DNA of 64,000 nucleotides from an uncultured Nitrospiraceae bacterium (GTDB lineage Bacteria; Nitrospirota; Nitrospiria; Nitrospirales; Nitrospiraceae). Positions 1 to 64,000 of this stretch are shown here, in pieces. The first letter of the stretch is position 1. The number at the start of each line of letters is the position of its first letter. The notes below the pieces were generated by a model. The model was not told the DNA's origin, made no database searches, and worked only from the letters and a program-made list of their open reading frames with translations. Made by a program: the position numbers and the translations under genes. The stretch is from positions 256,001 to 320,000 of the forward strand of contig CAVPLT010000007.1 of the NCBI GenBank assembly GCA_963706325.1, written 5' to 3'.

Positions 1-2
1 AG

Positions 3-1238
3 AAGCCGGATCTCACCATCGAATTATTGGACGGTGCGAAGACCATTGGAGCTAAGATTCTGGTGTCAGGCGGAGGGCGCTGCAACGTCACGCATGATAC
101 GGTGCTGCCGGCCGATTTTTTTGGCACCCCTCACCTGGTGCGCAACGTGCTCGCCGCCTTTCCGGTGGAGGAAACGGTCAGGTGGTTTGCGTCAATCGGT
201 GTCGAGCTCAAGCGCGAGGAAACCGGCAAACTTTTTCCCGTGACCGACAAGGCACGGACCGTGCTCGACGCGCTCATCGCGCGTAGTCGAGACCTTGGCC
301 TCGCGCTACGCCAGAGTCATCGGGTTCTTGACGTCGGTCGCCTCGGCAACATATTGGAATCAAGCCAGACGGACTCTGCCCGGTTCGTGATCCGCCACCA
401 GCAGGGCGAGACGTTCGCGCGACGGCTCATCCTGGCCACCGGCGGGCAGTCACTGCCTCGCAGTGGAAGCGACGGATCAGGTTATGGACTCGCGCGCCGC
501 CTGGGGCACCGGGTAACTCCTACCGTCCCCGCGTTGGTCGCCTTGGTTCTTGACGACGCCTGTTTTCATTCGGGGCTTTCGGGGCTGTCGCAGGAGGTGG
601 AAGTGCAGACGGTGGTGGAGGGACGGTCGGTGGATCGGCGGACCGGTAGTCTGCTGTGGACCCATTTCGGGATCAGCGGGCCGGTCGTGATGGATGCAAG
701 CCGATTCTGGTGTTTGGCCGTGGAGCGAGGTGAAACCGTTGAGCTGTTCGGGAACTTTTTACCCGGGCGAACAGCGGACCAGGCGCGCGAATGGTTTCTG
801 ACGCAGGCTGGCAAAAATCCGCGACGGTCACTGCTGAAGATACTCGTTGAGTTACTGCCGGAGCGATGTTCCGAAGCCCTGTGTCGGCATGTCGATGCCG
901 ATCCGCAACAGGTTGCCGCGCAGGTATCACGCGCCACCCGTGAGCGCCTCCTGAATGCCCTCACTCGCTTTCGATTTCCTGTGGCGCGCGACCGGGGCTG
1001 GAATTTTGCGGAAGTGACAGCGGGCGGGATTCCGCTGGAAGAGATCAACTATCGCACGATGGAATCCAAGCTTGTTCCGGGGTTGCATCTGGTCGGCGAG
1101 CTGCTCGACTGCGACGGTCGGATCGGCGGGTTCAATTTTCAATGGGCCTGGGCGACAGGCCGGGCAGCCGGCCGCGCGGTGGCCGCAAGCCTTGCCGGAC
1201 AGGCGAGCGGCGATAACGCCCAGACAGCGCGGCTATAG
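3..1238 (+). CDS. HI0933/YhiN-family NAD(P)/FAD-dependent oxidoreductase (5'-partial)
   Basis: Motifs KILVSGGGRCNVT, LILATGG.S.P..GSDGSG, THFGISGP, AEVTAGG and GGFNFQWAWATG; frame is open from the window start. Confidence 0.92.
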   Translation, partial: KPDLTIELLDGAKTIGAKILVSGGGRCNVTHDTVLPADFFGTPHLVRNVLAAFPVEETVRWFASIGVELKREETGKLFPVTDKARTVLDALIARSRDLGLALRQSHRVLDVGRLGNILESSQTDSARFVIRHQQGETFARRLILATGGQSLPRSGSDGSGYGLARRLGHRVTPTVPALVALVLDDACFHSGLSGLSQEVEVQTVVEGRSVDRRTGSLLWTHFGISGPVVMDASRFWCLAVERGETVELFGNFLPGRTADQAREWFLTQAGKNPRRSLLKILVELLPERCSEALCRHVDADPQQVAAQVSRATRERLLNALTRFRFPVARDRGWNFAEVTAGGIPLEEINYRTMESKLVPGLHLVGELLDCDGRIGGFNFQWAWATGRAAGRAVAASLAGQASGDNAQTARL

Positions 1239-1265
1239 AGGCGAACGTGAATAGCCCTGTAGGGT

Positions 1266-2291
1266 TTATTTCAGCTCGTATCCGACCCCAAAAATGATGG
1301 CTTCGTCGGTCTTTTTGCGTCCAGGGGCCGGCTGGGTGTTCAGTCGAAAGTCGTATTCCACATTGAAGAAGATTTGTTTATACACAGTGATTCGAACCCC
1401 TTGGTCCGCATTGAATCGGAATGCGTTGCCCTCATTGATGTCATAAAATCCCTCATGCCGGTGGAACAATTTGACCCGGTCCGGCCACAGGCCATGTTCC
1501 CATCGCAGGCTCCAGCGCGCGGAGGGAGTCTGATTGGTGGGACTATTCGTGAAGTGCTCACTCACGTGAGCGAGACCAATAGACAATGACAACGTTGTGC
1601 GGGCCGTCTCCAAGAATTGATAACCGAGGCCGCTGCCGATGGTGGAGCGAAGTTGCAGGTTCTGCAGGGTGTCTTGTTCCAGCATCCCGAACGTTTCGAT
1701 GAAGACCTCTTTGCTGATGAAGTAATTGTGTTTCAGGCTCGCCAGAGAATTCCGGGCGGTCACTTGATCGCCGGCCGCCCCGTAATTGTATTTGCCTTCG
1801 AACAAGAGACGCTGGCGGTACGCACTCAGCATGAAGCGCGCGGCGCCGTTAAAGGCTTTCGCGTTGCTGTTTCCTGATGTATTGTTCCCGCCGATCGTGA
1901 GCGTGCCGGTCAATTGAATGGGTTCGAGATTGATCGCCGTAATCTCCGTCAACGGCACGGGACCATCCGGGCTCAATTCCCTGACTTCCTGGATGGTCTG
2001 TGCGCCGTTCAAAAAGCGTCGGATGGGATCGTGAGATTCCCCGGGTACCATGATTTTCAGCGGGACGTCGGATGACAGACGCTGCACTTTTCCCCACTCG
2101 ATCTTGATCTCACCGCCGTAATCCGTCTGCAGGGTCAGAACGTTTTCTTCCATTTTGACGATCGTTCCTGTAAGGCGATCTCCATTCAGGAGATACACTT
2201 CGTCTGCCCAGGCGGGCGTGACGAGCCAAAAGCTCAGAAGGACAATGGACCATTGCCGGCGCAGGGCTCGGTAAGTGCGATAACGGTGCAT
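1266..2291 (-). CDS. DUF481/YdiY-like outer-membrane beta-barrel protein
   Basis: Signal peptide ending AWA-DE, N-terminal D.V.L.NGDRLTG domain, alternating beta-strand pattern, C-terminal FGVGYELK. Confidence 0.8.
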   Translation of the reverse strand: MHRYRTYRALRRQWSIVLLSFWLVTPAWADEVYLLNGDRLTGTIVKMEENVLTLQTDYGGEIKIEWGKVQRLSSDVPLKIMVPGESHDPIRRFLNGAQTIQEVRELSPDGPVPLTEITAINLEPIQLTGTLTIGGNNTSGNSNAKAFNGAARFMLSAYRQRLLFEGKYNYGAAGDQVTARNSLASLKHNYFISKEVFIETFGMLEQDTLQNLQLRSTIGSGLGYQFLETARTTLSLSIGLAHVSEHFTNSPTNQTPSARWSLRWEHGLWPDRVKLFHRHEGFYDINEGNAFRFNADQGVRITVYKQIFFNVEYDFRLNTQPAPGRKKTDEAIIFGVGYELK

Positions 2292-2443
2292 GAGTGGGGA
2301 GTCAATAATAGAAGGGCCTACAACTCATCCGAGAGGCATGGTGCGGCAATCTGTTCGACCAGCCCACCCTAATAGAGAGCGTCGTGAGTTGCAAGGGTTG
2401 GAGTGAGATAAAATCACATGGGACAGGTCTCGTCAACCATCCA

Positions 2444-3165
2444 TTATTTCGCGATCGTAATGCTGGGAACTCCTGTGCGTGGAAGGTCGGTGATGGTCAT
2501 CTGGAAAAGCTGTGAGAGCAGTTTGAACGCTTCGCGATTCCAGCGACCTTGAGGCCCGTTGGCGTTGACGGCGTAGTGGTGTCCGTGGGAGCGGACCGAC
2601 AGGTCTGATTTGGCCGGCGCGTTCTCCAACTACCAGCAAGGCCATGGTTTTGACCGGATTCTCGGCGACCGGCGGGGTGCGGAGGTCTTTTCCACATGAT
2701 GCTCCGCTTCCTCCTCGACCGATCGACCCAGAAAGTTCAGCATCGCATTGAAGCTGCGCAGCCTGAAGTCGCCGTGCAACGGCCAATCGCCCCCATAATG
2801 GCCGGCTCGAATGTCGAAGGACACATCGTTGACCGGACGTTGATCCGCCGTTTCGTGCAGGCGGATCCGTTCCATCTCGGGAAGCGTGGCGGGATCGTAG
2901 TTCGTAATCAGGATCCGTCCGGACATCGGTTTTCGCAAGGTATAGGTGCGGTGGGCGGAATCGTAGGTGATGAGATACTGCTGTTCCAGCGCAGTGAAGC
3001 CTTTCGCCGTCACGGACTCGGCCGGAATGGTCCAGGTCCGTTCAAAGGTCAACGCTTCCGCATAGAGGTGATTGGCATCTTGAATCGCCGAGAGATGCAG
3101 CACAACTTTTCGGAATATTTCGTCGCCGTATCTGTCGACGGGATTGTTACGATAGGCAACCTCTC
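2444..3165 (-). pseudogene. 5'-truncated hypothetical gene with two compensating frameshifts and an in-frame TAG
   Basis: Protein-like sequence appears to pass from ORF 2630..3493 (..HHVEK) to ORF 2433..2786 (DLRTPPVAENPVKTMALLV) and back to ORF 2444..2629 (ENAPAK..SITIAK); no credible start. Confidence 0.65.
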
Positions 3166-3290
3166 CGCAATTGGAGGAGCTCGGGACATATCGCTGCAAG
3201 ACGGGTGAAGATCGTGTTAACTGTGACAGGAACTCTCGCCTCGGGACCGCGGTTTGTTTTATCATCGGGGTTGAAAAACATGGGGGCACG

Positions 3291-4079
3291 ATGGACACGA
3301 AGCGAATGAGAGGGTGTGTTCTCTGCATCACCGTCATGATGGCCTGCTCGATTGCCGGATGCGGCAGCTCAGCGAAGCTCATGCATGGGCTCAGCATTGA
3401 GGAGTTGAAACCAGTGCCGGGCATCTTGCCCAGCGCGAGGCTGGTCAGGGGCACCATCAGCGGCATTGCCGGCGATCGCGTGGAGGTCAACACCGGCGAA
3501 CGAACCCCGCGATACCTGTCGCTCGAGGCCGGAGGGGACGAAGCTCGTGGCCTGCAGGTTGGGGGAGCGGTTGAGATTATGGTGAATGATCGGGATGAGA
3601 TCGTGACGTATCAGCGTCCCGCCGAAATCTTGCCGACGAAAATCTTCCGAGGCGCTCTGGGAAAGCCGTTCAATCCTGAGAAAGAGCGCGTGACGATTCG
3701 TCTCGACACGGGACGGGACGTCGGATTTTACGCGCGTCGCGTCGCCATGGAAAAGCTTGCCGCCCTGGAGGTCGGCGAAACAGCCGATTTTGCCGTGGAT
3801 CGAGCCTACCTTCTCGTCGATGTCTTCTCCCTAGGAAAGCCGCGCGAATTGGCCGTCGGCTCATCTTCTCGGGCACCCCAGCGGCGCGTGGAAGGCGCTT
3901 TTGTGACCATCGGGGATGGGCGAGTGCGCCTTCGCGTGAAAATCGATGACATTCAGTCTTTTCCCGTGCGGCCGTTGCTTCAGCCGGCGATCGAGCAGTT
4001 GGCTCCTAACGAGTCGGTATCCGTCTATCTCGATGCACAGGGACAGGTGATTGATATGAATCAAGTGGCGCGGCGCTGA
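3291..4079 (+). CDS. Putative lipoprotein with three tandem beta-rich repeats
   Basis: ATG at 3291, lipobox-like IAGC, internal units starting VRG/FRG/VEG and ending V.(N/D)....(I/V). Confidence 0.7.
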   Translation: MDTKRMRGCVLCITVMMACSIAGCGSSAKLMHGLSIEELKPVPGILPSARLVRGTISGIAGDRVEVNTGERTPRYLSLEAGGDEARGLQVGGAVEIMVNDRDEIVTYQRPAEILPTKIFRGALGKPFNPEKERVTIRLDTGRDVGFYARRVAMEKLAALEVGETADFAVDRAYLLVDVFSLGKPRELAVGSSSRAPQRRVEGAFVTIGDGRVRLRVKIDDIQSFPVRPLLQPAIEQLAPNESVSVYLDAQGQVIDMNQVARR

Positions 4080-4085
4080 AGGCCG

Positions 4086-4970
4086 TCAGCGACGGGGGGG
4101 AAGTTTGACGATGTTCGTGATCAGCCAATCGTTCAGGCGTGCCGGAAGGAGTAACGCCAGATATGTGCGAATGGCCGCGTCCGACCCGAGGAGGTAACGA
4201 GATTTCGGCCAGCGAGATCGTAGCGCATGGGCGACAGCGTCGGCGACGACCTTGGCCGGCTGGGCCTGTTCTCCCGCGGCCGTCGCCGCCTCTTTGACAC
4301 GGGTGAAGCCTTCTTGGTACATGGCCTTGAGGTCGTGGCTCCAGGACGCATCCCACCGATCCACTTCCTTTCTGGTCTTTCCCCAAATCGGCGTGGCGAT
4401 GGCGCCGGGCTCGATGAGCGCGACACGGATTCCCCACGGTTGCAGTTCGATGCGAAGCGCGTCGGTGACCGCAACCAATGCATGCTTCGACGCCGCATAG
4501 GGGGCCATGAATGGCATGCTGGCGCGGCCGGCGATGGACCCCATGTTGATGATGCGTCCCCGACCCTTGCGGATCAGCGGAAGAAACGTTTGTGTGGTGG
4601 CGATGAGACCGAACAGGTTCACTTCGAATTGGCGCCGCCAGTCGGTAAGCGGCAGGGCTTCGATGGGACCGGCGACGCCGATCCCGGCATTGTTGATTAG
4701 ACCCGCGAGACCGTGATCGCCTATCATGGCTGTGACCGTGTGACTTGCGCCCGCGATAGAGGCAGGGTCGGTGACGTCCAGGCGAATCGGCATCAGGCGC
4801 GGACCGGCTTGGCGTTGGAGAGTTTCGCCGTCGGCAGGATTCCGGATGCCCGCGAAGACGCGGTAGCCAAGCGAATCGAGTGTGAGGGCACAGGCGGCGC
4901 CGATGCCGGTAGAGGCGCCCGTGATCACGACGGCGTCGGATCGCGGAATTTGTGAAAGCAGATTGAGCAT
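4086..4970 (-). CDS. SDR-family oxidoreductase (17beta-HSD/RDH-like)
   Basis: TGASTGIG, NNAGI, YAASK, IEPG. Confidence 0.92.
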   Translation of the reverse strand: MLNLLSQIPRSDAVVITGASTGIGAACALTLDSLGYRVFAGIRNPADGETLQRQAGPRLMPIRLDVTDPASIAGASHTVTAMIGDHGLAGLINNAGIGVAGPIEALPLTDWRRQFEVNLFGLIATTQTFLPLIRKGRGRIINMGSIAGRASMPFMAPYAASKHALVAVTDALRIELQPWGIRVALIEPGAIATPIWGKTRKEVDRWDASWSHDLKAMYQEGFTRVKEAATAAGEQAQPAKVVADAVAHALRSRWPKSRYLLGSDAAIRTYLALLLPARLNDWLITNIVKLPPRR

Positions 4971-5129
4971 ATCGGGTAGTGGCTCCTCTGGTCTGGCCGC
5001 GTACCCTACCATAAATTATGGCGCTCCCCACAATCCCTTTCGAAGCACCGCTCGTTGTAGAGGCGGGTAGGCGATCGCTCAGGAAGCCTCGATGATTCAT
5101 CGGTCAGGGCATCGGGTGGGGGTAGGTAA

Positions 5130-6578
5130 ATGGGGGAAGATATGACTATGCAAGAATGGCGCAGGATGTTGCTGCTCACCGGGTTGTTGGGCATGGGGGG
5201 CTGCGCTCTGATGCCTCGTGAGTCATCGGGCCCCATCGCTGAAACAGTGCGTGATCGACGTCCCGCAATCGCGGGCGGGCATTCGCCCGAAAGAACTGTG
5301 ACGGTGCATCCTCGCGAGATCGACGATCTTTTATCCAACCCCGGTATGGGGTTTGCGGACTTCCATTTTGGCTTCGGTCATCCGCCTCCGGTCGAGCAAT
5401 ATCCCCATGCCACCGTGGCCTATTTTCGCTGGCCTTGGGCCGAGCTTGAACCGGCCGAGGGCCAATACAACTTCGCGCTGGTCGACCAGGTGATCGAGCA
5501 GGCCAAGGCAAAAGGCGAGACGCTCGCCATTCGGATCGTGTCCGAATATAAGACCGGCTCCCCGCTATGGTTGCTCAACAAGGGCGTGGCCAGTGTAAAG
5601 GAGTCGGACGGCATCTTTCCCGATCACAACAACCCGATCTTTCTTGACTACCATGAACGTCTCATCCGCGCCTTCGGCGATCGCTATGGACGATCAGTTG
5701 ATATCGATCACGTGGATATCGGATCGGTGGGATGTTGGGGCGAGTGGAACACCGCTTGTTGCGGAGGTGTCGAAGCACAGTGCAAAGCATTTTATCCTAC
5801 AGAGGCCAACCAGATCGCGATTACGGATTGGTATCTCAAATATTTTTCCGGCACTCCGCTCGTCATGTTGGTCGGCGGCCAGTTAGAGTATGCGACGGCT
5901 CGGGGCGCAGGCTGGCGCGGCGATTGTTACGGTGACTATAACTATTTTGGCCCGACGTGGAATCATATGGAGCATGTGTACACACCCGCTGCCGGCAACC
6001 CCATTGTGGGCGAGGCCTGGAAGCGCGGGCCGGTGCAGCTTGAAGTCTGCGGGTACATCCATGAGTGGTATGAGCGCGGGTTCGACCTCGAGCGAATTTT
6101 AGAAAAAGGGCTGGAGTGGCATCTCTCGGTGCTGAACGCGAAGTCGAAGCCGGTGCCGGCGGCGTGGCGACCACGCTTCGATGAATTTTTGAAAAAGATC
6201 GGCTATCGATTTGTATTGCGTGAAATGAGCCATGCCTGGGAGCTGAGATCGGGTGAGCCGCTCACCCTCCGATCACGCTGGGATAATATCGGGGTGGCGC
6301 CGATCTATCACACCTGGCCGCTGGCCTACCGGTTGCGGTCGAGTTCCGATCACGTGGTGGCGCAGTGGACCAGCCATGCCGATGTGAAGCAGTGGTTGCC
6401 AGGACCCATTCCCCAGATTGAGGATACGTTGGTGGTGCCAGAGCGCATTCCTGCAGACTCCTATGCCATCGATGTGGCGATTCTGTCCGAGGATGGCCGT
6501 TCCGCTCATGTCGAACTGGCGATCGAAGGGAAACGGACGGATCGTTGGTATCCGGTCTCCAGCGTCAGGATTCGCTAA
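5130..6578 (+). CDS. DUF4832-domain lipoprotein with GH42/beta-galactosidase-like catalytic domain
   Basis: Lipobox MGGC, NPGMG, YFRWPWAELEPAEGQYNF, GCWGEW, IGYRFVL, NIGVAP.Y. Confidence 0.75.
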   Translation: MGEDMTMQEWRRMLLLTGLLGMGGCALMPRESSGPIAETVRDRRPAIAGGHSPERTVTVHPREIDDLLSNPGMGFADFHFGFGHPPPVEQYPHATVAYFRWPWAELEPAEGQYNFALVDQVIEQAKAKGETLAIRIVSEYKTGSPLWLLNKGVASVKESDGIFPDHNNPIFLDYHERLIRAFGDRYGRSVDIDHVDIGSVGCWGEWNTACCGGVEAQCKAFYPTEANQIAITDWYLKYFSGTPLVMLVGGQLEYATARGAGWRGDCYGDYNYFGPTWNHMEHVYTPAAGNPIVGEAWKRGPVQLEVCGYIHEWYERGFDLERILEKGLEWHLSVLNAKSKPVPAAWRPRFDEFLKKIGYRFVLREMSHAWELRSGEPLTLRSRWDNIGVAPIYHTWPLAYRLRSSSDHVVAQWTSHADVKQWLPGPIPQIEDTLVVPERIPADSYAIDVAILSEDGRSAHVELAIEGKRTDRWYPVSSVRIR

Positions 6579-6654
6579 TATATGGGTGAAGGACGGAGCC
6601 TCGGCAGTGTATGTGGAAATGATGCCGGGTGAGGAGCGAACTGCCTGGCGTTCG

Positions 6655-7556
6655 CTAGGCGGCGCGTACCTGGACATCGGTAGTACCGTTGAGCACCGCG
6701 AGCACTCGATTGCCGTTCCCACAATATTCGATCTGGTCGAAGCTAACCTTATTGGCCATGGCGATGCCGCGACCGTGGGTGTCGAATGCTCGTTCAGGAT
6801 CGAAGTCTAAGTACTTGCGCCATTCAAACCCATTGCCCTGATCCGCGATATGCAACGTGAGCCGGTCCGAGTGGCGGGCGAAATGGGCGGTGACAACTCG
6901 CGAAGCATAGAGAGGATCAGCGAGCCGTTTCGCAATTACGTGTTCCAGCATCTCCTGATCGAGGAGCCGCGGTTTGCCGTATACCCGATATTCAAATTGC
7001 CATGTTCCACTGCATTCAAGGTGAGCTCGAGAATGCCGGTTACCACCCGATGTGGATCGGGATAGGCGTGGGCGAGGAGCATCGCAAGACTTTTCGCTTC
7101 ATCCGGCGTTCTGAATGTGAATGTCGCGGAATTCAGTAGGCGCATGGTGGCGGTTGTTCGGGTGAGATCGCCCCGCACTTCCAGGTAACTGGTGCGATCG
7201 CGGATCGCGGCGTCGACGATGGCCAGCAAAGTCCCTTGATCAAACGGCTTCGCTAAATAATAGTAGGCTCCGGCCTGTAACCCCTCCAGCGTTTGCTGTG
7301 GTGTCGTAGCCGCAGTCTGCATGATCACGGGGATTTGGCTGAGGATAGGGTGCTGTTTCATCTTCTGGAGGACTTCCATCCCATCCATCCCGGGCATCAT
7401 GCGATCGAGTAAGACCGCGTGGAACCGGTCTGGATCTCGCTGCAGCGACTCCCAGGCTTGACCGCCGCTCATTGCCGTGGCCAATGCGTACCCCTGGGTT
7501 GAAGGCGTTCGATCAGAATGTGGTGGTTCAGGAGAGAATCATCGACGAGCAACAGC
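6655..7556 (-). pseudogene. Response regulator fused to RsbW-like HATPase domain, two frameshifts
   Basis: REC start LLLVDDSLLN (about 7556-7502) is out of frame with ORF 6936..7484 (LLDRMMPGMDG, YLAKP, ELTLNAVEHGN), which shifts again near 6973 into ORF 6655..6951 (DQGNGF, HGRGI). Confidence 0.8.
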
Positions 7557-7627
7557 TGTGTATGTGAACGGGCAGCGTAACGCTGTTACCGGTGGACAGT
7601 CTAGCGGCTTGGAGATGACTAGCATCC

Positions 7628-7656
7628 GTATCGGAGCGAGAGGGAAAGGACTTTAG
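7628..7656 (-). promoter_or_regulatory. Possible sigma28 (FliA)-type promoter
   Basis: Minus strand CTAAA-N16-TCCGATAC resembles TAAA-N15-GCCGATAA, upstream of the REC pseudogene. Confidence 0.35.
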
Positions 7657-7680
7657 CGTGGGAAGGAGAAGGACGGGTCA

Positions 7681-7717
7681 AGGACTCCACCAGGCTCAAA
7701 TGACCGAGTGGAGTCCT
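7681..7717 (-). terminator. Hairpin downstream of FKBP gene
   Basis: 10-bp inverted repeat AGGACTCCAC/GTGGAGTCCT; no clear U-tract. Confidence 0.45.
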
Positions 7718-7731
7718 CTAGGTACTTCTCT

Positions 7732-8409
7732 TTACTGCTTGACGATATCTAGGAGTTCCACTTCAAACACCAGCGTGGCGCCCGGTTTAATGACAGGAGG
7801 TGAACCGCGATCCCCGTAGGCAATTCCCGACGGACAGACCAGCTTGCTTTTTCCACCGACCTTGATCAATTGCACCGCTTCAGTCCAACATTTGATCACC
7901 TGATTGAGTGGGAAGGTAGCCGGCTCGCCGCGTTTGACGGAGCTGTCAAAGACGGTTCCATCGGTCAGTGTGCCGTGGTAATGGACCTTCACGGTATCGG
8001 TCGCTTTCGGAGTGGCTCCTTTGCCTTCCTTGATCGTGGTCACAATGGCGCCCGATTCCGTTTTCTTTGCGCCCGGTTCCGCGGCGGCTTTGGTGATGAA
8101 TCCGGCCCCGGCTTTCTTTTCGACATCGGCCAGCGCAGAGGAACGCACTTGCTGCATATGTTGAATTTTCGGACCGAAGACTTGCAGGTCGACCTTTTGC
8201 GGTCGCTTCATCACTCCGTCCGTCAGGCCGGATCTTACAAATTCGAGTTCAGTTTCATTGAGCGTGAACGGCTCCAACGATTGACTGAGCGCCACGCCGA
8301 GGGCGTACAGGGTTTTCTGTTCATCGTTGGCTGGTTCTGGGCCTGCGGCCCAAGTGAGCGAGGACATAAGGAGGACAACTGCGGAGAGGGCACCGGTCAC
8401 ATGACGCAT
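7732..8409 (-). CDS. FKBP-type peptidyl-prolyl cis-trans isomerase (FkpA/Mip-like)
   Basis: Signal peptide, YALG, VKVHYHGTL.DGTVFDSS, VIKCWTEA, AYG, TLVFEVELL. Confidence 0.95.
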   Translation of the reverse strand: MRHVTGALSAVVLLMSSLTWAAGPEPANDEQKTLYALGVALSQSLEPFTLNETELEFVRSGLTDGVMKRPQKVDLQVFGPKIQHMQQVRSSALADVEKKAGAGFITKAAAEPGAKKTESGAIVTTIKEGKGATPKATDTVKVHYHGTLTDGTVFDSSVKRGEPATFPLNQVIKCWTEAVQLIKVGGKSKLVCPSGIAYGDRGSPPVIKPGATLVFEVELLDIVKQ

Positions 8410-8488
8410 GGACGATCCTTTCTGCTGAAAAAGCGAGCCTGTACCCACCTTATGTCAGACTGCCCCTGCGGCTCAAGAAAATTTTTGC

Positions 8489-8616
8489 GCAGGTTGATGA
8501 AAATGGTCGCACGCTTCGTTTTCAGTTGCGACTCTCATTGCAACGTACCCCCGTGCGTACGCCTCACTCGCGTCGCCCCTTGCGGCCTTGCTGGACGACC
8601 ATGTTGAGCAGCCTGC
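8489..8616. mobile_element. MITE-like intergenic repeat (128 bp)
   Basis: Imperfect 21-bp terminal inverted repeats GCAGGTTGATGAAAATGGTCG and (rc) GCAGGCTGCTCAACATGGTCG; related to 11523-11725. Confidence 0.7.
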
Positions 8617-8629
8617 TGTGGAGGTGCGG

Positions 8630-9574
8630 TCAGGAGAGCCGAGCGCGTCCATGCGGGCTGGTGAGATCCAGGAGCGGCCCGATGGGGACGATGCGAGTCG
8701 GGTTGATGTCGTGATGCGTGCTGTAATAGTGCCGTTTGATGTGGTCGAAATTGACCGTGTCGGCGACGCGTGCCACCTGGTACAGGTCTTTGAGATACCC
8801 GGAGAGATGCGGGTAATCGACGATACGCCGGAGGTTGCATTTGAAATGGCCATGATAAACGGCATCGAACCGAAGCAGCGTGACAAACAGTCGCCAGTCG
8901 GACTCGACGTACTGTGATCCGAAAAGATACCGCTGGTCGCGAAGCCTGATCTCAAGTTGGTCTAGTCCCTCGAACAGCCGGTGAGCCGCGCGTTCATAGG
9001 CCCGTTGGGACGTGGCAAACCCGGCGCGATAGACACCATCGTTGATCGTTTCGTAGATGAATGTGTTTAAGGCGTCGATCTCCTGCCTCAGGGCGGCGGG
9101 GTACAAGTCCAACGTACTGTCGGTAAACTGATTGAAGGCTCCATTGAAGATGCGCATGAGATCGTCGTCGGAGTTGGTCACGATCCGATGAGTGACCGTA
9201 TCCCACAGCGCTGGTACGGTGACACGGCCGCGATAGCCGGGGTCGGTGGCGCGATAGGCTTCAGCGAGATACTGAAACCCGTTGAGGGAGTCGATCGAAT
9301 GGCCGGGACCATGATGAAAGGCCCAACCGCGTTCGTCGCGGATCGGATCGACGACCGTCATGCCGATCACCGACTCCAAGCGTTTCAGGACGCGGACGAT
9401 GATCGTGCGGTGCGCCCAGGGACAGGCGAGGGAGACGTACAAGTGATAGCGCCCAGCTGCGGCAGGATAGGCGGAGCGGCCGTCGTCGGTGACCCAGTCA
9501 CGGAAGGCATCGCTTTGCCGTTTGAATTCGCCTGTGTCCGTATGTTCATTCGGAAATTGTGGATGTCCCTGCAT
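8630..9574 (-). CDS. Glutathionyl-hydroquinone reductase (YqjG/omega-like GST)
   Basis: GRYHLYVSLACPWAHR, GRVTVPALWD, INDGVYRAGFA, RFDAVYHGHFKCN, HIKRHYY. Confidence 0.95.
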   Translation of the reverse strand: MQGHPQFPNEHTDTGEFKRQSDAFRDWVTDDGRSAYPAAAGRYHLYVSLACPWAHRTIIVRVLKRLESVIGMTVVDPIRDERGWAFHHGPGHSIDSLNGFQYLAEAYRATDPGYRGRVTVPALWDTVTHRIVTNSDDDLMRIFNGAFNQFTDSTLDLYPAALRQEIDALNTFIYETINDGVYRAGFATSQRAYERAAHRLFEGLDQLEIRLRDQRYLFGSQYVESDWRLFVTLLRFDAVYHGHFKCNLRRIVDYPHLSGYLKDLYQVARVADTVNFDHIKRHYYSTHHDINPTRIVPIGPLLDLTSPHGRARLS

Positions 9575-9808
9575 CGGATAGTTCTCCTACGGCGCGTCCC
9601 ACCATGGCCACAACCGACTTGCGTCGTCAATCATCTCTGGCTGCGTTGCAGGCTAGGAGAGGAGGCGACTTATTTATTATCAGTCTGCGTAGGCCCACGG
9701 GGAGCGGAGAGATCCCACCCGACGGAAAACAACATGAGGAAACCCAGCGGCGGCGGTTTGTACGCGCGGCAATGCAGGATGGCGATTGGTTGGAAACGGG
9801 CGTGAGAA

Positions 9809-10303
9809 TTACCAACGTCGATGCCATCGACCGAAATAAGGGCGGTAAAAACGCGGCCCCCAGGCATAGGGGCGGCCGTAATAGGGCGATCCGTAAAGCC
9901 AGGGACGGCCGAGGTAGAGGCCCAAGCCTACGGACGGATACCCGTAGAGTAATCCCGGTGAGACATAGCCATAGGTGGAAACTGAGGACGATTGTTCGGA
10001 CATCTGACGCTGAAGATCGGCAGTCACCGCGCTTTGCCGATCGGTCTGCTCTTTCAGCTGACCAACGGTGCTTTGCTGAAGGTGGACCTCCGCCTCCAGT
10101 TTTGAAATTTTTTCACGCTGGATTTCGATAAAAGCCTGGAGACATCGCGTATGCGCGTCACCGGCATAGTTGGAACATTCCCAAGGGCCTGAGGTCTCGG
10201 CAGCCTGAAGAGGAGCGATAGGAAGAATGAGGCAGAGCCCTAACATGAATGAACCGCCCCATCGATGCGGAAAGCCTGATCGTCTGATCCTAAGAGGTGC
10301 CAT
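9809..10303 (-). CDS. Hypothetical exported protein with coiled coil and Y/G/P/R-rich tail
   Basis: RBS AAGGAGG upstream, hydrophobic segment, Cys pair, heptad region. Confidence 0.7.
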   Translation of the reverse strand: MAPLRIRRSGFPHRWGGSFMLGLCLILPIAPLQAAETSGPWECSNYAGDAHTRCLQAFIEIQREKISKLEAEVHLQQSTVGQLKEQTDRQSAVTADLQRQMSEQSSSVSTYGYVSPGLLYGYPSVGLGLYLGRPWLYGSPYYGRPYAWGPRFYRPYFGRWHRRW

Positions 10304-10464
10304 GGACGTCCTCCTTGGCTAGCTAGAATGAGCCTATCATGTCCCTGTCTGTGAAGACTAGCTCAGGCTAGCAGTAAAAAGAACGTCGCACCTTGCGAGA
10401 GGTTGACATCAGACCGAAGGGAATGGTTCTTTGCCGTCAGGGTTACAAGTGGAAAGGAGAGAGA

Positions 10465-11415
10465 ATGGCGAATAAGCAGGTGATCGCGGTCGTTGGGGCG
10501 ACAGGGATGCAGGGCGGTGGATTAGTGCGGGCGATTCTGGCCGATCAAGCGAGTGGTCTAGCGGTTCGCGCGTTGACGCGGAATGTGAATTCGAAGGAAG
10601 CAAAGGAACTTGCACGACTGGGAGCGGAGGTGGTGACGGCCGACGTCCATGACGTTGACAGTCTCAAGCGTGCCTTTGCCGGAGCGTATGGAGCGTTTTG
10701 TGTGACATTTTTCTGGGCGCACATGTCGCCGGAGAAGGAATTCGCCGAGGCCCAGGCTATGGTCACTGCGGCCAAGGCAACAGGTGTGAAGCATGTCATA
10801 TGGTCGACGCTGGAAGATACTCGACGATGGATTCCTCTCACAGACAATCGCATGCCGACGCTGATGGGGAAGTATAAGGTGCCCCATTTTGATGTGAAGG
10901 GTGAAGCGGATGAACTATTTAAGCAGCTCGGCGTGCCGACGACATGTTTGCTGACCTCCTTCTATTGGGACAATCTCATCCATTTCGGCATGGGCCCGAA
11001 AAAAGGTTCGGACGGCAGGCTTGAGTTCACCCTGCCCATGGGTGAGGCGAAGCTGCCGGGTATCGCGGCTGAAGACATCGGAAAGTGTGCGCTGGGGTTG
11101 TTCAAAAAGCGGGACACGTATCTCGGCAAGACTGTCGGTGTGGCGGGGGAGCATCTCACCGGAACCCAAATGGCCGCTGCGCTTACGCAGGCGCTCGGTC
11201 AAGAGGTGCGATACAACTCGGTACCTCCGGAGGTGTATCGGACGTTTGGGTTTCCCGGGGCCGATGATTTGGGCAACATGTTTCAATTCAAGCGCGACTT
11301 TGCCTTGGCATTCTGCAGCGCCCGGGATCCGGCCTTTGCTCGAACCCTCAATCCCGGATTACAGACATTTGCGCAATGGCTGGAGGCGAACAAGGCGCGC
11401 ATTCCACTCTCTTAG
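10465..11415 (+). CDS. NmrA/HSCARG-family NAD(P)-binding protein
   Basis: VVGATGMQGG, VRALTRN, VPHFDVK, EDIGK; RBS AAGGAG. Confidence 0.93.
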   Translation: MANKQVIAVVGATGMQGGGLVRAILADQASGLAVRALTRNVNSKEAKELARLGAEVVTADVHDVDSLKRAFAGAYGAFCVTFFWAHMSPEKEFAEAQAMVTAAKATGVKHVIWSTLEDTRRWIPLTDNRMPTLMGKYKVPHFDVKGEADELFKQLGVPTTCLLTSFYWDNLIHFGMGPKKGSDGRLEFTLPMGEAKLPGIAAEDIGKCALGLFKKRDTYLGKTVGVAGEHLTGTQMAAALTQALGQEVRYNSVPPEVYRTFGFPGADDLGNMFQFKRDFALAFCSARDPAFARTLNPGLQTFAQWLEANKARIPLS

Positions 11416-11522
11416 CCGAGAAGTCGGGTGCTCTCGATGAATGGCAGGCGGAAATTAACATCGCTGGTGGTGAACATCGCGTACGCAGATGCCGCGCGTA
11501 TGCTCAATGCGAGAGCATTCTT

Positions 11523-11725
11523 GCAGGTGGCTGAAAAAGGTCGCCAGCGAGACCGTAACGAGGTCCACGGCGCGAAGGATAATGAGCGCCACGTTAGTCG
11601 ACGCCGGCTAGACGGTGAGCAGGCCGTGTCCGGCGCAGAGGCGTCAGGTTATTGCTCCCCGCCCCGGTACGGTGAAGGACTGGACAATGCGAGAGCCAAG
11701 CCGGCGGCCCTTTTCAGCCACCTGC
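11523..11725. mobile_element. MITE-like intergenic repeat (203 bp)
   Basis: Terminal inverted repeats GCAGGTGGCTGAAAA(A)GG / CCTTTTCAGCCACCTGC. Confidence 0.75.
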
Positions 11726-11955
11726 TAAGACGGAACTTTCTGTTGCAGCTTCTGTTTGTTAGCCTGGCAAGAGAGCTTGAGGGGGTTACATCGGACGCGC
11801 TGGATCTTGATCGAGCGCGAGCCGTAAGCTCCTACAACGATTTTTGATTCGGACGAGCGCTCTCCATCCACGAATCCCGGGAGTGAGGCCAGCGTCGTTA
11901 GAATACAGATGGAGAGGACCGCGACGAACCATGCAAGGTAGATTGAGTACCGCAT
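11725..11955 (-). CDS. Possible small membrane-anchored protein
   Basis: 76-aa ORF with N-terminal hydrophobic helix; stop abuts the MITE end. Confidence 0.3.
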   Translation of the reverse strand: MRYSIYLAWFVAVLSICILTTLASLPGFVDGERSSESKIVVGAYGSRSIKIQRVRCNPLKLSCQANKQKLQQKVPS

Positions 11956-12261
11956 GGCTTATTCGTACCAGAAAAAGCTGAGGAGTCAACGAAACGGTCG
12001 TTCTCAGTCTTGGCATGCTTTGCAACGTCGGGGTGAAGTCGCGGCAAGCTGCGAGTCCTGAACGTCTCGCACATTGCGCGCCTCATACGCTATCGGTACA
12101 AACCGTCTCGCACGTCCCCGGTTGAATGCGGGCTTCGGCACGTGAATGGTCCGATGCCGTTGTCGTTCTGTATATTGCCAGCTCGATCGGGATCGGACTC
12201 TATGCAGCGCCCCTGTGTCCATAACACCAAAGACTTTGCCTAGTCTGACGCTGTCTCGGGC

Positions 12262-14613
12262 CTAGGTTTCGTGGAGGATTTCATACACCGTGTGGAGTAA
12301 GTCGTCGGGCGAAAATGGCTTTTGTAGAAATGTGGCCTGACCATGGGATTCATCGCCCGTGATGGGCGTGCTTTCGCTGTAGCCGGACATATAAATTACC
12401 TTCAACCCCTGGGAGAGGCCTCGAAGCTGCATCACCAATTCTTTTCCGTTCATGCCCGGCATCACCAAATCGGTTACGACTAGATCAATGCGCAAGTCCT
12501 GACGACGCATCAAATCCAACGCCTGGAACCCATCCCCCGCCTCATGCACAGTATAACCATGTGTCCGGAGAATATGCTGGGTTAACAGCCGCACCGATGG
12601 CTCGTCCTCTACCAGGAGAATGACTTCGGTTCCCGGCTGGCCGTCGAGTGCGGGAGCAACGGGCGGAAGGCTAGTGCGCGGGGGAGTGACTTCCGGTAGG
12701 AACACCGTCATCGTGGTGCCCTGTCCCACCGCGCTCTCCACCGCAATTCTTCCTCCGCTCTGATGGACGATGCCATAGACCGTCGACAGGCCGAGGCCGG
12801 TTCCCTGTCCCACGGGTTTGGTCGTGAAGAACGGCTCAAAGATTTTGGGCTTGGCGGTGGAATCGATGCCGACGCCCGTGTCGTGCACGCGCAGGCGCAC
12901 ATAGGTGCGGGCGCTGCGTGAGCCATGTGCCGGTCCCCAGATCGGGTCCGGAAAGACTTGGTCTGTGTCGATGGTGAGGGTGCCTCCATGCGGCATCGCG
13001 TCACGGGCATTGACGGCGAGATTGAGAAGGATCTGTTCGAGTTGCACTGCGTCGACCTTGACCCAGCGCGGCGCGGCGTCGAGCTGCAGGACGATCGTGA
13101 TGTGTTCACCGATCAGGCTTTTCAACAGTGCCAGAAGATCCCGGATGACTCGATGGAGATCGAGTGAGACGGGGTGAAGCATCTGCTTGCGGCTGAAGGT
13201 CAGCAGCTGATTGGTGAGCGCCGCACAGCGTTCGCCGGCGCGCTGAATTTCCTGCACGAATTGGCGGGCCGAGGAATTCTGACTCACCTCTTGAAGGAGC
13301 ACGGCGCTGTAGCCAAGGATGACGGTCATGACATTATTGAAGTCGTGCGCCACCCCCCCGGCCAAACGTCCCACGGCTTCCATCTTCTGCGCTTGGCGTA
13401 ACTGATCTTCCAATTCGCGGGCTTCCGTAATGTCTTCGGTGATGCCGCTCAAGCTGTCGACTTCTCCGCTCATGGTACGGTGGATGACCATGCGGTCGTG
13501 AATCCAGCGGACCTGTCCATCGGGACGCACAATCCGATACAACTGCTGAAGATCATGTCCCGTGGGATTGGCGATTTCCACATCATAGGCTTCGGTGACT
13601 GCTTGTCGATCATCCGGATGGATACAGTCCCGCCAGAGTTTTGGATTGTCGTAAAACTGCGCGGCCGGCATGCCCCAGATTCGCTCGAACGCCGGATTCA
13701 CGTATGTGACCTGCGGCGGTTGAGCCTGGGCGAACCAGACACCCTGATTGAGATTGTCGGTGAGGTCGTTAAAACGTTGTTCGCTGGAGAGCAGGGCTCC
13801 TTCTGTTCGACGATGTTCCGTCACTTCGCCCTGAAGGCTGGCGTTGGCTTGCGCGAGATCGGCGGTGCGTTCGGCGATGCGTCGTTCGAGGTCGCTCTGC
13901 GCGGTGCGCAGCTGTTCTTCGACCAGGCGCCGATCGTGGATTTCTTTCGTGATTTCCTGATTCAGCCGTTCCACGGCTTCAGTGCGCATCGTCAGCGACT
14001 TGACCAGCGACAGGTTTTCCAACCGCAAGCTCATCGATGCGAGCATCACGCGGTTAAAGGTCCAGGCCGACCGAACCGTGGCGAGGAGAAAGAGCGTACC
14101 CATGATTCCCATGATGAGGTGGAACTCATGCCGGCTCAGAAAGAGATGGCCGAGGAGAGGAAGGGTTACCGGTAAGGCATAACTAATGAACAGGGGAAAG
14201 GAGACCGAGAGGACGGAGACCGCCCCGGCCGTCATGCCTCCCAGCACGAATATCTGCACCAACTCGTAAGGGAGCGGAATTTCAGGCGCGAAAAAATACA
14301 CACTGCTTCCCCATCCGATGCCGGACAGGGCGGTAGTCAGGAACATCCAGCGTTGCCAGTCCTTGGCGCCCCAGGAGGAGGGGGTCGCTCGGCGATAGTT
14401 GAAGATCAGTATCGCCCGCAGGGCTGCGACGACCCATATGGCACCCACCCACACAAGCAACGACGGATGTGAAACAACCGGCCATTCCACCGCGGCGAGG
14501 ATGGCGGCGTTGAGGGCGCTGGCGATCACGCCCGTAGGCATGTTGCGATACAGGAGTTGCACCTGTTCGGCTTGTAAAGCCGAGGGGAGATTGACCTGGC
14601 GGGGGCGATCCAT
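12262..14613 (-). CDS. Membrane-bound hybrid sensor histidine kinase (multi-TM, PAS, HisKA, HATPase, REC)
   Basis: 5-6 TM helices, PAS (VNPAFERIWG, IHPDDR, DGQVRW), GGVAHDFNN, FEPFFTTK, GTGLGL, ILLVEDE, TDLVMP. Confidence 0.93.
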   Translation of the reverse strand: MDRPRQVNLPSALQAEQVQLLYRNMPTGVIASALNAAILAAVEWPVVSHPSLLVWVGAIWVVAALRAILIFNYRRATPSSWGAKDWQRWMFLTTALSGIGWGSSVYFFAPEIPLPYELVQIFVLGGMTAGAVSVLSVSFPLFISYALPVTLPLLGHLFLSRHEFHLIMGIMGTLFLLATVRSAWTFNRVMLASMSLRLENLSLVKSLTMRTEAVERLNQEITKEIHDRRLVEEQLRTAQSDLERRIAERTADLAQANASLQGEVTEHRRTEGALLSSEQRFNDLTDNLNQGVWFAQAQPPQVTYVNPAFERIWGMPAAQFYDNPKLWRDCIHPDDRQAVTEAYDVEIANPTGHDLQQLYRIVRPDGQVRWIHDRMVIHRTMSGEVDSLSGITEDITEARELEDQLRQAQKMEAVGRLAGGVAHDFNNVMTVILGYSAVLLQEVSQNSSARQFVQEIQRAGERCAALTNQLLTFSRKQMLHPVSLDLHRVIRDLLALLKSLIGEHITIVLQLDAAPRWVKVDAVQLEQILLNLAVNARDAMPHGGTLTIDTDQVFPDPIWGPAHGSRSARTYVRLRVHDTGVGIDSTAKPKIFEPFFTTKPVGQGTGLGLSTVYGIVHQSGGRIAVESAVGQGTTMTVFLPEVTPPRTSLPPVAPALDGQPGTEVILLVEDEPSVRLLTQHILRTHGYTVHEAGDGFQALDLMRRQDLRIDLVVTDLVMPGMNGKELVMQLRGLSQGLKVIYMSGYSESTPITGDESHGQATFLQKPFSPDDLLHTVYEILHET

Positions 14614-14727
14614 GATCAGGTCTCGTTCGATTGTAAACCTATGATCTGCCAGGCTGACACTGCATGGTCAGGCATAGGAGCGCATCGTGACAGAAGGTGG
14701 TATCGCATGATCCTCGGAAAGCTCGGC

Positions 14728-16218
14728 CTAAAAGTTTACGCGTAGATTGAGGGAGCCCACATGCAAGGTGCTTCGATAGGTGCCGTTGACGGTCGGGTTC
14801 ACATTGCCGGCTATGGTTCTTGCTTCATACAGGATGGCTTGGTAGGCCAGATCGATGCCGAAGCCCTTCGGACTGAGGGGCTTGTCTGACCCACCGCAGG
14901 GAATGATACCCAGAAATCGGCCCTTCTCCCGGCACATGAACCCCACTCCGGTGGAGATGGCATGTTGGTCGCTGTCGGGAATGGCGGGGTTGTAGGTTTG
15001 GTCCGGAATCGCTTTCTGAGCATGCCAGTAGCCGGCGCGTAAAGCGATGTCCCAATCCGGGAGTGGCTCGGGTTTGAGCCATTTGTATTCCGTCCCGATC
15101 ATGACGGTGTAGCCGCTCATCCAGTTGGCGGGGTTAGCGATGGTGAGTCCGTTAGAGAGGGTCGTATCTAAATTGCGAACCGATTTCCAGCCGGTATAGT
15201 CGACGTCCAATTCCAATTTCCATTCACGATCTTTATGGCGGACCGGCCATACGGCGATGCCGCCGGTGAAGATCTGTGGGAGGACAAGGGTGGTGCGGGT
15301 ATCCGCGACATGGGTGCCGCCGGCGAGCAACTGGCCGTCGAGATGCAGCGTTGCCTGGCTGCGATAAATAAGGCCGATGTTGACAAGAGGCAGCCCGTCT
15401 TCGTTTCGCAGCGGGGTATAGAGCAGGCTGACGTTGAAGCCCGCAGCGGTATCACGGCCGTTCAATTCCATGCCGGTCCCCGCCGGTATGCCAAGCCCGC
15501 CAGGCCAGCGAAATTGGCGTTCTACCTGCCCTTCGCCGAAGGCCCCTGAAAACGTATAGATATCCGCTCCCACACCAATGGCCAGATCAGGAAGTGGCCT
15601 GAAGGCGATGGAGGGGCGAATGTCGATGAGTTCCAATGCGGCTTTGGTGGTGGCGGTGGCGAATGGACCGCTGTCGGGCCAGCGAGTCAACGTTCCGAAT
15701 GGATTAAATACGGCCAGGCCGACGGTGGTGCTGTCCGAGGAGCCGATCCCCAGATCTTTTAAGTTGGCGGTGAGATACAGGTTTGAGGGCGGTGGAAGCG
15801 CCACGCTGCCGCGAAGATCCCCGTTCGTCTGAGTGCCCGCCGCGTTCTGGAACGAGAAACCTCCGCCGATGAGCGTAGTGCCGGCCGAGAACTGGACTCC
15901 CCGGAGTTGAGTCATGCCTGCCGGATTATAGTATCCCGCTGAGGCGTCATCGGCTTGAGCCGTGAACGCGGACGCCTGACCGGTGGCCGACGCGCTGTGA
16001 TCGTAGAGGCGAAAACTTCCGGCACTGACTGGCGATGGGACCATTGTCACCACACCAGCCATCAGCGCGCAACAGACTAAGAGCAGGTACGCGGACCCCA
16101 CCCAGGGGTGAGACGAACGGTCTTTGACCACGCATGAATAGCGAGCGTGGGGCAGGCGTGAACGGTATGGATGACTGGAACCAAATGGACGTATTGAGGT
16201 CACCGGCGCAAGCCCCAT
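14728..16218 (-). CDS. FadL/OmpP1/TodX-family outer-membrane hydrophobic-compound transporter (true start probably downstream of 16218)
   Basis: SA-GSFRLYDHSASATGQASA, ADDASAGYYNPAGM, PFG, IPDSD, terminal Phe. Confidence 0.9.
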   Translation of the reverse strand: MGLAPVTSIRPFGSSHPYRSRLPHARYSCVVKDRSSHPWVGSAYLLLVCCALMAGVVTMVPSPVSAGSFRLYDHSASATGQASAFTAQADDASAGYYNPAGMTQLRGVQFSAGTTLIGGGFSFQNAAGTQTNGDLRGSVALPPPSNLYLTANLKDLGIGSSDSTTVGLAVFNPFGTLTRWPDSGPFATATTKAALELIDIRPSIAFRPLPDLAIGVGADIYTFSGAFGEGQVERQFRWPGGLGIPAGTGMELNGRDTAAGFNVSLLYTPLRNEDGLPLVNIGLIYRSQATLHLDGQLLAGGTHVADTRTTLVLPQIFTGGIAVWPVRHKDREWKLELDVDYTGWKSVRNLDTTLSNGLTIANPANWMSGYTVMIGTEYKWLKPEPLPDWDIALRAGYWHAQKAIPDQTYNPAIPDSDQHAISTGVGFMCREKGRFLGIIPCGGSDKPLSPKGFGIDLAYQAILYEARTIAGNVNPTVNGTYRSTLHVGSLNLRVNF

Positions 16219-16345
16219 TCAATTAGATCTAGGTACTAGAGCGTAGAGCCTCTTTGACATGGCGCCATCTAAGAGGATGGGCCGTTGTTTGTCAAGCTTG
16301 CCACATGACTCCGTCTATTCGGCTCGGTCTGCCGGATGTGATTTC

Positions 16346-18682
16346 ATGCGAGAGATCGCGTATGCTTCCGGACATGGGGATGCGGGAGTGACGTTCGGCA
16401 GGTCTTGGGTCGTGCGAGGGTTCCTGATCGTGGTCGGCGTCGCCATGCTGGCCGTGGGGATGGCAATGAGCTATGGCTTGTACTTATCAGCCAGCCTGGC
16501 CTTGCCCGCGGGCGACGAACATCCTCCCCGCCTCATTTACGGCGCCCCGTTTCTCCTCAAGCCGGATCTGGACATCACCTCGTCGCATCTCCTCGAACGT
16601 CTTCATCAGCTGGGGTATCGCGCGGTCGACAGGGCAGTGGCCGAACCCGGTGATTATCGGGTGACGCCTGCCGAGATCGATATTTACCTGCATGAGTTTG
16701 CCGATTTTCATCTCAGACCCGTCCAGGCTCGGTTGATCCTGGAACAGGGGAGGGTGGCGAAGGTCCTGTCGATTCAGGGAGACGAGCTATTTCCCGCCTA
16801 TTTGGAGCCCCAGCTGATCAGCGGACTGCGCGGCGCCTCGAGACAGGTTCGGGAATGGGTTGCCTACGACGACATGCCGGCCCAGTTCATTGATGTGTTG
16901 CTGGCGATCGAAGACCGGCGATTTTTCAGCCATCCCGGCCTCGATCTTGTAGCCGTCGCCCGAGCGGTGTGGACGAACGTGGCTCGCGGGACGGTCATTC
17001 AGGGCGGCAGCACAATCACGCAACAGTTGGCCAAGAATCTCTTCTATTCTCCGCAGCGCACATTCGGAAGAAAGCTCAAGGAGTCCATCGCGGCCTTGGT
17101 GTTGGAAGTGAAGTATTCCAAGAAAGCGATTCTCGAAAGTTATGTGAACGAGATTTACCTCGGCCAGGTTGGCTCCGTCTCGATCTACGGAGTGGGGGAG
17201 GCGGCCCATCGGTATTTCGGGAAGCGCATGAATGCGCTCAACCTGGAGGAAACCGCGGTGTTGGTGGGGATGATCAAGGGTCCGAATACCTATTCACCAC
17301 TCAGGAATGCGGCTATGGCCAAGTCTCGACGAGATGTGGTGTTAGGGCGGCTGCACGGCCAGGGACATCTCAACGATGATGACTGGAAGCAAGCGGTGAT
17401 GACACCAGTCCAGGTCTTACTGCCACAAGAGACGCTGGCCGACGCACCCTTTTTCGTCGATTATCTTTTGCGACAGATGGAAGAGACGACGGGCGCGCCG
17501 CTGCCGGACGGCGTCAGAGTGTATACGACGCTCGATCCGATCTTGCAGGGGTTAGCGACACGAGCCGTGCGAGAGGGACTCGCCAAACTGGAGACCACCT
17601 ACCCTGCGCTGACGATCCACGGGGATACGGTGCAAGGCGCGCTGGTCGCGGTCGATCCGACGACCGGAGCCATTCTCGCGATGGTGGGCAGTCGCGATTA
17701 TCGAGGCAGTCAGTTCAATCGGGCCGTGCAGTCAAAACGCCAGCCCGGCTCGTTGTTTAAGCCTCTGGTGTATCTCGCAGCGCTGGATGCTCACCGCGAG
17801 GTGCCCGGTGGGCAGACTGTCACGGCCGCGACGTTGATCGTGGATGAGCCGGTCACCTTCGAATCCGGCGCAGGAGTGTGGGCGCCGCAGAATTACGACC
17901 ATCGATTTCATGGGACCGTTTCCCTTCGGACTGCGCTGGAACAATCACTGAACGTGCCGGCCGTGAAGCTGGCGAAGATGGTGGGAACAAAGCGTATCGT
18001 GCAGTTGGCACAAAGTTTGGGAATCCGTAGCCCATTGGCGGATAATCTGTCTCTCGCGTTAGGGACGTCCGGCGTCTCGCTGCTGGAAATCACTTCTGCG
18101 TTCGGAGCGTTGGCGTATGGGGGGGTCTTCGTCGCACCGACAGCGGCCCAGGCCCTGATGACGCCTGAAGGAGATCCCTTGTGGCGTCATACACCAGAGA
18201 GGCGTCAAGCGGTGTCTCCGCAAGCGACGCACGTCATGACGTCCTTGCTCACGGGGGTGGTCGAGCGCGGCACGGCGGCGAAAGCCAAGGCGATGGGCTT
18301 GCGCAGCGGGGTGGCAGGAAAAACCGGCACGACGGATGGTTATCGAGATGCCTGGTTCGTCGGTTACACCTCCGACGTGGTGGTCGGCGTGTGGGTGGGA
18401 TTCGATGACGAAGAGGCGCTGCATTTGACGGGGGCGCAAGCTGCGCTGCCGCTGTGGGTGGGGTTCATGCGTCAGATCCTCCCGTCCGTCCCACATGTGC
18501 TGACGAGGCCATCGGGTGTGGTCACGCGCGAAATCGATCCCACGACGGCGCAATTGGCCACCTCCAAATGTCTGCAACGTGTACCGGAGCTGTTTATCGA
18601 GGGGACGGAACCCACGGTCTACTGTGAAGTACACGGCAGCGGATTCTGGGAGCGGTTGAAGCGCGGTTTTGATTTTTTCTAG
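16346..18682 (+). CDS. Class A penicillin-binding protein (PBP1B-like, probable UB2H domain)
   Basis: EDRRFFSH, QGGSTITQQLAKN, RKLKE, SLFK (SxxK), SLN, GKTGT. Confidence 0.93.
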   Translation: MREIAYASGHGDAGVTFGRSWVVRGFLIVVGVAMLAVGMAMSYGLYLSASLALPAGDEHPPRLIYGAPFLLKPDLDITSSHLLERLHQLGYRAVDRAVAEPGDYRVTPAEIDIYLHEFADFHLRPVQARLILEQGRVAKVLSIQGDELFPAYLEPQLISGLRGASRQVREWVAYDDMPAQFIDVLLAIEDRRFFSHPGLDLVAVARAVWTNVARGTVIQGGSTITQQLAKNLFYSPQRTFGRKLKESIAALVLEVKYSKKAILESYVNEIYLGQVGSVSIYGVGEAAHRYFGKRMNALNLEETAVLVGMIKGPNTYSPLRNAAMAKSRRDVVLGRLHGQGHLNDDDWKQAVMTPVQVLLPQETLADAPFFVDYLLRQMEETTGAPLPDGVRVYTTLDPILQGLATRAVREGLAKLETTYPALTIHGDTVQGALVAVDPTTGAILAMVGSRDYRGSQFNRAVQSKRQPGSLFKPLVYLAALDAHREVPGGQTVTAATLIVDEPVTFESGAGVWAPQNYDHRFHGTVSLRTALEQSLNVPAVKLAKMVGTKRIVQLAQSLGIRSPLADNLSLALGTSGVSLLEITSAFGALAYGGVFVAPTAAQALMTPEGDPLWRHTPERRQAVSPQATHVMTSLLTGVVERGTAAKAKAMGLRSGVAGKTGTTDGYRDAWFVGYTSDVVVGVWVGFDDEEALHLTGAQAALPLWVGFMRQILPSVPHVLTRPSGVVTREIDPTTAQLATSKCLQRVPELFIEGTEPTVYCEVHGSGFWERLKRGFDFF

Positions 18683-18768
18683 AACCGATCGAAAAGCTGG
18701 TGTAGGCTCGATTCATGTCGGGATGGTTCTCCAGTTTATCGGCCGCGGTCGACCACAAGGAGTTCGTA

Positions 18769-19209
18769 ATGATGAAGAAGTCCGATTTTGTGGAAAGCGA
18801 TAATATTACATTGTTGGCCAAAGGCGTGCTGCTCCGGGGGGAGATGCGGGTTGAGGGAACGGTCCGCATCGATGGGCGCCTGGAGGGAGATCTTCACACT
18901 GCCGGCACCGTTGTGATCGGTGAGGACGGCGTCGTTCAAGGAACGATCCATGCCGGAACTATCATCAGCAGCGGGAAAATCAAGGCGACGGTGACCGCAA
19001 CAGAACGACTGCAGTTACTGAAAACCGGCATCCTCGTCGGTGAAGTCCATGCCCCGGCATTTTCCATGGAGGATGGCGCGAAGTTCCAAGGCCTGTCGGA
19101 CATGGGCGTCGCATCCTGGGGCGACGACGCGCAAAAACTTCCCGGCAATGTGCGGGATATTTCCGCTCAGCGCCCCAAGGCGCTCGTGGCGCTCGGCGAA
19201 AACGCCTGA
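18769..19209 (+). CDS. Bactofilin (polymer-forming cytoskeletal protein)
   Basis: G..RIDG..EG, VVIGEDG.VQG, FSMEDGAKFQG; RBS AAGGAG. Confidence 0.9.
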   Translation: MMKKSDFVESDNITLLAKGVLLRGEMRVEGTVRIDGRLEGDLHTAGTVVIGEDGVVQGTIHAGTIISSGKIKATVTATERLQLLKTGILVGEVHAPAFSMEDGAKFQGLSDMGVASWGDDAQKLPGNVRDISAQRPKALVALGENA

Positions 19210-19406
19210 TCGTATCGACGGTCCAAGCCGGACACCATTGAGTCGGGTTTCTTCGTCGTTCCTCCCCACGTCCTTCGCTGTCAGTACATGTTCCGCCCGG
19301 CCTCTGCCGTGCGCTCTCCCTCCCCTCACCATCGCCCGCAATTCCCCCAACAATGGCTTCCGGCCTGTGCAGGGTGAGCGCGTGCAGATGCCGCTCAGCA
19401 GCTTGG

Positions 19407-20000
19407 TTAATCCAACGGTATTGTGATCGTCATTCCACCCATCACGTCGTTGCGCCTGAAGTCTCGTTTGGGACTGAGGGGGTGATCGTTATGACATTTG
19501 ACACAGGCGTCTGAGATTGCGCGATCAGGATACACCGCCTGGAAAAATTGTTTTCGGCCGCTAGAGACAATCCCCGTAAAGGGACGGTCTGGCGTCTGCG
19601 CAAAACTCTCCAGTGCCCGGCGTTCCAGGTCGGTGGCGGGGGCATTGCGCTGGTATACCGGCCAGAGGCTGATGAGGCGGTATCGAATACCTCGCCCTGA
19701 TTCAGCGACAAGCTTTCCCGAATGTTGGAGGAACTGGGCGGGAAGCGGCAAGGCATTTTCTTGTTCCCAATGTTCGGCGGCCGACACGATCGATTTGGCC
19801 TGCATCCGATTGACGACCTGATTGGTATAGATCGTGCGATCCGCGTCCAATACCGCATGCACGTAGTCTGCGACTTTTTCCGGAGGAATCCCAGTGGGCG
19901 GCTGGACATCCTTCGCCTGCAGCGAATAGGAGGAAGCGCAGGCCAGAATCAGGGCGCACCAGAGCGGTCGTGCTTGGATGATTGTTAGGATGGAACGCAT
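19407..20000 (-). CDS. DUF3365-type exported c-type heme protein
   Basis: Signal peptide, LPLPAQF, YRLISLWP, CVKCH, GG..I.IP. Confidence 0.85.
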   Translation of the reverse strand: MRSILTIIQARPLWCALILACASSYSLQAKDVQPPTGIPPEKVADYVHAVLDADRTIYTNQVVNRMQAKSIVSAAEHWEQENALPLPAQFLQHSGKLVAESGRGIRYRLISLWPVYQRNAPATDLERRALESFAQTPDRPFTGIVSSGRKQFFQAVYPDRAISDACVKCHNDHPLSPKRDFRRNDVMGGMTITIPLD

Positions 20001-22465
20001 GGCTCCTCCTTCCGTACACCGGTCTTGTCCGCCGGCAGCATGATCACACAGGTGGCGCCCTGTCCTTCCGGACTCTCAAGCCGAATCTCGCCGCCGAATT
20101 TCTTGATCAATCGTTGCGCCACCGTCAATCCGAGGCCGGATCCCTCGCCTTGCCCTTTGGTCGTAAAGAACGGGTCGAAGACTTTGCCCAAGTGTTGCTT
20201 GGGAATGCCCGGCCCATTGTCCCGGATTCTGATGGTGATCATCCCACCCTGCTCCTCCGTGCTCAGCCACAAATCGCCCCGCCCCCCCATGGCCTGAATG
20301 GCGTTGGTGAGAATGTTGATGAAGGCGAGACGGACCTGGTCGGGAAGGGCCGTCACAGGGGGAAGCGTCACATAGTGTTTCTGGACGTTCAGCCCCAGGC
20401 AATCGTGGGACGTCTGCACGAGGGCGAGCGCTTGCTCCAATTGAGCGGTGACATCTACCGGCATACGCTGGCTTTTGGATTCTCGAGCGGCGACTCCCGT
20501 GAAATCTCGAATAATGGCCGCCATTTTTCGTCCATGACCCACGATGTCCTGCGCATACCCCTTGGCCCGCGCTAAATCACCTTCTTCTTGAATGGCCTCC
20601 CCGAGACCGAGAATCCCGAACAGCGGATTGTTGAGTTCATGCCCGATCCCGGCGGTCAACACGTCGAGGCTGCCGGATTTCTCAGCTTGTATCAGCTGAT
20701 CTTGCAAGCGGTTCTCATCGGTCGTATCGCGCAGCACGAGCCCGAATCGCTTTCCCGCACCACTGCGAGTTTGCAGCAGAAACCACTCATAGTGGTACAG
20801 ATGAGAGTCGAGCGACAGCTCTTGCCGCCTCGAAGGTGAGGTTTGATTGAGCCTAGGGTTGAGCGGATCGCGGGCTTCTTTCAGTGAGTATTCTTGATCG
20901 GATGGAGGCGCCGTCGTTGGTGCGCCGCGCGCCACTGCGCGGAGGTTTTGTCGAAGGGCCTGGAGGTGCTCCTGATCGAGAGGCAGCAGATCGAAGAGCG
21001 AGCGTCCGGACCAGCCGTCCTCGCTTGTATTGAGGGCCTCCCGCGACGCCCGATTCATATATTGAATGTGGTCCTGTTGGTCGATCATGATGATCGGAGT
21101 CGGCACGGCGTCGAGGACCTGATCGGTCGATTTCTGCAGATACTGCACTTCCTGTGTTTTTTCTTCGACCTGCGTCGTGAGCCCGGCAAAGGCGGCTTCC
21201 AGTTGGGTGTGCATGCGGTTGAACTCCGCTGCGAGTTCCTCCAGTTCATCCCCGGTACGGATTTGGATCGGCTCGCGCAACTCTCCGCGTCCGATGAGTC
21301 GAGCGGCTTCCTGCAGGCGCCGGACCGGAGTGACGATGCGGCTGGCCGCGAAGTATCCCAAAGTGGCAAGCAGTCCGAGCGCAATAACGGCAAGAACGCC
21401 CATCCATAGCATGAGATGACGAATGGGGGCGAACAGCTCATCTGAGGATTGCCACACGAAAGTATGCCATGCACCGTTGTCCAGGGTGCCGTTCGTGGCG
21501 CGGCTGGTCTCCGGAAGCGGAGCGAATCCGATGATGGCGGTGCCCTGCCCTCCATGTCCGTCGCTGTCGGCCGTCACCCAGCCGGGCTGGCGGGTCGTGA
21601 CCTGCGGAATCAGCGCCGGATCTGATAGACGAACCCCGGTGGGGAGAATGGGACAACTGAGAACGATCCCACGGCTGTCGATCAGCATCACGTGGCCGGT
21701 TTTGCCGAATCGAATGGGATGGGTGGCGGGTGAGAAAAATTCTTTGGCGTCGATCACACGATGGAGCACGCCGACCACCTCATAACGCAGACTGTCCATG
21801 ATCGGAAGGGAGATGCTGACGACATAGGCATTAGCCTGATCATCGAAATGGAGGTCTTCAATGTAGATTTGACCCGCGCCTTTGTTGAAAGCGCCTTTCC
21901 ACCAGGGGCTGTCGGCATGGACAAAGCTGGGTGTTGTCGTCAAAGCGGCAAAGAGATGTCCTTCCACATCTGTCACGAACAGCTTCTTTGTGGCGGCGCG
22001 GACGACTTGGGGCAGGAGGAGGTCGGATTCGCTCTGTGAACCGACATAAAATCCCCGCAATAGGAGCGCGGTGGGACTCTCATTGATGGCTTTCATAACG
22101 GTAGGATCTCGCGCCTCCCATCGCGCCTGTTGCTGAGCGAGCGAGATACGCGCAGAGTTCTTGTCTGCCGCCTGCAGCGCATCGCGTCGCCGCTCCAATT
22201 CCCGGACAATGTCCGGATGGACGGCAATGCGGGAGGTTCTGGCAACCTCCTCCGCCACGAGCAAATCCAACTTTCTGGCGGCTTCCGTGGCCAATGCCTG
22301 GAAACTCTCGCCGCTCACAACCTGGATTTCCTTTGAGCCCTGCAGAAACGCCATGCCGAGGCCAAGGAGAAGGGGCACCACGCCGACCAGCAGCATGGAG
22401 ACGATGAGCTTACGTTTCAGTCCCCATCCGAGGGCCTTAGAGAGTGGGCGCGAGGTGGTCGTCAT
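19985..22465 (-). CDS. Sensor histidine kinase (TM-Cache-TM-HAMP-PAS-HisKA-HATPase)
   Basis: Two TMs, HAMP (PVRRLQEAA..GDELEELA..FN), GIGHELNNPL, DNGPGI, FDPFFTTK; ATG overlaps the upstream stop. Confidence 0.92.
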   Translation of the reverse strand: MTTTSRPLSKALGWGLKRKLIVSMLLVGVVPLLLGLGMAFLQGSKEIQVVSGESFQALATEAARKLDLLVAEEVARTSRIAVHPDIVRELERRRDALQAADKNSARISLAQQQARWEARDPTVMKAINESPTALLLRGFYVGSQSESDLLLPQVVRAATKKLFVTDVEGHLFAALTTTPSFVHADSPWWKGAFNKGAGQIYIEDLHFDDQANAYVVSISLPIMDSLRYEVVGVLHRVIDAKEFFSPATHPIRFGKTGHVMLIDSRGIVLSCPILPTGVRLSDPALIPQVTTRQPGWVTADSDGHGGQGTAIIGFAPLPETSRATNGTLDNGAWHTFVWQSSDELFAPIRHLMLWMGVLAVIALGLLATLGYFAASRIVTPVRRLQEAARLIGRGELREPIQIRTGDELEELAAEFNRMHTQLEAAFAGLTTQVEEKTQEVQYLQKSTDQVLDAVPTPIIMIDQQDHIQYMNRASREALNTSEDGWSGRSLFDLLPLDQEHLQALRQNLRAVARGAPTTAPPSDQEYSLKEARDPLNPRLNQTSPSRRQELSLDSHLYHYEWFLLQTRSGAGKRFGLVLRDTTDENRLQDQLIQAEKSGSLDVLTAGIGHELNNPLFGILGLGEAIQEEGDLARAKGYAQDIVGHGRKMAAIIRDFTGVAARESKSQRMPVDVTAQLEQALALVQTSHDCLGLNVQKHYVTLPPVTALPDQVRLAFINILTNAIQAMGGRGDLWLSTEEQGGMITIRIRDNGPGIPKQHLGKVFDPFFTTKGQGEGSGLGLTVAQRLIKKFGGEIRLESPEGQGATCVIMLPADKTGVRKEEPCVPS

Positions 22466-23511
22466 AGGGATGCGCCTGGCAGCGTCGGCTGACCCTGTGA
22501 AAATTCGATGCGGAAGGTCGTGCCGACGCCGACGTCGCTCTCGACGCAAATGTGACCTTCCATCTTCGAGATCACCGCCATCACATTGTACAATCCCAAC
22601 CCGGTGCCTTTCCCCGGGGGCTTGGTTGTGTAGAGCGGTTCAAAGATCTTGGAGAACGCCTCCTTGGGAATCCCGCATCCCGTATCGCTGACCGAGGCGG
22701 TGATTCCTCCGTCCGGCCCGACGGCGGTCTGGAGCGTTAAGGTGCCGCGCTTCGTGATGGCTTGAACGGCATTCGTAATCAAATTGACGAAGACGTGGAG
22801 CAGTTCATCCGGGTTACCGGTCACCATGGCGTCCTCAGCGTAGTGTTTGATGACCGTAACATCCTGGAGGGTGACGGCATAACGCGCAATTTTCAGCGCT
22901 TCATCCATTTTCAGGTTGAGGTTGACGGCAACGGCTTCTCCCTCACCGTTCCGCCTCGCATAGCTGGTCAGGTCACGGCAGATGGCACTGGTGCGTTTGA
23001 CGGCTTCCGTGATATCGCCGGCCTGCTCGTGGATGACCTCCAGGTCCTGTTCCTCCGTCAGGTTTTCCGCAAGCCCAAGGATCAGTTGTAGTGGATTATT
23101 GATGTCATGGGCGATGCCGGCGGCGAAGGAGCCCAGTCCCGCCATTTTGTCGGCTTGAAACAGTTCGGCTTCAAGTTTTGCCTGGTGTTGGACGAGGTTC
23201 CATAGCAATCGTGTGGTGGCTCCGCTGAGGACCTCGGAGCCTGGACGTTTCGTGGCATAAATGAGCGGTCCCATAATTGGATCGCCGGTCACGTCCATAA
23301 TCAGGTTAACGCCGTGATTTTGGATGAGATCCTGTATCCGTTCGGCGACCGGCACGTGTAGCTCCCGCGCGCGCTTAAGCCCAGGAGCGGTCGGATCTTT
23401 ATCTGCAATGCCCACGATTTCAATATCCGGGATTTGATGCAGCATCTCGAGGAGAGCAATACCGCCCTTCCCGGCGCCGACGATCGCGACTTTACTTGGA
23501 GCAGTGCTCAT
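22462..23511 (-). CDS. Soluble histidine kinase with N-terminal Rossmann-like domain
   Basis: KVAIVGAGKGG..EIVGIAD..DVTG, then GIAHDINNPL, DTGCGI, GTGLGL. Confidence 0.9.
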   Translation of the reverse strand: MSTAPSKVAIVGAGKGGIALLEMLHQIPDIEIVGIADKDPTAPGLKRARELHVPVAERIQDLIQNHGVNLIMDVTGDPIMGPLIYATKRPGSEVLSGATTRLLWNLVQHQAKLEAELFQADKMAGLGSFAAGIAHDINNPLQLILGLAENLTEEQDLEVIHEQAGDITEAVKRTSAICRDLTSYARRNGEGEAVAVNLNLKMDEALKIARYAVTLQDVTVIKHYAEDAMVTGNPDELLHVFVNLITNAVQAITKRGTLTLQTAVGPDGGITASVSDTGCGIPKEAFSKIFEPLYTTKPPGKGTGLGLYNVMAVISKMEGHICVESDVGVGTTFRIEFSQGQPTLPGASL

Positions 23512-23647
23512 TGTGCTGGTCCATGGGTGAGATGAAAGACCGGCTTCAATCTGGCGATGTGACTGCATCCACGCTCGCCCGCGCGTTCCGGGGAGGTTTT
23601 TTGACCTCCCCGGACTCATGGTGGAACAGCGCCGACATCAGCCGCGG

Positions 23648-24082
23648 CTACAGGCGAGCCAGTTCGCGTTGTTCCATGGCCCTCGCCACGGCCGTGCGTA
23701 ATTTCTCGCCTTCTACCGGTTTCACCAAGTAATCGACGACACCACTGCGCAAGAATGAGGTCGCCATGTCGGTGTCGGGGAAACCCGTCAATACAATGAT
23801 CGGCACACGCGGCCATTCCTGTTGGAAATAGGCAATGGCTTCGACCCCATTAATCTTAGGCATGCGGATGTCGCATATGAGCACGTCCAGCAATAGCCGG
23901 TTTTCCCCCGTATTAATGGCCTCAATTGCCTTCTCACCATTCTCCGCTTCAATAACTTCGTAGCCGGCTTTCTGCAAGGTCATGCGGACGACTTTGCGGA
24001 TGTCTGGTTCGTCATCGACGACGAGCACGCGGCCGTTGCAGGCAGACTCGCTCATGAAGAAACCAGATTTAAACTCTCCCAT
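23648..24082 (-). CDS. Single-domain response regulator
   Basis: VLVVDDE, CDIRMP, LTG, YLVKP; RBS AAGGAGG. Confidence 0.93.
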   Translation of the reverse strand: MGEFKSGFFMSESACNGRVLVVDDEPDIRKVVRMTLQKAGYEVIEAENGEKAIEAINTGENRLLLDVLICDIRMPKINGVEAIAYFQQEWPRVPIIVLTGFPDTDMATSFLRSGVVDYLVKPVEGEKLRTAVARAMEQRELARL

Positions 24083-24143
24083 GATGCCCTCCTTGATGGT
24101 TATCTGGACGTTGGTTACATATCCACGCTTGTTCCCAGGTAAC

Positions 24144-24159
24144 AGCAACAGATATGCCA
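24144..24159 (-). promoter_or_regulatory. Sigma54 (-24/-12) promoter
   Basis: Minus strand TGGCATATCTGTTGCT with exact GG-N10-GC spacing, about 60 nt upstream of the regulator start. Confidence 0.7.
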
Positions 24160-24656
24160 CCAAGAAGCCGCCTTAAAGCATAGTGATTTCATGGCATTGT
24201 GATTAACGCGCGTATGGGATACGGCGTATGGTGGCTGGTAACCACCAAGCCTGGTGAAATACACCACCGCGCAGTTCTCAAAGTGGGGCGGTGGAGAGGA
24301 GCGCGCGGCACGTTGGGAACAGGGAGAATCACTTGGTCCCTGCCAAACGATGAATCAATTGGCGCGCCTCCGCCTCAAGCATAACGCAGAAGAAGGTTGC
24401 ATCGACGTACGTTGCTGACTCTCGAGGACGACCACAAGTCCGAGTAGGCGTGATGCGTATGATGGAATGAACGAAAAATACAGATAAACCGTAACAAGTA
24501 TGTTGTCAGTCTATGAGCGGTGACGAAGACACCGGTTGAAGCATCGAACGGCCTGTGCAGTTGCCAGCCATTTTCCATCGCTGTGGGGTCGGCCATCACC
24601 ACTTTGAGGGGATCAGAATTGCCTTCGGCTCCGCAAATGCGTTATGCTCCATCACG

Positions 24657-24902
24657 ATGATTAGCGCTGAATCTGTGACTACATTCATTCGCCAGATGTT
24701 TCCTGACGCCGCAGTGACGGTCATCGACAAGACCGGCACACAGGACCATTTGATCGTAAGGGTGACCTCAGACGGGTTTCTTGATAAAAATCTGCTGGAC
24801 CGACATCGAATGGTGTACCAGGCACTGGCAATTCCAATGAAAGACGGACGGATTCACGCCTTGGAGATTTCTGCCAAAACCAAGACTGAAGCACGGCAAT
24901 AG
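24657..24902 (+). CDS. BolA/IbaG-family protein
   Basis: DH..V.V.SDGF..K.LLDRHRMVYQAL..IHALEI. Confidence 0.9.
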   Translation: MISAESVTTFIRQMFPDAAVTVIDKTGTQDHLIVRVTSDGFLDKNLLDRHRMVYQALAIPMKDGRIHALEISAKTKTEARQ

Positions 24903-24912
24903 GGAGAGATAT

Positions 24913-25239
24913 ATGGCTGATCAGATCGATGAAGAAATTCAGAAAGAAATCAAAGCGAATAAGATTTTGATCTATGGCAAAGGCACGAAGACGATGCCGA
25001 TGTGTGGCTTCACCAGGGAAACCATGCAATTTTTCGATAAATACGGCTATCCGTATGAACTCGTCGACGTGTTGTCCCAGCCGGCCAAACGCGACGCGTT
25101 GACCAAATTGACGAACTGGCCCACTCTACCGAAGGTATTCATCGACGGACAGTTTTTTGGCGATACGGACATCCTGGATCCGATGGAAGCCAAAGGCGAA
25201 GTCGTACCTCTGCTGAAGAAAGCCTTCGGCGCCGAGTAG
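24913..25239 (+). CDS. Monothiol glutaredoxin (Grx4/GrxD-like)
   Basis: KGT..MPMCGFT, WPTLPKVFIDG. Confidence 0.9.
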   Translation: MADQIDEEIQKEIKANKILIYGKGTKTMPMCGFTRETMQFFDKYGYPYELVDVLSQPAKRDALTKLTNWPTLPKVFIDGQFFGDTDILDPMEAKGEVVPLLKKAFGAE

Positions 25240-25329
25240 GACACGTCTACTCGCTGCGTTACTGCCATGACGTTCTGAGTAAGTTCTTGCGCGAGTTCCC
25301 CCTTGCCGATAGAATCTCCCATACTACGT

Positions 25330-26766
25330 ATGGGAGAGGATACTCACGGGAAGATTCCGCTTTGTGTGGATCTTGATGGCACGCTCATCAAGACCGATCT
25401 TTTATGGGAATCCCTGTTGGCGCTTCTCAAGCAGCGCCCACTCTCTATCTTGCTGCTTCCATTCTGGTTGCTCAAAGGACGAGCCTATTTCAAGCACGAG
25501 ATTGCACGCCGAGTGACCCTGGACGTCACGACACTTCCTTACCAACAAGATCTGTTAGCCTTTCTATTCAGTGAACGCGAGTCTGGGCGAGAATTGGCGC
25601 TCGCCACTGCCAGTCATGTGACCTTCGCGCAGGCGGTGGCGGCTCATCTCGGCTTGTTTGACGGACGTGTCTATGGCAGCGATGCCAGGGTCAATCTCAA
25701 GGGTGCGCGAAAGGTGTCCCTGTTGGTCGAACGGTACGGGGCCCGCCGATTTGCCTATGCGGGAAACTCGACGGCTGACTTGCCGGTGTGGGCTGAAGCA
25801 CACGAAGCCATCGTTGTGAATGCGTCCTCCGGATTGGTGCGCCGCGCGCAAGCGCTGGCTCCAGTCAGTCGAGTTTTCAGTGCGCCGGTGAGTTGGCTGA
25901 GATTGCTGGCGAAGGCCTTGCGCGTGCATCAATGGGCCAAGAATGTGCTGGTATTCATTCCAGTCGTCGCCTCACATCAAATCGCCGACAAGACGCTTTT
26001 GATTCAGGCAGGGTTGGCCTTCTTGTCCTTCAGTTTTTCGGCTTCTTCCGTTTACATCCTGAATGATTGTCTTGACCTGGCTTCGGATCGCCGGCATCCG
26101 CGTAAAAAGAATCGTCCCTTTGCGTCCGGCGGCCTTTCGATTCCGTTCGGACTGCTGCTAGCTCTCAGTTGTTTGCTCGTCGGCGTTCTCCTGGCCGTCA
26201 TGCTTCCACCGTTGTATCTGCTCGTGTTGGCCGGCTATCTGGTCCTGACGACCGGTTACTCGTTTTACTTGAAGCAGTTTGTCCTGGTGGATGTCATTGT
26301 ATTGGCCCAGCTCTACACCGTGAGAATCTATGGTGGGGGCGCTGCCACAGGGGTGGTCCCATCCCATTGGCTGCTGACTTTTTCGTTGTTTTTGTTCCTC
26401 AGTCTCGCGCTCGTCAAGCGGTTCACCGAGCTCCGGCTCATGAGCCAAGCCGAAGGTACGGCTTGGCACGGACGAGGTTATTGGGTGTCCGATCTGGAGC
26501 ATATCTCCAATATCGGTTCGGCGAGCGGTCTGCTGGCAGTGTTGGTGCTGGCGCTCTACATCAGCAGTAAGGAGGTGCTCCTGCTATATTCCCATTCAGA
26601 GGTGCTGTGGCTGGTCTGCCCTGTGATGTTGTATTGGATCACCCGAGTGTGGATGTTGGCGTATCGAAACCGGATGGATGACGATCCGGTCGTCTTCGCC
26701 GTTCGGGACCCCAAGAGTTATGTGATGGCAGCGATGATCGGCGCTATTCTGTTCCTCGCGAAATAA
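25330..26766 (+). CDS. UbiA-family prenyltransferase/phosphoribosyltransferase with N-terminal HAD-like domain
   Basis: VDLDGTL, RVHQWAKN, NDCLDLASDRRHP.KK.RPFASG, DDPVVFA. Confidence 0.9.
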   Translation: MGEDTHGKIPLCVDLDGTLIKTDLLWESLLALLKQRPLSILLLPFWLLKGRAYFKHEIARRVTLDVTTLPYQQDLLAFLFSERESGRELALATASHVTFAQAVAAHLGLFDGRVYGSDARVNLKGARKVSLLVERYGARRFAYAGNSTADLPVWAEAHEAIVVNASSGLVRRAQALAPVSRVFSAPVSWLRLLAKALRVHQWAKNVLVFIPVVASHQIADKTLLIQAGLAFLSFSFSASSVYILNDCLDLASDRRHPRKKNRPFASGGLSIPFGLLLALSCLLVGVLLAVMLPPLYLLVLAGYLVLTTGYSFYLKQFVLVDVIVLAQLYTVRIYGGGAATGVVPSHWLLTFSLFLFLSLALVKRFTELRLMSQAEGTAWHGRGYWVSDLEHISNIGSASGLLAVLVLALYISSKEVLLLYSHSEVLWLVCPVMLYWITRVWMLAYRNRMDDDPVVFAVRDPKSYVMAAMIGAILFLAK

Positions 26767-26776
26767 GGGAGCCTGG

Positions 26777-27511
26777 TTAGATTCCCCACCCGCCGCTGAG
26801 ATGCAGGTTCGCGCCGTTGACGTAACGCGCATCATCGCTCAGCAAGAATCGCACGGCGGCCACGGTGTCCGCCACACTTCCGATATATCCCGCTGGAATT
26901 CGTTTGACCACTCCAGCCAGTTCCTCGGGTGGTGCGCTGCCAGAATCGATAAAGCCGGGGGAGATGGCATTGACCGTGATGCCATAAGGAGCCAGCAGTT
27001 TCGCCAGCGTGCGTGTCAGGATCAGCACCCCGGCCTTGGCGATGTAGTGGCCTGTCACATCCGGCTGGGCCACCATCTGGTCCGCATTGGCCATACCGAA
27101 GTTGATGATCCGTCCCTGCTTCCTCGCCTTCATCCCCGGCGCCACCGCTTGTCCCAGGTAAAAGATAGGATGCAGGTTTCCGTCGAACATCTCACGCCAG
27201 CCCGCCGTTGTTTCGTCGAATAGGTTCACGCGATGGTAGGGGCCTGCGCCATTGATCAGCGCATCGATGGCGCCCCATTCCCGCTCGACCTGCGCGGCCA
27301 ATTGTGTGGCGGATTCGGGGTCAGACACGTCGCATTTTACGGCTAGAACCTGACCCCCGCGCGCGACAATCTCCTTGCTGGTCTCCTGAGCCGCTTCCGC
27401 GCTCGTGCGATAACAAATGGCGATCGACCACTGTTGTGAGGCCAGATCCAGCGCAATCGCGCGCCCGATCCCTTTTGCGCCACCAGTTATAAGGGCGACT
27501 TTGTTTGCCAT
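26777..27511 (-). CDS. SDR-family oxidoreductase with atypical catalytic motif
   Basis: TGGAKGIG, CYRTS, ITVNAISPG; HYIAK in place of YxxxK. Confidence 0.88.
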   Translation of the reverse strand: MANKVALITGGAKGIGRAIALDLASQQWSIAICYRTSAEAAQETSKEIVARGGQVLAVKCDVSDPESATQLAAQVEREWGAIDALINGAGPYHRVNLFDETTAGWREMFDGNLHPIFYLGQAVAPGMKARKQGRIINFGMANADQMVAQPDVTGHYIAKAGVLILTRTLAKLLAPYGITVNAISPGFIDSGSAPPEELAGVVKRIPAGYIGSVADTVAAVRFLLSDDARYVNGANLHLSGGWGI

Positions 27512-27783
27512 ATATTCCTCGCTGTTTGGATGCCTGAAAAGTCCGCCGGAATCTTCCTTCGTCATTGAGGCTTGAGCGCATCGGCACAGAGTCATTCAGG
27601 CCGACAGCGCTGGATCACCGCTCGCCGTCGTCCACAAACCCTGCATCCATCAGTCTGCCTGTCGTCGACTTGCTGGGACCGTACCGGACAGCTTTTTAGA
27701 AGAATCCGCAGACGCGCGCGAATTTATCGGTCACGCATGATAGTCGGCTGTTGAGGCCGTTAGGATGACTGCTCAGCGGCCGC

Positions 27784-28536
27784 TTAGATTTGGCGTGTTC
27801 GAAGGCGTTTCGCGAGCAATTCCAACGTGCCTGCCGTTCGCATTGAGAATACCCGTTCTTGCTTAGGCCGTGTTTTGTCCGCGGCGCTCTCGTCGATCAA
27901 CGCCTCAAGGTTATCGATGGTGTCCACATCGCTCCAGGGCAGGAGGAGGGAGATCGTTAATCCTGCCGCAATGGCCTTTTGCTGCGTGAGGGCCATGACG
28001 CCATCTGTGGACCAGGGAATGTTTATGAACAGGTCGTGATGTGGACGGGTCAGCCCTATGAGATAGTACCCGCCGTCGATGGCTGGACCAATCACTACAT
28101 CGTGATGAATGAGCGACTCCATGGCATCGCGATAGTGTGTGAGCGGCAGCGATGGCACATCGGTGCCCACGAGGCAGATCCGCTTGTAGCCCTGACGAAA
28201 AAGGTGATCGAACGCGTGATGCATCCGTATTCCGAGATCGTCGCCCTGCTGGTCGAGAAGCGTGACACCGTGGCGGGCTTCCATGATGCGAAAAAAGACA
28301 TGGCTGCTTGATGGGGCGCAGGCGAGAAATCGATCAACTGGAAGTTTGAACTTGCCGACGGCGGCCTTGGTGCGCTCGAGTGTATCGAGTACGAAGCTGC
28401 CGTGGAGAGTCGCCGCCTCGTCTTCGGTCAGGGCGGGCGTCAGCCGTGACTTCACCTGCCCCGGGATCGGGGCCTTGGCGAAAATCACCAAGGCTGCAGG
28501 CATCTTTCCCTGTCGTTCGGGCGTCTTACTAGTCAT
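27784..28536 (-). CDS. TIGR04282/DUF2064 CofC-like transferase
   Basis: IFAKAP.PGQVKSRL, QQGDDLG.RM, GTDVP, GPAIDGGYYLIG, DVDT. Confidence 0.9.
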   Translation of the reverse strand: MTSKTPERQGKMPAALVIFAKAPIPGQVKSRLTPALTEDEAATLHGSFVLDTLERTKAAVGKFKLPVDRFLACAPSSSHVFFRIMEARHGVTLLDQQGDDLGIRMHHAFDHLFRQGYKRICLVGTDVPSLPLTHYRDAMESLIHHDVVIGPAIDGGYYLIGLTRPHHDLFINIPWSTDGVMALTQQKAIAAGLTISLLLPWSDVDTIDNLEALIDESAADKTRPKQERVFSMRTAGTLELLAKRLRTRQI

Positions 28537-28540
28537 TCAT

Positions 28541-29269
28541 TCATCTCGCGGTGCGGTAAAACCGTTGCAATCGATGCGGACTCACCCCGATCCAGTACAG
28601 GAAGCGCAGGGTCCACATCAAGACAATTGTGCGGATTGGGCCGTTGTGTTCCCAGCGACGGAAGGCAGTGACGACGCATGTGGTGAGTGGAATAAGGTGT
28701 CCGGCTCGTTTGAGGCGCCGCGTGAAATCGATATCTTCCATGAGCGGAATATCCGCGAATCCGCCGAGACGCTCAAAGACCTCCCGGCGGACGAAGAGGG
28801 CCTGGTCGCCGGTGGCAATGCCGCTCCATTTGGATCGTAGGTTCATCATGCGCGCGACAAGTCGAGCCATTGCTCGGTCAGAATCGAAGCGAACGTTGAA
28901 CCGCCCACCGACGGCAGTATCGTCCCGCAGTGCTTGGGAAATGGCCAGTGTGGCATCGACTGGGAGCAGGGTGTCGGCATGCAGGAACAGCAGCACATCT
29001 CCGCGGCAGCCATTGGCGCCGGCATTGAGCTGGCGGGCACGGCCTGGTGTCGACGACAACAGGCGAATGGAGTCGGGTGCGGAGGCATGGCCGACAGAGG
29101 GGACAGGGCGCGATTGCGTCGCGAATGATTCTACAAGAGCGCGGGTGGCATCGGAACTGCCGCCGTCCACGACGATGACATCGTCGAATCCGAGCGCGAC
29201 AGTGTGGGAAAGAGTACGGCCGATAAGGAGCGCTTCATTCAAGACCGGGAGGATGACCGTGATAGTCAT
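28541..29269 (-). CDS. TIGR04283 GT2-family glycosyltransferase
   Basis: ILPVLNE, VVDGGSSD, GRARQLNAGA, LFLHADT, TGDQALF, PLMED. Confidence 0.9.
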   Translation of the reverse strand: MTITVILPVLNEALLIGRTLSHTVALGFDDVIVVDGGSSDATRALVESFATQSRPVPSVGHASAPDSIRLLSSTPGRARQLNAGANGCRGDVLLFLHADTLLPVDATLAISQALRDDTAVGGRFNVRFDSDRAMARLVARMMNLRSKWSGIATGDQALFVRREVFERLGGFADIPLMEDIDFTRRLKRAGHLIPLTTCVVTAFRRWEHNGPIRTIVLMWTLRFLYWIGVSPHRLQRFYRTAR

Positions 29270-29335
29270 CGGCGGAGAAAGGCGACCGGCTTGTTCAGCG
29301 TCGCGCGCTCAGAGCATGGCACGATGCACCGTATG

Positions 29336-29737
29336 TCAAACCGTTCTTTTGGGTTCGCGAAACATGAAATACATGACCACGAAGATGGTAGACCAGAAGA
29401 CCACCTGCTTGTGCCAGAACAGCACCTCGCCATAATGGAAAAATGCCAAGCTGATCAGGACGGAACCGGCCATCAAGGAATAGCGGACGGTCGGATTCTC
29501 AACGACCGCGTTAGCCCAGACGGCGATGCCGCTAAAGTAGATCAACAGCGGGACGACGTTGATTTCGAACCCGCCGCTGATCGAAAGAAACACATCGAGG
29601 AATCCGATGAACATCAGGGCCGTGCCGATCATCATCCCAATGACATGGGCCTGGCGGTCGGCGTTGCTCTCATCGTCAGGGCGGTGTGCAGTTGTGAGCC
29701 GACGAGTCGAAGGTTCCGGGAGGTCGCTGGGTGCCAT
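29336..29737 (-). CDS. Small four-TM membrane protein
   Basis: Hydrophobic segments; starts 2 nt after the dcd stop. Confidence 0.75.
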   Translation of the reverse strand: MAPSDLPEPSTRRLTTAHRPDDESNADRQAHVIGMMIGTALMFIGFLDVFLSISGGFEINVVPLLIYFSGIAVWANAVVENPTVRYSLMAGSVLISLAFFHYGEVLFWHKQVVFWSTIFVVMYFMFREPKRTV

Positions 29738-29739
29738 AA

Positions 29740-30891
29740 TTAGGCCTTAAAATGTTTGCTGAGGGTGAGGGCTTGCCGCTGGTATGACGAGCCGAGCGTG
29801 GTGCCGTACATCCGTGCCGGTACCGCTAACATCTGATCATACACTACTTTGAAGAAGGTTTGTCCGTCATGAATGAGGAACGGCACATCATGCGGACGGA
29901 CCTCCAATACGACCTGTGTGCCTCGCATTCGCCCATCCCCATAGCCGAAACCCGGGTCGAAGAATCCCGCATAGTGAGTGCGTAGCTCACCACAGGCGGC
30001 CTCGTAGGCGACCATTTCGGCGGCATAACCGGGCGGTACTCGAATGCGTTCTTTGGACGCCAAGATATAAAACTCTTCCGGCTCCAGCAGCAAACTGTCC
30101 TGCCGGTGCCGCTTCAGGGGCTCCCAGAAATCCAATGCGGCATAGTGCCCGATTTTCGACAGGTCGATCACATGACTATTTTTCTTCGCCCGAAAACCGA
30201 TCACCTGGTCCTCGCGTTCGCTGCCGGTCAGATCGATCCGCAAAAAAAGCCCTCGTTCGGTTCGGAACTCATTGGATCGGAGCGGTTTCGGAGTCGGTGA
30301 ATTGTGGAACAGCAGCGGCTCTGCGGCATGAATCTTCTGCAGGGCGGCATCCGATACGGTGGCGTCCTTGCGTATGAAGCGAATTTGGTTCAGCGAATCA
30401 CCAGTTCGCACTTTGATGGCAAAAGAGCGTGGCACGACCTCGAGGTAGAGCGGCCCTCGGTACCCGGCGCGAATTTCATCGAAGCCGGCGTTCAAATCGG
30501 TGACGACCCGGGTGAACACGTCCAGCCGTCCAGTCGTACTTTTGGGGTTGGCACGGGCGCGGACAGTCGTAGGCAACCGCAGATGTTCCAGGAGAGGCAC
30601 CAGATACACATGACCCTTTTCTAAAATAGCGCCCTGCGTGAGATCCATCTCGTACATCACGAGGTCGGACTGATAAAAGTCGAGGACATTGAGGCGATTG
30701 CTGATCGGGGACAACTCGGGGAGGAAGCTGCTGATCAGCCGGTAGGCTTTCTTGCCGAGCCGCAAATCAAGACTGGCCGGTTGAATTTGCCGATCTTCAA
30801 TCGGACGATCCGATGTAATGACACCCCGAGTGATGAGGTCGGCGATCTGCTGATAGGGCAAAATGCCCTTGGACGAACCGGCAGGTTTCAC
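29740..30891 (-). CDS. dcd: dCTP deaminase, long two-domain type
   Basis: IQPASLDLRL, ANPKSTTGRLDVFTR, HYAGFFDPGFG, VLEVR. Confidence 0.88.
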   Translation of the reverse strand: MKPAGSSKGILPYQQIADLITRGVITSDRPIEDRQIQPASLDLRLGKKAYRLISSFLPELSPISNRLNVLDFYQSDLVMYEMDLTQGAILEKGHVYLVPLLEHLRLPTTVRARANPKSTTGRLDVFTRVVTDLNAGFDEIRAGYRGPLYLEVVPRSFAIKVRTGDSLNQIRFIRKDATVSDAALQKIHAAEPLLFHNSPTPKPLRSNEFRTERGLFLRIDLTGSEREDQVIGFRAKKNSHVIDLSKIGHYAALDFWEPLKRHRQDSLLLEPEEFYILASKERIRVPPGYAAEMVAYEAACGELRTHYAGFFDPGFGYGDGRMRGTQVVLEVRPHDVPFLIHDGQTFFKVVYDQMLAVPARMYGTTLGSSYQRQALTLSKHFKA

Positions 30892-32021
30892 AGGGGTTCT
30901 CCCCCTCCCTCGCAGCCGTTACTGGTTGCGGCCCATGAGGGGTGAGCGCCGACCATAGGCAATTCGCGTCCCTGAGCTGATGCAGGCTGCGGGTAGTGGT
31001 ACGTTTTGTTTTCGTAATTTCTCAACACCGCGCCGTCTTCATCAAGATGGACGAGATATTCCGCGGGAAGCAGCGGGATTTTGCCGCCGCCGCCAGGGGC
31101 ATCGATCACAAAATGTGGTACTCCCATCCCGCTGGTGTGGCCTTGGAGTGACTTGATAATGTCCAGCCCTGTTTCCACCGAGGTCCGGAAATGGTTGGTC
31201 CCCTTGGTCAGGTCCGCTTGGTAGAGATAGTATGGCTTCACGCGCGCAAGCAACAGTTGATGCATCAGACGTTTCATGATCTCCGGGTCATCGTTGACAC
31301 CCTTGAGTAGCACGGTCTGTGCGCCGAGCGGCACCCCGGCGTCGGCTAACATCCCGCAGGCGCGTTTGACCGCCGGTGTCAATTCGTCCGGGTGGTTGAA
31401 ATGAAGGTTCATATAGAGCGGGTGATATTTTTTCACCAGCTCGCAGAGTTTCGGCGTAATGCGCTCGGGGAGGCTGCCCGGCACGCGCGTGCCGATGCGA
31501 ATCAATTCCAAGTGAGGGATGGTCCGCAGCGACTTGAGTACTCGTTCCAATAGGTTGTCGGGCAACAAAAGCGGATCTCCCCCCGAGAGGATGACGTCCC
31601 GCACTTCGTGATGCTCGCGCAGATAGGCGATCGCTCTGTCCAGCTCGCCTTTTTTGAGAAATCCTGGCTTGCCCACCAGTCGCTTGCGTGTACAAAACCG
31701 GCAATAAATCGGGCACTGATTTGTGACCATCAAGAGGACACGATCCGGGTACCGATGAACGAGATGGGGCACGGGACTCATCAGGTCCTCTTCGAGCGGA
31801 TCATCCTCCGCGTCCGCGTCCGCCATCTCTGCGCGATCGGGGACGACTTGTTTCCAGATCGCATCGCCCTTTTCTTTAATCGTGGCCAACACCGTTGGAG
31901 TGATCCGCATGGGATACTCCCCCACGATGTCTTCAACTTCTTTGGGATCGACACCAAGCCGATCGGCCAGGTCTTTCGGCTTGACTACGCTTTGAGCCAG
32001 GATGCGTCTCCATTCCTCCAC
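30888..32021 (-). CDS. KamA-family radical SAM/PLP aminomutase
   Basis: LVHRYPDRVL, CPIYCRFCTRKR, SGGDPL, HFNHPDE, VLLKGVND, PYYLYQ.D, DAPGGGGKIP. Confidence 0.93.
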   Translation of the reverse strand: MEEWRRILAQSVVKPKDLADRLGVDPKEVEDIVGEYPMRITPTVLATIKEKGDAIWKQVVPDRAEMADADAEDDPLEEDLMSPVPHLVHRYPDRVLLMVTNQCPIYCRFCTRKRLVGKPGFLKKGELDRAIAYLREHHEVRDVILSGGDPLLLPDNLLERVLKSLRTIPHLELIRIGTRVPGSLPERITPKLCELVKKYHPLYMNLHFNHPDELTPAVKRACGMLADAGVPLGAQTVLLKGVNDDPEIMKRLMHQLLLARVKPYYLYQADLTKGTNHFRTSVETGLDIIKSLQGHTSGMGVPHFVIDAPGGGGKIPLLPAEYLVHLDEDGAVLRNYENKTYHYPQPASAQGRELPMVGAHPSWAATSNGCEGGGEPL

Positions 32022-32300
32022 GTGTCTATCCTTTCGCTTGTACCCATCTGACAGGGTTATACATACCCTCGCCAGCTTTGTTCAGACGCTCAGCCTGCTG
32101 ATCAACGGCAGCGTCGCCTCTTCGCTCGCACGGAATGTTCCGTCGCCGTTCTGCCCGTCGTCTCCGCTTCACGTGGTGGTTGGTTCGAAACCCTCTTGCT
32201 TCCGACAGGGGGCTTGCTGAGCGTTGATGTGTGTGGCTTGCGTGGCGTGCCTTTCGTTCCGCGGTTTCCGGTGCGAGATGTTCGGCTCTGGACCAAGGTC

Positions 32301-32546
32301 TCACTGGTCGGCCTTGTCATAGCGCTGGTCGAGGTGGGCAAGAATCTCGTGGGTTTCCGTCAGGATGGTATCGCCATCTTTCAGGACCGGTACATAGTAC
32401 TGCCCCGACACTTCATAGACCTGGGCACGCATCGGGCGAAAGTCCGGTACCACGATGTCGTCATAGGGGATGTTCAGTTCGCTGAGACGATCCCGAACTA
32501 CCGCGCAGTCTGGACACCATTGGACATGATAGAGCGTCAGTGCCAT
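32301..32546 (-). CDS. Dithiol glutaredoxin-like protein
   Basis: WCPDC, VSGQ..VPVL.DG. Confidence 0.85.
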   Translation of the reverse strand: MALTLYHVQWCPDCAVVRDRLSELNIPYDDIVVPDFRPMRAQVYEVSGQYYVPVLKDGDTILTETHEILAHLDQRYDKADQ

Positions 32547-32610
32547 GAATACCTAAACGAAATTGGTTGAATGGTCATGCGTGCCGGTGCGGGTGATGTT
32601 CCTGCGGTCA

Positions 32611-34134
32611 TCAGAGCACCCTCGGAGGAACAGTCGGCTCCATCGCGCAGGGCGCCATGATGGCGTCGACCATGCCGTGAATAACTTTTTTGTCGGGAGG
32701 ACAGAGGGTGGCGAGGATTCCTCCGAGTTCTGCCTTGTCGCCGACGACAAAATAATAAGGAGACAAACGAGCACGTCCAGACATCGGCACCACCCTATCG
32801 GTTCGCTCGTCGAGATAGGCGGACTCGAAGAGACGCCCTTTGTGAAACTCCTGCAAAATATAGGGGGTGGTCGAAAAGGCTTGGAGCGCCTGCTCCAGCG
32901 CCGTAGCCCACTCGACCTGCGGCAGATCATGGCCGATCGACACCCCTCGGCTACCCCAAGCCAGTTCAGAGAATCCCGACGGCTTGAGCACGAGTTGGCG
33001 CTCTTTTTGGCTGGATTGTGCCAGACGGCGAAAATCGGATAGGGCCCGGCCGCCCACCGTCAGCCCCGGGATGATAGCTGTAGGGGGCACGGGTCGTGGG
33101 TCAAGAATCCAGGTCCGTGGCAACAGCCGTTCCAAATGTTCACGGGTCGCGATGGTCAGAGTCTGCTGCCAGAAGGGCGTAAGTTCCGGATGATGAAACA
33201 AGGCGAAGGCCAGCTTCTCTTCAAGTGCGGGCTTATAGGGCGGCGTAACGGTGACATGGCCTTTTTTGGCCGCATACATCATCAGCTCGGCCTTTGGAAT
33301 GTTTTTCAAATCGAACAGTTCAAAGAATCGATAGAGCAAGCCGATGCGCCGCGGTCCGTCTGGTTCGTGAAGATAGAGGCCTTCTTCTGAAAAATGGATC
33401 GCTCGCGGTTCGACGCAAAAGGCCTGATAGCCGATCTCTCGCAACCGTTGAGCCATCCATTCCATTTCCGACCGGTATTCCTTAGCCTCGTCCGAGACGA
33501 CGATCGCGAGGCAGCCTGCTTGGTCGCCCTGCTGAGCCCGCACCATGGAGGCGAACCCCTGCAGCATGCCGTCACGGCCGGCAATCAGGGGAGAGCGCTC
33601 GGGTTGGGTGTGAGGTAGGGGATTGTCTCTGGCGATCTGGTTGTCATAGGCTCGGGTCAAGCACCCCGTCAGGCCGATTCCGCCCGGAACCGAATCAAGC
33701 TCCGTGATGACCATGCCGTCGGCGGTAGGAATGACATCCGGTCGAATGATGCCGGGAATGAGATTTCGGAAGCGATTCATTCGGCTATACGTGACGAGCG
33801 ACTCCGGCTTGCCTTGGTCGAGATAGGCGGAGACCCATGCGGGTTGAACTCCGCGTATGCTCTCTTGATAGAGGCGGTTCAAGGCTCGATAGAAAGCCAG
33901 GAGATCTTGTCCCAACTGTTGAAAGAACGCCACATCGGAAGGGGCAAGCCACAGGGGTGTTGGAGCCACACGAAAGCGAGGCGGTAGAACCGAGGAACTG
34001 CTCGGCCCAGTTGCACTTCCAGTCTCGGTGTAGCCGTAGACCCCGGCAAGAACTAGGTCATCACGGATTGCGAGACAACGTCGGCGGGCTTCGTCTGAGT
34101 TCAACGGTTCATGTAGATGTTGTGCCAGTGCCAA
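32611..34134 (-). CDS. Uncharacterised ATP-grasp-like ligase (circularly permuted/GspS-like)
   Basis: IRPD, TELDSVPGG.G, LYRFFELFD, EEK, VLKPSG..WGSRGV.IG, ILQEF. Confidence 0.7.
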   Translation of the reverse strand: MALAQHLHEPLNSDEARRRCLAIRDDLVLAGVYGYTETGSATGPSSSSVLPPRFRVAPTPLWLAPSDVAFFQQLGQDLLAFYRALNRLYQESIRGVQPAWVSAYLDQGKPESLVTYSRMNRFRNLIPGIIRPDVIPTADGMVITELDSVPGGIGLTGCLTRAYDNQIARDNPLPHTQPERSPLIAGRDGMLQGFASMVRAQQGDQAGCLAIVVSDEAKEYRSEMEWMAQRLREIGYQAFCVEPRAIHFSEEGLYLHEPDGPRRIGLLYRFFELFDLKNIPKAELMMYAAKKGHVTVTPPYKPALEEKLAFALFHHPELTPFWQQTLTIATREHLERLLPRTWILDPRPVPPTAIIPGLTVGGRALSDFRRLAQSSQKERQLVLKPSGFSELAWGSRGVSIGHDLPQVEWATALEQALQAFSTTPYILQEFHKGRLFESAYLDERTDRVVPMSGRARLSPYYFVVGDKAELGGILATLCPPDKKVIHGMVDAIMAPCAMEPTVPPRVL

Positions 34135-34407
34135 TGCAATATCCTCGATGCTCGCAACGCAATCGCCTGCATCGCACGCGCGGATTGGATTCGAGGTGGA
34201 ACAAATCGTACCATGGGCTCTTGCGCTGGTACAAGTCAGCGCGCCGGCAGAGCTGGGTCAGGCTGCTCACGATCGACAGTAGCTCGGACGACCGAAGGAA
34301 CCGCTTCGAACAGTAGGAGCTAATACGGGTTAGTGCTACAATGCGGCCACGTCTCATGACGAGACGAGCATAGTCGCTCCGGTCTCCCTGACGAGTTGCT
34401 CGCGCCC

Positions 34408-35862
34408 ATGACTGGCTCTCCTTTACAAATCGTTCCCAGTGCGACCTGTCTGCACTGCGAGGTTTGTTGTCGGTTCCCTGAGCGGGACAGTTTTTTGCGG
34501 CCGTTCTTCACGGCGGAGGAAATTGAGTCTGCGATTAAAGCGGGTATTTCATCTGTCCACTTTCCGAATCCCGCCGGGACACAAGTGGATCTTGTGCCCA
34601 ATCCGGTGGATGAAGGTTACATCTGCCCCGCGTTCGACCCCGCCACCTCCCATTGTCGAATCTATAACGTGCGTCCCTTGGACTGTCGACTGTATCCGTT
34701 TGCATTGATGTGGGATGACATGCACAAGCAGGTCTTGCTCGGGTGGGATACGAAGTGCCCCTACATGCGCGACCTGTCCTCGTCGATCATCAATCAAGCG
34801 GCGTATGAGGTGGCGCAGTGGATAGAGCAGGACACAACGGTTGCGACCCTCGCCCGCTATCCACGGCTGATTGGAAAATTTCAGGACGATGTAATCGTGG
34901 TACGTCCTCTCAAACGAGTGACGGAGCAGGTGCGGCAGGGCGGCGTCGCGGTAGCTCTGCAGCCCCTGACCATCCAGGACCGAAGCCGTTTTGAAACGGC
35001 ACTGGCGCTCAGTGTCGACTATCATGCCATGCCCTTGGCTGCGGCATCATTTGCCTACCATTACATCTGGCGGCAGGTCTTGAATTATTCATGGGCCGTC
35101 TTGGGCGACGGCCTCTGTCTGTTTGCCGAAAGTTCTGATGGCGTCTTCATGGCCTTGCCTCCTCTCGGCATCGGCCCGCTTGCGCCGCGGCTCGATGCCG
35201 CCTTTCGATACATGCGCGAACGGAATGGTGACTCGTCAGTGACGCGAGTAGAAAATGTGTCGGAGGCCTGCGCTAACGAGGTCCGGATGTTGGGGTATAG
35301 GGTGATCGCCAAAGATCCCGACTACCTCTATGCCGCAGATGATATGGCTGATCTTACGGGTGAACCTTACAAATCTCACCGCGCAGCCTGCAATCGATTC
35401 GTGCGAGAGCGGGGTGGAGTATTGGAACCCTACGACCCACGCGATCGAACCGACTGCCTGAGTCTGTTTCACGAATGGAGTGTGCAGAAAGAGGCAGCGG
35501 GTCTCGATGCCTGGGGGGGTGCGCTATTGCAAGATGCGGCCGGCGCGCACGAGACGGCTCTGAGCTCGGCATTGGAGCTGGGCCTCACGGGTGCCGTGGT
35601 TCGAGTCGATGGCCGCATTCGGGCCTATACGATAGGGCTGTGGTTGAACCCGATCGTGTTTTGCATCTTGCTGGAAGTGGCCGACCGAAATATTTTAGGC
35701 CTCGCGCCGTTTATTTTTCGCGAATTCTGTCGCCAAGCCCGGGCTAACGGGGCATGTTGGATCAATACGATGGATGATTCAGGGTTGCCCGGCCTCGCGC
35801 GATCAAAACACTGGTATCATCCTGCGCGGTTATTGCCGAATTATATCGTGATGGAGTCCTGA
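34408..35862 (+). CDS. Fusion of YkgJ-type CxxCxxCC domain and DUF2156 (MprF C-terminal-like GNAT) domain
   Basis: CLHCEVCC, CPAF, CRIYNVRPLDCRLYPF; DYLY..DMADL.G..Y, IN..DD.G.PGLA.SK..YHP. Confidence 0.8.
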   Translation: MTGSPLQIVPSATCLHCEVCCRFPERDSFLRPFFTAEEIESAIKAGISSVHFPNPAGTQVDLVPNPVDEGYICPAFDPATSHCRIYNVRPLDCRLYPFALMWDDMHKQVLLGWDTKCPYMRDLSSSIINQAAYEVAQWIEQDTTVATLARYPRLIGKFQDDVIVVRPLKRVTEQVRQGGVAVALQPLTIQDRSRFETALALSVDYHAMPLAAASFAYHYIWRQVLNYSWAVLGDGLCLFAESSDGVFMALPPLGIGPLAPRLDAAFRYMRERNGDSSVTRVENVSEACANEVRMLGYRVIAKDPDYLYAADDMADLTGEPYKSHRAACNRFVRERGGVLEPYDPRDRTDCLSLFHEWSVQKEAAGLDAWGGALLQDAAGAHETALSSALELGLTGAVVRVDGRIRAYTIGLWLNPIVFCILLEVADRNILGLAPFIFREFCRQARANGACWINTMDDSGLPGLARSKHWYHPARLLPNYIVMES

Positions 35863-35864
35863 CT

Positions 35865-38800
35865 ATGTCCGTTTCGTCCGCTGCTTCATCCCGACGTTCC
35901 TACCCCTGGTTGCCCGTGCTGATCGTCGGCATGACGATCGTGGCCTTTGTCCTCGGTGTCGTGATGCTGCGGTCGATCGAAGTGCGAATGGTCGAAGCGA
36001 CGGGAGAAAACCTCACGCTCGCAGCGGCAGAAATCGCGGACAAGCTTGATCGATTGATGTTCGAGCGGCATGGCGACGTGCGCATGATTGCGCGCGCATT
36101 TTCGGGGCGCCCCACCGACAGGAAGTATCTGAATGAGTATTTACAATCGATGAAGGACAACTATGCGCCGGTCTATCGTTGGCTGGGTGTGGCGGATGCC
36201 CAGGGCCAGATGATCGCAGCCACGGATCCGAGCATCATCGGCCAGGACTCTGCCAGAAGTGGGTGGTTTGGAGGGGTGAGGCAGACGGGAACCGTGAGGG
36301 TCGATGAGGTCGAAGCCCATGAATCCAACCGCAAGATCGAGTCGGTCGCCTTTACGGCTCCCATCGCGGGTCCGAAAGGCGAGTTTCTCGGTGCCGTCAC
36401 GACTCGCGTGGGTTTGCCCATGCTCGAAGACGTGCTTCTGGAAACGGTGCGCGAGATTCAGCGTACGGAGGGAGCCGTCGGGTCTTTCGAGTATCAGTTT
36501 TTGACCAAGGAGGGCGTGATTTTTGTCGATTCGTCCGCTCCGAATACGGGTCAGATCAATTTGAAGCAGGCCGGCCTGCCGTCGGCGGTGCGCAGCGAGT
36601 CGGGCAAGGCCGGGTATATCGAGGAAGAGCACGCGCGACGCCACGTCCCTGTCGTGACAGGGTATGCTCAAACTCACGGGTACGGCGAATATTCCGGCTT
36701 GCAGTGGACCATTCTCTTGCGGATGGATCGTGACGTGATCTTGCTGCCGATCCGGGCGATGATGTGGAAGTTAGGGATTGCCGGCGTGGTTGTCTGGCTT
36801 CCCATGATGGGATTGCTGCTGTGGGCGACGGGACGATTACGCGATCAGCATCGACAGGCTCAGCAAGAGAGCGAGTGGGCACGGGCGGCAGAGGCCGCCC
36901 TGCTGCAGAGCCAGGAGCGCAACCGCGTCATCGTCGATACGGCATTGGACGCCGTGATTTCTATGGATGCCGCCGGGATCATCACGGATTGGAATGCGCA
37001 GGCGGTTAATATTTTCGGATGGCAGCGGGAAGAAGCGCTTGGTCGACGCGTCTCGGAGACGGTGATTCCACCTCGCGCTCGTGAGGCACATGAGCGTGGG
37101 CTGCAGCATTTCTTGGACACCGGCGAAGGGGCCATTCTCAACCGGCGGATCGAGATGCTGGGCGGTCATCGAGACGGCCACGAATTTCCCGTCGAAATCA
37201 CCATTTCTCCGGCCAGACTCGGCGACGCCTATATTTTCAGCGCCTTCATTCGGGATATCACCGCACGGAAACGTACGGAGCGGCAGTTATCCTCGCAGTA
37301 TGCCGTGACGCGCGTATTAGCGGAGTCGCGCACGTTGGAAGAAGCCGGGCCGAAGATCCTTCAGGCCATCTGTGAAAGTTTAGAATGGGAGTTGGGAGTG
37401 TTTTGGCGGCTTGACCGGCAGGGCAGCGTCCTGCGTTGCCTGGATGTGTGGCAATCACCGGGCCTCAATGCCGAAGAGTTTGTCCTCTCCACTTGGCAGC
37501 ATATGTTTTCGATCGGCAAGGGCCTCCCCGGACGGATTTGGCAAGCCGGCCAACCGACCTGGATTATCGACGTGGTGCAGGAGGCAAACTTTCCGCGTGG
37601 CGGCGCCGCTGCGAAGGTGGGATTGCACGGGGCGTTCGGGTTCCCCATTCGAGTCGGCACCGAAGTCGAAGGCGTGATTGAATTGTTCCGGCGTGAGATC
37701 AAAGAACCGGATGAGCAGTTGCTCAAAATGGTTGCCGATGTCGGACTCAAGATTGGACAATTCGGCGAGCGCGCGCGCGCGGAGGATGCCCTTCGGCGAA
37801 CTGAAGCGCAGCTGCAGCAGTCGCAGAAGATGGAAGCCGTCGGACGATTGGCCGGTGGGGTGGCCCACGATTTCAATAACATGTTGACCGTCATTCGTGG
37901 CTACAGCGAACTCGTATTGAGCCGTTTGAGTCCGACCGATGGCTTTCGGAAGGAACTGGAAGAGGTCAAGAAGGCGGCGGATCGCGCGTCCGGCCTCACG
38001 GGGCAATTGCTGGCCTTTAGCCGCCGGCAGTTCATCGCGCCTAAGGTGCTGGATCTGAATGCCGTCATCCAGAATATGGTGGGTATGCTTCGGCGTCTGC
38101 TCGGGGAAGATATTATCGAGCTGTGTACGGTCTTGGACCCGAATTTGGGACAGTTGAAGGCTGATCCTGGCCAGATCGAGCAAGTGATTATGAATCTGGC
38201 TGTGAACTCCCGTGATGCCATGCCGAGCGGCGGTCGGCTGACAGTGGAGACCAGCAACGTGCAATTTGGGCAACGGCGAAACCGCGCGCCGATGGGGGCC
38301 GAACCTGGGGCATACATTGCGCTGATTGTGCGTGATACAGGTCACGGCATGGATGAAGACACGCAGTCGCACGTCTTTGAGCCGTTTTTTACCACCAAGG
38401 AAAAAGGCAAGGGCACGGGGCTTGGGCTTTCAACGGTCTATGGGATCGTCAAGCAAAGCGGCGGATGTATTGAAGTCGAGAGTAAACCAGGACGCGGCGC
38501 CACGTTCAAAATTTTCTTCCCACGAGTGGAGGGACTGAGCCAAAGCGCTGAAGCCCCCACCGTCGGCGCCGAGTCGGTCAAAGGCCGTGAGACCGTCTTG
38601 TTGGTGGAAGATGAGCCGGGCGTTCGCCGACTGGTGCATGAAACGCTCAGATTGCATGGGTATACGGTGCTGGAAGCGCGGCATGGAATTGAAGCGTTGC
38701 TCACCGGCGCTAAACACGCCGGCCCTATCCACTTGCTGCTCACCGATGTCGTGATGCCGCAGATGAGCGGCCCTGAAGTGGCCGAAAAGTTGGCCACGGT

Positions 38801-38963
38801 CCGGCCGGACGTGAAGGTGCTGTATATGTCCGGCTATCCGGATCATCCCGCCTTTTCCAAAGGCGGGATCGACACGGAGCACTCGTTCCTGCAGAAGCCT
38901 TTCACGCCCAGTACCCTCGCTCAAAAAGTTCGAGAAGTGCTCGATGGGTCGACCGTGGCGTAA
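35865..38963 (+). CDS. Hybrid histidine kinase (Cache, PAS, GAF, HisKA, HATPase, REC)
   Basis: Two TMs, WNAQAVNIFGW, GLPGRIW, GGVAHDFNN, FTTKEKGKGTGLGL, LLVEDE, TDVVMP. Confidence 0.93.
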   Translation: MSVSSAASSRRSYPWLPVLIVGMTIVAFVLGVVMLRSIEVRMVEATGENLTLAAAEIADKLDRLMFERHGDVRMIARAFSGRPTDRKYLNEYLQSMKDNYAPVYRWLGVADAQGQMIAATDPSIIGQDSARSGWFGGVRQTGTVRVDEVEAHESNRKIESVAFTAPIAGPKGEFLGAVTTRVGLPMLEDVLLETVREIQRTEGAVGSFEYQFLTKEGVIFVDSSAPNTGQINLKQAGLPSAVRSESGKAGYIEEEHARRHVPVVTGYAQTHGYGEYSGLQWTILLRMDRDVILLPIRAMMWKLGIAGVVVWLPMMGLLLWATGRLRDQHRQAQQESEWARAAEAALLQSQERNRVIVDTALDAVISMDAAGIITDWNAQAVNIFGWQREEALGRRVSETVIPPRAREAHERGLQHFLDTGEGAILNRRIEMLGGHRDGHEFPVEITISPARLGDAYIFSAFIRDITARKRTERQLSSQYAVTRVLAESRTLEEAGPKILQAICESLEWELGVFWRLDRQGSVLRCLDVWQSPGLNAEEFVLSTWQHMFSIGKGLPGRIWQAGQPTWIIDVVQEANFPRGGAAAKVGLHGAFGFPIRVGTEVEGVIELFRREIKEPDEQLLKMVADVGLKIGQFGERARAEDALRRTEAQLQQSQKMEAVGRLAGGVAHDFNNMLTVIRGYSELVLSRLSPTDGFRKELEEVKKAADRASGLTGQLLAFSRRQFIAPKVLDLNAVIQNMVGMLRRLLGEDIIELCTVLDPNLGQLKADPGQIEQVIMNLAVNSRDAMPSGGRLTVETSNVQFGQRRNRAPMGAEPGAYIALIVRDTGHGMDEDTQSHVFEPFFTTKEKGKGTGLGLSTVYGIVKQSGGCIEVESKPGRGATFKIFFPRVEGLSQSAEAPTVGAESVKGRETVLLVEDEPGVRRLVHETLRLHGYTVLEARHGIEALLTGAKHAGPIHLLLTDVVMPQMSGPEVAEKLATVRPDVKVLYMSGYPDHPAFSKGGIDTEHSFLQKPFTPSTLAQKVREVLDGSTVA

Positions 38964-39083
38964 TGGATGAGTCGGCGGACAGTCGGGGCACTCCCGCCGC
39001 CGGAGAGCGGCTTGAACTTCCCGCTTATTTCCGTTTATCGTGGCGACCGTGCAGGACATGGCATGCAACGCAGGAGTATTGGC

Positions 39084-39923
39084 ATGAACGAGGCGCAAGG
39101 GGCGTCGGCTTTGAAAGGGCAGGAACTCGACATCGATCGCTATCGCATCGCGCGTGAGCCATTTTACGCCGAGGTCCGCGGCGAGGTGGGACTGTTCACG
39201 ATAGCGGCGCAAAGCCGTATGCCGGTGATGCTTAAAGGGCCGACGGGCTGCGGCAAAACGCGGTTCGTGCAGCACATGGCCCATCGCTTGGGCCGTCCGC
39301 TCATCACGGTCGCGTGCCATGAGGATCTCACGGCATCGGATCTCGTGGGGCGTTATTTGCTGAAGGGACAAGAGACACTGTGGATGGACGGGCCCCTCAC
39401 GCTTGGGGTCAAACATGGAGCCATCGTCTATTTGGACGAGATCGTGGAAGCGCGAAAGGACACCACGGTTATCATTCACCCGCTGAGCGATGACCGGCGG
39501 CTTTTGCCGATTGAAAAAAAAGGCCAGGTGATTGAAGCCGTCGACGATTTCATGCTGGTCATTTCATACAACCCTGGCTACCAAAGCATTCTCAAGGATC
39601 TCAAGCAGAGCACGAAGCAACGGTTTATGGCGATCGAGTTCGACTATCCGGTCCCGGCTATCGAGAGCCGGGTGGTGGCCCATGAAGCCGGGGTGAGCGC
39701 GGAGCTCGCGCAGCGGCTTGTGAAGGTTGCGGAGAAAGTCAGGAACCTTAAGAACCACGGCCTGGAAGAAGGCGTGAGCACCAGATTGTTGATCTATGCG
39801 GCCACATTGATCAAACAGGGGGTGCCCGCCGATCGAGCTTGTGAAGTCGCCATCGCCCGTCCCATTACTGACGACCCGGATATGCTGCGCAGTATCATCG
39901 AAGTAGTCAAAGCGATCTTCTAG
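39084..39923 (+). CDS. CbbQ/NirQ/NorQ-family MoxR AAA+ ATPase
   Basis: [55 protein letters not shown]. Confidence 0.95.
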
Positions 39924-39969
39924 CACCCCTCCGGTTCATGACAGGCTCCAAATCTATGCTGAGCGCCAG

Positions 39970-40287
39970 GTGGCGATAGAGAGGCAAATCATTCGCGCCA
40001 TGCTTGGGGGAGTCGCGATTTCGGTCCATGTTCAACCTCGTGCCTCTCGCACCGAAGCCGCCGGCATCCATGGTGATGCTCTGAAAATCCGCGTGGCTGC
40101 GCCGCCGGCCGACGGGGCGGCGAATGATGAATTGTGCCGCTTCATCGCCCGCCAGTGCGACGTCTCGCTCAGCGCGGTAGAGATTCTCAGTGGGGCAGGT
40201 GCGCGGCAAAAACGCGTGTTGGTGAAGGGGCGGTCTGTCGAGCAGGTGCGTGAGCGATTTCAACTCGAAGCCGACGGCCCTCGATGA
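39970..40287 (+). CDS. DUF167/YggU-family protein
   Basis: VHVQPRAS, LKIRVAAPP.DGAAN.EL, I.SG...R.KRV. Confidence 0.88.
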   Translation: MAIERQIIRAMLGGVAISVHVQPRASRTEAAGIHGDALKIRVAAPPADGAANDELCRFIARQCDVSLSAVEILSGAGARQKRVLVKGRSVEQVRERFQLEADGPR

Positions 40288-40853
40288 GGAGGTCATCTTT
40301 GAATAACGCACCGCGGGCAGAAGAAAACGCGCCAGGTGGCCGCATGACCATCGGCGCGGGGGGAGAATGTGACGTTTCAGCATCTCCTCTACTTGAGGCC
40401 CGGCCAAAGGGCGCAGAGATAAAGTCCTCTTCAGCGTACCTTATCATGGTCCTTCTTGCAGCGAGCAGTCTTATGGCTTGCGCAGGACCCGAACCAGTTT
40501 TTAGATCTAATCTCCAACTGCAACTGTATGGCAAGGATACGGCTGAGCGCGAAGCGGCGGTGTGTGGGCTGAAAGCCGAGCGTGCCGGCTTACACCATGG
40601 CACCAATCGAAGCGGGAATGCGGGCGCGGGCATTGCGCTGGGGGTGATCGGTGGGGCGGCGGTGGGGGCATCCACAGGATTGATCGGTGGCCCGACTGGG
40701 GTGGCCATCGGGGCGGCGGCGGGAGGAGCCGTGGGTGCGGTGCTAGGTCTTCTTGCAGGCACCTATAAGCCACTGGAGCCGCAGCAGGAGTATGCGGCCT
40801 TCGTGGAACGTTGCCTGAAGGAGAAGGGGTACGAAACCGCCGGCTGGCAATGA
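40284..40853 (+). CDS. Glycine-zipper (lipo)protein; start uncertain
   Basis: LMAC lipobox-like, GxxxG arrays, FVERCL..KGY. Confidence 0.75.
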   Translation: MRRSSLNNAPRAEENAPGGRMTIGAGGECDVSASPLLEARPKGAEIKSSSAYLIMVLLAASSLMACAGPEPVFRSNLQLQLYGKDTAEREAAVCGLKAERAGLHHGTNRSGNAGAGIALGVIGGAAVGASTGLIGGPTGVAIGAAAGGAVGAVLGLLAGTYKPLEPQQEYAAFVERCLKEKGYETAGWQ

Positions 40854-40892
40854 CGAAGCCTGTGCGTGACTCAGGGGCGCGGGCTGAACTGC

Positions 40893-42140
40893 TTAAAACG
40901 TAAAACAGCCTGAGTAGTTGGCCAGCAGACATTGAACGCGGATCGAGATGCGTTCCAACCGGTCCAATTGTTGCGGTGTCGGCACAGAGCCGTCGACCGC
41001 CCGCAGCCATTCGGCGTCCTTCCTCAGTTTATAGAGCGACCATCTTGAAGTGCCTGGGATCAGCGTATCCTCGCGCGACGCCTGGTCGATAATTCTTCGA
41101 AACGAAGCCACTTCATCCGCAAACTCCACCCGCTGTGCGTTGAAGGTGTAGGGTGTCTCGTCCTGATCGATGAGGGTAATGAGGCGGCTGAGCCATTCGA
41201 CCGTGGCGGCCATGCGTTCGTAGTGCAAGGTGCTGGTGACATCCCCTGCGGTGTGGTAGCGGGGTGTGCGCCCGGCAGAGAGAAAGAGAAACGGCAGCCC
41301 ATGATTGCGAAAAACGTCATAGTCACTGAAGGCTTTATGGCCGCGATCAGGAATTTCTTCGACGAGGTGAATGCCGACAGGGATGACCCTGAGGGATGAC
41401 GCGACAGTGTCTTTGAGGCGTTGATACAGCTCGGGGCTTTTCTCCGCGCCGGTGGCAAAAATCGCATCCTTCAGCGGTGTCCACTGGACGCCGCCCATGA
41501 GGTCCATGATGATCGCCGCCTGAATATTGTCCGCGCGGCCGATTTCAACCGGGAGGTGATGAAAGAAAAACTGCGACCCCATTTCAGCCGTCCCGAAGTA
41601 AGGGGATTCTTCGCTGTTGAAAGCGACAAAGATGATTCCATGGTGCGACGGGTCCTCCACGTGCCGCGCGGTTTCGAGAAGGATGGCGAGGGAGGATGCG
41701 TTGTCGTCCGCTCCGAGAAAGGGGTAGCCAAGATGGTCATAATGCGCGCCGATCACCAGCCATCGCGCCGAGCCAGTGTCGGCAGTCGGCGGGATGAAGC
41801 CGATGAGGTTGTCGCCGATCTGGGGTGCGATCGGTTGTCGATAGCCGCCAAGAGATGGCAGTGGCTGGAGTCCGACCGCTCGAAATTGGTCTTCAAGGTA
41901 CTGGGCAGCTTGGCGGTTGCCCGGCGAGCCAGGCTGACGGCCGGTTTGCTCGGCGCCTGCCAGGAATGCCACATGACTGTGCAGTCGCTGGGCGGAGACC
42001 GAGTCGACGGGTAAGTTCCGCGGATCGATGGGCTCCATCGTGTGAAGGCAGCCGGTCGCGTTGAGGCAGACCAGAAGGGAAAGGGTTAAGAGAAACACCG
42101 CGAACCGGCTGGTTTGATGAGGCCGTGCAGGGGCATTCAC
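40893..42140 (-). CDS. M28-family metallopeptidase, probable lipoprotein
   Basis: IGAHYDHLG, GADDNAS, FNSEE, DLMG, SDY, YHT. Confidence 0.88.
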   Translation of the reverse strand: MNAPARPHQTSRFAVFLLTLSLLVCLNATGCLHTMEPIDPRNLPVDSVSAQRLHSHVAFLAGAEQTGRQPGSPGNRQAAQYLEDQFRAVGLQPLPSLGGYRQPIAPQIGDNLIGFIPPTADTGSARWLVIGAHYDHLGYPFLGADDNASSLAILLETARHVEDPSHHGIIFVAFNSEESPYFGTAEMGSQFFFHHLPVEIGRADNIQAAIIMDLMGGVQWTPLKDAIFATGAEKSPELYQRLKDTVASSLRVIPVGIHLVEEIPDRGHKAFSDYDVFRNHGLPFLFLSAGRTPRYHTAGDVTSTLHYERMAATVEWLSRLITLIDQDETPYTFNAQRVEFADEVASFRRIIDQASREDTLIPGTSRWSLYKLRKDAEWLRAVDGSVPTPQQLDRLERISIRVQCLLANYSGCFTF

Positions 42141-42583
42141 GGTTGTGAGTCAGGATCCGGGGCTCTGGGAGGCGTCGATTCTAATGGCGCCATCGGGAGC
42201 GCCTTGTGGCGGAGCGCCCGGCCTTTTTCAGGCGTCGGATCCGTGATGAGGCCGTAACATTGACGACCTTCATGATCTTCAGGCAGGTACTCGGTGATCG
42301 GCATGCCGTCCTCCCGGACGAAGAGCAAGCAATGGCAATATTTATAGATCTGCATCTCATCGCAGGCGCACATCCAACGTCGCAACTTCGCTTCGGCTTG
42401 CTTATCCGGATAAAAGTTGCACGGGCAGAGGGGTTTACCCAGTTCGTCCACGTGAGCGGCAAGGCCTAGCACGACCGCATTGGTGACGGCCTCATTCGGG
42501 TGCATGGCCGTGCCGCTTTTCTCGGCGAAGCCTTTTACATACTTCCACATTTTGTCGAGGCTGTGTTTGCTCGGCTCACCCAT
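42137..42583 (-). CDS. Ferredoxin:thioredoxin reductase catalytic subunit-like protein
   Basis: CPC..CAC..CHC.LF motif set. Confidence 0.88.
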   Translation of the reverse strand: MGEPSKHSLDKMWKYVKGFAEKSGTAMHPNEAVTNAVVLGLAAHVDELGKPLCPCNFYPDKQAEAKLRRWMCACDEMQIYKYCHCLLFVREDGMPITEYLPEDHEGRQCYGLITDPTPEKGRALRHKALPMAPLESTPPRAPDPDSQP

Positions 42584-42715
42584 TCCGTCCCCCGCATTCC
42601 AACTGCACAGTAATGAATCGCATCTGCGAAAACTCGCTGCTCGCGAGGTCACAGTTTACAAGCGAAATTGTGTCCTTTACAATCCACAACTTCCGCTGAA
42701 AGGGACTGTTACTGT

Positions 42716-45700
42716 ATGGCTTCGGAGCGTGCTCAGCAACAACTGTGCGATCAGTTGGTCGCCCAGCTCGGCCAGAATTCGGCCAAGGCTGTGGTCAACG
42801 CCATTATGCGGCAGGAGACCAGGCACGATGCTGTGGACGGTGTGCTGGTGTTGCTGGAAGAACTGACGGAGCAGGCTCCCAAAGCCGCCAAGAGTGCCGT
42901 TGACGCGCTGGCGGAGATGCAACGTCGTGAGGTGCTGGCGGATGTTCTTCCATGGCTCGATCTCGGAGTGGCCATCGCGGGGGATTCCGGCGCGTTAGCA
43001 CTCAGGTTTTTTAAGGAGAGCCCGCTGTTGCTCAGTCTCTTGGATCCCTTGAAACGGAAGGTGGTGCTGGACACCGGGCTGGAATTGGCTGATCGAAACG
43101 CCAATGTGGCGGTGGAATTCATTCGGATTGCACCGGAGGCCGTGGCAGTCCTACCCTCGGCTGACTGGTCCACGTGGATGGAGTTGGCCTGTGAGCTGGC
43201 GGACACCGATTTTGCCCTGGCGGTTGAATATATCAGACAGATTCCCTCGATTGCGCCCGTGCTGCCTCTCAATGCCGTTCGTTCTTGGGTGCAGTTCGGC
43301 ACGAAATTGATTGTCGAGAACAGTCTCGGTAAGCCGGATTACCTGGGCGCGTTAGAGTTCTTTCGCACGAGCCCGGCCATTTTGGAGGATATATCCGCGG
43401 AAGGTCAACGTATCCAGGTGATTCGCTTAGGCGCGCAGATGGCAGCCCGATCGCCGGACAGCGGTATTGCGGTTCTGTCAGAGGCCCCCGCGATCTTACG
43501 GCGGCTTCCAAGTGAGGAGTGGCAGATGCAAGTGCTGCAGTATGCGTTGTTGGTCGCGGAGCGCGATGCCGACACGGCGCTGGCCTACATCCGGCGATGC
43601 CCTGAACTGGTCGCATTGATCGGTGGTGGCGAAGACGCCAAGAAGAAGTTCCAGGCCTGGTTCGCCTCCGGCATGGAGACACTGGAGTATAGCCTGGATG
43701 GGGGCAGGGCCTACTTTGCCATGGAGACAGAGAAGGCTTTGGGCGCCCTGTCGCAAGCTCTCAGCGGTGTGCCCTTGCGGCAGATTGCCCGGCGCATCAA
43801 GCTGTTTGCCCAGGCGTTGTGTGGTCGCGACCTGCGTATTTACGATCTCCCGGATGCTCTCGAGTCTGGACAGCCGATGGTCCGTGCGATGGTGAGTGGA
43901 GACGGGCGGAGTATTGGATTGCCTTCAATTGTTCGACGGTACCCCACGTTCGATGAAAATGTGCGGTTATATATGGTGATGGTTGCGCATGAGGCCGGCC
44001 ATCTGGAATTCGGCACGTTCGAGTGGCCAATTGCCCGATTACAGGACTTGGTCGAGGATCTTGGACGGCGATATGGGCGGTCCGTTTCGCAGGAAGCGCG
44101 GACATTGGGCGATGTGTTCGCGCGATACCCCCAGCCGGGTTTAATTCGTGATCTCTGGGCCCTCCTCGAGGATGCCCGAGTCGAGTCGTTGCTGCGGGCC
44201 GAATATCCAGGCCTGAGCCGGGACTTGGTGGCGATGGCGAAAGACGCCGTCACGATCCGAAGTCTTGCCCATGGCATGACCGTGCGTGAACTGGTTGTCG
44301 ACCAGCTCCTGCTGCTTTCCACTGCCGAAGCCGGATCTATTACGGTTCCTGATGTCGTAAAGGATGAAGTCGATCAGCTCTGGACACTCTGTCAGACGAT
44401 CTTCCGACCCTCGTCCACTGCCGAGGAAGCCGTGCGATTGGCCGACCGCCTCTACGTGCGTATGGACGAACTACTTGCCATCAGGCGGGAATCCGTCTCT
44501 CCTGAGAGTGAATCGGCGACTCCGGAGCAATCGATCCCTGCGCCAAAATCTTCAGAAGGTCTTTCAGACACCTACCGTCCGATGGACAACTGGGACTATC
44601 GCGGAGCGATGGATCCCAATTTGGTAAGGGAGCGAAGCGAATCCTCTCCTCAAGAGACGAGCGCTTCCGGACAGGGGGATAGCGAGGGGGGGGCCGGTTT
44701 GGCCGGTGATTCCGGAGGATCGTCGGGAGGGGGAACGGCTCGCTCGCAACAGACTGCGGAAGAAATGCTGGTTCCTGGTCGTCGTCAGCCGTCGCTTGTG
44801 GAGGAGGTCCTGGCGATGGAAGGCGAGGGGCTGCGGTCCGAGGACCACCATCCCGGAGCCGTGAAGGCCGTTCGTTACCATGAATGGGACGCCGCCATCC
44901 AGGATTATCGCATGAACTGGTGCCGCGTGGTCGAACGTGAGGCGCTAGAAGGATCGTCTGATTTTGTGGAGGCCACCTTGGCCGCGCAGGGCGTGTCCGT
45001 ACGGCTGCTGCGGCGCTATTTTGAAAGCCTGCGTCCTCCGGGGCTGCGGCGCCTCGCTGGTCAACTCGATGGGGAAGACCTGGACATGGATGCGGTCATC
45101 ACTCGATTGGCCGACCTCGCCGCGGGCATCGAACCATCGGAGCGGATTTACGTGCGACGTGAAAAACGGGAACGGGACGTCGCCGCAGCCTTTTTGGTGG
45201 ACCTCAGCGGTTCTACCAGCCGGCAGGTCGACCAAGGCCGGCGGATCATCGATGTCGAGAAACAGGGCTTGGTACTCCTGTGCGAAGCGCTCACAGCAAT
45301 TGGGGACCAATTTGCTGTGTACGGCTATTCAGGGCAAGGACGGCATCAGGTGGATTTCGTGGTGCTCAAGGCGTTTGACGAACCCGTGATCGGCCGCGCA
45401 GCGGCCAAGCTGGGAGGGATGGTGCCGTTACAACAGAATCGTGACGGCGCGGCTATCCGCCATGCCACGAGCAAGCTCCTTGCCCGCCAGGCAAAGACAC
45501 GAATTTTGGTCATCCTCAGCGACGGCCGACCCTTGGATGACGACTATAAAGAGGACTATTCTTTGGAAGATACACGCATGGCCTTGCGGGAGGCTCGCGC
45601 CAGTGGCATTGCGCCGGTATGTATTACGATCGACAAGCAGGCGGATGCCTATCTGCGTCGAATGTACGGAGAAGTGCGCTATATGGTGATTGATCGGGTT

Positions 45701-45751
45701 GAGGGGTTGCCGGAGAAGCTCCCGAGGATTTACCATCGGCTGACGGCCTGA
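42716..45751 (+). CDS. NorD/CbbO-family VWA protein with long N-terminal helical-repeat extension
   Basis: HEAGH, LEDARVE, YHEWD..IQDYR.NWC, DLSGS (MIDAS), RDGAAIRH, LSDGRP, LPRIYHRLT. Confidence 0.9.
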   Translation: MASERAQQQLCDQLVAQLGQNSAKAVVNAIMRQETRHDAVDGVLVLLEELTEQAPKAAKSAVDALAEMQRREVLADVLPWLDLGVAIAGDSGALALRFFKESPLLLSLLDPLKRKVVLDTGLELADRNANVAVEFIRIAPEAVAVLPSADWSTWMELACELADTDFALAVEYIRQIPSIAPVLPLNAVRSWVQFGTKLIVENSLGKPDYLGALEFFRTSPAILEDISAEGQRIQVIRLGAQMAARSPDSGIAVLSEAPAILRRLPSEEWQMQVLQYALLVAERDADTALAYIRRCPELVALIGGGEDAKKKFQAWFASGMETLEYSLDGGRAYFAMETEKALGALSQALSGVPLRQIARRIKLFAQALCGRDLRIYDLPDALESGQPMVRAMVSGDGRSIGLPSIVRRYPTFDENVRLYMVMVAHEAGHLEFGTFEWPIARLQDLVEDLGRRYGRSVSQEARTLGDVFARYPQPGLIRDLWALLEDARVESLLRAEYPGLSRDLVAMAKDAVTIRSLAHGMTVRELVVDQLLLLSTAEAGSITVPDVVKDEVDQLWTLCQTIFRPSSTAEEAVRLADRLYVRMDELLAIRRESVSPESESATPEQSIPAPKSSEGLSDTYRPMDNWDYRGAMDPNLVRERSESSPQETSASGQGDSEGGAGLAGDSGGSSGGGTARSQQTAEEMLVPGRRQPSLVEEVLAMEGEGLRSEDHHPGAVKAVRYHEWDAAIQDYRMNWCRVVEREALEGSSDFVEATLAAQGVSVRLLRRYFESLRPPGLRRLAGQLDGEDLDMDAVITRLADLAAGIEPSERIYVRREKRERDVAAAFLVDLSGSTSRQVDQGRRIIDVEKQGLVLLCEALTAIGDQFAVYGYSGQGRHQVDFVVLKAFDEPVIGRAAAKLGGMVPLQQNRDGAAIRHATSKLLARQAKTRILVILSDGRPLDDDYKEDYSLEDTRMALREARASGIAPVCITIDKQADAYLRRMYGEVRYMVIDRVEGLPEKLPRIYHRLTA

Positions 45752-45794
45752 AGGGTCGTGAACAAGGCCTTTGCCGTACTGGAGCATACCAAAA

Positions 45795-46205
45795 ATGATT
45801 GAGCAGCCACCCCGACCGACCGTGCCGCCCTGGCTCTACAAACTGTTTACCGGCCATCAATATCCCTATGTTAGGCGACAGGCGAAATTTGCGAATCGAA
45901 ACTTCAAGCCAGGCGAGGAGCGCCCGGAACCTACGCGGGATGAGATCGATGCCAAGTTCTGGGAGATCTACCCGCGTTGCACCGCCAAAATTCTTGAGGA
46001 AGTCAAAGCCGGCATGATTGTGGTATTCCACGAATTAGGTGACTATCCCGCAGGGGGCTACCAGGGCTTGGTTGAGACGCCCGAAGATTTTCTCGCGGCG
46101 AATTATGGGAAAAAGAAAATCAAAGTGAATTTTTATGACGGTGATAATTTTGTCTGCACGATCAATTTCAAGGTCGGCGGATGGACAGGGCATGAACACG
46201 CGTGA
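45795..46205 (+). CDS. Hypothetical protein
   Basis: Clean ORF with protein-like composition between the VWA gene and mdh. Confidence 0.7.
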   Translation: MIEQPPRPTVPPWLYKLFTGHQYPYVRRQAKFANRNFKPGEERPEPTRDEIDAKFWEIYPRCTAKILEEVKAGMIVVFHELGDYPAGGYQGLVETPEDFLAANYGKKKIKVNFYDGDNFVCTINFKVGGWTGHEHA

Positions 46206-46268
46206 AGGGTCATGGGTGAGGTGTAAGGGAAGTCTTGCACGTCACGCTTTACGCTTCAAGTTTCACGA
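46202..46268. repeat. Inverted array of degenerate heptamers
   Basis: GTGAAGG GTCATGG GTGAGGT GTAAGGG, then GTCACGC TTTACGC TTCAAGT TTCACGA. Confidence 0.5.
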
Positions 46269-46274
46269 GGTGGG

Positions 46275-47219
46275 ATGATGGGGCGACCGAAAATTACGGT
46301 AGTGGGCGCAGGCAATGTCGGCGGGACTGTCGCGCAACGTCTGGCTGAGAAAAATGCGTATGACGTTGTGTTGGTCGACATTGTGCCGGGAATCCCGCAA
46401 GGGAAGGCATTGGATATCACGCAGGCAGGGCCTGTCTGTGGCTACAGCACGCGTGTTGCCGGCGCGAACGGGTATGAGGAGACGGCAGGGTCTGCCATTG
46501 CCGTCATTACGTCGGGCATGCCCAGAAAGCCGGGGATGAGCCGGGATGAGCTGTTGGTGACCAATGCGAAAATCGTGCAGACGGTGGTGAGAGAGCTGGT
46601 GGCGCGTTCGCCGAACATTATTCTCATCCTGGTGACGAATCCATTGGACGCCATGGTGCATGTGGCGAGGCAGGTCAGTGGTCTGCCGAAATCGCGGGTG
46701 CTTGGCATGGCGGGGGTACTCGATACTGCGCGGTTGCGGGCATTTGTCGCGGAAGAATTGAACGTGCCAGGGACAGACGTGCATGCGATGGTCTTAGGCG
46801 GGCATGGGGACACCATGGTGCCACTGGTACGACAAACGACGGTATCGGGAAAACCCATCACTGAGCGGCTGGCTCCCGAACGACTCGCGGCGTTGATCAA
46901 GCGCACGCAAGACGGTGGCGCGGAGATCGTGGGCTTGCTCAAGACGGGCAGCGCATTTTATGCGCCGTCCGCTTCCGCGGTGGATATGGTCGAGGCGATT
47001 ATGAAGGACGAGAAGCGTGTGGTGCCCTGTGCGATGCTCTGCGAGGGCGAATACGGATTGAAGGACGTCATTGTGGGAGTCCCTGTCACGCTGGGTCGTG
47101 GCGGCGGCGAATCCATTATCGAGTATGACCTGACTGCCGAAGAGCGGACTGCGTTGCAAGCATCTGCCGAGGCGGTGCGGGACTTGTGCCTGGTGGTTGA
47201 TCGGCTGTTGACCGCATAA
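46275..47219 (+). CDS. mdh: Malate dehydrogenase (LDH-like)
   Basis: [44 protein letters not shown]. Confidence 0.95.
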
Positions 47220-47323
47220 ACCGACGACATTTCGCATAAGGGGAGAGGCAGGGTTGCTTGACAAGGCTCCACAGCCTACAGTAGAGAACGTGGTTGCACT
47301 AAACCGTTTTAGCTGGGGGACCT

Positions 47324-47911
47324 ATGAAATTTCTTGAAGATCCATATCAGACATTGGGCGCAGGTTTGGCGCTCTCTGTCGGATTGATAGTCATCTATTT
47401 GGGGATGACTGGGGTGGGAGCGGGCGATGTCGACTGGTTCGGGCTGATCATGCGCTGGATTCATTTCCTGGCCGGCATTACCTGGATCGGACTATTGTAT
47501 TTCTTCAACCTGATTAACGCAGGCTTTCTGAAGAGTCTGGATGGGCCGACGAAAAACATCGTGATTCCAAAGCTGATGCCCGCTGCTCTCAATTGGTTCC
47601 GCCATGGTGCGACCGTGACCGTCCTTGCAGGCCTTGTGCTCTACGGTTATCTCTATTCGAAGGGCGGAACGGGGGCCATTGCATTAGGGATCGGCGGTCT
47701 GCTCGGAATCATCATGATGGGAAATGTCCACGCCGTGATTTGGCCGAATCAGAAGAAGGTCATTGCGGCGGTCGCTGCGGCTGCTCAGGGTACTCCTGCT
47801 CCGCCAGAGATGGCCCAGTGGGGACGAACGGCCTTACTCGCGTCGCGTATCAATTTCTTGCTGTCCATCCCCATGCTGTTCTTCATGGGGGCCGGAAGCC
47901 ATTTTAAGTAA
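47324..47911 (+). CDS. PuuD (urate oxidase N-terminal)-like membrane protein without a heme domain
   Basis: RWIHFLAGITWIGLLYFFN, WFR, IM..NV..VIWPNQKK, SRIN..LSIPM. Confidence 0.8.
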   Translation: MKFLEDPYQTLGAGLALSVGLIVIYLGMTGVGAGDVDWFGLIMRWIHFLAGITWIGLLYFFNLINAGFLKSLDGPTKNIVIPKLMPAALNWFRHGATVTVLAGLVLYGYLYSKGGTGAIALGIGGLLGIIMMGNVHAVIWPNQKKVIAAVAAAAQGTPAPPEMAQWGRTALLASRINFLLSIPMLFFMGAGSHFK

Positions 47912-47935
47912 GAGGCGCATCACGAACGCAATGGA

Positions 47936-47972
47936 GGATTGGCCGTTCGAGAGGATGGCCAGTCCCCTTTTT
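47936..47972 (+). terminator. Intrinsic terminator
   Basis: GGATTGGCCGTTC-GAGA-GGATGGCCAGTCC followed by CCTTTTT. Confidence 0.7.
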
Positions 47973-48087
47973 CCTGTCCGTATTCCTGCTAGGAACTGTG
48001 GTCGAGCTTCTGCGCGTTTGGACTGCTTTGCTCTAGGTCTATCAGCCATAACCAATTGAGATTCAGGCCTAATCCGGCTGCCTTGGC

Positions 48088-48116
48088 TTGACGACCCGTG
48101 GGGCCAGCCTTATAGT
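48088..48116 (+). promoter_or_regulatory. Sigma70-type promoter for the nuoF-like operon
   Basis: TTGACG-N17-TATAGT. Confidence 0.6.
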
Positions 48117-48160
48117 ACATGCCTGCCAACCTGGGGGTGTGACCCCCGAAAGGGAATAAC

Positions 48161-49462
48161 GTGACCCTACCTCAATCAAGGGTATTGCAGAAGCTTGAAG
48201 GCGCTCCCTGGGAGATTGATCCCTATCTCAAGACCGGTGGATATGAAGCCTGGCGGAAGTGTCTGAAAGAGCTTACTCCAGAGGACATCGTCGGAGAGAT
48301 CAAGAAGGCTGGCTTGCGTGGTCGGGGAGGAGCCGGTTTCCCCACTGGCACGAAGTGGGACAAGGTCCTCAATCATCGAGTGAAGGAGCGTTATTTCGTC
48401 TGCAATGCGGGGGAGCATGAACCGGGCACCTTCAAGGATCGTCATTTACTCAAACATATCCCGCATCAGCTCATCGAAGGTTGCCTCATTGCATCTCGAA
48501 CGGTGAATGCCAAGGCATCCTATATTTATGTGAATCATGAATATGAGGAAGAAGAAGCCAACCTGAGGAAGGCGATCGCCCAGGCTCGGGAACGCGGGTT
48601 GCTGGGGAAGAATATTCTGGGTACGGGCGTCGACCTCGAGCTCGAAGTGTTTTCCGGTCATGGCAGCTATGTGGCCGGTGAAGAGACGGCGATGTTGGAG
48701 TCGATGCAAGGGCGTCCGGCGATGCCACGTCAGAAACCCCCGTTCTATCCGACCGATTTTGGGCTGTATGGCAAACCGACCTTGGTGAACAACGTCGAGA
48801 CTCTCTGCAATATACCGCAGATATTGAGAAACGGCGCCGCATGGTTTGGTGAAGTGGGCACGGAGAAGTGTCCCGGGACTATGCTTTTCTCGCTCAGCGG
48901 AGCGGTGAATCGACCCGGTGTCTATGAAATGCCGATGGGAATCACCATCAGAGACCTCATTGAGACGTGTGGCGGTGGCGTCCCAAACGGACGTAAGATC
49001 AAGGCTGTGTTCCCGGGTGGACCCGCTTTTTCAATGGTGACGGCGGATCAGTTAGACCTTCCGATGGATTTTGATTCTCTCAAGAAAGCCGGAACTGGGC
49101 TGGGCTCTGCGGGAACTATTGTGATTGACGATGCCACCTGCATGGTGGCGGCGACTCTCAAATACTCGAACTTCTTCAAAGTTGAAAGCTGTGGCCAGTG
49201 CCCTCCATGCCGGATGGGCACGATTAACCTGGCGACCTTGGTCGACAAGATTGAGCGTGGCGAAGGCACCCAAAAGGATCTCGATTCCCTGTTGCAGCTC
49301 TGTGGTTTTGTGAAGGGCACGGGATATTGTACGCTTATAACCGGGGCGGCCGTGTTGGTGCAGAGTAGTCTCCGGTTGTTCCAGCATGAATTTGAAGAGC
49401 ATATTCGCCTGCAGCGTTGTCCATTCCAACCGGCCAAAGCCGGAGCCGGCGCAACCGCCTAA
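48161..49462 (+). CDS. Stand-alone NuoF-like NADH-binding flavoprotein subunit
   Basis: GLRGRGGAGFPTG.KW, EPGTFKDR, GEETA, NNVETL, ESCGQCPPCRMG..C. Confidence 0.92.
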   Translation: MTLPQSRVLQKLEGAPWEIDPYLKTGGYEAWRKCLKELTPEDIVGEIKKAGLRGRGGAGFPTGTKWDKVLNHRVKERYFVCNAGEHEPGTFKDRHLLKHIPHQLIEGCLIASRTVNAKASYIYVNHEYEEEEANLRKAIAQARERGLLGKNILGTGVDLELEVFSGHGSYVAGEETAMLESMQGRPAMPRQKPPFYPTDFGLYGKPTLVNNVETLCNIPQILRNGAAWFGEVGTEKCPGTMLFSLSGAVNRPGVYEMPMGITIRDLIETCGGGVPNGRKIKAVFPGGPAFSMVTADQLDLPMDFDSLKKAGTGLGSAGTIVIDDATCMVAATLKYSNFFKVESCGQCPPCRMGTINLATLVDKIERGEGTQKDLDSLLQLCGFVKGTGYCTLITGAAVLVQSSLRLFQHEFEEHIRLQRCPFQPAKAGAGATA

Positions 49463-49474
49463 AGGAGATGTCGC

Positions 49475-49831
49475 ATGCCGCGCGTGAGTTTTCTCCATCC
49501 GGATGGCAAGAGCGGAGAGGTCGATGCGAGCCTCACATTGCTAGAGGCGGCCCGCATCCTCGGGTTTGAATTGAACAATGACTGCGGAGGCAATGCTTCT
49601 TGCACGACGTGTCGCGTTGAAGTGCAATTGGGTGAGGACAATTTGTCCGAAATTGATTTTGACGAGCAGGATTTGTTGGATCGTGAAGCCTTGTCTGAGC
49701 CTTGGCATCGGCTTGGTTGCCAAGCGAAAATTTTGGGGGATGTGATCGTTCGGGTTCCAGAAACCAAGTGGGAGCAACCCACCGCGGGGACTTCAACTGA
49801 GACAGTGAAAAGGGGAGCGGGACTTTCGTAA
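49475..49831 (+). CDS. 2Fe-2S ferredoxin (adrenodoxin/ISC type)
   Basis: CGGNASCTTC..RLGCQ. Confidence 0.92.
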   Translation: MPRVSFLHPDGKSGEVDASLTLLEAARILGFELNNDCGGNASCTTCRVEVQLGEDNLSEIDFDEQDLLDREALSEPWHRLGCQAKILGDVIVRVPETKWEQPTAGTSTETVKRGAGLS

Positions 49832-49894
49832 GCTCCGGAGAGATGGTAAACTGACACAACGTGCGAGACACGTAGTTCACAAGGAGGATCCATT

Positions 49895-50215
49895 ATGGTG
49901 ACCATTACGCAGTTGGCTGAGCAGAAGATAAAAGAACTCATGATTGAGGAAAAGGATGTAGTGGGTCTTCGCGTGTATGTGCGTGGCGGCGGATGCCATG
50001 GATATCAATATGGGATGGCCTTTGAGTCTAAAATGGCCGACGACGATACGGTGATTGAAAAGGGTGATGTGAAAGTCATCATGGACTCGCAGAGTGCTCC
50101 GCTGCTCCAGGGCGCAGAGGTGGATTACGTTGATAGCTTGCAGGGATCAGGGTTCTCGATCAAGAATCCCCAAGCGAAGACGACCTGCGGTTGCGGCAGT
50201 TCCTTCAGTGCATAA
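49895..50215 (+). CDS. erpA: A-type Fe-S carrier (ErpA/IscA/HesB)
   Basis: GGGCHGYQY, DY..GSGF..NP, CGCGSSF. Confidence 0.9.
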   Translation: MVTITQLAEQKIKELMIEEKDVVGLRVYVRGGGCHGYQYGMAFESKMADDDTVIEKGDVKVIMDSQSAPLLQGAEVDYVDSLQGSGFSIKNPQAKTTCGCGSSFSA

Positions 50216-50269
50216 GGATTTCCGGTTGTCTCACAACCGGGGTGCCGACTTCTCGCTGAGTGAAGGGGT

Positions 50270-50322
50270 AAGCCGGGAGTGGCTCTCGTCCAGGACGGGA
50301 GTGCTCCCGGCTTGTTCGTTTT
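50270..50322 (+). terminator. Long GC-rich hairpin, probable terminator
   Basis: AAGCCGGGAG...CTCCCGGCTT with inner stem, followed by GTTCGTTTT. Confidence 0.55.
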
Positions 50323-50346
50323 GATCATTCTCCAGGAGTATTCTCG

Positions 50347-50790
50347 ATGGCTCATGCCATGATCACTCGCCGCTATCGTTTCTGTGCGGCGCATCGTTTA
50401 CACACTGATCAGCTGTCGCCTGCGGAGAACGTGACGATCTTCGGGAAGTGTAATAATCTCAACGGACATGGACACAATTATGTTGTGTTTGTCTCCGTCA
50501 GGGGCGAGATTGATCCGAAGACGCATCAGGTGCTGGATGGGCAGCGACTCGATGCCATCGTTGAGCGTACGGTCGTGCAGCGCTTCGATCATCGGGATTT
50601 GAATCAGGACAAAGCATTTGCGAACCGGACGACAACGGGGGAAAATCTAGTGCTCCTCATGTGGGATCTCCTCGTCAATGAGATTCCAGGAGGACGGCTT
50701 GCCAAGGTCGGAGTGATCGAGACACGAGACAACTACTTCGAATATTCCGGCTCCTCCGCGGGTGCGAAACATGAGGACAGGCATGGCTAA
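50347..50790 (+). CDS. 6-pyruvoyl-tetrahydropterin/6-carboxy-tetrahydropterin synthase family (C-x5-HGH type)
   Basis: [35 protein letters not shown]. Confidence 0.9.
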
Positions 50791-51421
50791 AGTGGTCGCT
50801 GGGGCTCGCGCCAGACGGACGCGCAGTTCCTCACAGGACGAAGCCTTCTCGGATCAGGACCCGATCGAGGCGTTGGTGACGCAACTCCTTCTGCATATGG
50901 GAGAGGCGCCGGAACGGAACGGGTTGCTGAATACGCCGAAGCGGTTCGCAAAAGCCATGCGATTTATGACGCAGGGGTATCGGCAGGATATCGATCACTT
51001 GCTCAATGGCGCATTGTTTCCGATCGAGTACGATGAGATGGTGATCGTCAAGGACATCGATTTCTTCAGCATGTGCGAGCATCATCTGTTGCCGTTCTTC
51101 GGAAAGTGCCATGTGGGCTATCTGCCAAACAAAAAAGTCGTGGGGCTCAGCAAAATTCCGCGGGTCGTGGACACATTCAGTCGTCGTCTGCAGGTGCAGG
51201 AACGGTTGACCGTGCAAATTGCCGAGACCCTCAAGAACAAGCTAAATGCGCATGGTGTGGCGGTTGTCATGGAGGCCAGACATTTGTGCATGATGATGCG
51301 GGGCGTCGAAAAGCAAAATACGGTGGCCGTCAGCAGCTCCATGTTGGGCGTCTTTCGCACGCAACAGCAGACACGCGAAGAGTTTTTGAAGTTGATCCGT
51401 GGTGTGAGAGACGGAAATTAG
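50783..51421 (+). CDS. folE: GTP cyclohydrolase I
   Basis: [38 protein letters not shown]. Confidence 0.96.
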
Positions 51422-51441
51422 GGAGAGTCCACCCCCGCACT

Positions 51442-52233
51442 TTACCGCAACCCTTCGACGAAGCCTTTTACCAGATCATTAAACACATCCGGCTCTTCTA
51501 GATTACTGAGGTGGCCGGCGCAAGGGATAACCGCCAGCTGGGAGCCGGGGATTTCTTTCGCCATCAATTGGGAATCGACCATCGGCGTCGTGGTGTCTTC
51601 CTGGCCGATCAGGACAAGAGCGGGGCAGCTGATGGCGCGGAGGAAAGGCACGGCATCGGATCGTGCAGCCATGGCCATCAAATCGACGACGATGCCACTG
51701 ACCGGCGCGGCGAGGATCATCTCGCGAACATGCCTGACGAGATCCTCTTTGGTCTGTAGCGATGTGGGCCCAAGCAATTTGGGCAGCATGATGTCAGCGA
51801 CCGCCTCGCCCCCCTGCTTGAAGGCCGTTTGCGCCAGATGAAATCGCGCTGTTCGGCCGGCCGGGCTATCAGCGTGTGCGCGGGTATTAGCCAGCACGAG
51901 CGCTTTCAATCGGTCTCCATATTTCCGCGCAAAGGCAAAGCTCACATAGCCTCCCATCGATAGGCCCACCAAGACTGCCCGCGGAATGGCTAGATGATCC
52001 AGCAAAGCGCACACATCGTCGGCATAATGGTCGAGTGAGAAGGCCCAGAGAGGCGCATCGGACTCGCCATGCCCGCGAAGGTCGATTGTGATGGTGCGGA
52101 ATTGCCTGGACAAGCCGGTCACCTGCGGCGTCCACATCAAACGATTCAGGGGGAAAGCGTGAAGAAAGACGAGCGGCACACCTGTGCCTTGGTCGTCATA
52201 GGCCAAGCGAAGGTCCTGCGTATGAAAAAACAT
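51442..52233 (-). CDS. Alpha/beta-fold hydrolase (PcaD-like)
   Basis: FLHAFP, DLRGHGES, GLSMGG, GQED, AGHLSNLE. Confidence 0.9.
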   Translation of the reverse strand: MFFHTQDLRLAYDDQGTGVPLVFLHAFPLNRLMWTPQVTGLSRQFRTITIDLRGHGESDAPLWAFSLDHYADDVCALLDHLAIPRAVLVGLSMGGYVSFAFARKYGDRLKALVLANTRAHADSPAGRTARFHLAQTAFKQGGEAVADIMLPKLLGPTSLQTKEDLVRHVREMILAAPVSGIVVDLMAMAARSDAVPFLRAISCPALVLIGQEDTTTPMVDSQLMAKEIPGSQLAVIPCAGHLSNLEEPDVFNDLVKGFVEGLR

Positions 52234-52378
52234 CGGTGGCCCTCTGTGAGTAAATGGTACCAGGGTCGTACCATTGCCCAGGTAGCGAATCAAGAGGATC
52301 GTCAAGGAGTCGACAGCCGTTTGCGCGGTTCACACGCGACGGATAAAATGCAGGATATTCTTGGGAGAGACCGACACG

Positions 52379-53668
52379 ATGTCAACTGATGAACCAACAG
52401 GAGATTTGTTTGCGCCACCCCAGGATTCGACCCGTCCCGGGAAAGTTCCCCTCGCGGAGCGAATGCGTCCACGAGATTTTGATGATCTGGTGGGACAGGA
52501 TGAGGTCGTGGGACCAGGCCGTCCGCTGAGAAATGCGATTGAGCGCGATGAGCTCTCTTCCGTCATTTTCTGGGGGCCGCCTGGATGTGGCAAAACCACA
52601 TTGGCTGGCCTGGTTGCGCACTATACTGAGTCTCAGTTCGTCCCGTTTTCCGCCGTGACCGGCGGCATCCCGGAGCTGCGGGCGATTATCAAGGCTGCGG
52701 AACAGCGGCGTGCGATGGGACGAGCGACCACGCTTTTCGTTGACGAAATTCATCGATTCAATAAAGCGCAGCAGGATGCGTTTCTCCCGCATGTCGAGCG
52801 GGGAACGGTGGTGCTTATTGGGGCGACGACGGAAAATCCTTCGTTTGAATTGATCGCCCCCTTGCTCTCACGATCGCTCGTGGTGATCTTGCAGCCTCTC
52901 ACTGAAGAAGCCCTCGGCTTGATCATCGACCGCGCGGTTGCTGATGGGGAACGAGGTCTTGGCTCCCTCCGAATCGTGTTGCGTCCGGCGGCGCGCGAAA
53001 GATTGATCGCTTTTGGAAACGGCGATGCCAGGAGTCTTTTAATGGCGCTGGAGTTCGTCGCCGGCCAGGCCCCCATCGGACAGGATGGGACAAGAATAAT
53101 TGATGAACAGGTGCTGGAAGCCGCGTTGCTTCGGAAGTCGCTTCGATATGACAAGGCTGGAGAGGAGCATTACACTCTCATATCGGCCTATATCAAGAGC
53201 CTGCGCGATTCCGATCCGGACGGCGCGCTCTATTGGTTGGCGCGTATGCTGGAGGGCGGTGAAACCCCTCGTTTTATTGCACGACGTATGGTCATTTTCG
53301 CATCGGAGGATATCGGCAATGCCGATCCACTTGCCCTGGTCTTCGCCAATGCCGTTGCGCAGGCGGTGGAATTCGTGGGGTTTCCTGAAGCGCAGATCAA
53401 TTTGGCCCATGGCACGACCTATTTAGCCTCTCGGCCTAAGGATAATGCGTCGTATGTTGGACTGCAAGAAGCCGTTCAGGATGCGCGCCGGCACGGCAAT
53501 CTTGGAGTGCCGCTGCACTTGCGCAACGCGGTCACGTCGCTGATGAAAGAGATCGGCTATGGCAAAGGATATCGCTACGTGCATGATGATCCGGCGGCCA
53601 AGACCGATCAGGGCCATCTTCCCGTTCCTCTCCAGGGCAAGCGGTACTATCGTCCTCGAACCCCATAG
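52379..53668 (+). CDS. rarA: Replication-associated recombination protein A (RarA/MgsA)
   Basis: PLAERMRP, GPPGCGKTT, DEIHRFNKAQQD, ATTENPSF, ASEDIGNADP, VPLHLRNA. Confidence 0.95.
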   Translation: MSTDEPTGDLFAPPQDSTRPGKVPLAERMRPRDFDDLVGQDEVVGPGRPLRNAIERDELSSVIFWGPPGCGKTTLAGLVAHYTESQFVPFSAVTGGIPELRAIIKAAEQRRAMGRATTLFVDEIHRFNKAQQDAFLPHVERGTVVLIGATTENPSFELIAPLLSRSLVVILQPLTEEALGLIIDRAVADGERGLGSLRIVLRPAARERLIAFGNGDARSLLMALEFVAGQAPIGQDGTRIIDEQVLEAALLRKSLRYDKAGEEHYTLISAYIKSLRDSDPDGALYWLARMLEGGETPRFIARRMVIFASEDIGNADPLALVFANAVAQAVEFVGFPEAQINLAHGTTYLASRPKDNASYVGLQEAVQDARRHGNLGVPLHLRNAVTSLMKEIGYGKGYRYVHDDPAAKTDQGHLPVPLQGKRYYRPRTP

Positions 53669-53729
53669 TTTGAGAAGAAAGGGGCTGGACAAACATGGTG
53701 ATACCGTTATACTTAGGACCGAGGGAACT

Positions 53730-54107
53730 ATGGCGCGTCGATCTGATACACCTGAAACTATCAATGAACGGCGGAAGTATGTCCGGGCCACGCTGGTTGG
53801 CTCAGCCTTAGTTTCGCCGCAGAGCGGAGCGAAAGGATTCACGGCTGTGCTGAACAACGTCAACAAGATTGGAGCCGGACTCCATTCGAAGGAGACGCTG
53901 CCGATCGGCGCCAAGATTACCGTGTCGCTGGCGTTTCTGGATCCCGATCGCGTCGAGCAACAAGAGAAATTGAGCGCGACAGTCGCGTGGGCAAAGCCCT
54001 GGGAGAAGGGGATGTTGATTGGGGTGGTGTGGGATGACTTGGTGACGAAAGAGAAGAACCGCTGGTTGTACTATTATCTCGAAGAGACCCTCAAGTCCAC
54101 GGACTAG
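53730..54107 (+). CDS. PilZ-domain protein
   Basis: ERRKYVR (RxxxR), NVNKIGAG (N/DxSxxG variant), beta-rich. Confidence 0.75.
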   Translation: MARRSDTPETINERRKYVRATLVGSALVSPQSGAKGFTAVLNNVNKIGAGLHSKETLPIGAKITVSLAFLDPDRVEQQEKLSATVAWAKPWEKGMLIGVVWDDLVTKEKNRWLYYYLEETLKSTD

Positions 54108-55945
54108 CCGGCGGCAGTCAGCTTCTCCCGCACCCCTTGCAGTTCTTCCGATAATGATTCCCAGCGCGCCGTGAGCCGCTCCAGTTCTTTCTTCCAACTT
54201 TCCTGCTCTCGCTGCAAATCACCCCACCGGCTGAACTCTTGGTACAGGGCCGGGTTGGTCAGTTCCTGTTCGCGAGCTTTGACTTTCGTTTCCATCGTCG
54301 CGATCTCGGCTTCCGCGCGGGACACTTGCTTCTCAAGGCGGGCCTGAGTTTTGGTCAGGTCTCGCCGCTCCCCGCCATCAGTCTTCGTTTGAACCTGTGA
54401 GGCCATGGCTTTCGTCGGGCCCGCCGACTTGCCGGCTTGCGCGGCGCTGAGTTCTGCGCTCGATTCTTTGATCGATTCGAACTCCTGCGCCTTCTTCCAG
54501 AGAAAGTATTCGTAATCCCCGAAGTAATTCTTCGCGTGGCCGTCGTCGACTTCGACCACCAGGGTGGCGACCCGGGTCAGAAAAGTCGGATCGTGGGAAA
54601 TGAAGACAATGGTGCCGGGGAAATCGGTCAGGGCATCGGTCAGCATATCCACCGAAGCGGGATCCAGGTGGTTGGTGGGCTCATCAAGCAGCAGGGTATT
54701 TGCCGGTTCCACGAGCATGCGGGCCAATGCCACACGGTTGCGCTCGCCGCCGCTCAAGGCCTTGATCGGTTTCTTCTGGTCGTCGCCGGAGAATAAAAAC
54801 GCCCCGGCAATGCCGCGCAGAAAATTCATTTCCGCGCGCGCGGATACCTCGGCTAAGGATTCCAAGATGGTATCTTCCGGATTCAAGGATTCCGCCTGAT
54901 GCTGGGCAAAGTAGTGAAGCGTGGCTCCGTGTCCCACGTGGCGTGACCCTTTTTCAAAAGGCAGCACGCCAGCCAGGATTTTGAGCAGAGTGCTCTTACC
55001 GGCGCCATTTTCCCCGACCAACGCCACCCGATGGCCGCGCTCCGCCGTAAAATCCAAAGAACGGTAGATGATTTTTTCGCCGTAGCTTTTTGCAACACCC
55101 TTGAGTTCCAGAACATGTCGGCCGCTCGCCGCAGGAAGGGGAAACTTAAAGCGCACGCGTTTGTTATCGCGCTGTCGTTCGATCAGTTTCACCTTGTCCA
55201 GTTGCTTGATTCGCGACTGCACCTGTTTGGCCTTGTTCGCCTGGTAGCGGAATCGATCGATAAAATTCTGAACGCGGGCCACTTCTTTGGTCTGCCGGTT
55301 CGCGGCGGACTCGATTTGGGCATCTCGGGCGGCACGCAATTCCTGAAACTTCGTATAGTTGCCTCGGAATTCCTGAATGGTTCGATCGCGCAGTTCCCAA
55401 ATATGCGTCGCGATGCCGTCCAGGAATTTTGTGTCGTGACTGATGACCAGGAGCGTCAGATTGGAATCGAGGAGAAACCGCTCAAACCAGCGTTGCGTCG
55501 GCTTGTCCAAGTGGTTGGTCGGTTCGTCCAGCATGAGGACGTCGGGATTCGACAGGAGCAAATGCGCCAAAGCAACCCGCATGCGGTATCCACCGGAGAG
55601 GTTCTCAATCGGTCGCGCGAAATCAGCTTCAGAAAAACCTAACCCGGAGAGAATACGTTCGGCCTCATGTTCCGGGTACAGGTCCCGGTGCGCAGCATCC
55701 AGCACCGTCTTCCCGACGATCGTTTCCAATTCCTGCGGAAGATAGCCGATGCGCAGTCTTGGGCGCTTACGGATGGAACCTTCGTCCGGAGATTCTTCGC
55801 CCAGAATCATGCGGAAGAGCGTCGTTTTGCCCACTCCGTTCGGTCCGACCAGTCCCACGCGGGCGCCGGGACGGAGATGCGCCGTGGCTCCGTCGAGCAG
55901 GACCTTTGTGGCAAATTGTTTATGTACGGATTCAAGCTGAAGCAT
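54104..55945 (-). CDS. ABC-F family ATPase
   Basis: Two ABC domains (GPNGVGKT, LSGG, LDEPTNHLD twice), no TM, C-terminal coiled coil. Confidence 0.95.
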   Translation of the reverse strand: MLQLESVHKQFATKVLLDGATAHLRPGARVGLVGPNGVGKTTLFRMILGEESPDEGSIRKRPRLRIGYLPQELETIVGKTVLDAAHRDLYPEHEAERILSGLGFSEADFARPIENLSGGYRMRVALAHLLLSNPDVLMLDEPTNHLDKPTQRWFERFLLDSNLTLLVISHDTKFLDGIATHIWELRDRTIQEFRGNYTKFQELRAARDAQIESAANRQTKEVARVQNFIDRFRYQANKAKQVQSRIKQLDKVKLIERQRDNKRVRFKFPLPAASGRHVLELKGVAKSYGEKIIYRSLDFTAERGHRVALVGENGAGKSTLLKILAGVLPFEKGSRHVGHGATLHYFAQHQAESLNPEDTILESLAEVSARAEMNFLRGIAGAFLFSGDDQKKPIKALSGGERNRVALARMLVEPANTLLLDEPTNHLDPASVDMLTDALTDFPGTIVFISHDPTFLTRVATLVVEVDDGHAKNYFGDYEYFLWKKAQEFESIKESSAELSAAQAGKSAGPTKAMASQVQTKTDGGERRDLTKTQARLEKQVSRAEAEIATMETKVKAREQELTNPALYQEFSRWGDLQREQESWKKELERLTARWESLSEELQGVREKLTAAG

Positions 55946-56094
55946 AGATCACTACTGTTTGATGTAAAGAGTGAAGCGTTCGGTGAGGTGTCCGCTGCGA
56001 TCTATCGACGCCCGTATTTGAACGGGTGAATAGTCAAGTATTTTCTGAGTGTATCCCCGAACACAATGGGAGTGTTCATCGAACAAGCGTGGTT

Positions 56095-56170
56095 TGGTGG
56101 AGCTGGCCGGGATTGAACCGGCGACCTCGTGAATGCCATTCACGCGCGCTCCCAACTGCGCCACAGCCCC
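56095..56170 (-). tRNA. tRNA-Ala(GGC)
   Basis: GGGGCTG acceptor with G3:U70, anticodon loop TGGCA, GGTTCAATCC T-arm, encoded CCA; 76 nt. Confidence 0.97.
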
Positions 56171-56407
56171 ACGCAAGCTTGCATTTACATGTGCACAAGC
56201 ACGGGAAAAATGAAAACCGCTGCAGACGTAACTCTGCAATCTAGCATGGCCGGTTTTTATCAGTCAAGAAAAGGGTATGAGAAGGTGGAACCTATACGTC
56301 CTTCTTGCTCGCAGAGCGCGCACCCTTAGATGTGCTCGCTCGATACGCAGTGAAGGCCACATGGGATCGCGCCTTGGGGGAAGAGAACGGATGAGGTAAA
56401 ACCTTGC

Positions 56408-57840
<1,433 letters not shown>

Positions 57841-57958
57841 TAAGGTGTCGGATCTGTTCTTATGACGTACGCATCGTAGCGAACGAATAACCATCAATGG
57901 TATGATCCCCCTCCGTCACAACTCAGAATGTGACGATGTGCCGCACAAGTGTTCCGGA

Positions 57959-58034
57959 GAGTCGGTAGCTCAGCTGGTAGAGCATCGCCCTTTTAAGGCG
58001 AGGGTCCTGGGTTCGAATCCCAGCCGACTCACCA
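57959..58034 (+). tRNA. tRNA-Lys(TTT)
   Basis: GAGTCGG/CCGACTC acceptor, TCGCC-CTTTTAA-GGCGA anticodon arm, GGTTCGAATCC, CCA; 76 nt. Confidence 0.97.
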
Positions 58035-58075
58035 TGAAATCAACGGGTTGTAAGTCAACCCTTCTCAATCCTGGC

Positions 58076-58099
58076 TATTTGTCCGTGTATTTGTCCGTG
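58076..58099. repeat. 12-bp tandem direct repeat, candidate integrase arm-type sites
   Basis: TATTTGTCCGTG x2 between tRNA-Lys and the integrase stop. Confidence 0.65.
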
Positions 58100-58114
58100 T
58101 TCTCATCAGATAAG

Positions 58115-58535
58115 TCACAAAGCTGTGAGGTTCGACTGCTGGGGCAAGGTGGACAAATACTGCTCCAATCGCACCTGCGCGTCCTGAATATCTTCATCGC
58201 TCGTAATGTTGTACCGCTGAAAGACTTGGTCAGTCCGATGCCCAGATATCTTCTTTGCCACAGCGGTATCAATTCCCGCTCGAATGAGATTCCGCACGGC
58301 GGTTCGGCGGAGGTCGTGAAAGAGAAGCCCGGCGACGCCCGCCCTCGTGCAGGCGGTCTTCCAGGCCTTGCGGAATGACCCGATGGGCTTACCCTGCCGG
58401 TGGAAGATACACGGGGAGTCTAAGCGTCGGGATGAGAATCGGCGCGCGATAATCTCACGATACATTCCTTCCAGTACGAGCTTGCGCGATCGTTTATTCT
58501 TGGTGTGAGTAAGCTCTGCATATCGCGCCTTTCTT
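58115..58535 (-). pseudogene. Tyrosine recombinase, C-terminal fragment
   Basis: TKNKRSR, FHDLRRTAVRN, SGHRT..VFQRYNI; N-terminal part absent. Confidence 0.88.
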
Positions 58536-58570
58536 GTGGCCGTGGAGTTTCGGGCTCTGCGGCCATTTTT

Positions 58571-58786
58571 TTATTTGCTCACCAGTTTTTCCTGTAACAC
58601 CGCCCTGATCTGGCCAACATTCCAAGCAGATGCCCGATCAAAATGCTTAATCGGTCTGGGCAAGCGGCCGGCTTTGACGCCCCGCCAGATCGTGGAAGCG
58701 CTGCACGCAAACAAAGCAGTGACGGTGGAAAGGCGAATAAACGCGCTGTTGGGTAAGGTGTCGAAGCTTTCGAGGGGGCTGGGCAT
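58571..58786 (-). CDS. AlpA-family HTH regulator/recombination directionality factor
   Basis: FIRL.TV..L...S.STIWR.VK.GRLPRP..AW.VG.IR; RBS AGGAGG. Confidence 0.85.
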   Translation of the reverse strand: MPSPLESFDTLPNSAFIRLSTVTALFACSASTIWRGVKAGRLPRPIKHFDRASAWNVGQIRAVLQEKLVSK

Positions 58787-59162
58787 CCGGGTCTTCCTCC
58801 TGTAGTGAAGGTTCGCCGGGTGCCTGAAATGAGAAAGGCCCAGCGATCCGCGTAAACACAGCAAGAACCTCTTGCATTGCTACGTCAGCTACGGCTGGGC
58901 CTTGGGAAGCGAATCCGGAGGCTGTAGGCCTACCTCGCCTGCCCTACGCTGTCAGCGTGGGCTACTTACGGCTGTCGTCTGACTGGACCTCTAAGTGAAG
59001 TCCAAGTGTGCCTATCCTGTGCCCGATTTCTCGACGTGTCAAGTCGCTCTGGTATGTGTCAGAACAAGGCAGCTTTCCGCCTTGACGCGAGGTAATATTC
59101 CGCCTGATCAGCAGTGTAGATCTCTTACTAGAAAATCCCGGCGGATGATGGGAAGTGCTCCA

Positions 59163-59537
59163 TCAACCCGAGCACGGCTGTCGTGGGAGCTTCAATTGTA
59201 AGGCAGCCACGAGCTCAGGATTCTCCTCGCGCCACTGTTGCCAACTTTCATCAGTTAGCTTCCACGCAATCCATTCCAGATGGTCTGACGAGGGAGTAAA
59301 CGGCTGGCCATTCGCCTTGCAGCGTGCGCATCGTTGTGGCCGTCGCGCACCCATAAAGAGATGGTTCCCGCAAAAGTACAGTCGCCATCCATACTCGCCT
59401 CCGTATGGTTGTCCACCGCACACATAAGCCAACCCACGATCGATCTCTTTCCCGCACCCTGGATGGTCGCAGTAGGCGGGTACTCCATGCCCGATATCGC
59501 GCTTCCACTTCTCGTCATACCCTAATGACCAGCCCAT
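59163..59537 (-). CDS. Phage-type Cys/His-rich hypothetical protein
   Basis: RBS AAGGAGG; MGWSLG..RDIG.GVPAYCDHPGC..IDRGL.YVCG; CARC; resembles small phage proteins from memory. Confidence 0.75.
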   Translation of the reverse strand: MGWSLGYDEKWKRDIGHGVPAYCDHPGCGKEIDRGLAYVCGGQPYGGEYGWRLYFCGNHLFMGARRPQRCARCKANGQPFTPSSDHLEWIAWKLTDESWQQWREENPELVAALQLKLPRQPCSG

Positions 59538-59659
59538 GACGTGTCCTCCTTCGTGGTTACATCACCCAGGCCACTCCATGTCGTCCTGCTTACGTGACAC
59601 TCCACCGTGGTTTCAGCTATCCTCATCCCGTTATCCAACCAAATCCGGAAGGTCGGGAC

Positions 59660-59881
59660 GTGAAACAGTGGTTGGCCGGGCTTCGCGTCATGCTAAACAT
59701 CGTTGGCGGTGTTTGTTTGGTCATTGCCGCGGTGATCTCCTTTGACGAATGCACAGGCGGTCAGATCCGTGGTTCAGATGACACGTATCATTATCTCTGG
59801 TTCATAGGATTCATCAGTGTAGGAATTGTGTGCATGCTGTTTGCAGGTTTGCTCTCTGATAAGCTGAAGGAATTTCCTTAG
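59660..59881 (+). CDS. Small two-TM membrane protein
   Basis: Two hydrophobic helices; GTG start; convergent with the integrase stub. Confidence 0.5.
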   Translation: MKQWLAGLRVMLNIVGGVCLVIAAVISFDECTGGQIRGSDDTYHYLWFIGFISVGIVCMLFAGLLSDKLKEFP

Positions 59882-59883
59882 CG

Positions 59884-60177
59884 CTATCCCGGCCACTCCA
59901 TCGCATCTCGGGAGTGGTAGCCAGTCGACGGGGCTGCAGCCAGCGGTACCGCCGCCTTCACCTCTGCCCGCCCACCCCGCATGACAAACTCACTATGCTC
60001 CTGCAATGCGGCCTGAACAGGCTCCATCATGCTTTGGGTGTAGACACCCGTATTCTGTAGAGAGGAGTGGTTGAGCACGCCCTTGGAGACCAGCGCCAAG
60101 TTTGTGCCCCGGTTGACTAGGTACGTCGCTGCAGTCCTTCTGAGGTCGTGCGGCCGGATATCTTCCATATTGACTCG
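59884..60177 (-). pseudogene. Second tyrosine recombinase C-terminal fragment
   Basis: IRPHDLRRTAATYL, LNHSS..TGVY. Confidence 0.85.
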
Positions 60178-60182
60178 GAGAG

Positions 60183-60446
60183 GTGATTCAGCCGTACATC
60201 GGTGCCGGTCCTGCAGTGATCCATGCGAGGACGGACGAAGTAAGATCTGGCGGAACTCCTATTCTCACTTCCGGCTCTGCCACCAGTTTGGGCTTGTCGG
60301 GGGTCGGAGGGTTTAGGCTCAAGTTCTCGGAAGGGATAGGCGTATTTTTTGAGTATAAACACATTCGGGCCAACCTTGAATTCGGCAGCGTAGAGGGCAA
60401 TGCAGTGGTCCATGCGGGCGTCGGTGGAATAAACTTCACGTTTTAA
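60183..60446 (+). pseudogene. C-terminal fragment of an outer-membrane beta-barrel protein
   Basis: QPYIGAGP, GVFFEYKH, GGINFTF with terminal Phe; no signal peptide, in-frame stop at 60171. Confidence 0.7.
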
Positions 60447-60573
60447 TGGTCAGCTTTAGTGATGCAGGTAGGCGTTCGTCATACTCGCGTAGATGCTGGC
60501 CAATAATCGCTCAGAAGGCAGTGGCCCGATGACGGTGGAGGCGTTGGTGGATGCCTTACGAATCGATACATTG

Positions 60574-61050
60574 CTACCGAATAGGGTCTAAAGGAAGCGG
60601 CGCTGGATCCTGAGGCGCGTACTCAATAACCTCTCGCGGAGCTTCTGCGGGGGCCCCCAGAAAGCGTATCGGCTTGTCGCCTTTTAGGTGCTGGGGCAGG
60701 ATGATGTACGTCCCGTACATGCTGGGACCCCAAATGTTTTTCGACGTTGCCAGACTGCCTCCAGAGAAGCAGTAAGCCAATCCTCCGACTACTCCGCCAC
60801 CGATAGCGAAAGCTAGCTTGAGCGGAAAATAGATCATGGTGGCGAGCGCCGAGCCGGCCTGAATGCCAACACCGGAGGGGCTGGTCTCGTCCGATGACAC
60901 AGGTATATTGGAGGCACGACTCGACGGTTGCGCGAAAACCGGCTCGGCAAGGATGCCGACGGAACACATGACGACCAAGCTCAGAATCATGGCGTGGGAC
61001 CAGAGGCTGCGTTCTCTTCCGTTGAGAAGCACATGGACAAATATAGTCAA
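60574..61050 (-). CDS. Hypothetical exported/membrane protein
   Basis: AGGAGG RBS before TTG, signal-like segment, Gly-rich hydrophobic helix. Confidence 0.7.
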   Translation of the reverse strand: MTIFVHVLLNGRERSLWSHAMILSLVVMCSVGILAEPVFAQPSSRASNIPVSSDETSPSGVGIQAGSALATMIYFPLKLAFAIGGGVVGGLAYCFSGGSLATSKNIWGPSMYGTYIILPQHLKGDKPIRFLGAPAEAPREVIEYAPQDPAPLPLDPIR

Positions 61051-61181
61051 ATTGGCTGCCTCCTTCAGGCTATGGCACTGTAAGGGAAAGAATCATTAAG
61101 GGTCCTCCGCGAAAGCCTAACCTTAGAATACCCAACAAGAGTAATCATCGGCAAAAGAGGAGGATTCGTGACGGCACACCT

Positions 61182-61955
61182 CTATTGGTTGATATGCGAG
61201 TGAGCATAGCGCAATGGATCTGGGGAGACCTTGATTAAACCGTCGAATGGCCCATCCATCTCCATTACCAAAAATATGGCGCTACTGACCGAAACGGCGC
61301 ACACGAACAGGACAGCGACAACGGTGCCATTTCGTGGGGCAAACACGCCAAAGCTCGTGAATGTAATCGTGAGCCAGAATACGAGGACAGAAAGGAATGG
61401 CAGAGGAACAGATGATTGGACGACGCCGAGGGCCGCGAGCCATCTAGCCTGCAATACCGTTTCAATCTGGTCTGAAGCACGGGACTGGGCAGCCCGCCGG
61501 GAATCATCGCGGGGCTTGAGAGCTCGAATTGCCTCAGCCACCTCTTCCACGGAAGCGAAGCCGGTTTTCATTAGCCCTGGCTCCGTATTGCTGGGTTCTG
61601 AGAGTCCATGTGACCAAATTGCGTCGATCCGTGCGGCGAGTAAATCTTTCATGCCCTGGCGAATCTCGTGGGTTTCAGGTCCGTAACGGGCGAGTGCCCG
61701 GTCCACAGCCAGGATGCTGATGGTCGCTTGTTTGACCGCTGCATTTCCTGAATCAAAGGCACTTTTGGCAGCGGCGGTGACGAGGCCAAGAACCAGCGCG
61801 GTCATTGTGGCGATCAGTCCGATGCCAACTTTCACCGTATCTTTCGATTCGGCATCGAGGTGGTCCTTTGGCAAAGTGGAACGGAGCCACATGCCCACGA
61901 GCACGCCCCCAAATACACAGGCGAATACCATGAGGCTGGTCGCTATAGGGCTCAC
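61182..61955 (-). CDS. DUF4239/bestrophin-like membrane protein
   Basis: ALVLGL....AK..FD, DR.LA.YGPE, SFGVFAP.N, EMDGPFDGLI.VS. Confidence 0.75.
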   Translation of the reverse strand: MSPIATSLMVFACVFGGVLVGMWLRSTLPKDHLDAESKDTVKVGIGLIATMTALVLGLVTAAAKSAFDSGNAAVKQATISILAVDRALARYGPETHEIRQGMKDLLAARIDAIWSHGLSEPSNTEPGLMKTGFASVEEVAEAIRALKPRDDSRRAAQSRASDQIETVLQARWLAALGVVQSSVPLPFLSVLVFWLTITFTSFGVFAPRNGTVVAVLFVCAVSVSSAIFLVMEMDGPFDGLIKVSPDPLRYAHSHINQ

Positions 61956-62087
61956 CTGTTGACCTCGTTGTCCTTCATCATTTCTTTTGAAAGGGCCCGA
62001 ACGATACCTCAGAATGCTCGAAAAAATCTACCGATACGAAGACGCGACGGTGGGTGTTCTGATCTCTTCAACAGGAATCCGAAGCGC

Positions 62088-62390
62088 CTATTGGAAATCG
62101 AGTTGGAGAAGGCCGGTGGCAGGCCGCGTTCGACTCTGACCATCGAGACATGGGGGAACGAGACAAGCCTGAACAGTTACTCGCACTGCAAGCATGTCCT
62201 TGTGGTAGGTGGCGAGGAGTTCGCCGAGGTCGATCAGCTGGGTGACTCGGGCTAGAACCTGGCGAGCCTGCTCGCTCGTCAGGCCTTCACGGTTGAAGGC
62301 GTCCAGGATCTGTTGAGTCACACGGTCAGAGACTTCAGTAGAGAGGGAACGAACGGGAAAGGGCTGGCCGTCTTGAGTGTCGGATGCCAT
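62088..62390 (-). CDS. Hypothetical helical protein, probably chimeric 3' of about 62208
   Basis: N-terminal 60 aa resemble the C-terminal domain of the neighbouring ORF. Confidence 0.5.
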   Translation of the reverse strand: MASDTQDGQPFPVRSLSTEVSDRVTQQILDAFNREGLTSEQARQVLARVTQLIDLGELLATYHKDMLAVRVTVQACLVPPCLDGQSRTRPATGLLQLDFQ

Positions 62391-62401
62391 CTTGAGGGCC
62401 G

Positions 62402-62749
62402 TTAATTCGGTCGTGGGTTCGTGCGAGCCTGCTGGTCAATGATCGAGGACACGCGGCGAAGGAGCTCCTTCGATTCCGCTGGCTGTAAGCCGACCGCCTC
62501 AATGAGCGTGAGCACATGATCAATGAGATACTGCTCCTCCTTGGTATTGGCGGAAGGCCCCGGCACGATCACTTTGCCATTCCGTTCAGCATGACGCGTC
62601 CGAAGCTCCGCAATGAGGTCGTGCACTTCCTGCTTGGTACAGAGTCCCTTTCGCTCGAGCAACTCCACCAAGGCCTCCATCGCCCACATGTTGGCCAGCA
62701 CGCCTTCTTCCGTCGTGAACGTCTCTCTGGGATTCGAACGGTCGGTCAT
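62402..62749 (-). CDS. Hypothetical helical protein
   Basis: NMWAMEALVELLERKGLCTKQEV; amphipathic helices. Confidence 0.65.
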   Translation of the reverse strand: MTDRSNPRETFTTEEGVLANMWAMEALVELLERKGLCTKQEVHDLIAELRTRHAERNGKVIVPGPSANTKEEQYLIDHVLTLIEAVGLQPAESKELLRRVSSIIDQQARTNPRPN

Positions 62750-63231
62750 GATCAGCCTTTGCCGTCCAGGGTAAGCGCCTCGCCTGGTCAGAAACCTGTC
62801 TTTGCTATCGCTCCCTCCACACCGAGATACCATAGCGTGTCTAGCTGGCTTTTGAGAAGGAGATTTCCGCTATGCCTGAGCCAGCGTGGAAAGGGCGAAT
62901 CGGCCAAGCCCGGCCACGGATCCGGACGGAATGGAATTCAAAGCTGAGGGCCGGGGGCGGCTGTCTGTGCCACACGGCAGACCGAGTTCTTTCGTTTAAT
63001 TCGTTTCTTTCGTAAGGAGGAGCGGTAGCGGCGGCCGGGGGATCCGGACCGGTGGGGAATGTTCAAGCGCAAAGGCGGGTGGTCTGGAGGCAGAAACGGC
63101 AGTAACGCCCTCCGTCACAATCTGTCCCATTCCTCGGTTCGGTCGTTTATGTCGTTTCTGTCGTCAGCCCCCATTTAGAAGAGGTGGAGAAGAACACCGT
63201 GACACTGCTTTACTGACTTCTTTCGCTTAAT

Positions 63232-63744
63232 GTCCAGCACACGATCCAGCACCTGACCGACCGTCTGTCCCGTCATCCGAAACCCTGCCTCTAGTAGGGG
63301 ACTGTGCCGACTCCAATTATCCACGACCGTCAAGATCCGAAACGGCCGCCCATCGGCCAGCGTATCATGGACAAAATCCATGCTCCAGCGCTCGGTCGGG
63401 CCCACCGGGACTGGAGCCGGGCCTCGGTGCAATGCGATATGTTTTCGTCTCCGCACCCGCATCCGTAGCTGTAATCCATCGAGGCGGTAGAGCCGCCGGA
63501 CGCGTGTGCGATTCACCGGCCAGCCCTCGCGACGCCGTAACACCCCGATGCGCATGGAGCCAAATCGAGGTCGGGCATGGGCCAGATCGCGAATGCGCAA
63601 CCGTCATGCGGACTGAGCCTTAGCCCGACGCCGGCGATACCAAGAGGCTCGGCCGAATTGCGCCAACCGACAGGCCCGCAGGCAACTGACGCGGAAGGTA
63701 TCTTGAAACCAGCCAGCCAGTTCTCGACGGCGTGCGGGCCTTAG
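63232..63744 (-). pseudogene. IS3-family OrfB transposase, inactivated
   Basis: RPRFG, WSMDFVHD, FRILTVVD; in-frame TGA at 63604-63606; truncated near 63232, before the second Asp of DDE. Confidence 0.88.
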
Positions 63745-64000
63745 ACTTTTTTTCGCAGGGCCTCCGACAGCATATGTTTATCGAGCGAGAGGTCTGCCAC
63801 TAGCCGTTTGAGTCGGGCGTTTTCCTCTTCCACCTGGCGCAACCGACGGAGCTCGCTCACGCCCAGATGCGCATACTTCTTTTTCCAGGTGTAGCAGGTG
63901 GCCTCGCTGACGCCGAGCTGCCGACAGAGGTCGCCAGTCGGGGTCCCACTCTCGGCTTGCCGCATGGCATAAACGATCTGCTCTTCAGAGCATCGTGACC
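63741..64000 (-). mobile_element. IS3-family OrfA (5'-partial) with -1 frameshift signal
   Basis: SEEQI..AMRQAE.G, CRQLGVSEAT.Y.WKKKY, LKRLVADLSLDK; A7G slippery motif just before the stop. Confidence 0.9.

Follow-up and report, generated by a model that had tools for sequence, protein, structure and literature searches.

The locus lies in a window of 64,000 nucleotides, the whole stretch of DNA analysed, from an uncultured Nitrospiraceae bacterium (assembly GCA_963706325.1, contig CAVPLT010000007.1). Nine open reading frames occupy positions 26777..35862, all present and oriented as given by an earlier note drawn up from the sequence alone. Eight genes are read from the minus strand. The first three encode an unannotated 507-aa predicted amide ligase (32611..34134), an 81-aa CxxC glutaredoxin/GST-N-like protein (32301..32546; Pfam GST_N_3/Glutaredoxin), and a short KamA-type radical-SAM/PLP enzyme (30888..32021; TIGR00238, 2A5H similarity). 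Ligase and KamA form the core of the module discussed below, and the glutaredoxin is accessory to it. These genes are followed by dcd, encoding a long (PRK07559) dCTP deaminase (29740..30891; NF005734 above cut-off), and by genes for a small membrane protein (29336..29737), a TIGR04283 glycosyltransferase (28541..29269; above cut-off), a single-copy TIGR04282 transferase (27784..28536; above cut-off), and an SDR (26777..27511) whose best model, TmpR, stays below cut-off. The divergent ninth gene, on the plus strand, encodes a CxxCxxCC-DUF2156 (LPG_synthase_C) fusion (34396..35862; Pfam). Pfam and NCBIfam searches upheld the earlier family calls for KamA, dcd, TIGR04283, TIGR04282, the glutaredoxin, and the fusion. 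Outside the run, a monothiol (CGFT) glutaredoxin gene adjoins bolA (24913..25239, plus strand).

Three junctions are tight and kept their reported values on re-measurement: kamA and dcd overlap by 4 nt, 2 nt separate dcd from the membrane gene, and 4 nt lie between the TIGR04283 and TIGR04282 genes. Wider gaps occur between ligase and grx (64 nt), grx and kamA (279 nt), the membrane and TIGR04283 genes (66 nt), and the TIGR04282 and SDR genes (272 nt), the SDR starting at 27511 behind a GAGGA site; the gap to the divergent fusion is 261 nt. A transcript of the run could thus break in at least two gaps. Promoter and terminator scans of the locus gave signal at or below chance, and two soil RNA assemblies yielded only short scattered contigs, none bridging ligase, grx, and kamA and all too fragmentary to weigh.

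The predicted ligase and the KamA enzyme

The ligase has no Pfam or NCBIfam match, yet its predicted fold supports the ATP-grasp label that it had received. The structure model (pLDDT 89.9) retrieves human glutathione synthetase in Foldseek at E 3e-17. Structural comparison gives Z 22-26 against YjfC, YgiC, human glutathione synthetase, glutathionylspermidine synthetase (GspS), and Cp1B, at 9-14% identity. Similarity to the permuted ATP-grasp fold extends over the full chain: 26 entries of the fold group score Z 22-26, and the next unrelated row Z 12.8. The protein is predicted to adopt a circularly permuted ATP-grasp fold of the eukaryote-type glutathione synthetase/GspS/YgiC kind.

Residues R131, D133, E145, D147, K307, and K384 are invariant in 261/261 homologues. 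Judged by the motif positions of glutathione synthetase, we take them to be the RxD, Ex[ND], and nucleotide-lysine motifs; on this assumption, the fold's residues for metal, phosphate, and nucleotide are retained in the ligase. Six acidic residues (E216, E223, E272, D275, E305, and E306) and one arginine (R454) are also invariant. PF03917 and PF03199 match neither the window ligase nor 40 family members. The window ligase has no match to the CP_ATPgrasp Pfam families at gathering score, and weak scores appear in 1-5 of the 40 members (CP_ATPgrasp_2 in 5/40, best E 9e-4). A sequence search against the PDB returned nothing usable. The family is large (7,888 matches among 8,000 candidates scored), and the ligase is single-copy and fully kept within whole families in a housekeeping-like manner; no relative was found on plasmids or viral contigs.

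Eukaryote-type glutathione and homoglutathione synthetases (2HGS, 8FBZ, 5OES, 1M0W, and 3KAL) share the permuted fold (TM about 0.6, Z 24-26) and the RxD, ExD, and lysine motifs. The window ligase differs from them by its 10-14% identity, an ExD in place of their ExN, a strongly acidic invariant pocket, and its KamA partner. GspS, E. coli YgiC/YjfC, fungal Cp1B, and CP_ATPgrasp_1/2 fall in the same fold group (Z 22-26), but they provide no member-level match, reach 9-13% identity, and have other gene partners. According to PMC12568646, homoglutathione synthetase ligates a beta-amino acid, Cp1B couples an amino acid with a small acid, and YgiC/YjfC are termed peptidylpolyamine synthetases.

KamA matches 2A5H at E 3.5e-106 and passes the subfamily model TIGR00238. 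Its CxxxCxxC motif, R112, D270, D307, and K314 are invariant in 43/43 proteins. The four residues align with R134, D293, D330, and K337 of 2A5H, the lysine-binding residues and the PLP lysine of that enzyme. The protein stops before the C-terminal region, lacks the C-terminal CxxC, and falls below the AblA equivalog cut-off TIGR03820 (428 vs 525 bits) and the EpmB cut-off (234 vs 369 bits). An identity as glutamate or arginine aminomutase was rejected, with both aspartates retained and scores under both cut-offs. Window KamA is predicted to be a lysine 2,3-aminomutase and the source of beta-lysine. At the DNA level, kamA has no E. coli match.

Co-occurrence and adjacency of ligase and KamA

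The genomes compared are kin and not independent, and the co-occurrence counts in this section reduce to perhaps 5-7 lineages: the ligase is present in 63 of 151 Nitrospirota genomes, and KamA is found in 63/63 of these vs 4/88 ligase-negative genomes. In Chloroflexota (251 genomes), the 29 genomes with the ligase are exactly those with the top 29 KamA scores, at 402-442 bits against 369 for the next score. KamA also occurs in 24/24 further ligase genomes. The two genes adjoin in 13/29 Chloroflexota ligase genomes. Co-occurrence is kept with the genes apart in 16/29 Chloroflexota, 17/17 Poribacteria, and 7/7 members of a further family, f8.

Adjacency, with the ligase preceding kamA, extends over five phyla, namely Nitrospirota, Nitrospinota, Chloroflexota, and metagenome contigs labelled Limnochordia and Armatimonadota after the ligase protein clusters to which they belong. 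The adjacent KamA proteins come from three lineages: a 42-row clade, an AblA type (one protein passes TIGR03820), and a very divergent type. The 42-row clade includes no ligase-negative genome and has an SH-aLRT of 93 in a quick tree. In both trees, Nitrospinaceae fall inside Nitrospirota and Chloroflexota split into two groups, a pattern that fits co-transfer of ligase and KamA. Some lineages speak against the pairing. Three Latescibacterota carry the ligase and EpmA, and their sole KamA is long and distant (38-40%). The KamA of family f8 is unlinked to the ligase and stems from outside the main KamA clade, and a Verrucomicrobiota-like ligase clade has no kamA within flanks of up to 6 kb.

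Only ligase and kamA, often with a glutaredoxin gene, recur across phyla and constitute the recurring unit. Strong orthologues of the 81-aa glutaredoxin are present in 34/63 ligase-positive vs 0/88 ligase-negative Nitrospirota. Its gene sits between ligase and kamA in Nitrospinaceae and after kamA in two contigs, one of them in an Armatimonadota protein cluster. Carriers of the module are nitrite oxidisers and comammox relatives, Leptospirillum-like bioleaching genomes, and sponge symbionts. An aerobe-only distribution was considered and is doubtful, given the ligase clusters labelled Limnochordia and Armatimonadota. A literature search found no description of the ligase-KamA pair; a 2009 study by Iyer and colleagues reportedly treats the comparative genomics of amidoligases and may mention related neighbourhoods.

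A candidate beta-lysine amide

Within this pair, KamA would convert L-lysine to beta-lysine, and the ligase would form an ATP-dependent amide bond between beta-lysine and a small partner, giving a cytoplasmic beta-lysyl compound. The reaction may pass through an acyl phosphate, as it does in glutathione synthetase. Judged by the motif positions of that enzyme, the six invariant acidic residues would form the pocket that holds beta-lysine, and R454 may bind the carboxylate of an amino-acid partner. Other uses of beta-lysine were not found, which was counted in favour of use by the ligase. EpmA is absent from 63/63 ligase-positive Nitrospirota and from 48/51 other ligase genomes (0/48 in Chloroflexota, Poribacteria, and Nitrospinaceae), and AblB from 5/5 genomes including the window genome, with positive controls. 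Lysine 5,6-aminomutase (PF09043) had no match in five genomes, where the controls were silent too. The earlier idea of a beta-amino-acid amide pathway gains support from co-occurrence, adjacency, and the predicted fold, and sequence comparison suggests that the product is rather likely to be an undescribed small beta-lysine amide. If so, beta-lysine would have another fate besides modification of EF-P, the acetylated osmolyte, and fermentation of lysine. The large unnamed ligase family also gains a concrete and cheap test comprising two enzymes and one likely substrate. In the AblA/AblB route to the osmolyte N-epsilon-acetyl-beta-lysine, a lysine 2,3-aminomutase is likewise followed by an enzyme capping beta-lysine. 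The AblA model is passed by one KamA encoded next to a ligase, but not by the window KamA, which is paired with an ATP-grasp ligase instead of a GNAT.

The weakest step concerns the partner, which may be cysteine or a cysteine-containing unit. A cysteine-type partner is favoured because glutaredoxins confined to ligase genomes need a thiol for which no route is known there. The window Nitrospira genome encodes glutaredoxins, yet pathways for making glutathione, bacillithiol, or mycothiol were not found in it. A further difference from glutathione synthetase systems is that searches of this genome, 96% complete, found no gamma-glutamylcysteine ligase (PF04107, PF04262); in the corresponding PF08886 search, the controls were silent too. 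The monothiol glutaredoxin beside bolA carries GDTD where the glutathione-binding GGCD is expected, and Asp replaces the second glycine of the GG motif in 37/37 locus copies. This Asp would suit a more cationic ligand than glutathione. The GDTD type occurs in 42/63 ligase-positive vs 0/88 ligase-negative Nitrospirota, and it is a possible user of the ligase product. Its link to the module fails beyond Nitrospirota and Nitrospinota, with 0/251 Chloroflexota (the 29 ligase genomes included) and weak matches in two Poribacteria.

Possibly, the compound stands in for glutathione. The boldest reading, a cysteine-containing surrogate, is tentative: nitrite oxidisers and relatives without glutathione may make a new low-molecular-weight thiol with beta-lysine in place of gamma-glutamyl (beta-lysyl-cysteine or an extension), built by KamA and the ligase and used by the small CxxC and the remodelled monothiol glutaredoxins. 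Such a thiol would add a new chemistry of redox buffering to those of glutathione, mycothiol, and bacillithiol. PMC3435265 calls the small thiol made by Leptospirillum an open question, to which the ligase-KamA pair is a candidate answer.

A role of the ligase in tagging a protein other than EF-P, or a cell-envelope polymer, with beta-lysine is rather unlikely. The single-copy, housekeeping-like retention of the ligase in whole families would suit such a role, and the fold group includes the peptide-accepting YgiC/YjfC, tied for top Z. However, alignments extend furthest with the small-molecule glutathione synthetases (411-432 aligned residues vs 352-364 for YgiC/YjfC), and no target gene accompanies the pair. 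Nor is the 81-aa glutaredoxin an obligate carrier, because 29/63 ligase-positive Nitrospirota lack it.

An improbable alternative reduces the link to shared regulation or old gene order, with different ligase substrates. Old order does persist here, since dcd also stays beside kamA across Nitrospirota, in 51/60 loci and in two different dcd families; the Verrucomicrobiota-like ligases without adjacent kamA also fit this alternative. Against it, ligase and KamA still co-occur where their genes are separated, and three KamA lineages fill the adjacent slot. The deaminase gene itself has one tblastn match in the genome and lies downstream of kamA only in Nitrospirota and some unassigned metagenome contigs. 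No match was found in Nitrospinaceae, Poribacteria, or Chloroflexota loci, the last extending only 1.5 kb beyond the ligase. It is probably an old Nitrospirota neighbour of kamA with a housekeeping role.

Neighbouring genes and elongation factor P

A single nine-gene cluster for a beta-aminoacylated, glycosylated molecule, as first suggested, is very improbable. The order from kamA to the SDR gene is the same in 31/32 Nitrospirales loci and three junctions are tight, but five genes are missing from 28/28 ligase loci outside the order, and gaps of 272 and 279 nt interrupt the run. The membrane protein, a Nitrospirales-only neighbour, lies beside the ligase in 32/32 Nitrospirales loci and 0/28 others, the SDR in 31/32 and 0/28, the DUF2156 fusion in 23/32 and 0/28, and the TIGR04283 and TIGR04282 genes in 0/28 outside the order. 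Equally restricted to Nitrospirales are flanking genes without any relation to these (kinase, cbbQ, and yggU). Co-occurrence by synteny only, which the earlier note had named as evidence against its cluster, is what neighbourhood comparison found for most genes. The five genes from membrane protein to fusion are not part of the module, and most of the run is ordinary gene order common to Nitrospira relatives. The six genes other than ligase, KamA, and glutaredoxin would be neighbours inherited along with the chromosome region, and a false cluster is removed.

The SDR had rightly been called odd. SDR enzymes have a YxxxK motif with a catalytic Tyr; here the motif is His-Tyr-Ile-Ala-Lys, and His takes the Tyr position in 75/78 aligned matches. 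The two transferases pass both models, which NCBIfam names for arsenosugar biosynthesis. They had been linked to radical-SAM systems, and their usual partner ArsS (passing TIGR04167) is indeed encoded in the genome, but elsewhere, unlinked to ligase and KamA. It lies with an ArsM-like gene, whose product is below its cut-offs, at C7:67-69 kb, about 215 kb from the pair. All four genes of this arsenosugar system thus occur in one genome, split over two loci, which also speaks against a nine-gene cluster. The literature search found no paper on the TIGR04282/TIGR04283 pair with ArsS, so the arsenosugar name is that of NCBIfam alone.

Finally, it is hardly credible that the ligase takes the place of EpmA in beta-lysylating Lys34 of elongation factor P (EF-P). 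The window EF-P has PGKGG and EpmA was not found in this genome (the only near-full-length match, a 522-aa frame, is read as lysyl-tRNA synthetase), which together with the lack of EpmA from the 63 Nitrospirota and 48 other ligase genomes would agree with replacement. However, the modification site is Arg in 19/19 ligase-positive Chloroflexota tested (of 29; one EF-P each), which rules out EF-P beta-lysylation as a general role, and Asn in 2/2 Nitrospinaceae. Moreover, efp is absent from every ligase or ligase-linked kamA locus examined, 3/3 Latescibacterota carry ligase and EpmA together, and EpmA is rare in ligase-carrying phyla anyway (1/88; 1/29). The absence of efp, epmA, and ablB near the aminomutase was confirmed at the locus, and neither EpmA nor EF-P elsewhere explains KamA. 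EpmA/EpmB is a parallel, in that there too an ATP-dependent ligase receives beta-lysine from a short aminomutase lacking the C-terminal zinc motif; it differs in that the window ligase is not synthetase-like and EF-P is of the Arg or Asn type in many carriers.

A two-to-three-gene core

The ligase (window 32611-34134, minus strand) and the predicted lysine 2,3-aminomutase KamA (30888-32021, minus strand), with or without the small glutaredoxin-like gene grx (32301-32546, minus strand), form the core of a real and widespread pathway with a likely substrate. This two-to-three-gene pathway is apparently undescribed, no account of it having been found in the literature searched.

Counts over related genomes, equivalent to a handful of independent lineages, place the ligase in 63 and KamA in 67 of 151 Nitrospirota, all 63 within the 67. 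Chloroflexota (251 genomes) carry the ligase in 29 and some KamA in 91; the 29 top-scoring KamAs belong to exactly the 29 ligase genomes, 13 of which have the two genes adjacent. KamA was also present in 24/24 genomes behind other ligase loci, comprising 17 Poribacteria (KamA at 54-59%, unlinked to the ligase), two Nitrospinaceae with the order ligase-grx-kamA, one Chloroflexota, N. moscoviensis, and three Latescibacterota. Among 80 metagenome loci, kamA lies directly downstream of the ligase on 17 contigs not of Nitrospirales type, and two of the ligases on these contigs fall into clusters whose proteins are labelled Limnochordia and Armatimonadota.

In the KamA tree, most ligase partners form one 42-row clade that lacks the C-terminal CxxC and includes no ligase-negative genome. 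AblA-type and very divergent KamAs also occupy the ligase-adjacent slot, and such repeated recruitment of different aminomutases suggests that the ligase depends on the aminomutase product rather than on the KamA protein. Against the link stand the three Latescibacterota ligase genomes, where KamA is only distant, and a Verrucomicrobiota-like ligase clade with no kamA nearby in the loci examined.

KamA aligns to the Clostridium lysine 2,3-aminomutase 2A5H, and residues equivalent to R134, D293, D330, and K337, presumably with the functional roles they have in that enzyme, are kept in 43/43 KamA sequences. The predicted ligase structure (pLDDT 89.9) has its matches among eukaryote-type glutathione synthetases, GspS, YgiC/YjfC, and Cp1B, with sequence identities of 9-14%, in agreement with its language-model neighbours. 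Across 261 distinct homologues the catalytic motifs show no variation, and neither do six acidic residues, which suit a substrate with two amines. PMC12568646 describes homoglutathione synthetase joining beta-alanine to gamma-Glu-Cys, and Cp1B phosphorylating a small acid with amino acids as nucleophiles, so the proposed chemistry has precedent in this fold.

Gene settings vary. In 13 Chloroflexota loci (L246, L249, L254-L265), a ligase-unlinked kamA adjoins genes with the appearance of the Fe-S assembly genes sufC/sufB, and in Poribacteria (L182, L184, L185, L188, L197) kamA lies directly 3' of a cyclophilin-like gene. Latescibacterota-like loci (L163, L171, L177, L323, L326, L337) show the ligase followed by larE, a sacrificial sulfur transferase (identity tested for L163), and a deformylase-like gene. 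Nitrospinaceae (L203, L206; G170:C17) carry two additional, distant KamA-like genes with differing active-site motifs.

Extent of the conserved gene run

The source genome measures 4.2 Mb and is 96% complete; it belongs to Nitrospira, the name carried by the closest ligase homologues. GC is level throughout the region, which is therefore not an island. The earlier note had proposed a nine-gene biosynthetic cluster (26777-35862). Its description of nine ORFs and three tight junctions holds; two wider gaps separate grx from kamA (279 nt) and TIGR04282 from the SDR (272 nt). Pfam and NCBIfam confirmed the family labels, except for the 507-aa ligase, which has no family match at all in either.

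Apart from the window's genome, 62 Nitrospirota genomes carry the ligase; we compared about 20 kb around it in 60 of these, leaving out G068 and G045. The entire run is conserved in the 32 Nitrospirales loci, and conservation extends to flanking genes that bear no relation to it (kinase 22, cbbQ 28, yggU 18). The 28 loci outside Nitrospirales, a few of which end early at contig ends, retain kamA in 22, dcd in 19, and grx in one; the membrane protein, TIGR04283, TIGR04282, SDR, and DUF2156 genes occur in none. The long run is order-level synteny, which accounts for most of the proposed cluster.

By NCBIfam naming, TIGR04282/04283 are arsenosugar glycosyltransferases; their ArsS partner, over cut-off, is encoded together with an ArsM-like methyltransferase (G000:C7:67009-69298, L005) on the contig of the window, at a distance of about 215 kb. 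The SDR (26777-27511) has a conserved His-Tyr-Ile-Ala-Lys at its catalytic motif, and it scores highest, though below cut-off, against the model of the TmpR pteridine/folate reductase. A CbbQ/NirQ/NorQ-type AAA ATPase (38967-39923) keeps its position near the ligase in 28/32 Nitrospirales loci. The slot after kamA holds a short TIGR02274 dCTP deaminase in L068 (9563-10114, profile-tested), similar sequences in L289, L290, L306, L314, and L318, and a long PRK07559-type deaminase in other families, which suggests in-place replacement within an old operon. In family f13, bluB (dimethylbenzimidazole synthase) is inserted between kamA and dcd (L079:9483-10259).

Nature of the product

Neither GshB, PF04107, PF04262, nor BshC was found in the 96% complete genome of the window, and its MshC match is below cut-off. 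No GshB reaches the TIGR01380 cut-off in 80 ligase genomes; five Poribacteria carry a GshB-like gene, of which the one tested passes PRK12458. Strong matches to the small CxxC glutaredoxin occur in 34/63 ligase-positive versus 0/88 ligase-negative Nitrospirota, and a monothiol glutaredoxin, also present in both Nitrospinaceae, in 42/63 versus 0/88. The latter accompanies bolA in the window (24660-25239) and occurs as well at L457, L458, and L461-L472.

The GG motif of glutaredoxin binds glutathione, according to PMC4765768. Its second position is Asp in 37/37 locus matches (some redundant) to the monothiol protein, and 118/120 close homologues read GDTD, whereas E. coli and plant proteins read GGCD. 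This remodelled motif, in a glutaredoxin that among Nitrospirota is limited to ligase carriers, suggests a thiol other than glutathione and more cationic. Against that reading, both glutaredoxin types are absent from f13, which appears Leptospirillum-like, the monothiol type occurs in 0/251 Chloroflexota, and the glutaredoxin distribution is confounded with lineage. Weighing this evidence, we regard such a thiol as rather unlikely, and some small beta-lysine amide as the probable product. Nitrospirota and Nitrospinaceae monothiol glutaredoxins also read G/A-D-T-D, not GGCD, and WPTLPK, not WPTFPQ; no glutathione synthetase was found in genomes carrying the G/A-D-T-D form.

Known fates of beta-lysine

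The ligase-KamA pair shares the logic of AblA/AblB and EpmB/EpmA, in which beta-lysine is made and then coupled, but belongs to neither; AblB was not found in 5/5 ligase genomes searched. For lysine fermentation, a search for lysine 5,6-aminomutase (PF09043) gave no match in five genomes, and none in its controls either. In its mode of action the ligase resembles glutathione synthetase, but it falls outside that family on sequence and partner tests. EF-P modification looked attractive because the window's genome has a Lys-type EF-P with no EpmA found, EpmA occurs in only 1/151 Nitrospirota, and PMC11388002 lists the modification of many EF-Ps as unknown; it is rejected as the general role by the single Arg-type EF-P in 19/19 ligase-positive Chloroflexota tested, the Asn-type EF-P in both Nitrospinaceae, and the presence of EpmA in three ligase genomes. 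The Nitrospinaceae EF-Ps (L400, L401) read PGNK, with Asn at the usually modified site.
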